A DNA stretch of 63,410 bases, filler included, from Collodictyon triciliatum (Eukaryota): assembly GCA_043381765.1 (NCBI GenBank). It is 23 parts of 23 records of this genome, joined end to end, with 100 filler letters (N's around TTAATTAATTAA, not from the genome) between each part and the next. Parts side by side here need not be neighbours in the genome. Positions count along the whole stretch, not along the records: positions 45,100 to 47,810 come from JBHJMP010008410.1; 22 more parts are not named here. One strand, written 5' to 3'. The first letter of the stretch is position 1. The number at the start of each line of letters is the position of its first letter. Below are positions 1-63,410 of this stretch, one piece after another. Below the pieces are notes generated by a model. It saw only the letters and a program-made list of their open reading frames with translations, did not search any database and had not been told where the DNA came from. A program made the position numbers and the translations under genes.

Positions 1-29342: not shown

Positions 29343-29860
29343 TTTTTTTCTTCCATTCAACTTTTGTGCAGGACCGAGGGGGGGGTGTTGGCTTTGGTTC
29401 GCTAGCCATCGGTTGTATGGACGCTACTTGTCGGCGGAGGAGCAGTCGGTGCTCAGGATTGCATCCTGCGGTTTGGCCTGTGGCCTGGGTGTTACAAAGG
29501 GGTGTCTGGGGGCACGGGGGTTTTCCAAGAAGGGCAGACGTGGAATAGAGCGGGGACAATTCTGTGGGGTGTGTTTTTGTGGGGTCGAAGCTCGGCGTAG
29601 ATATGGCATCTCATTCCTCCCTCAAGGAAGCACTCTTCTGGTGACGTCATTTTCTTCGAAAGTTGTGGGGTGTGCTCCGTTGTCCGGCGAAGCACACCCC
29701 GTCTGCCCTGGATTGGGTATAACTGAGGGCACAGGAGGAGGGCTCAGGGAATGCGTGATACAGGGCCGGAATCACACACACCGCGCACCCTGTGGGGTTC
29801 GAACCACGTTCGCGCACGTCAGACGCTGTCCCATGCCAGCTGGACTACAACGTCTGCCCC
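29343..29860 (-). mobile_element. Full-length 518-bp non-autonomous retroelement (SINE-like): tRNA-like head, structured body, LINE-A tail, A-rich end
   Basis: Flanked by an exact 18-bp direct repeat TCCGAAAAGGAAGAACAT (29325-29342 and 29861-29878). Pol III A and B boxes sit at the 5' end, the body is shared with 41931-42187, and the tail is shared with 91-232. Confidence 0.92.
29785..29854 (-). promoter_or_regulatory. tRNA-derived head with internal Pol III promoter
   Basis: A box TAGTCCAGCTGG (29836-29847), D-stem GTCC/GGAC, B box GGTTCGAACCC (29795-29805), T-stem GTGG/CCAC. Acceptor and anticodon arms are degenerate, so this is not a functional tRNA. Confidence 0.8.
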
Positions 29861-30305
29861 TCCGAAAAGGAAGAACATAGACAGGCGCTGTTGGGAAGCA
29901 AAAGCAGCACCCGCAACTTCACCCGCCTCGGCCGAATTCCAAGCCCAACCAAACCCTGTGCTTTTGCTTCGATTCGAACCCGCCTCAAACGCTGGCAAAA
30001 TTGGCCGAGGCAGTCACAACCCACACGCTTCACCTGTCACGCTGCTTTCACTGAATGAATATCATGTCTTGTTCTTGTTCTTGTTCTTGTTCTTCCGCTT
30101 CACCGTCAAGGTCGATCAGCACTGTTTGTCCGATTTGTCATGTGCACGGCACCGTATCTTCTTCCTCGCCCACGACTCTCGCCTCTTCTGGTTTCCACCG
30201 ATCACCACCTTCTCCGCACTCTGTCTCTTTTTGCAAACCTGAAGAATACGAGGGAAACGCGTCCATCCTTGCAGTTTCCTCACTCTCTTTGCGATTCCCC
30301 TTCTT

Positions 30306-30909
30306 GTGTTTACACGCCCTTCAAGTAAACAGAAAAATTTCCTCCAAAGGGGCTTCCGTAGACTCCTTCACCTTGGCAAGGGCAAAGAACTGAAGGACAT
30401 GACCAGTCAGTTTTCACTCACCTCGCCCAGGCTGATTCCCGTCGGGCTGTACGAGCGCTTCTTCGACTACTTTGAGAAGCAGCAGCCTTTGCTCAATGAT
30501 GGCGACTTGGAACTGGGCACTGCAGAAACGTTGGAGGATTCGTTGGACCGTAGACAGCGCTTTAATCGCCACCGTGCAAAGAATCGGGCCACGATGCTTC
30601 GCAATTGGTTCCTTTTGTTACTTTTTTTTTCTTTATTCTTCCTTTCATTTCAATTTCATCCTCCATTAAACATAATTCTGTGTTCAAGAGAATCTCTTTT
30701 GGTGAACTAATTATCCACCATTCGCGTAAGCAATAAACGAACAGTGAATGGAAGGATCAATAATAAATACTTTGAGGTTAATAAGATTTATAAAGTTTAT
30801 TAATGTAATATCATTTTTGATAAATGTGTAGGTGCTCTGTCAACCCTGCAATCCCAGCCGACTTTTGGACGCCTTTGCTCGAGAATGGAAAAGCAGGGAT
30901 CGGAATAGC
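30306..30909 (+). CDS. Hypothetical protein, last exons
   Basis: Coding-like block FLQRGFRRLLHLGKGKELKDM...RATMLRNW, then an AT-rich intron and a short GC-richer terminal exon. Confidence 0.4.
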
Positions 30910-31106
30910 ACTATTTTTTAATTTCGTAAAGGNNNNNNNNNNNNNNNNNNNNNNNNNNNNNNNNNNNNNNNNNNNNTTAATTAATTAANNNNNNNNNNNN
31001 NNNNNNNNNNNNNNNNNNNNNNNNNNNNNNNNCATACATACATACATACATACATACATACATACATACATACATACATACATACATACATACATACATA
31101 CATACA

Positions 31107-31138
<32 letters not shown>

Positions 31139-31161
31139 GTTGATTAAAAACTGGAAAACAT

Positions 31162-32805
31162 TTGATACTTGAGAAAAATTACTCAAGGGACTTAAATCAC
31201 GAAGATTGCGTGAAAATACTACGAAAGTATTATAATTCCAAAAAAAATTACCACAGTCACAATATTCTTCGCATGGTCTCCACTTTGCCCACCGATGAGA
31301 TGATTTCGTGGTATGAGAGACACGCTCACAGTGTGATTGATTTGTGGTTGAGATGGAGATATGTGAATCTTGGACGTGCCATCATGGACCATATGACCCG
31401 TAAGAACCTGGCAGTCAAAGCCACCAAACAGATCACTAATCCAGTCTCTCGACTGATCCGATGTCTTAAAATCCTCGAAAAAGTCCTGAAAAGTCGGCGC
31501 TACGTGTGCTCTCAGAACTACCCCACTATTGCTGATATATCTATCGCAGCTGCATTGGTTGACTTAGAACTAGTGGACTTGGACTGGGAGCGATATCCCT
31601 CCTTACGCAACTGGTACTTTGACATTGTCAGCAGAGACCCGAACTGGGGCCGTGTTTTCGATCCAGTCTACTTCAAGGTGGCCCAAAAACGCGGATTTTC
31701 CTCTCCAAAACAAACACACTTATTATCAGCCTCTTTGCAACCCTATTCTGCTCATCTTAGTGCTCTGGTGAAGACCCAGAGTGTCCCAGTTTCCTTCGAC
31801 TTCTTCGACCCTGAATGGAAATTCCTGGAATACCTTCCGGAGCAGAACTACGCCCTCCCTTTGACAAGGACGGAGGAAAAAATGCTCATCGACTCCAACA
31901 TCCACAAAGCTCCGTCCAGGCAGAAAGAAAGCAAACGACTGTCCCCTCGGGTGAGATACAACTTCGATTCCTCAGGTGGTCTTGGTTGCATCCGCATAGT
32001 TGTCAACTCCAAGGTTTCGTCTATCCTTCCCATTCCAAAAAGGGTGGAGGACTTACAAAGCCTGTGTCTTTACCTACAGTCCTTCTATCCCCATTCCAGG
32101 TTGGTCTTGTGTGATGAGAATGGGGCGGGTCTTTACGTCCCAAAGTCTCCAAAGCCGGAAGCATGGGAGGCCCTTCTCCCAGTCATATATGCCATCCACG
32201 TTGTCCCGCCAACAGAGCATCGCAACTTCAACAAGACCCCACAATTCAATTACCGCCCTGTTCTCATCTCATCTCTGGTTTCTGGGACAAACACTTGTCT
32301 GTCAGCAGCAACTGGTACATGGACAGGAATCGCCGGTGGTCTGGGCCCCGAGCTGATTCCAGGACTGTACCCTGGTCATAATTCGGCAACAAGTTCATCT
32401 GCAAACCTGCAGAACGTCCACCCGCCCAACAGCGCACCATTCACGCAAAACCCAACTTCGTCCAATCAAAAAAGACAACTGTTTCCACATCCTCGTTCTC
32501 CGGCCAACAGCGTCCCTCACTCGCCGCTCCGCCATCCCCCGCACCCTTCGCCACAATCCCCGCCCCAGCCTTCCAACACAACTCCGGTCAAAGGCAAGCG
32601 AAAGGATAACAGGACCCAGACGCAAGAGTCCTTGCCAGCCATCCAGCAACCCCACTCAGCCCGCTCATCATCACAAACCCCGAGGAAAGAGCCCCGCACC
32701 CAGCCTGCTCCTCTTCCTCCGCCCCACCCCTCCATCCCCACGAACGACTTTCCAGTCAGCTTGCCCAACATCGGGATTCGGGGCCTTGTCCCTGCGAGAA
32801 AATGA
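31162..32805 (+). CDS. Protein with a theta-like GST C-terminal domain and a long Pro-rich extension (5' part probably missing)
   Basis: IDLWLRW...LKILEKVLKSRRYVCSQNYPTIADISIAAALVDLELVDLDWERYPSLRNW matches GST_C (N-cap TIAD, YP.L..W). Uninterrupted 547 codons. Confidence 0.75.
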   Translation: MILEKNYSRDLNHEDCVKILRKYYNSKKNYHSHNILRMVSTLPTDEMISWYERHAHSVIDLWLRWRYVNLGRAIMDHMTRKNLAVKATKQITNPVSRLIRCLKILEKVLKSRRYVCSQNYPTIADISIAAALVDLELVDLDWERYPSLRNWYFDIVSRDPNWGRVFDPVYFKVAQKRGFSSPKQTHLLSASLQPYSAHLSALVKTQSVPVSFDFFDPEWKFLEYLPEQNYALPLTRTEEKMLIDSNIHKAPSRQKESKRLSPRVRYNFDSSGGLGCIRIVVNSKVSSILPIPKRVEDLQSLCLYLQSFYPHSRLVLCDENGAGLYVPKSPKPEAWEALLPVIYAIHVVPPTEHRNFNKTPQFNYRPVLISSLVSGTNTCLSAATGTWTGIAGGLGPELIPGLYPGHNSATSSSANLQNVHPPNSAPFTQNPTSSNQKRQLFPHPRSPANSVPHSPLRHPPHPSPQSPPQPSNTTPVKGKRKDNRTQTQESLPAIQQPHSARSSSQTPRKEPRTQPAPLPPPHPSIPTNDFPVSLPNIGIRGLVPARK

Positions 32806-35529
32806 GTATGTATATACGCTCGCAAACGAGGGATGTGTTAGCTTGCCTGCTTCCTTGGTAGCCTTTCAATCATTTGCATGGTTGGTGTAATCTTTGTCGC
32901 ACTCGGGTCTTGGTGGGGCACCTGTCTGTGGAAATCCTGGTGGTTTGTACATTACCGTCTTGGATATCGCGTGATAGGGGGACTTTTTGGGTGGATTCAT
33001 ATCAGATTGTCGTGTGGGAATGAAAAAAGAGTAGGAGAGAAAGAAGCGTCAGTTGTTTCGCACAGAACATCTCTAAGCTTATCGAGATGTTTGATGTCGT
33101 CGCTGCCACAGCCACCTTGCTTTTCCCAACATAAAACGCAAAACAGACCCAAACCTATTTCTTTGTCTTCGGCTGCGGCCAGAGGAAGGAAAACAAAGTG
33201 AAAAGGAAGCAGCAAAGGCCGCCGCCCAGAAAGCCAGGCGCCTTTGCCGTCCAACCACGCTGCCAATCTTCTCAAAGAAGCATACAGGAAGAGGGCGAGC
33301 GAGAAAGGAGCCTCGGTGAACCGCAAGCGGACAAGGAAAGCCTTTGCACGGGACAGCCAGCAGAAGCCTCATGAGCAACCTTCTGGGCATAGTCCGCTTA
33401 ACTCGTGAGTCCACACAAAGCAAACCCTCTTTGAACCAAAGCAGCTGACTAAACCGCCTCTGAACCACCCTCTTTGTCTGCACCAGTGGTCGGGGGCCGA
33501 AACATCCGCAGCGATCAGGAGCAGGGTTTGTCGTGGCTCTGCGCCCCAACACTTACCGCATCCACAGAGGGGCAAAAGCGTTGCCTTTAGAATACACTCT
33601 GCTTTCGCCCGCTTTTTCTTCTTCTTCTTCTTCTTCTTCTTCTTCTTCTTCTTCTTCTTCTTCTTCTTCTTCTTCTTCTTCTTCTTCTTCTTCTTCTTCT
33701 TCTTCTTCTTCTCAAACACAACCCGCCCTGCTGCAGTCGATCCCTTTGNNNNNNNNNNNNNNNNNNNNNNNNNNNNNNNNNNNNNNNNNNNNTTAATTAA
33801 TTAANNNNNNNNNNNNNNNNNNNNNNNNNNNNNNNNNNNNNNNNNNNNATATTTATATTTATATTTATATTTATATTTATATTTATATTTATATTTATAT
33901 TTATATTTATATTTATATTTATATTTATATTTATATTTATATTTATTAATAGTTTTAATTTTTGTTTTAGATTAAGTTAAAAATTTGTTTTAAGTTTTAT
34001 ATTTTTAATTATGATATTAATTTTAATCATTATTAAATTTATATCTTTTTTGTCTTGATCATAATTTATAACATAGTTTTTATAATTAAATTTTAATCCT
34101 TTTTATACTTTTTTCTACTATATTTAAATCTATCAAGCTATATTAAATGAAAAATCAATGATTTAATGAATATTCTAAATCTTAAAAGTAAGATATTATT
34201 TGTTTTAAATCACTTAATTGACCATATTGGAAACTTATATGTTCATATTTAAATTTAAATTCCATTCATTGATTTAATTACCTCGACAAAAATATCTTGT
34301 ACATTAATTATTAAAATTTTATTACAATCAAAAGATATTGAAATCAGTACTGTTTTTTTACAAAATTAATCGTGGTGAAGAAACGCATTAAATATCAAGT
34401 ATTTAATAATTATTTGTTGTAATATTTTTGTTTAGAGACCTATTCTTATCTCAGTATACTTGTTTTCAAGTTTAATTTCTATGAAAATTTTGATGACATT
34501 AAAAAAATTATTTTTTAATTTTTATATAACTTTATCTTTTCATTCCATTTTTTACTATGAGAATTTATTATATAAATAGATATTGACATGTTGTGATTCA
34601 TATAGACTTTCAATGGTATGATTTGAAGTTGTTTAAAAAAATTTTTATGAATGTTTCACATATTGATTCCATGCACATAATCACTATTCAACAAGATGAT
34701 AAAAATGAGCAAGGTGATGACATAGAATACATTATTAATAAACGTACGCAAGAAATCAAATTTGTTGGGATTGTCGATACATTAAGTAAACACCTTTTAT
34801 TTAAAATTTTTTTAATATCATTGATTTTCAAAATGAAACAAAAATTGTCTCAGTGCTCTTTTTTTCATTACAAATTGAATTTAAAAGATAAAATTTATAT
34901 TATATTATATTTTAACTTATATGGATATATAATTTGAAAATGGTCAAACAATCCTAATCCCGATTAAGTTTATCATCTTACAACCATTGCAAACAAAAAG
35001 CTATTAGAATGTTATCCCGTTAATATCCACAGTACAATCTGGATATGAATACAAAATTAGAAATGCAATATTTCACTTTTGCTCAAGCTTGATACACTAA
35101 ATATCTGTAAATATAAGTCCTGTATATTCGATTGCACAAATCATATTTTGTATTATATAAGTATTTACGTGCCTATGTCTCATTCATTTCAGGAATCAGG
35201 TATCCTTGTTTTTTCGAGACAAACCTGCGACTTTGGAGAGCCATGTAATATTGGGATTGCCGATTTGAATGGAACGAACCTATACAAAAGCTCACATATG
35301 TATGGATTTTTCATGCACTTATTTGATGTCATCAAAGCTCATTAAAAAGTTTGCCAACTATGTGCTGCTATATGGTGAAACTGATTATCAATTACAGATT
35401 ATTCTGTGTACGATTGAATATATTTGGGCTTAGTGAATAGAACTGAAAATGATGTTTATTTGACTACATCACTTTTATTATTGAATTAGAATGGTATGTT
35501 TGAAGTCAATATTGATTAATATTATGCCG

Positions 35530-36562
35530 CAATATAATAAAGACACATTTCAAAACATGGGACTCCGAGGCATTAGACAAGCTGGAAGGATATGTATCTG
35601 CGGGTTTACCCTGCATCATATGGACGCCATCATGTATCTGTGTGTGTTGATTGCCATGGTGTGAAGATAGCAGGAGCGTTACGATGCCGCTATTCACGGA
35701 AATAGACCGAACAGGACGAATGCTCCATACACCCAAGATGGATAAAATAATTTTTTTGTTGTGGTGCAGTTTTATCCATAAGCGGACAGTATATATTGAA
35801 TGTGTTTTGTTGGGGAGGAGTGTTGCAGCGAGTGAGTGTGCGCCAGAGTGCGAGCGAGATGGCGTTGGTTGCGGTGGAAAGGATCGCTGCCTGTGGGGAG
35901 GGCTGCGTCGGTGTTGGGGGAGTGTGCCCAGTGTTGTGGGGGTCAGCGCTTGCTGTGCTTCTTGTTGAGCAATCTGTGCGGGGTGGGCCGGAGCAAGGAG
36001 GGTGGGTGTTTGTATGGAAGTGGGGGTTGGGAGGCGGACAGCCAGTTCTTTTTCCTCCGCACGCAGATATTCCACGCAACACTATTCTCATTCTCTTTTT
36101 TTTTTTAAGTCTGTGGAGGCTTGTTTCAATGAAAGGAGTGTGAAGCGTTTTCGGGACGCCAGTCTTTGACTTTTTAATTTCAAGGCGCCTTTTTTTTTAC
36201 TTTATGTTTTGTCTTGTTGGTGGCTAAAGGCTCCGAGCACCTTTGAGAGGCGTGGGCGCTGTGCTTTGCTTGTGGCAGCAGCCTCGCAGTGAACCTGAGG
36301 TGTTTATTTTTTTCACACGCTCAGTCACCTAAAAACAGACGCCATACGGGCTGTTTGTACAAAGGGTTTGTTTCTTGGATGTCCCCCAGGATGAGCCGAC
36401 TAGTGACCTACCGACGCTGTTGTGTTGCTCACAGCGGAGCTTTTGTGTGGGTCTGAGACGAGGGAGAGAGGCTGTGTTTTATGGTCTCTGCCTGGATCAA
36501 AGGCTGTGTGTGTTTTTATTTTGTTAGCGGTGCCCTCTGCTTTGGGGATAGCCTTGTGCAGC
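35530..36562 (-). mobile_element. Decayed LINE fragment: probable ORF1 end and APE-like endonuclease start of ORF2
   Basis: With frameshifts it reads MRIV/VAWNI, then HPAQIAQQEAQ (cf. hPdIi.lQEt), SGAHSLAATLL and LSILGVWS (cf. iinvYaP). The sense strand is A/C-rich and intronless. Confidence 0.5.
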
Positions 36563-36920
36563 NNNNNNNNNNNNNNNNNNNNNNNNNNNNNNNNNNNNNN
36601 NNNNNNTTAATTAATTAANNNNNNNNNNNNNNNNNNNNNNNNNNNNNNNNNNNNNNNNNNNNACAAAGAAAACAAAGAAAACAAAGAAAACAAAGAAAAC
36701 AAAGAAAACAAAGAAAACAAAGAAAACAAAGAAAACAAAGAAAACAAAGAAAACAAAGAAATCAAAACGAACAGAAAGAGTGAACATGAAAGGAGCTTGA
36801 AAAGGATTTCAAAGGAAACCTAGCCATTTCCTTTAACTAGGAGACATAATTTGAGCTCCACTACTCTTCTTTTTGACACAAAGATACATCGCCGAAAAAT
36901 CTATTGAACGCCTCCGCAAG

Positions 36921-38364
36921 ATGAATCCGACCACCCCGCGAAGGATTTACGGCTCGAGTTCCTATTTTTCGCAGCAGCAACAACAACAACAACAACAACA
37001 ACTTTATACACCGCGGTATCGCGGGAGCTTAAACCCGACTACCCTGGTATGTCTATCCTCTATTTTGGCTTTTCTTGCTTTAGTTTCTGGAGTTATTTTT
37101 CACTCTTATTTATTTGCAAAACTATCTTCATATACGCCATAACGCTAAATACACACCAAACTGAACAAAGAGCCAAAGTCAGCAATCTCAGCTCGCGATA
37201 TTTACTCTATTATCCCCTCGGTATGCACATGCCTTGACATCAAGTTCTCTGGGGACTGAAAGCCCACTTTCATTATTATCTCAATCCCCAGGTAAGACAA
37301 AACATGCATCATTCTTATAAATGGGTGTCAATGGTCGCCCAGTCTCATTCAAGAAGTGATTCGACAAATCAGTACGATCCTCAACAAGAATATCACTGAA
37401 TCATGGATTGAATTAGCACACGGAGACTTCACCAGCTCGGGTCAAGGAAGCTCTTTCATGCAAGGGAATCTCCAGTCGATGCCAGTAGACACGGGCGTAT
37501 CCCTGACGTCCTCTGCAGTTTCGAATGCATCGTCGTACAACGCCTTTTACTGGCCTGCAGGCCACCTGCAAAACACTCCTCGTCAACCAGACTTACAACA
37601 CAACACCAATCACAGCGTGAATACTCCGCGCGAGGTAGATTCAAACGTATATTCAAACCTGACATCAAAGGCTCCAATAACAGACCCGAATCGAACAATT
37701 CAACCCGCATTTGTGTACGGATCGTCCTCATATCACAACCAGCCCTCTCGTCAATCCTCATACACACTTCCAACCCAGCAAAATGCCATATATCAGCACA
37801 CCATCCTTTCAAACGACGCATATTCCACACCAAGCCGCCCCATCCAGCGCAGCACGGGTTACAATTATTCGTATACATCGCCGCTCATGCCATCTTCTTC
37901 TCTTCGCTATCCAACAACCAGTGATCTCCAACCGCCTCAGCCTGTCGACGATTCGTCCTACTTGGGGGGAAACTTCGTTCCAAATATCCCAGTGCTTGCA
38001 AAATACCAACCGCCTACAGCGCAATCTTTACATACAGAACATCGCACGAGTACAGCCGAAAATTTCCCACCAAGTGAGCCAGACTCAATACTAGACACCC
38101 AGATAACCACCACAGATGTTTTATATCACTCCAAAACCTTGGCAAAACAACCACTTCCTCCGTCTACTCCTGTCGCCGAAGTTACCGCAAAGGTGATTGA
38201 AAATAGGGATACTGGGGTTGCTACCCTTGCGCAAGGGGATGTGTTTCCGGAAGCTGAGTCAAGTCCCAAATCGAACCCGTTAATGGGTATGTTCATGAAA
38301 GGAAATAACCGTATTGGAGAGCCTCTTCACATTGTTGGTCTGCCAGAAAATGCATTCATTAGAT
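36921..38364 (+). CDS. Hypothetical Gln/Ser/Pro-rich protein, 5' exons
   Basis: ATG at 36921, a polyQ tract, and three exons that splice in frame (36921-37046, ~37169-37291, ~37417-38364). The ordered-looking segment MKGNNRIGEPLHIVGLPENAFIRW begins just before the gap. Confidence 0.6.
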
Positions 38365-39283
38365 GGTATGGATTTAAAACACTAGTTTTTTTTNNNNNNN
38401 NNNNNNNNNNNNNNNNNNNNNNNNNNNNNNNNNNNNNNNNNNNNNNNNNNNNNNNNNNNNNNNNNNNNNNNNNNNNNNNNNNNNNNNNNNNNNNNNNNNN
38501 NNNNNNNNNNNNNNNNNNNNNNNNNNNNNNNNNNNNNNNNNNNNNNNNNNNNNNNNNNNNNNNNNNNNNNNNNNNNNNNNNNNNNNNNNNNNNNNNNNNN
38601 NNNNNNNNNNNNNNNNNNNNNNNNNNNNNNNNNNNNNNNNNNNNNNNNNNNNNNNNNNNNNNNNNNNNNNNNNNNNNNNNNNNNNNNNNNNNNNNNNNNN
38701 NNNNNNNNNNNNNNNNNNNNNNNNNNNNNNNNNNNNNNNNNNNNNNNNNNNNNNNNNNNNNNNNNNNNNNNNNNNNNNNNNNNNNNNNNNNNNNNNNNNN
38801 NNNNNNNNNNNNNNNNNNNNNNNNNNNNNNNNNNNNNNNNNNNNNNNNNNNNNNNNNNNNNNNNNNNNNNNNNNNNNNNNNNNNNNNNNNNNNNNNNNNN
38901 NNNNNNNNNNNNNNNNNNNNNNNNNNNNNNNNNNNNNNNNNNNNNNNNNNNNNNNNNNNNNNNNNNNNNNNNNNNNNNNNNNNNNNNNNNNNNNNNNNNN
39001 NNNNNNNNNNNNNNNNNNNNNNNNNNNNNNNNNNNNNNNNNNNNNNNNNNNNNNNNNNNNNNNNNNNNNNNNNNNNNNNNATATTCTTTTTTTTCTTTAA
39101 AAAAAAAAACACTGTCCAACTACGAAGCCTTCATCTCTGCACAATTTAACGTTCCTGGAGTTTCACAACCCTGTCGTCTAACAAATTTGGAGGTTATTAT
39201 TGCAAAATATGAAATTATTGCTTTTCCACACACACACAATTTTTCTCTTTTCGTTTCCCTTTTTACCTGTCTATTACATGATA

Positions 39284-39375
<92 letters not shown>

Positions 39376-39944
39376 NNNNNNNNNNNNNNNNNNNNNNNNN
39401 NNNNNNNNNNNNNNNNNNNTTAATTAATTAANNNNNNNNNNNNNNNNNNNNNNNNNNNNNNNNNNNNNNNNNNNNTTCATCGACCCGACAACTTTATCCG
39501 CTCTTCTGTCAGTCTCGAATACAACCAGAAATCGCGTTGGAGCTGATTCACCTCGGGTAGAATAGTCTGTGTGTGAGAACACTTTCTCTCCTTTCTCTTT
39601 TTTCTTTCTTTTTTCTTTCCTTCTACCCAAAATACAAAAATTCCAACCGCACAATCCGGGGGTTTCCACTGTCTCGTCCACAGCTCATTTCTGTCCCACA
39701 GGTGAAGGCGGTTTCCTCGGCTTTGTTTTCTCTCAATAAACTGTTGAAAAGAAACCAAAAAAACCAGTTGGTCGCCCACCTGACCAACTCGCTCTCAATA
39801 ACAAATTTAGTTATATTTGCTTCGCTTCAGCATCCTTTGCTCATGTTTCCACTTAACAAGCGCATTGTAATCAATTATTGTTTCGATTTTTTTCTTCTTA
39901 TATATTTGGAATGGGAAGACTATTTTTTATTGATGTAATCATGC

Positions 39945-41158
39945 TCAAAAAGTGCAGAATTCTTCAATGTTCCTAGGTTCGTCATTGACCCAAAACATTG
40001 ATGTGTCGTACGCTCGTTTAGGTTTTTTCATGATGATGCTGTTATCGATATATTTATCATATATCTTATATTTCGAATTACCATTGAAATGTATAAAAGA
40101 TGGTCTTGCATTGGTCGGAATATGCTCTAAATGATCGGCAGTTTTTTGAACCCATGGACATGTGGGCTGACATGCTTTTTCTATGTCAAACATTGTCATA
40201 GCAAACTCTACACAATAATCCAAATGAATTTCGGTTATTTTAAGTAAATATGCCTCATGAAAGAATTTCTGATCGTCGTGCCAACTGGATTTCGATGATA
40301 CTATCTCATCCCTTATCATTCCTAGCAAATCCTTTAGTGCCCCAGCGTAGGCTATGTATGTACCAGAATTGATGAACCTAGGCCTTGATTGATAGTACAT
40401 ACGTCAGAAATCCTTAAGCCAGTAATAGATTTAGTATGATATGGAAATCAATAGTTTAGCAAAGGCATTACATAGGGAGCTATCAGTTCAGATTATTATA
40501 GTTATTCATGTCACACTAACCCTCCTTTTAGACAAGTGTTATATGAGCTATTCATGTCATAAACGTGCTCACAGGCTCCTTTTTTTACCGCAGAATTCGG
40601 ATAAAATCTTCGTGCAACTTCGTCCGGGTAACAGTTATGCTCGACAGACATAATAATTGGTACGTTTTTTTTTATAAATTTTTCAACAATATTGTCCATG
40701 TAGTCGTTAAAGACAATATCCAAGCAATCAACAAGTATAATGATAGTGTCATTGGTGTACTTTTGGACGACATTGTTCATAATAAAAATTTTCTCTCGGA
40801 CATTCTTCCAAGGGAGGCCGAAATTGATGAGATGAAGAAACGCCCCATAGGAGTGTGCAGAACGTAAAAAATTACAAGTTTTCTGTTTTATCTCACTGCA
40901 AGTAGACATAACAACTGCGTTATGAATCTGTAAACCCTGATTATATAGCATTAGGTTTTGGCCGAGGCTGTCGCCAAGGTATGCGATAAGTCTCTTACTA
41001 GACTGGGTATTAAAATTTGTGTTACGTAATGATCCGGACATCGAGCCAGGTTCTATGTGTTTCCTTTCCAAGTCATCTCTTTCAGATGAGGAATGTGTGA
41101 TGAACACGAGCAGGATTATGTAAATCAAGAGCAACCTATTTGCAGCAGACGAAGACAT
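39945..41158 (-). CDS. PLOD/LH3-type glycosyltransferase-domain protein (2 exons; intron 40384-40520)
   Basis: N-terminal hydrophobic anchor, IILVDCLDIVF (DxxD), IIMSVEHNCYPD, GPRFINSGTYIAY, DDQKFF, IHLD and FIHFNGNSK. The GTTAG...AAG intron joins the two ORFs in frame. Confidence 0.88.
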
Positions 41159-41699
41159 TCTAAGAAATAAAGTTATCTTTTTTAGTGTGTGCGCTGAAGG
41201 CTTTCGTTGATTTCGATCTCGTGAGACACCATGACACGAATCCAAAAATTTTGTTTCAGAAGCCTATTGTGATTAATAATAAAAATTTATCGTGACATTG
41301 AAGAACTTGCCTCGCCTTTTGAGGTATTGTTTTTAATATTTATCTTGAATTATTCGACTTGCCCCGAAGGTGCAACTCCAATTGATTATTATTGTAAAAT
41401 TTGATCGCTTGTACGCTAAATAGGTGAGAGAATTTCTTAAATTATACTTTTTTTTACAATAATTGACTTATCGCCCAGAATTTCTGTTTTTAAGTGTTTC
41501 AATACTATTTTGATACGAAGAAAGTAAATAAGCCTTACTGTTTCAGTCATTGCTGCATGAGGGAGCTTACAGTCGGTAGATTTTATATTCATTAACATGC
41601 GATAGATCACAATATACAATTATGGACAAATGTTTACAAACTAAAATGGTTATCTACGTCTGGTAATATCACTCCATTCATCATTCACGACGCAAAAGG

Positions 41700-42187
41700 T
41701 AATGCGATAGATGGGTAAGTACAGCTGCGCATAGTATAGAGTAAAAGCGATTAGAAGATACTTCCATGGAGAGGCTAGCACTGGAAAGAAATCAGTGATA
41801 GATTTGGTCAGGCGGCCGTCTCGACTGGTTGATCGGTTTTTTTCTGATTCTTATAAGTTTATTTGGAATGGTCGAGAAGAGCTTGATGGGGAATGGCTTG
41901 GTAGGACGCGTGCCGGGGAAGCTTTTGCGAAGGGGTGTGTGGGTGGCATGGGGGATTTTCCATGAAGGGAAGGCATGGAATAGAGGGGGGACAATCCTCT
42001 GGGGTGACTTTTTTTGGGGTCGAAGCTCGGCGTAGATATGGTATCTCATTCCTCTCTCACGGAAGTACTCTTCTGGTGACGTCATTTTCTTCGAAAGTTG
42101 TGGGGTGTGCTCCGTTGTCCGGCGAAGCACACCCCGGCTGCCCTGGATTGGGTATAACTGAGGGCACAGGAGGAGGGCTCAGGGAAT
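41700..42187 (-). mobile_element. Second copy of the SINE-like element (head cut off by contig end) carrying a LINE-B tail
   Basis: 41931-42187 aligns with 29498-29752. 41712-41835 aligns with 46880-47010 (PINQSRRPPDQ/ITDFFPVLASP plus 3' UTR). Confidence 0.88.
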
Positions 42188-42498
42188 NNNNNNNNNNNNN
42201 NNNNNNNNNNNNNNNNNNNNNNNNNNNNNNNTTAATTAATTAANNNNNNNNNNNNNNNNNNNNNNNNNNNNNNNNNNNNNNNNNNNNATACAAATACAAA
42301 TACAATACAAATACAAATACAATACAAATACAAATACAAATACAAATACAAATACAAATACAAATACAAATACAAATACAAATACAAATACAAATACAAA
42401 TACAAATACAAATACAAATACAAATACAAATACAATAAATTGATATAAAAAAAAACAAGGAAAAGTGAAATCCATTTCCCCTTTCGATTCCGTCGCAG

Positions 42499-43162
42499 GA
42501 TGCAATGGAGGTATCAAAGGAAAATTCTGCCACCGAATTTCGTAAGTATAGAAATGAATCTATCAGTCGAAACTGCAAGCATGTATCATCATTTTTTTTT
42601 ATTATATTTCTTGATATTTTTTACATTTATTGAAAATGCTTTCTTGTCGATTTAGCCCAGAACGAGACGGGAATGTACGAACTTTGTGCCATTCTAACAC
42701 ACATTGGGCGCAGTGCAGACAGCGGGCATTACGTGGCGTGGGTCAAGGACGATGAATCAAAAGGTTTCGATTTGTTGCGTTCAAGTCAGACTCAGTTTAG
42801 AAAACAAACATCATACAGTGGATGTGCGTTCCTGTCAATGATGTCGGTGTAAATGTAGTGCTATCGCGCTGACCACGATAAATGAACTAATTTCATAATA
42901 GCGGGTGACTGGCTGAAGTTCGACGATGAGAAAGTCTCGATTGTGCCCTCTGAAGAGATTCACAAGCTGCAAGGCGGAGGTGCGCGCGTTTCAAAAACAC
43001 ATATGAATTCTAAATCCATCGAATCGTCGTTTTTTTCTTCTTCTCTCTTTCCTTTTCTTCTCTTTTTCATATGCCATTCTTAACCATTATCTACACCGCT
43101 GAAACGAAACAGGTGATTGGCACATCGCATACATCTGCCTCTACAGAACGAAGAAAAATTAA
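42499..43162 (+). CDS. USP14: Proteasome-associated deubiquitinase USP14/Ubp6, last exons
   Basis: GMYELCAILTHIGRSADSGHYVAWVK, WLKFDDEKVSIV...IHKLQGGGDWHIAYICLY. Confidence 0.95.
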
Positions 43163-43595
43163 AACGAGACTCGATTCAATTCCAGATGCCGCTCCTCCTT
43201 TTTTTTTTTTCTCTCCCTCTCTCATTCTTTTAATTCGCAGAATATTTTCACTTTTTTTGCATTTTGGTTGGATACAAAACCGGCTACCAGTTTCATCATT
43301 TATGAATTTCCTCCTTTCCACTTTGCTCTCTTGGAACTAAGCAAATCCAAAACGAACTGAGAACTAACACATGAAAATTCTCACCCATCGATACCATCTA
43401 GCGTTAATGCCCCGCGACTGATAATTTATTAGGAAGACGCGGCCCTGTGGTGGAAAGCGCGAATTCATGTGCTTGTTTTCAGTGTGGACAGTCGGCCTCT
43501 TTCTCTTTCTTTCTCTTCGTCTCCTGTGCTGACGATTCTATGTTCCTCTTTGGTTTTTTTTGTTTGTTTGTTTTTGTCGTTGTTGTTTTGGCCGA

Positions 43596-44433
43596 TTAGC
43601 TGTCATCCACTTCGTAGTCGATTGAAAGCAGGAACGGACAACCGGCCAATGGCTCCAGAATCTGCGCCAGACTGCTCCGGTATGCTGCCACAAAGAACAC
43701 AGACCAGCCTTCAAACCTTCAGGATGTATTGATTGGTTAGTGGAAGCAAGCACACAGACACACATCACCGCCTCACTTCATAAGGACAAGTGATTTGTTG
43801 CAGTATAATTCCCTTTCTTTCTTTCTTTCTTTCTTTTTTTTTTTCAATCTCGTTTCAACATGTTGGAATCGATACTCGACACAGCTCTACAAAAGTTCAA
43901 AAGAGAAACCATTTGGAGAAAGCAGAGACGGATGGGTTGATGCACAGAATCCAGTCGTGCAATTGGTGGTAGCTTGACGAACGTAGCAAAAACATAAAAA
44001 ACAAGGGTTTGGTATTTGTCAGAGCCGGGCATTATAAGGCGATGAGCCTTCCGGTTGCGGTTTGGCCTTATGTTTTTGGTTTCGTGGAGCCGTCCAATGA
44101 TATCGGCTCGGAATATGTAGGTGATGAATCGTTACTTGAGTGCGTAGCAAATCAGGGAGCGTATTTTCATGTCGTTGTCTTTCCGCATCTTCTCGTACAC
44201 GTTCACAACACTGACGCCGCTGGCAATCGTCTGGAGGATCTGATTGTCCGAGCGAGAGACTGTTGCAGCGAAACCCGCCCATTGCAATTAAAACATACAA
44301 TCACCACAACTAAACGAAATATCACTCTGGTACTGAAAACACTTTGTATGAATGATAATGATGAAGGAACAATAAGTGATAAATGACGAATAGCATGTAA
44401 GTTCTTTCTTTATCTCTATCTCTATCATCATCA

Positions 44434-44497
<64 letters not shown>

Positions 44498-44780
44498 CTT
44501 ACAATCATCAGCATTTTTCTCGAAAAAGTCCCAAATGTGGTATCGCCCGAGGAGACGCTTCGTGATGAACCCGTGGTACAGAATGTTGATCAGAGCAGTG
44601 CAGAAGTTGCCTGTGATGTGTAAGTGTATACAGATACGTCTTTAAAAAAGCGCGTAATTAAGGCATGAAGCAGGTCAAGTCTGCATCCACGTGAGGCGTG
44701 CGCGAAGCCTGCGGAAATGGTATACCTCGGGTTATTTGGACAATCGTGTTGTTTCGCGTATCATCGCCCAACGCAATCAG
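43596..44780 (-). CDS. RUN-domain protein (SGSM3/RUTBC3-like C-terminus), last 5 exons
   Basis: Spliced product LGDDTRNNTIVQITRGNFCTALINILYHGF...HIWDFFE...DMKIRSLICYALNYHQLHDWI...KWFEGWS...LEPLAGCPFLLSIDYE*. Not captured by the ORF track. Confidence 0.85.
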
Positions 44781-44889
44781 CTGTGGCGTTCAAAGTGGCT
44801 TAGCATTTAGTTGAATATAGGGACTTCGAGTAATACTGTTATAATCGATATATCTTCATGGGCTGGTGATTGGACTCTTTATGCAGTAA

Positions 44890-44920
<31 letters not shown>

Positions 44921-44966
44921 ACAAAAAAAAAACAGAAACAAAAAAAAAAAAAAAAAAAAAAAAAAA

Positions 44967-44999
<33 letters not shown>

Positions 45000-45102
45000 N
45001 NNNNNNNNNNNNNNNNNNNNNNNNNNNNNNNNNNNNNNNNNNNTTAATTAATTAANNNNNNNNNNNNNNNNNNNNNNNNNNNNNNNNNNNNNNNNNNNNA
45101 GC

Positions 45103-46746
45103 GTGTCAACCAACTGTGCAGGAAAAATAACTTCAGAGGAGGAATCCATAATGACAGGTAAAGTACCACCCAGCCCAGCCCAAGCATCGGATGAAAATGC
45201 ACTCGTCGTACCCACACCCAATTCCACAATAATGCAATGCAAGGAAAATGACCCACAAACTATATTAAAAACTACTGGCAATATACAAGACATCATCGAA
45301 ACACAAATACCTATTGACAGCTGTGATAATCAATTCGATGGCAATCCTCAAATTGACAGACAATCGTCGTTTGATTATCCAAGCGGTCTTAGTGTCAAAG
45401 ATATTGATGAAGACGAAAGTATTTTGTGGTTCCTATTTAACATTTGGAGGCTCATCATCAAACGCTCCCTCCTTGCTGCCACTACAGCTACGATGATCAT
45501 GTGTATATTTTATCTCCCGGCTATTGCCTTTCCAAAGGAGATACTTGAGAACCATCTTGAGCCGATTCTCTATGTACATGTCCGTGAAGTAGTTGCCCGT
45601 TCTATTAACATGATTACATACCTACTGGTCCTCATTTCCGTATTCGGATATGAGAAAACAAAGTCAACGGCATATTTCTATTGGCCAGTTTTATTTGTGT
45701 TTTACCTACTTCAATACTTTGTTGAAGTTTTTATGCGGTACACTATTCCATTCCTAGGGACTTTGCTCATCCCTTTAATGATTTACTGTATGATTATTAG
45801 AATACATTTGGACAACAAAAAAATCATTCCAATCGACGAGTCGGTTTTGGTCAAGCAAGATTGTATCAAATTGGCTAAACTAATACTCGCGGGGATGATG
45901 GTCTTGATTTTTTTCCAGGCGGTTGTTCAATACTTTGCAAAATCTAGCTTCGCAAAAAAAATGTTTATTCGGTTTATCATTTTCCCAGTCGTCAGTATTG
46001 GGGTGAGTAACTACCAATTCCTGATTATAGGGAATCACTTGGCCTCTTATACCCAATTCATCAATATAATTGCCTTCTCGCGCTATCATTTGCAATACAC
46101 AAGTCGTTCAATGATTACAAGCATCAGTAATGACCCATTCTCTTACGAATTTTTGCTTTTTTGTGTTGTGGCTTCTTGTGCAAAGTGTGTAAATCGGATC
46201 ACTATTAAACAACAAAATTACATCTCAATTATGGCGACTAGTTGGATGAAAAGGAGTGTCCGGATGGTACAGTTAGCGTCTATCTACATGGCAGAATCTA
46301 CCACACCAAACGAATTGGAACCAGACTCACTTGATGACCAGTTCATTTCAAATATTTCAAATCACAAAAAATCTGATGCAGAGAGGAGGCAGCATTTTGA
46401 TGAAGTGTTCCGTCAAATTCGTGCCGTTCATATTGTCGAGGGGGTCAGCGTCAGCATACAGACAATCATCACCACTCCTTTGCTATTTTATCTCTTAAAT
46501 AGGCTCTTTGTAGACAAAGGCCTGAATCTGATTACTTCTTTCACAGATTGTGCCGTCCAAGTAAGCGCCCAGCTCTTTTTGGAGTTTGTAACCAACACCT
46601 TTTTGTTTATATTTGAGAGTCGCTGTCTTTGCATCCCAATCAAAAGTGTTTTAGAAATAGAGAGTAGAACTTCATTCTATCTCCAGTTTCTTTTCATCAT
46701 GGGCCCGATACTTTATATCCATTTCATACTCCTCACATATTATTAA
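45103..46746 (+). CDS. Intronless multi-pass membrane protein (about 11 predicted TM helices), function unknown
   Basis: 547-codon ORF with a hydrophilic N-terminus followed by repeated ~20-aa hydrophobic segments. Confidence 0.8.
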   Translation: MSTNCAGKITSEEESIMTGKVPPSPAQASDENALVVPTPNSTIMQCKENDPQTILKTTGNIQDIIETQIPIDSCDNQFDGNPQIDRQSSFDYPSGLSVKDIDEDESILWFLFNIWRLIIKRSLLAATTATMIMCIFYLPAIAFPKEILENHLEPILYVHVREVVARSINMITYLLVLISVFGYEKTKSTAYFYWPVLFVFYLLQYFVEVFMRYTIPFLGTLLIPLMIYCMIIRIHLDNKKIIPIDESVLVKQDCIKLAKLILAGMMVLIFFQAVVQYFAKSSFAKKMFIRFIIFPVVSIGVSNYQFLIIGNHLASYTQFINIIAFSRYHLQYTSRSMITSISNDPFSYEFLLFCVVASCAKCVNRITIKQQNYISIMATSWMKRSVRMVQLASIYMAESTTPNELEPDSLDDQFISNISNHKKSDAERRQHFDEVFRQIRAVHIVEGVSVSIQTIITTPLLFYLLNRLFVDKGLNLITSFTDCAVQVSAQLFLEFVTNTFLFIFESRCLCIPIKSVLEIESRTSFYLQFLFIMGPILYIHFILLTYY

Positions 46747-46835
46747 AGAAAAAGTCAAGGGAACGAAACTAAGCTAATCAAGTAATCGTTTTATTTAAAA
46801 TGGGGTTATCTTAAAAGAAAATAATTAATTACATG

Positions 46836-47810
46836 TTTTTTCTTTTTATTCAATTATAAGTGTAGCGAGGTTATGCCAAAGGGGCAAGATAGGTGCGCAT
46901 GGTAGAGAGCAAACGCGAGTAGGAGAAGACACTACCGTGGAGAGGGTAGAACTGGAAAGAAATCAGTGATAGCGAGTTGGTCAGGTGGACGTCCCAACTG
47001 GTTGATTGGCTGCGTGGGTAGCATGGGTTGGATATGTTGTGGGAGATATCGCACGGCACATTCCCACATCTCTCTTCGCTTGCGGTCAGAGCAGCGAAGA
47101 ATGCGAGCGTGTTTCAGCAGACTGTTCAGGAAGCTGTATTGCACGAGGCTTTCCAGCCTGGATGCATTGATTTTTCGTTCGGATGACTCATTGGAGCGAG
47201 AGAATGCACGCACACTCCATAAGGAAAACAGCATATGTCCCCTTGTGACTGTCCAGAGTATTCTAGAGTCGTGGGTCATTTTGTGTTGTAGGCCAAACAG
47301 TATGTCAGAGGTGCTGAGTTGGTTGGGAGCATAATCAAGCTCAGATAGCATCTTGTGGGTAGATTCTGTGACTTTTTGAGAAAGGGAGCACTTCACAAAT
47401 GTGTGTTCGATAGAGTCATCTCCACTATGGCACATGGTGCGTTCTGGAGAGTTCGTTGCTGCATGGACTGCACGCGCACCTATCCAAAGCTCTCTGTTGG
47501 AGATATTGAGAAGTAGGGCGCGGTGTTTCGGGAGTAGCTGAGGTATACGGGCTTGCTTCCAGCTTTTGACTATTAGCGGGTCTATAATGCCTATAGTTTC
47601 GGCCCAACGACTCATTTTCTCCGGTTTCTAGGGATTCGGGCTGATGATTTTATATCGAAACAGCTTGGAGTACGCCATGGCCATCGAGAATTGCGGAGGG
47701 TCAGGTGTAATGGACCGCCTTTGGTTCTTCAGGCGAAAGAAAAATGGCGACGGTGCTCCGTATGAGATGGGACGTCGTGAGCGCCATTCTCCTTTGTTGT
47801 TCAGGACGGC
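46836..47810 (-). mobile_element. L1/Tx1-like LINE (family B), 3' part of ORF2 with zf-RVT region, 3' UTR and A-rich end; defective copy
   Basis: W..ARIPQLLPKHRALLLNISNREL...RTMCHSGDDSIEHTFVKC (CCHC finger with the first Cys lost) and LFSLWSVR. One in-frame TAG at 47628-47630; the frame is otherwise open to the contig end. Confidence 0.88.
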
Positions 47811-47910
47811 NNNNNNNNNNNNNNNNNNNNNNNNNNNNNNNNNNNNNNNNNNNNTTAATTAATTAANNNNNNNNNNNNNNNNNNNNNNNNNNNNNNNNNN
47901 NNNNNNNNNN

Positions 47911-48005
47911 TTTTTTGCTTAATTCAATTCAAAGTGCAGCGAGGATGTGCCATACAAAGGGGCAAGATAGGTGCGCATGGTAGAGAGCAGACGCGAGTAG
48001 GAGAG
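47911..48005 (-). mobile_element. 5'-truncated family-B LINE 3' UTR copy
   Basis: aaaggggcaagataggtgcgcatggtagagagca..cgcgagtaggaga is nearly identical to 46878-46926 and is followed by an A tail. Confidence 0.85.
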
Positions 48006-48114
48006 GGAAGAAACATGCACAATAAAAGAAAACAATGTAATCCAAGAATAAAGAGTGGCTGGGGTCGATTAAAAAAAACCTAGGCGTTTAGGAAACGAGG
48101 CCAGTTTGGACAGA

Positions 48115-50479
48115 ATGCAGGGCGAGTCCTCGACAGTGGAAGACTGGAATGACGCAGGTCTTAAGTACCGAGCAGCAGCATCGATCTGCAATGGTATCCA
48201 TTTTGTTAGTAGAGGAGGGCCTTTGGTACTCCCGACTTTTTTTTCTTGATCGCTTCCTCTTTTCTACCATTTTCTTTTTTTTTCCTTTCGTTTTTTCATT
48301 AAATTAATGTTTACTTTTCGTCCAACTCTTCCTATGTCTCTATTATGTTGTCTTCATTATCGCTCCTTTGTCCCAAACTCGCTTCCAAAAAAAACTAAAG
48401 CCTTTTGCTTTTCTGATTTTCTTTATCTCTTCACATTATTCAAGAACATATTTTCGTAACATTCCAAGAAGAAATCTTTCATTTCAATCGGCATTTAATC
48501 ACACGCTTTTAAGAGTATTTAATATTATCTAACACTGCCGTATTATGACTTCTTATAGTCATAATTCATTCAAATAATTTTGATTATTAATGAGTTATTG
48601 CCCGTTTGAATGCCCCATAATATTATATCTTCGTTATTGAAATAAAAAGTTTAAAATAAACCAACTCAAATTGACTAAATTCCTTGTTAGAGGTGATGAG
48701 GCAGCTCTTGCCCCAGATGGAAAAAGGAGCAAACCTCCACGATTTATGCACATGGACAAACAACTGTATTGAAACACTGGCTTCGAAGGTCTACACCAAA
48801 CACAAGCTGCCTAAAGGAATCTCTTATCCTACTAGTATATCCAAAAACAACTGCATAGGTGGCTTTGCCCCTCTCCAATCAAGCACCGTAACCTTGGAGG
48901 AGGGCGACTTTGTTAAGGTGTACGTTTTAATTTTACAGTCCCTTTTTTCATTCTCATGTCTTTAATTGGTCAATTACTTAAATATACAATTCAGTAATAT
49001 TTAGTTATTTTAGCTTCGTCTGTAACATTTTTGTGTTGAAATTCGTATTTAAGGATATTTGTGATCATTTAAAATTACGAAATGCTTATCTTTGTTAGTC
49101 ATCCACATGACATGATATCCATAGCCATGACCTTGGTTTAGTGGCTATGGTATTGCTTATCTCACTATCTTAAAATAGAAGAACTATGAGTAGTAACTTA
49201 ATTTTCTCTTTTCTTCAAAATCCCATATATACTGGTTATGCGCAGCGATATTGGCTGTCATATTGATGGCTACTGTGCGGAATTAGCCATCACCCATGTA
49301 ATTCCTATCGAAGAAGATGAAGGGAAAACCTGCAAATTGGGCGACTTCGCATATATTACCGGTCTTGTTGCTGATGGGTCATGTAGACTATTTCAAAATG
49401 GTAAAAATGAAAAGGATATCTCTGATTTCATACAAAAGGCGTCGAGCAGCTTTGGATATGCTGTTGTAGAAGAGAGTCATTCATACCAATTAACACGATT
49501 CATGACATCCGGTGGAAAAAAAGTACCTTCACATCCTCAAGAAGGTAAAGCAGCTGTTTTAGTGACACTTTCCCATCCTGAAGTATATGCCGTTAATATA
49601 TTGATGAGCACAGGAAAGGGTAAGGTAAGAACTTTCGTCTTTCGAATTACGCAATCATCAAAAATTTAAAAGAAAACAATTTAACTCCTGAAGAGATAAA
49701 TACTTTGATCTTTCTTTTTCCTCTTTCTTTTTCCTCTTTCTTTTTCCTCTTTCTTTTTCCTCTTTCTTTTTCCTCTTTCTTTTTCCTCTTTCTTTTTCCT
49801 CTTTCTTTTCCTCTTTCTTTTCCTCTTTCTTTTCCTCTTTTATGTTTGAAAAGGGATGGATATCGAATCAAGTTTCTGTCCGTAATTTAACACTAATGAT
49901 TCGACTGAGTGATCATGTATTGAGTTTAAAGAAATTTCAATATTGACATGAACTAATAATAGATTTTTGAGTCTGATGAATCAGCCACGGTTTTTAGAAG
50001 ATCGGGAGATACCAAACACCCTTTAAAAACTAAGGCCGGTAGATATGTTTTGAACGAAATAAATTCAAAAACACATGGTTTTCCCTTCCATATTTCGTAA
50101 GTATTTATCGTTTTATATGTTCATACTCTATACTCTTTATCCATCTTGATTTTAGGCTCAACTGAGCTAGTCTATCATATGTATATCAATACAACCCCAT
50201 CAAGTTGATTTTTATGTTTATTTTTTACCTTTTCACACTCCTTACATCAAAATGCTCCTTACGCAGCCAAAGAGAAATCCTAGAGTTATAATATGTTTAT
50301 TTATTTAAAAAAAAAAACGTGTGCAATGAAACCGAATCATATAATTTGGTATTGTTGTTTTATTTTACGTGATCAACTTGTTAGAACAATTGGTGCAGAC
50401 TCTCGAGTTACCTATGGGATGACAGAGCTGCTTCGAAACAAAATGGTTCAATCGTATCCCGTTAAGTATGAGGCCCAAG
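48115..50479 (+). CDS. PA2G4: PA2G4/EBP1-like M24 peptidase-fold protein (3' truncated)
   Basis: KYRAAASICN, KGISYPTSISKNNCIGGFAPL, LEEGDFVK-DIGCHIDGY, SHSYQL, EVYAVNILMSTGKGK, HGFPFH and YPVKYE. Confidence 0.85.
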
Positions 50480-52039
50480 GTTATTAATTTTTTGTTTTCT
50501 ATCTTGTACTAGGGTGTTTTCTCTTTTCTTTTTCTTTTTTCTTTTTTCTTTTTTCTTTTTTCTTTTTTCTTTTTTCTTTTTTCTTTTTTCTTTTTTCTTT
50601 TTTCTTTTTTCTTTTTTCTTNNNNNNNNNNNNNNNNNNNNNNNNNNNNNNNNNNNNNNNNNNNNTTAATTAATTAANNNNNNNNNNNNNNNNNNNNNNNN
50701 NNNNNNNNNNNNNNNNNNNNATATCAAGAGTCATGCATATATGAAGACACCCAGTCGTTACTTTTTCCCTCGCTGCTTCGTGCGTGCGCGATGCTTGGTG
50801 AGAAGTACCACTTCTAGAATCTGCCGAGACGAGACCGACCAACGATTAAAAAAAAGAAATCTACAAGCGACCTGCGGATGGGGCACAAACCCTTCATAAC
50901 CCATTTACTGAAAAAAAAATTAGCCGTTATGCCATATCTCCCGATTCCGGTGTATAACAAACCCCTCAATGAAGCCAACCAGTCACATGTAACATCCTCT
51001 CATCTTCAATTCATTCATGCAGGCTATCCTTGCCGAGATAAGATGGGTAGGCGCGGCGTTGGAGGTTCATTGGATGGCTCCGGCGCTCCATGCATCATAT
51101 ATGTCTCATCATGGGATGACTGAGGCTTGTAACGCTCCACAATTGGAACTCGTCCTTGCTGAGAACTGAACCACTAATGAGAGTCACTACGTAAACCGAT
51201 GAGGTTTTTCCCACGGTTATACGTAGTGCCGTATCCCGACTCGGTGGGGGCGGCTTCGTGGCTTCAGCACGTCTCCTGACAGTAGAACCTAATGTGGGAT
51301 ACAACGCACCCAACAGGCATGCCCTCATATGCATACTCTGCCCTCAAATTTCTTGTCCGCACCTTTCATTCGCTCTCTTTGTGGAATATTTCCTATTTTG
51401 GCATTCCTCTTTATAATAAACCAACAATAAACGAATCAAGAATTAATATAATCACATTTTGTCTCTCTCATTTCACACACGATAAGGCAAATATCCACAT
51501 CGAATTCATATATGTGGAAAATAGAACATTTCTTTCCTTTATTTCATCATCAGATGCATTCCATAATCAATTTTTTTCACATCAATAGTGAATCATCAAT
51601 CATTCACTTCGAATCGATGCATCGAAACCAATCTGACCCGAATCCCTTTTCCAACCCTCATCCAGGCACTGCTACCAGGCAACCCTTGCTGGACCCACGG
51701 ACAAAGTGCCCCTCATTCGGGCAACGCCTTCGTACATTAAGTGCCGGGATAAGGCTGTATGCAAACTTCGGTAACTCTAAGCCTGGGTGATCAGGGTTAT
51801 CCGTTTATTCAAGTTTCGTACCCTTTCTTTCCGTCCTTATTAAAGGCGGGCGGCTTCGGCAACCGCTCGCTTAGCATGCGCGACACAATTTTTTTGCCGC
51901 AGCCGGTCGGTCGCCAAGCAGTATCGAGTCTCGTGTCGAGTCGACCTGCTACTGTCGTCTGTAACACCCAACTACTCCACAAGCAACGCAACGTGGACCC
52001 ACGAGCACACCTGCACACGTACACACATGAGGGCCGATA

Positions 52040-53043
52040 ACCGCAAAGGATCTGCACTATGCAGAACGTCGACGAAGTCTGCTTCACACAAGACCCACAG
52101 AGGCTGTGCGTTATGCCGGACTGCGAAGAAGTCTGCTTCACACAAGACCCGCAAAGGCTCTCCACTATGCCGGACTGCGACGGAGTCTGCTCCACACACA
52201 ACCCGCAAAGGCTCTCCACTATGCCGAACGTCGACGAAGTCTGCTTCGCACAAGACCCGCAAAGGCTCTCCACTACGCCGAACGTCGACGCATTCTGCTT
52301 CACACAAGACCCGCAAAGGCTCTCCACTATGCCGAACGTCGACGAAGTCTGCTTCACACAAGACCCACAAAGGCTGTGCGTTATGCCGGGATACGACGCA
52401 GTCTGCTTCACACAAGACCCGCAAAGGCTCTCCACTATGCCGGAATACGACGCAGTCTGCCCCACACACGCAAGACCCACGAAGGCCCTCCACTATGCCG
52501 GACTGCAACGCAGTCTGTTTCACACAAGACCCGCAAAGGCTCTCCACTATGCCGAACGTCGACGAAATCTGCTTCACACAAGACCCGCAAAGGATCTCCG
52601 CTATGCCGAACGTCGACGCAGTCTGCTCCACACAAGACCCGCAAAGGATCTCCGCTATGCTGAACGTCGACGAAGTCTGCTCCACACAAGACCCGCAAAG
52701 GCTGCACTATGCCGAACGTCGACACAGTCTGCTTCACACACAACCCTCGAAGGCTCTGCACTATGCCGGAATACGACGCAGTCTGCTTCACACAAGACCC
52801 GCAAAGGCTCTCCACTATGCCGGAATACGACGCAGTCTGCTTCATACAAGACCCACAAAGGCTCTCCACTATGCCGGTATATGACGACGAAGTCTGCTTC
52901 ACACAAGACCCGCAAAAGCTCTCCACTATGCCGGAATACGACGCAGTCTGCTTCACACAAGACCCGCAAAGGCTCTCCACTATGCCGAACGCCGATAAGT
53001 CTGCTTCACACACATGCAAGATTCTGTACTATGCCGGAATACC
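52040..53043. repeat. CpG-rich 54-bp minisatellite, about 18 units, with degenerate units at 53255-53433
   Basis: Unit CCGCAAAGGCTCTCCACTATGCCGAACGTCGACGAAGTCTGCTTCACACAAGAC. Indels of +4 and -2 break the reading frame. Confidence 0.95.

Positions 53044-63410: not shown

What the first reader, a model, noticed from the sequence alone, without database searches (positions are those of the whole stretch)
41700..42187. Tail swapping: the same SINE body is joined to 3' ends of two different LINE families
Seen in sequence: about 255 bp of body is shared between 41931-42187 and 29498-29752. Downstream, copy 1 continues into the family-A 3' end (91-232) and copy 2 into the family-B 3' end (46880-47010). 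The two tails show little nucleotide similarity, although their parent ORFs are homologous. Both captured tails begin ~10 codons upstream of the PIP-box codons. Inference: a modular non-autonomous element has exchanged RT-recognition tails, perhaps by template switching, and so uses two LINE lineages. Both partner LINE ends are present in this window.
Basis: partly seen in the sequence, partly recalled or inferred. Interest (0 to 1): 0.85.

Follow-up and report, generated by a model that had tools for sequence, protein, structure and literature searches.

The report
One SINE body, two LINE tails
Two copies of a small parasitic repeat (a SINE) share the same middle part but end in the 3' ends of two different LINE families; such tail exchange is already well known, and here the second form rests on one incomplete copy with an unexplained 93-base joint.

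Summary
The sequence observation holds. The 258 bases at 41930-42187 match 29497-29752 at 92.6%. The 29k copy runs straight into a LINE-A 3' end. The 41k copy carries a LINE-B 3' end.

The elements lie on the minus strand. The 29k copy is a complete 518-bp SINE with a tRNA-like head and an 18-bp target-site duplication, so the LINE-A pairing is sound.

The B-tailed form is one copy only:
- It is cut inside the body by a contig end at 42187.
- Body and B tail are separated by 93 bases that match nothing. That segment ends in GAAT..A7, much like the element 3' ends seen here.
- The window is a chain of about 2.7-kb unplaced contigs, so finding both LINE ends "in the window" has no positional meaning.

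In favour of a real tail capture, LINE-B homology starts at the same aligned codon as LINE-A homology in the proven SINE. No extra B-form copy could be reached because no genome is held.

Best reading (0.45): LINE-B reverse transcriptase added a LINE-B 3' module behind an existing SINE 3' end by template switching. Whether that form then spread is open. Rivals are independent adjacent or nested insertion, and misassembly. Tail exchange between SINEs is already published, so this is a new member of a known kind.

The parts
29343..29860 (-). Complete A-tailed SINE copy, 518 bp: head, body, LINE-A-derived tail and a short A-run
   Evidence: Bounded by an 18-bp direct repeat. GC is 0.576 against 0.399 in the flanks.
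29325..29342 (.). Target-site duplication, left copy (TCCGAAAAGGAAGAACAT)
   Evidence: Read. The same 18-mer stands at 29861-29878.
29861..29878 (.). Target-site duplication, right copy
29785..29854 (-). tRNA-like head (Val-GAC-like cloverleaf containing GGTTCGAACCC)
   Evidence: ARAGORN calls it only with the threshold lowered to 80%. Default ARAGORN and Rfam do not call it.
29497..29752 (-). Body shared with the 41k copy
   Evidence: 92.6% over 258.
29343..29496 (-). LINE-A-derived 3' tail of the SINE
   Evidence: 82.2% (120/146) to window 88-245.
41930..42187 (-). Body of the second SINE copy, cut at 42187 by the contig end; head not visible
41837..41929 (-). 93-bp joint segment of unknown origin; on the minus strand it ends ...AAGAATCAGAAAAAAA
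   Evidence: No match in the window beyond chance 10-19-mers. Not above shuffles against either LINE or either tail. Its three translations are not significant against 7 LINE proteins: 21 tests, lowest p 0.013.
41680..41836 (-). LINE-B-like 3' module: last 25 codons, with a 2-bp deletion after the PIP codons, plus the 3' UTR; ends ...GAATGATGAATGGAG with no A-run
   Evidence: 80.3% to the 46k LINE-B and 77.1% to L001. 35/35 identical to L001 over the PIP codons; run P 0.0003.
1..245 (+). LINE-A 3' end at a contig start; the ORF ends at 188 (...RRMPLLITDYFSATRPPSSVHANNC*)
46850..47810 (-). LINE-B 3' part up to the contig end; the last ORF, 46932-47627, ends ...PINQLGRPPDQLAITDFFPVLPSPR*
   Evidence: zf-RVT at 22.9 bits, below the 27.5 cut-off. 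Relatives.
47911..48004 (-). Second LINE-B 3' end, at a contig start
   Evidence: 85.1% over 94 to 46837-46926.
17386..17445 (+). LINE-A 3' end of about 60 bp, 5'-truncated, followed by A-rich repeats
   Evidence: 23-bp hit at 95.7%; sequence read.
42188..42287 (.). Artificial contig linker, N44-TTAATTAATTAA-N44

Best explanation
Both loci are copies of one SINE family with a tRNA-like head. It is mobilised by L1-like LINEs that recognise their own 3' end (the stringent type). The SINE carries a copy of that 3' end, namely the last ~25 codons including the PIP-box codons plus the 3' UTR, and is inserted by target-primed reverse transcription. For LINE-A this is shown by a complete copy flanked by a TSD. 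The 41k copy is read as a tail addition. A LINE-B reverse transcriptase copied the 3' ~157 nt of a LINE-B RNA, then switched template onto the 3' end of a SINE RNA. That SINE RNA ended in the 93-nt segment with its GAAT..A7 terminus. The result is body + old 3' end + LINE-B module. The structure is shown. The template switch is inferred. Whether the composite was later transcribed and spread as a true B subfamily is open.
For: The SINE nature of the 29k copy rests. Tail identities to the LINEs are highly significant. LINE-B homology begins exactly at codon P of PINQ..., and LINE-A homology in the proven SINE begins at Q|DPGY. These are the same column of the ungapped part of protein alignment A6. 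A random 5' truncation or random insertion site would rarely hit that point. No direct repeat of 7 nt or more flanks the B fragment on its own. The B fragment is not evenly decayed: it is 35/35 identical to LINE-B copy L001 over the PIP codons while only 75% identical overall, P 0.0003. This fits recent descent from another LINE-B subfamily better than an old dead copy. Metagenome contigs show several LINE-B 3' UTR variants (table 7). The joint segment ends GAATCAGAAAAAAA, much like the 3' ends seen here: SINE-A, 3 LINE-B ends and the 17k LINE-A end. That is what a switch onto an RNA 3' end would leave. The family is multi-copy: besides the 41k form, the body pieces show at least three variants (X1 record 8, X2 record 15, and a 29k-like form in X3 record 19 and X4 record 25). 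Template switching is the published model for exchange of SINE modules (passages of PMC4758252).
Against: Only one such copy is known. Its head, 5' end and TSD lie beyond the contig end at 42187. Its distal end has no A-run, unlike the 5 other complete element ends seen (SINE-A, three LINE-B ends, the 17k LINE-A end). An A-run exactly at the joint is equally what two abutting retro-insertions would show, and LINE ends truncated to about 60 bp do occur here. The only body contig from elsewhere that crosses the 3' end of the body goes into the A tail. Consensus folds of the tails gave just 1-2 compensatory pairs from 2-3 sequences, which is no real support for a conserved recognition structure.
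Confidence: 0.45

Rival explanations
1. Independent insertions. A SINE subfamily's own tail is the 93-bp segment ending in the A-run. It lies next to, or inside, a LINE-B copy by chance, either by inserting into a LINE-B 3' region or by a 5'-truncated LINE-B landing beside it. No tail swap took place.
For: The joint segment ends like a retroelement 3' end, GAAT..A7. Very short 5'-truncated LINE ends exist in this genome (17386-17445). The B form is seen once only. The distal end lacks an A-run.
Against: The LINE-B break point coincides to the codon with the tail boundary of the proven A-tailed SINE. No TSD of 7 nt or more surrounds the B fragment alone. No LINE matching the 93-bp segment was found, although only 63 kb could be searched.
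Confidence: 0.3
2. A true, amplified B-tailed SINE subfamily. Head, body, 93-bp segment and LINE-B tail form one transcribed unit that LINE-B mobilises repeatedly, alongside the A-tailed subfamily.
For: Same as for the best explanation. In addition, both tails are about equally distant from their LINEs, 82% and 80%. Both SINE copies end in nearly the same GAATGGA(A)G, while the LINE copies end differently. This reading is the best explanation plus later spread; the confidence given here is for that extra step being true.
Against: No second copy was seen anywhere that could be searched. There is no TSD evidence. The distal end has no A-run.
Confidence: 0.3
3. Assembly chimera. A short-read assembler joined reads from different repeats inside the SINE, so the body-to-joint-to-B-tail order does not exist in the genome.
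For: The contig is an unplaced 2.7-kb piece that ends inside the SINE body. Many of the contigs begin or end in microsatellites, so this assembly breaks at repeats.
Against: No repeated word links the joint segment to any other place in the window. The unique flank 41100-41392 is reproduced exactly in independent metagenome contigs, but those do not reach the junction.
Confidence: 0.1
4. The body is the shared 5' part of internally deleted LINEs (bipartite non-autonomous LINEs), not a SINE body.
For: Kojima 2018 (PMC5786205; abstract and one passage seen) shows that LINE 5' parts can form SINE middles. No LINE 5' end is present in the window to compare with.
Against: The 29k copy begins with a tRNA-like head directly after its TSD and is only 518 bp long. 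This makes it a SINE even if its body once came from a LINE.
Confidence: 0.05

Closest known systems
SINE superfamilies that keep a body and exchange LINE-derived tails: CORE-, V- and Deu-SINEs, and the mollusc SINEs of Matetovici et al. 2016 (PMC4758252, passages read). 'Occasional tail exchange of SINEs' appears in Kojima 2018 (PMC5786205, abstract).
   Same: tRNA-like head, a shared body and different LINE-derived 3' tails. Template switching by the LINE RT, or recombination, is the proposed mechanism.
   Different: Here each form is known from a single copy in the window, and the B form has an extra 93-bp joint. The body was not compared with the named conserved domains because no reference sequences were at hand. 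The names CORE, V and Deu come from the paper's text and from recall.
HaSE1 / HaSE2 of Helicoverpa armigera (PMC3272025, abstract)
   Same: Two SINEs share the tRNA-related region and central domain but have different 3' regions.
   Different: In that case one tail is from an RTE LINE and the other from a mariner-like element. Here both tails are from homologous L1-like LINEs.
L1-clade SINE/LINE pairs with stringent 3' recognition: maize ZmSINE2 and ZmSINE3 with LINE1-1_ZM, and a green-algal pair (Ohshima 2012, PMC3472496, text shown)
   Same: A SINE shares a specific 3' end with a LINE. The LINE's distant full-length relatives have Exo_endo_phos + RVT_1 + zf-RVT. That paper found only 3 L1-tailed SINEs among 58 pairs.
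   Different: Clade membership of LINE-A and LINE-B is not established, since only their C-termini are in the window. The host is an unidentified eukaryote.
U6-L1 and similar chimeric retrocopies made by RT template switching (recalled; no paper read)
   Same: A LINE 3' part joined to another small RNA copy in a single insertion.
   Different: In those, the switch goes to a cellular small RNA and the chimeras do not propagate.

Membership tests
LINE-tailed (stringent-type) tRNA-derived SINE | 5' head derived from a tRNA, with internal pol III boxes | tested here: inconclusive
   Default ARAGORN gave 0 genes. Rfam at E<=1 gave no tRNA. ARAGORN at an 80% threshold calls a Val(GAC)-like cloverleaf at 29785-29854. 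GGTTCGAACCC fits the B-box consensus, which is recalled. The head of the 41k copy is off the contig.
LINE-tailed (stringent-type) tRNA-derived SINE | Short, non-coding, flanked by target-site duplications | tested here: met
   The 29k copy is 518 bp with an 18-bp TSD. Its longest reading frames have no protein relatives. This cannot be tested for the 41k copy.
LINE-tailed (stringent-type) tRNA-derived SINE | 3' tail homologous to the 3' end of a LINE in the same genome | tested here: met
   A tail: 82.2% (120/146). B module: 80.3% (122/152). That the contigs come from one genome is assumed from their being in one assembly.
LINE-tailed (stringent-type) tRNA-derived SINE | Many dispersed copies | tested here: inconclusive
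   Two copies in the window. Five clear body pieces lie among the 25 listed pieces of 4 metagenome runs, with 4 more not shown. They include at least two variants that differ from both window copies. No genome was available for a count.
SINE subfamilies with exchanged tails | The same head and body joined to two different LINE tails | tested here: inconclusive
   The body is shared at 92.6% and the tails are unrelated at the DNA level. However, the 41k head is unseen and a 93-bp unmatched segment intervenes.
SINE subfamilies with exchanged tails | Each tail type present in several copies with a fixed junction and its own TSDs | not testable with these tools
   No genome is held. The collections searched gave no further SINE copy.
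L1-clade LINE (for LINE-A and LINE-B) | APE endonuclease + RT + C-terminal zinc-knuckle domain, placed in L1 by an RT phylogeny | tested here: inconclusive
   Only the C-terminus is in the window. zf-RVT scores 22.9 bits against a cut-off of 27.5. Distant full-length relatives at 26-31% identity have Exo_endo_phos + RVT_1, and 2 of 3 also have zf-RVT below cut-off. No RT phylogeny was possible.

The most novel reading that the evidence does not exclude
Two homologous L1-like LINE lineages each donated a 3' module to the same SINE body, cut at exactly the same codon 10 codons before a C-terminal PIP box. If so, this LINE group has a discrete RT-recognition or template-switch module whose 5' edge is fixed and which overlaps the PIP-box codons, and the SINE moves between partner LINEs by swapping that module.
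Probability: 0.3. Interest if true: 0.45.

Novelty: new member of a known kind. Interest (0 to 1): 0.25.

Why it matters
If the B-tailed form does spread, this would be a clean pair of SINE subfamilies parasitising two related stringent L1-like LINEs. The tail boundary would be the same to the codon, which could help define the minimal 3' recognition module of such LINEs. L1-type SINE/LINE tail sharing is uncommon: 3 of 58 pairs in Ohshima 2012. As it stands, the principle of tail exchange is textbook for SINEs, and the evidence is one truncated copy on an unplaced contig.

Tried and rejected
Whole genome: none is held.

Sequencing runs: 20 runs held small shares (0.05-0.17) of the 41k contig's words, and one further run, added as the same study, held next to none. 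Contigs of 4 metagenome runs were laid on 41100-42187 at 80% likeness. No contig covered 41802-41913, that is the joint segment and the start of the B module. This is a gap in cover, not evidence. The organism's unique flank is present at a depth of only 2-6.

Pattern scans:
- A 26-base word from the body hairpin gave 0 hits in metagenome contigs, genome contigs and viral contigs.
- A 27-base word from the joint segment gave 0 hits in genome contigs.
- A 21-base word from the PIP codons in metagenome contigs gave 2 loci. L001 is an ordinary LINE-B 3' end with ORF upstream. L002 is an unrelated chance match.

Protein route to further SINE copies: the 128-aa frame through body, joint and B tail, and the 191-aa frame through the whole 29k SINE, each gave 0 hits in the near-length range. 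LINE-B ORF against longer proteins gave 0 hits.

Earlier scan notes: nothing by sequence, by genome or by relatives.

Joint segment as diverged LINE coding sequence: not significant.

Consensus RNA folds of the tails: too few sequences to say anything.

Pfam on 118 of the 141 frames of 90 aa or more found no further RT or endonuclease piece. The 23 left out were the frames inside the two tandem arrays and the SINE and LINE frames already examined.

Supplements of the papers were closed. Repbase-style consensus sequences that might name this SINE could not be consulted.

Full report
WHAT THE WINDOW IS. The 63,410 bases are not one stretch of chromosome. They are 27 sequence pieces (about 22 contigs). 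Most are whole contigs of about 2.7 kb, listed in roughly falling order of length, and some are parts of a contig split by an internal N gap. The contigs are joined by N44-TTAATTAATTAA-N44 linkers. Many contigs begin or end in microsatellites. This is therefore a chain of unplaced, repeat-limited contigs from a eukaryote of 39% GC. Host genes include a PLOD-GT-domain gene, a protein kinase and a RING finger. No whole genome is held for it. Two consequences follow. Finding both LINE ends 'in this window' has no positional meaning. And the right-hand limit of the finding, 42187, is a contig end.

THE OBSERVATION. Self-BLAST confirms three matches:
- 41930-42187 vs 29497-29752: 92.6% over 258, E 2e-105.
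- 41697-41836 vs 46868-47009: 79.3% over 145, E 3e-28.
- 29386-29493 vs 204-88: 80.3% over 117, E 1e-25.

The A and B tails have no DNA similarity above shuffles. The LINE ORF ends are nevertheless homologous (E 0.004; alignment A6).

ANATOMY. All elements except LINE-A read on the minus strand.

The 29k copy is complete. It spans 29343-29860, 518 bp, and is flanked by the 18-bp direct repeat TCCGAAAAGGAAGAACAT at 29325-29342 and 29861-29878. Its GC is 0.58 against 0.40 in the flanks. It starts with a tRNA-like head containing GGTTCGAACCC. ARAGORN calls this a Val(GAC)-like cloverleaf at 29785-29854 only when its threshold is lowered to 80%. Default ARAGORN and Rfam do not call it. Body and A tail follow, and the element ends ...GTTGAATGGAAG plus a run of 7-8 A.

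The A tail covers the last ~28 codons of LINE-A and its 3' UTR. LINE-A itself is seen only as 245 bp at a contig start. A fragment of about 60 bp, 5'-truncated and followed by A-rich repeats, lies at 17386-17445.

The 41k copy shows, in SINE orientation:
- Body, 42187 down to 41930. The head lies beyond the contig end.
- A 93-bp segment, 41929-41837, ending ...AAGAATCAGAAAAAAA.
- 157 bp, 41836-41680, homologous to the LINE-B 3' end. This is 80.3% to the 46k copy and 77.1% to metagenome locus L001.

LINE-B is seen three times. One copy is at 46850-47810 with ORF upstream. One is at 47911-48004. The third is locus L001, which is 92.5% identical to the 46k copy.

THE LINES. The LINE-B C-terminal ORF has a sub-threshold zf-RVT match of 22.9 bits against a cut-off of 27.5. 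Atlas neighbours also carry zf-RVT. An exhaustive phmmer search gave only 13 hits.
- Close hits are fragments. P0002, P0005 and P0007 end in Q-x-x-I-T-[DN]-F-F, a canonical PIP-box pattern (the pattern itself is recalled).
- P0012 is a LINE-A relative.
- Three distant full-length hits at 26-31% identity have Exo_endo_phos + RVT_1, two of them with sub-threshold zf-RVT, and no such C-terminal motif.

The group is therefore L1-like in architecture. Clade membership is not established.

WHAT SPEAKS FOR A REAL TAIL CAPTURE.
- (a) LINE-B homology in the 41k copy begins exactly at the first base of codon P in PINQLGRPPDQLAITDFF. LINE-A homology in the proven SINE begins at Q|DPGYRPNRRMPLLITDYF. In the protein alignment these two points fall in the same column of an ungapped block. 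A random LINE truncation or a random insertion site would seldom fall there.
- (b) No direct repeat of 7 nt or more flanks the B fragment alone.
- (c) Its divergence from LINE-B is uneven. It is 35/35 identical to L001 over the PIP codons while 75% identical overall; shuffled mismatch positions reach such a run with P 0.0003. That fits recent descent from a different LINE-B subfamily better than an old neutrally decayed copy. The metagenome contigs show several LINE-B 3' UTR variants around the same conserved 35-mer (tables 7 and 8).
- (d) Both SINE copies end in almost the same GAATGGA(A)G, unlike the LINE copies. This is a match of only 9 nt and therefore weak.

WHAT SPEAKS AGAINST, OR IS MISSING.
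- The B form is a single copy without a visible head, 5' end or TSD.
- The 93-bp segment matches nothing as DNA or as protein (21 tests, lowest p 0.013).
- That segment ends like the retroelement 3' ends of this genome, GAAT followed by an A-run. Two abutting or nested insertions would also leave this signature.
- The distal end of the B module has no A-run, unlike the 5 other complete element ends seen.
- The only body contig from elsewhere that crosses the 3' end of the body runs into the A tail. This is X1 record 8, with 36 loose letters, of which the 30 shown equal the 29k A-tail start by eye. It differs from both window copies at several sites and is therefore a third copy.

THE SINE FAMILY IS MULTI-COPY. 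Five clear body pieces were laid from four metagenome runs (X1 record 8; X2 records 15 and 16; X3 record 19; X4 record 25). They lie among 25 listed pieces, with 4 more not shown. They show at least two variants beyond the two window copies.

MECHANISM AND ODDS. For the A form the usual model applies: a pol III transcript, recognition of the LINE-derived 3' tail by the LINE-A RT, then target-primed reverse transcription leaving an 18-bp TSD. The structure is shown; the recognition step is inferred from the known behaviour of stringent LINE/SINE pairs (PMC3472496, text shown).

For the 41k locus my readings are:
- 0.45: a LINE-B 3' module was added behind an existing SINE 3' end by RT template switching.
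- About 0.3: that composite also spread as a subfamily. This counts inside the 0.45.
- 0.3: independent adjacent or nested insertion.
- 0.1: assembly chimera.
- 0.05: the body is a LINE 5' part.

COMPARISON WITH WHAT IS KNOWN. Exchange of tails and other modules between SINEs, with template switching or recombination as the mechanism, is established. I saw it in passages of PMC4758252, the abstract and one passage of PMC5786205 and the abstract of PMC3272025. Even if fully true, this is a new member of a known kind. Two points are less common. The partner LINEs look L1-like, and Ohshima found only 3 L1-tailed SINEs among 58 pairs. And both captured modules start at the same codon and include PIP-box codons.

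VERDICT. A genome-wide census of what follows the body, together with long reads across 41600-42187, would settle it.

Noticed in passing
whole window, e.g. 2726-2825 and 42188-42287: The window is a chain of unplaced contigs of about 2.7 kb in roughly falling length order, joined by N44-TTAATTAATTAA-N44 linkers. Four longer internal N gaps occur at 12947-13432, 38394-39080, 55233-55684 and 62476-62575. Neighbourhood across linkers is meaningless.
   Followed up: yes
46935-46985 (-) and 126-150 (+); proteins P0002, P0005, P0007, P0012: LINE-A, LINE-B and their close relatives end in a canonical-looking PIP box (QxxITDFF-like) about 10 residues before the stop. Distant full-length relatives lack it. 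In human L1 ORF2p the canonical PIP motif lies at residues 407-415 in the N-terminal extension (passage of PMC7617806). A C-terminal PIP box in an L1-like LINE group may deserve its own look. PCNA binding was not tested.
   Followed up: partly
42102-42135 and 29667-29700: The SINE body holds a perfect 10-bp inverted repeat, GGGGTGTGCT...AGCACACCCC (read by eye). The 26 bases inside it are unchanged in both window copies and in all metagenome body contigs that cover it.
   Followed up: no
17386-17480: A LINE-A 3' end of about 60 bp, 5'-truncated, followed by (A)nG repeats. It shows that very short truncated LINE copies occur in this genome.
   Followed up: partly
39948-41263 (-): Two exon-like frames with a PLOD glycosyltransferase domain (Pfam GT_PLOD, E 1e-7 and 1e-12) lie about 420 bp from the 3' end of the 41k SINE. 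The SINE sits upstream of this gene on the same strand.
   Followed up: no
9396-11104 and 52041-53012: Two long tandem arrays: a 69-bp unit with about 25 copies at 77% match, lying inside very long open frames on both strands, and a 54-bp unit with about 18 copies at 85% match. They may be coding repeats or satellites.
   Followed up: no
45100-46746 (+): A 548-aa open frame rich in hydrophobic stretches, with no Pfam match, lies next to the LINE-B copy.
   Followed up: no
41100-41392: Metagenome contigs from subsurface and lake-water runs reproduce this unique flank without a single difference: X1 record 1, X4 records 20 and 21. DNA of this organism or a very close relative is therefore present at low depth in such samples.
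   Followed up: partly

Follow-up and report, generated by a model that had tools for sequence, protein, structure and literature searches.

We propose that a clade of LINE retrotransposons represented in the genome of Collodictyon triciliatum ends its pol (ORF2-like) protein in a short tail bearing a PCNA-interacting (PIP) box, that this tail is under selection, and that it most likely docks onto host PCNA, a reading which we hold to be probable. PCNA is named as the partner because of the motif alone. The stretch of DNA that was analysed, hereafter the window, is 63,410 nt long and consists of 23 short contigs (about 2.7 kb each) of assembly GCA_043381765.1, separated by spacers of the form N44-TTAATTAATTAA-N44; the finding sits in the piece at 45100-47810, in an element that we call family B. 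A preliminary description of this DNA had taken the frame for the C-terminus of a LINE ORF2 with a canonical TD-type PIP box at its extreme end, and our analysis supports that view. It had also put QLAITDFF six residues before the stop; the motif is indeed there, on the minus strand, but the frame reads ...PPDQLAITDFF and then runs on for seven residues, not six. A six-frame scan of the whole window for x-x-[ILMV]-T-D-[FY]-[FY] returned three matches, all of them LINE tails of families A or B, the third being a degenerate family-B tail at 41785-41805 on the minus strand. Family A, represented by a shorter fragment, carries PLLITDYF on the plus strand where the preliminary description had placed it. 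The features are collected in Table 1.

Table 1. Features of the LINE and SINE-like elements, in window positions.
Feature	Position	Strand	Basis or remark
Family-B LINE pol (ORF2-like) C-terminus, 292 codons, cut by contig end	46932-47810	minus	
231-codon open frame ending in the QLAITDFF tail	46935-47627	minus	translation
Variable Pro/Gln-rich linker, from last conserved Trp of the C-terminal domain to the motif	46980-47063	minus	alignment
PIP-box codons QLAITDFF, family B	46956-46979	minus	residues 217-224 of the 231-residue frame
Post-motif residues PVLPSPR (seven), family B; +4 is Pro	46935-46955	minus	frame translation
Family-B frame stop codon	46932-46934	minus	frame translation
Family-B 3' UTR, about 86 nt, then A-rich tail	46846-46931	minus	T-run loose ends at 46845 (run X1)
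Family-B 3' UTR fragment, start of next contig	47911-48004	minus	85% identity
Family-A LINE pol, last 61 codons and stop, cut by contig start	3-188	plus	
Family-A motif PLLITDYF, then SATR (Arg at +4)	120-143	plus	14 residues before stop at 186-188
SINE-like non-autonomous element: body and family-A LINE tail (29386-29493)	29386-29900	minus	
Second SINE-like copy: body 41930-42187 (cut by contig end) and family-B LINE tail 41697-41836	41697-42187	minus	

The sequence QLAITDFF has glutamine at position 1, an aliphatic residue (I/L/M/V) at position 4 and an aromatic pair at positions 7 and 8, which are the defining positions of a PIP box, and across relatives these positions are kept while the flanks and the x positions vary. 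Among 18 protein sequences that reach the tail, drawn from six diverged families, the strict pattern Q-x-x-[ILMV]-x-x-[FY]-[FY] is present in 12; three more have a single defect (P0019, which reads DLF; the family-A sequence of the window, with Pro for Gln; and P0012, which is missing one aromatic), and in the remaining three the motif is lost (P0006, P0021 and P0004, the last constituting family E). The motif is aligned in five of the six families, which share 35-52% identity, with QTVITDFF, QTAITDFF or QTAITDYF, QSVITNFF and QFLITNYF standing against QLAITDFF of family B. Over six representatives the pairwise identity at motif positions 1 to 8 is 1.00, 0.07, 0.13, 0.67, 1.00, 0.27, 0.67 and 1.00, so that positions 1, 5 and 8 are invariant and 4 and 7 nearly so. 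The 28 scored linker columns upstream have a mean pairwise identity of 0.15, with none above 0.40, and the columns after the motif range from 0.07 to 0.20, save for one Pro column at 0.67. The earlier claim that the motif is kept while the linker diverges, made for two families, thus extends to six. As for the Pro that opens the motif in family A, the suggestion that the ancestral residue was Gln is borne out by close relatives: the window copy is 92-93% identical to P0012 (QFLITD-F) and P0024 (QFLITNYF), both of which read Q, and the short tail copy at 29386-29493 on the minus strand, joined to a SINE-like body, does retain CAA at position 1 among otherwise degenerate motif codons, as first noted.

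Several copies with single motif defects, and a window copy of family B that is itself dead, might suggest a chance resemblance in a decaying repeat. Chance would yield the strict pattern in 6.9e-4 of random 30-residue tails of matched composition, and the pattern with T-[DN] at positions 5 and 6 in 6e-6 of them, yet five of the six families have it at the aligned position; this cross-family alignment refutes chance resemblance for practical purposes, and we regard it as extremely improbable. The strict pattern is also absent from every other part of the 25 proteins searched, which include 3,744 residues of full-length relatives.

Conservation of this kind could also reside in the nucleotide sequence, and here the SINE-like elements of the window are relevant. 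Their two bodies (29497-29752 and 41930-42187) are 92.6% identical over 258 nt, and this one body is joined to a family-A tail in the first copy and to a family-B tail in the second, the sharing of a LINE 3' tail that is expected where a SINE is mobilised by a LINE. The family-B tail retains the ITDFF codons, with a 2-nt deletion just upstream. Since the motif codons fall within the 3' tail of roughly 110-140 nt that SINE-like elements and LINEs have in common, constraint at the RNA level acts there as well. A Pol III-type head (tRNA, 5S or 7SL) was not found on the SINE-like element: ARAGORN reported no tRNA genes, and Rfam returned no matches at gathering scores in the whole window and none at E<=1 over 29350-30100. 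By eye, there is an impression of a box-B-like string upstream of the SINE-like body.

One could therefore hold that what is conserved is a signal in the RNA of the LINE 3' end, recognised by the reverse transcriptase and borrowed by the SINEs, the peptide motif being incidental. Both tails carried by the SINE-like copies do include the motif codons, and of 200 shuffled versions of the family-A tail, 197 fold less well than the tail itself (z = -2.2), in which the D-Y-F codons lie in a predicted stem. The family-B tail, however, has an unremarkable fold (z = -1.0), blastn detects no nucleotide similarity between the A and B tails, and variation falls precisely on the x positions of the peptide. 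Of the five codons for I-T-D-F/Y-F, four differ between A and B at a synonymous third base only and the fifth is the F/Y exchange (hypergeometric 0.017); in L001, a family-B DNA copy from a metagenome, the Gln codon of the motif likewise differs by a synonymous change. We consider the RNA signal very unlikely as the main explanation. The preliminary description had named nucleotide-only conservation as a result that would count against it, and the conservation found is instead at the level of amino acids. Because the defining positions are conserved across families through synonymous codon change, the evidence points to selection at the protein level, with the PIP tail as a short linear motif maintained by that selection.

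The protein to which the tail belongs is supported as the C-terminus of an APE-type LINE pol (ORF2-like) protein. It has the C-terminal Cys-His knuckle (zf-RVT) typical of such proteins, at 47388-47441, with a C-x2-C-x8-H-x4-C spacing that agrees with the consensus given for non-mammalian L1 in PMC5381506. On the window copy Pfam zf-RVT scores 22.9 bits, under the cut-off of 27.5, because Arg replaces the first Cys of the knuckle; in the relatives P0025, P0021, P0014 and P0024 it scores 31.2-34.1 bits, above that cut-off. An ESM Atlas search with P0014 returned zf-RVT clusters only, from various eukaryote phyla. At E<=1e-3 there were 13 relatives, of which three (P0009, P0010 and P0013) are full-length and have Exo_endo_phos (48-53 bits) and RVT_1 (115-126 bits) domains; these three are distant and were matched through the C-terminal domain. 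The window contig itself ends short of the reverse transcriptase and AP-endonuclease domains, which are present only in those distant full-length relatives. The neighbouring 548-residue ORF at 45100-46746 matched no Pfam family, and elsewhere in the window a host ORF at 31144-32802 gave weak GST-like rows in ESM Atlas, which are uninformative as to taxon.

The family-B copy in the window is dead and cut at its 5' end. Upstream of the open stretch the reading continues in phase as far as the contig end at 47810, interrupted by one in-frame stop at 47628-47630. That stop and the Cys-to-Arg change are private to this copy, since nearly all the depth of contigs in run X1 shows another letter at 47628 and at 47441. 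The 212 contigs of that run that could be placed reach a depth of about 2,900-3,500 at 46902-47003 against 120-360 over 47582-47810, and L001 has an A run at the place matching the loose T-run ends (plus strand) of the X1 contigs at 46845; the element thus has many genomic copies, with poly(A) at the 3' end and truncation at the 5' end, as expected of a LINE. The family-B ORF evolves under constraint, with third codon positions taking 23 of the 39 listed in-ORF differences (p = 9e-4), and none of the best-supported X1 differences listed falls within 46887-47009, an interval that spans the motif.

In a tree built without the tail columns, the 15 tail-family sequences lie on one side of a branch and four tail-less relatives on the other (SH-aLRT 98), and on these sequences the tail families form a single clade. 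None of the four relatives that lie closest outside that clade has the tail, and three of these four are the full-length APE-RT proteins. The tail would accordingly have been gained once, on the branch that splits the tail families from their nearest tail-less relatives. We note that the tail-bearing sequences are all fragments on contigs of less than 2 kb; the sequences were drawn from a small number of environmental assemblies, and a single host species may account for them. Metagenome runs X4 and X8, labelled freshwater or lake, contain the LINE family in seven and five contigs, respectively, at identities of at least 99%. A search for longer relatives found none among 801 candidates scored, and no full-length intact element bearing the tail was found. 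A search for relatives of near length gave six matches with the family-B query and three with the family-A query, of which two new ones, P0026 and P0027, stop short of the tail. Among metagenome loci (alignment A6), one of 163 pattern matches was a relative, namely L001, a family-B copy broken upstream.

A PIP box is expected in an exposed, disordered segment, and AlphaFold2 (alignment A4) assigns residues 205-231 of the family-B frame a pLDDT below 50, compared with means of 52-88 over 10-residue blocks for residues 81-200; as the model taken as a whole is poor (mean pLDDT 56), this prediction of disorder is supportive only. The tail peptide had no match among PDB sequences at E<=10, the A4 profile had one chance-level match in the PDB (a CBS domain, E = 0.82), and Foldseek of the AlphaFold2 model, whose quality is too low for interpretation, found nothing in the PDB at E<=1e-3, only generic helical bundles. 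On our reading, the knuckle and the helical C-terminal domain of the protein are followed by a flexible Pro/Gln-rich linker, which closes with a PIP box of the TD type (Q-x-x-I-T-D/N-F/Y-F) that stands 7 to 14 residues ahead of the stop. This box would most likely insert into the hydrophobic pocket and the Q-pocket of host PCNA, and the bound tail might then tether the reverse transcriptase to clamp-loaded DNA at replication forks, gaps or repair patches. Alternatively, the tail may deliver PCNA, together with clients such as RNase H2, ligase and polymerases, to the intermediate of target-primed reverse transcription. Each of the two roles has been proposed for human L1, and here each is an inference.

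The threonine and the acidic residue within the motif bear on which partner, and which outcome, is to be expected. TD stands at positions 5 and 6 in families A, B, C and C2, and TN in family D and in P0024 of family A. The tail could be a PIP-like diaromatic motif for another hub, for example the C-terminal domain of Rev1 (as an RIR), Mlh1 (as a MIP box) or an unknown partner encoded by the host or the element; we judge this quite unlikely. The RIR centres only on its FF pair, whereas the Q-x-x-I-T-D-F-F string fits the high-affinity PCNA class, and the invariant Gln at 1, the aliphatic residue at 4 and Thr at 5 are features suited to the pockets of PCNA. It is true that PIP-like motifs share a hydrophobic helix and a double aromatic, and that many bind two or more hubs, as ELM curators state (PMC7145657). 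For PCNA itself, a TD pair makes for high affinity, and few PIP boxes have one (PMC3973308).

The same pair is typical of substrates of the ubiquitin ligase CRL4-Cdt2, whose signature is given as Q/N-x-x-psi-T-D-theta-theta-x-x-x-R/K (PMC3973308). The tail could then be chiefly a PIP degron, such that PCNA-bound ORF2p is ubiquitylated by CRL4-Cdt2 and destroyed; the activity of ORF2p would be limited to a short S-phase or post-damage period, whether as self-restraint or as host defence. This would be compatible with PCNA docking and concerns the purpose of the docking. The preliminary description had held that no basic residue stands at +4. This is correct for families B and D, which have Pro there, the window copy of B included, and fails for two others: Arg occupies +4 in all three family-A sequences (the window copy reads ...ITDYFSATR) and in all five of family C2, which read ...ITD(F/L)FAV(P/S)R, so that A and C2 present the full PIP-degron signature. 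Family C has His. Since the basic +4 is missing from B, C and D, the clade as a whole conserves the PIP core and not the degron part; TN also takes the place of TD in family D and in one copy of family A. As the principal function of the tail, the degron seems to us unlikely. A variant, to our minds unlikely, is that the tail is put to dual use in a conflict with the host, families A and C2 carrying a complete degron and B, C and D keeping the TD core with the basic +4 dropped, which would allow docking without destruction. If this were true, the clade would be a natural allelic series separating the need for PCNA in integration from PCNA-coupled restriction, and it would offer an independent parallel, of canonical type, to the contested PCNA site of human ORF2p.

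A putative PCNA-docking tail on a LINE may be compared first with human LINE-1, in which the arrangement differs. Human ORF2p is likewise the pol protein of an APE-type LINE with a knuckle of the form C-x2/3-C-x7/8-H-x4-C; human L1 needs PCNA (PMC10830420; PMC7617806), and the proposals are that PCNA recruits RNase H2 or directs the RNP towards target DNA that suits it (PMC10830420; PMC7617806; PMC4889948). The preliminary description took an internal PIP box between EN and RT as established for ORF2p. Such a site has been proposed, in an internal helix (404-419) that packs on the palm and fingers (PMC10830420), and for vertebrate L1s PMC5381506 reports that every species has the box between EN and RT; the human site is now contested, a 2025 proposal placing PCNA on a non-canonical 'PUB' surface of the wrist domain (W1011, I1014 and N968; PMC7617806). 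The human site is internal in either case, whereas the tail described here is a canonical TD-type PIP box on a C-terminal segment predicted to be disordered. The C-terminal domain here also differs in having no PDB sequence match, and no part of the three full-length relatives matches the strict PIP pattern.

Other systems offer partial parallels. The pogo, Tigger and Lemi1 transposases are also mobile-element enzymes described as carrying a canonical PIP box, and pogo transposase was a PCNA interactor in a two-hybrid screen; these are, in contrast, DDE cut-and-paste transposases and not retrotransposon reverse transcriptases, and the functional relevance of their motifs remains unclear according to the same review (PMC5371812). 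The degrons of p21, Cdt1 and Set8 have the same Q-x-x-psi-T-D-theta-theta core on a disordered terminus, and families A and C2 share their Arg at +4; these are host cell-cycle regulators, however, and LINE families B, C and D lack the basic residue. Bacterial beta-clamp binders, among them Tn7 TnsE and many IS transposases, use a short clamp motif to couple transposition to replication (PMC5371812 and PMC4549789), but with another clamp, a QL[SD]LF-type motif and DNA transposition, in prokaryotes. A link between mobile elements and PCNA is thus already known from human L1 ORF2p and pogo, and what appears to be new is a canonical C-terminal PIP tail on a LINE clade; in the titles, abstracts and passages of the open literature that were searched, no LINE pol protein was described as having a PIP box at its C-terminus.

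Where and why human ORF2p binds PCNA is disputed, and the tail clade bears on that question. A LINE clade that independently gained and kept a textbook PIP box of the high-affinity type on a flexible C-terminal tail would be evolutionary evidence that APE-type LINEs repeatedly need to engage the clamp. The tail would also provide a clean handle for asking whether PCNA serves in targeting, processivity, recruitment of RNase H2 or turnover, and sister families that differ in having or lacking the degron residue make the link to CRL4-Cdt2 a testable one. A conserved tag of the PCNA-binding type suggests that these elements hook onto the replication or repair machinery of the cell.

The frame that carries the motif is best read as what is left of an APE-type LINE (family B), namely the 3' end of a copy that is 5'-cut and dead. 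The Pfam zf-RVT profile scores 22.9 bits on it, below the cut-off of 27.5, owing to Arg in place of the first Cys in the C-x2-C-x8-H-x4-C knuckle, whose spacing is the one reported for non-mammalian L1 elements (PMC5381506); the cut-off is passed by four relatives (P0025, P0021, P0014 and P0024; 31.2-34.1 bits). Phmmer, run exhaustively over 1.84 billion representative proteins, yielded 13 relatives at E<=1e-3, and 14 further proteins were added through cluster look-ups and two word-index searches. P0009, P0010 and P0013 are distant full-length relatives (1,226-1,275 aa, 26-31% identity) in which the homologous C-terminal domain is preceded by Exo_endo_phos and RVT_1; among 801 candidates no longer relative scored, and no RT or EN domain of the tail-bearing clade itself was seen. 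The sequences that bear the tail are without exception fragments; their contigs are all shorter than 2 kb, belong to environmental or low-coverage assemblies and may come from a single host species.

Contigs of four public sequencing runs were placed on 46800-47810, which behaves as a high-copy repeat. Run X1 contributed 212 contigs, with a depth of ~2,900-3,500 at 46902-47003 versus 120-360 over 47582-47810, and loose ends made of T runs at 46845 mark the poly(A) junction. Nearly all of the depth at 47628 and 47441 carries a different letter, and hence both the in-frame stop and the Cys-to-Arg change are private to the window copy. Parts of 46959-47810 are covered by RNA-library contigs of run X15, in which DNA carry-over is possible.

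We note that the window's 63,410 bases comprise 23 contigs of ~2.7 kb, ordered by falling length and representing more than one locus, joined by 22 identical linkers N44-TTAATTAATTAA-N44 (spacers at 2726-2825, 5550-5649 and onward). Features on different pieces are not genomic neighbours; the LINE motif is located in the piece at 45100-47810. The open frames look eukaryotic in character, on the basis of a RING and B-box-like ORF, a PLOD-type glycosyltransferase in two parts, an O-fucosyltransferase and a GST-like ORF. The split of the PLOD-type domain is consistent with one intron. On either strand of the minisatellite several frames stay open, and long spurious ORFs result.

Features of the window and their positions
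Feature	Position	Strand	Remarks
Family-B LINE copy	46932-47810	-	stop at 46932-46934
231-codon family-B frame	46935-47627	-	upstream, in-phase reading to the contig end with one in-frame stop (47628-47630)
Family-B motif	46956-46979	-	QLAITDFF
Family-A motif	120-143	+	PLLITDYF, then 14 residues and a stop
Degenerate family-B tail	41785-41805	-	2-nt deletion immediately upstream
Family-B-like segment	39762-39797	+	36 nt, 89% identical to the segment that immediately precedes the motif and reaches into it (PPDQLA codons); divergent beyond
SINE-like copy	29386-29900	-	family-A LINE tail at 29386-29493
SINE-like copy	41697-42187	-	family-B LINE tail at 41697-41836
Two adjoining ORFs	59355-60378	-	C3HC4 RING finger in one (37 bits), then a Cys/His-rich, B-box-looking stretch; arrangement resembles TRIM, a possible hint of an animal host
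PLOD-type glycosyltransferase domain	39948-41263	-	over two ORFs (profile positions 6-125 and 126-239)
548-residue open frame	45100-46746	+	adjoins LINE fragment; hydrophobic, membrane-protein-like composition; no Pfam family at E<=0.1
Minisatellite	52041-53012		54-nt unit, 17.9 copies, 85% matches
Gln/His-rich repetitive ORFs	9425-10945		HPHQQLQQ... units; GC-richer piece, both strands open

The preliminary description had reported a PIP box at the end of this LINE frame and conserved in two families, and this observation as a whole is confirmed and extended here. The motif does lie near the end of the frame, seven residues before the stop rather than the six first counted, and the family-A counterpart is coded as described. 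A six-frame scan of the window for x-x-[ILMV]-T-D-[FY]-[FY] returned three matches, all of them LINE tails.

The claim that the motif is conserved while the linker diverges holds across further families. Eighteen protein sequences reach the tail in the alignment (A4): family A (window copy, P0012, P0024), family B (window copy, P0007, P0022, P0023), family C (P0002, P0016, P0006), family C2 (P0014, P0017, P0018, P0019, P0020), family D (P0005, P0021) and family E (P0004). The strict pattern Q..[ILMV]..[FY][FY] occurs in 12 of them, as QLAITDFF and QTVITDFF (four each) and QTAITDFF, QTAITDYF, QSVITNFF and QFLITNYF (one each). Three have a single defect (DLF in P0019, Pro for Gln in the window's family A, one aromatic missing in P0012) and in the last three the motif is lost: P0004 reads QYFNTPFF in its place, and the sequences of P0006 and P0021 part from the others immediately before it, in a frameshift-like manner. 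When one representative per family was compared (35-52% identical to B), pairwise identity at motif positions 1-8 was 1.00, 0.07, 0.13, 0.67, 1.00, 0.27, 0.67 and 1.00, so that what is conserved is the defining PIP positions plus Thr5, while the 'x' positions vary. The linker, from the last conserved Trp to the motif, has a mean identity of 0.15 over 28 scored columns (maximum <=0.40), and the seven columns after the motif comprise six at 0.07-0.20 and one Pro column at 0.67. The motif ranks 29th among 187 eight-column windows by identity, other parts of the protein being more conserved; it stands as an island within a tail that otherwise cannot be aligned. Elsewhere in the 25 proteins searched for it, among them the three full-length relatives with together 3,744 residues, the strict pattern is absent. 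Random tails of 30 residues and equal composition show it at a frequency of 6.9e-4 (6e-6 with T-[DN]).

It could be argued that the codons are conserved by an RNA constraint in the LINE 3' tail, and this alternative is not empty. The two SINE-like copies share a 258-nt body (92.6% identity) that bears an A tail in one and a B tail in the other, which identifies the borrowed module as the final 110-140 nt of the LINE RNA, a stretch that takes in the motif codons, and suggests that two partner LINE families have exchanged tails on this element. Searches of the element for a tRNA or Rfam head found none; a box-B-like string upstream of its body was seen by eye only. Of 200 shuffles of the family-A tail RNA (88-235(+)), 197 fold less well than the tail itself (z = -2.2), whose D-Y-F codons lie in a stem; the family-B tail has no notable fold (z = -1.0). 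In that stem the Asp-Tyr-Phe codons pair with a downstream AAGUAG, and an A-to-G change on the 5' arm in the SINE-like copy would keep the pair as G-U. Across families, however, conservation is limited to first and second codon positions, which is beyond the reach of an RNA constraint. The window's two families encode I-T-D-F/Y-F as ATC ACT GAT TTC TTT and ATT ACC GAC TAC TTC; four of the five codons differ at the synonymous third base only and the fifth is the Phe/Tyr exchange (chance of at least four of five changes in 15 nt on third positions, 0.017), and conservation at the nucleotide level only is not what is seen. By blastn, the A tail and the B tail show no similarity to each other. A family-B DNA copy from a metagenome (L001) retains intact motif codons, the one for Gln being changed synonymously, in an ORF broken upstream. 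Among the best-supported differences listed between the window copy and the placed contigs, 39 fall in the ORF, 23 of them at third positions (p = 9e-4), and none of those listed lies within 46887-47009.

Maximum likelihood applied to the C-terminal domain without the tail columns gives a tree in which a branch (SH-aLRT 98) separates all 15 tail-family sequences from four tail-less relatives (P0008, P0009, P0010 and P0013), which end ~20-25 residues earlier in the alignment; a fuller tree with the tail columns gives the identical split at 98/99. A single gain of the tail would be the simplest reading, one short of proof given an unrooted tree with long outgroup branches. AlphaFold2 on A4 gave a poor model (mean pLDDT 56), in which the C-terminal domain is helical (10-residue block means of 52-88 for residues 81-200) and the whole tail from residue 205 onward scores below 50, a prediction in keeping with a flexibly tethered short linear motif. 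PDB searches by sequence and by fold returned nothing usable.

The LINE pol thus carries, on a C-terminal tail predicted to be disordered, a selected, canonical TD-type PIP box that has been kept through deep divergence. The earlier interpretation is supported in part, as to the conservation of the motif, and PCNA binding is a proposal that derives from what is known of PIP boxes; we consider it fairly probable that this is a functional PCNA-docking tail. Given the PIP-box signature and the role of the TD pair (PMC3973308), the tail would bind the PCNA pocket with high affinity. By analogy with the PCNA roles proposed for human L1 (PMC10830420, PMC7617806), docking would either direct the RNP to clamp-loaded DNA or draw clients of PCNA, RNase H2 for example, to the integration intermediate. 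The chief rival to this reading, which might equally complement it, is the less probable one that the tails of families A and C2 reflect CRL4-Cdt2-coupled turnover, perhaps lost in the sister families. The preliminary description had the box lacking the +4 basic residue of a degron, which is true of families B and D (Pro) and C (His), but not of A and C2, both of which fit the full degron signature given in PMC3973308: Arg stands at +4 in all five C2 sequences, and A reads ...ITDYFSATR in all three, each with a different single core defect.

Clamp-binding motifs are reported for pogo/Tigger/Lemi1 transposases, bacterial TnsE, IS transposases and human L1 ORF2p (PMC5371812). The internal PIP box of human ORF2p, taken earlier as established, has been proposed, as a helix at residues 404-419 packed on palm and fingers (PMC10830420), but is contested, since a 2025 study places PCNA instead on a non-canonical wrist-domain 'PUB' surface, with W1011A and I1014A pull-downs (PMC7617806). 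For vertebrate L1, PMC5381506 reports the box in every species at a site between EN and RT, whereas here a canonical PIP box sits on the C-terminal tail, an arrangement for which a search of titles, abstracts and passages of openly available papers gave no report on a LINE pol. Clamp motifs in mobile elements were already known, and to these the present tail would add a variant that is canonical, C-terminal and carried by a different LINE clade.
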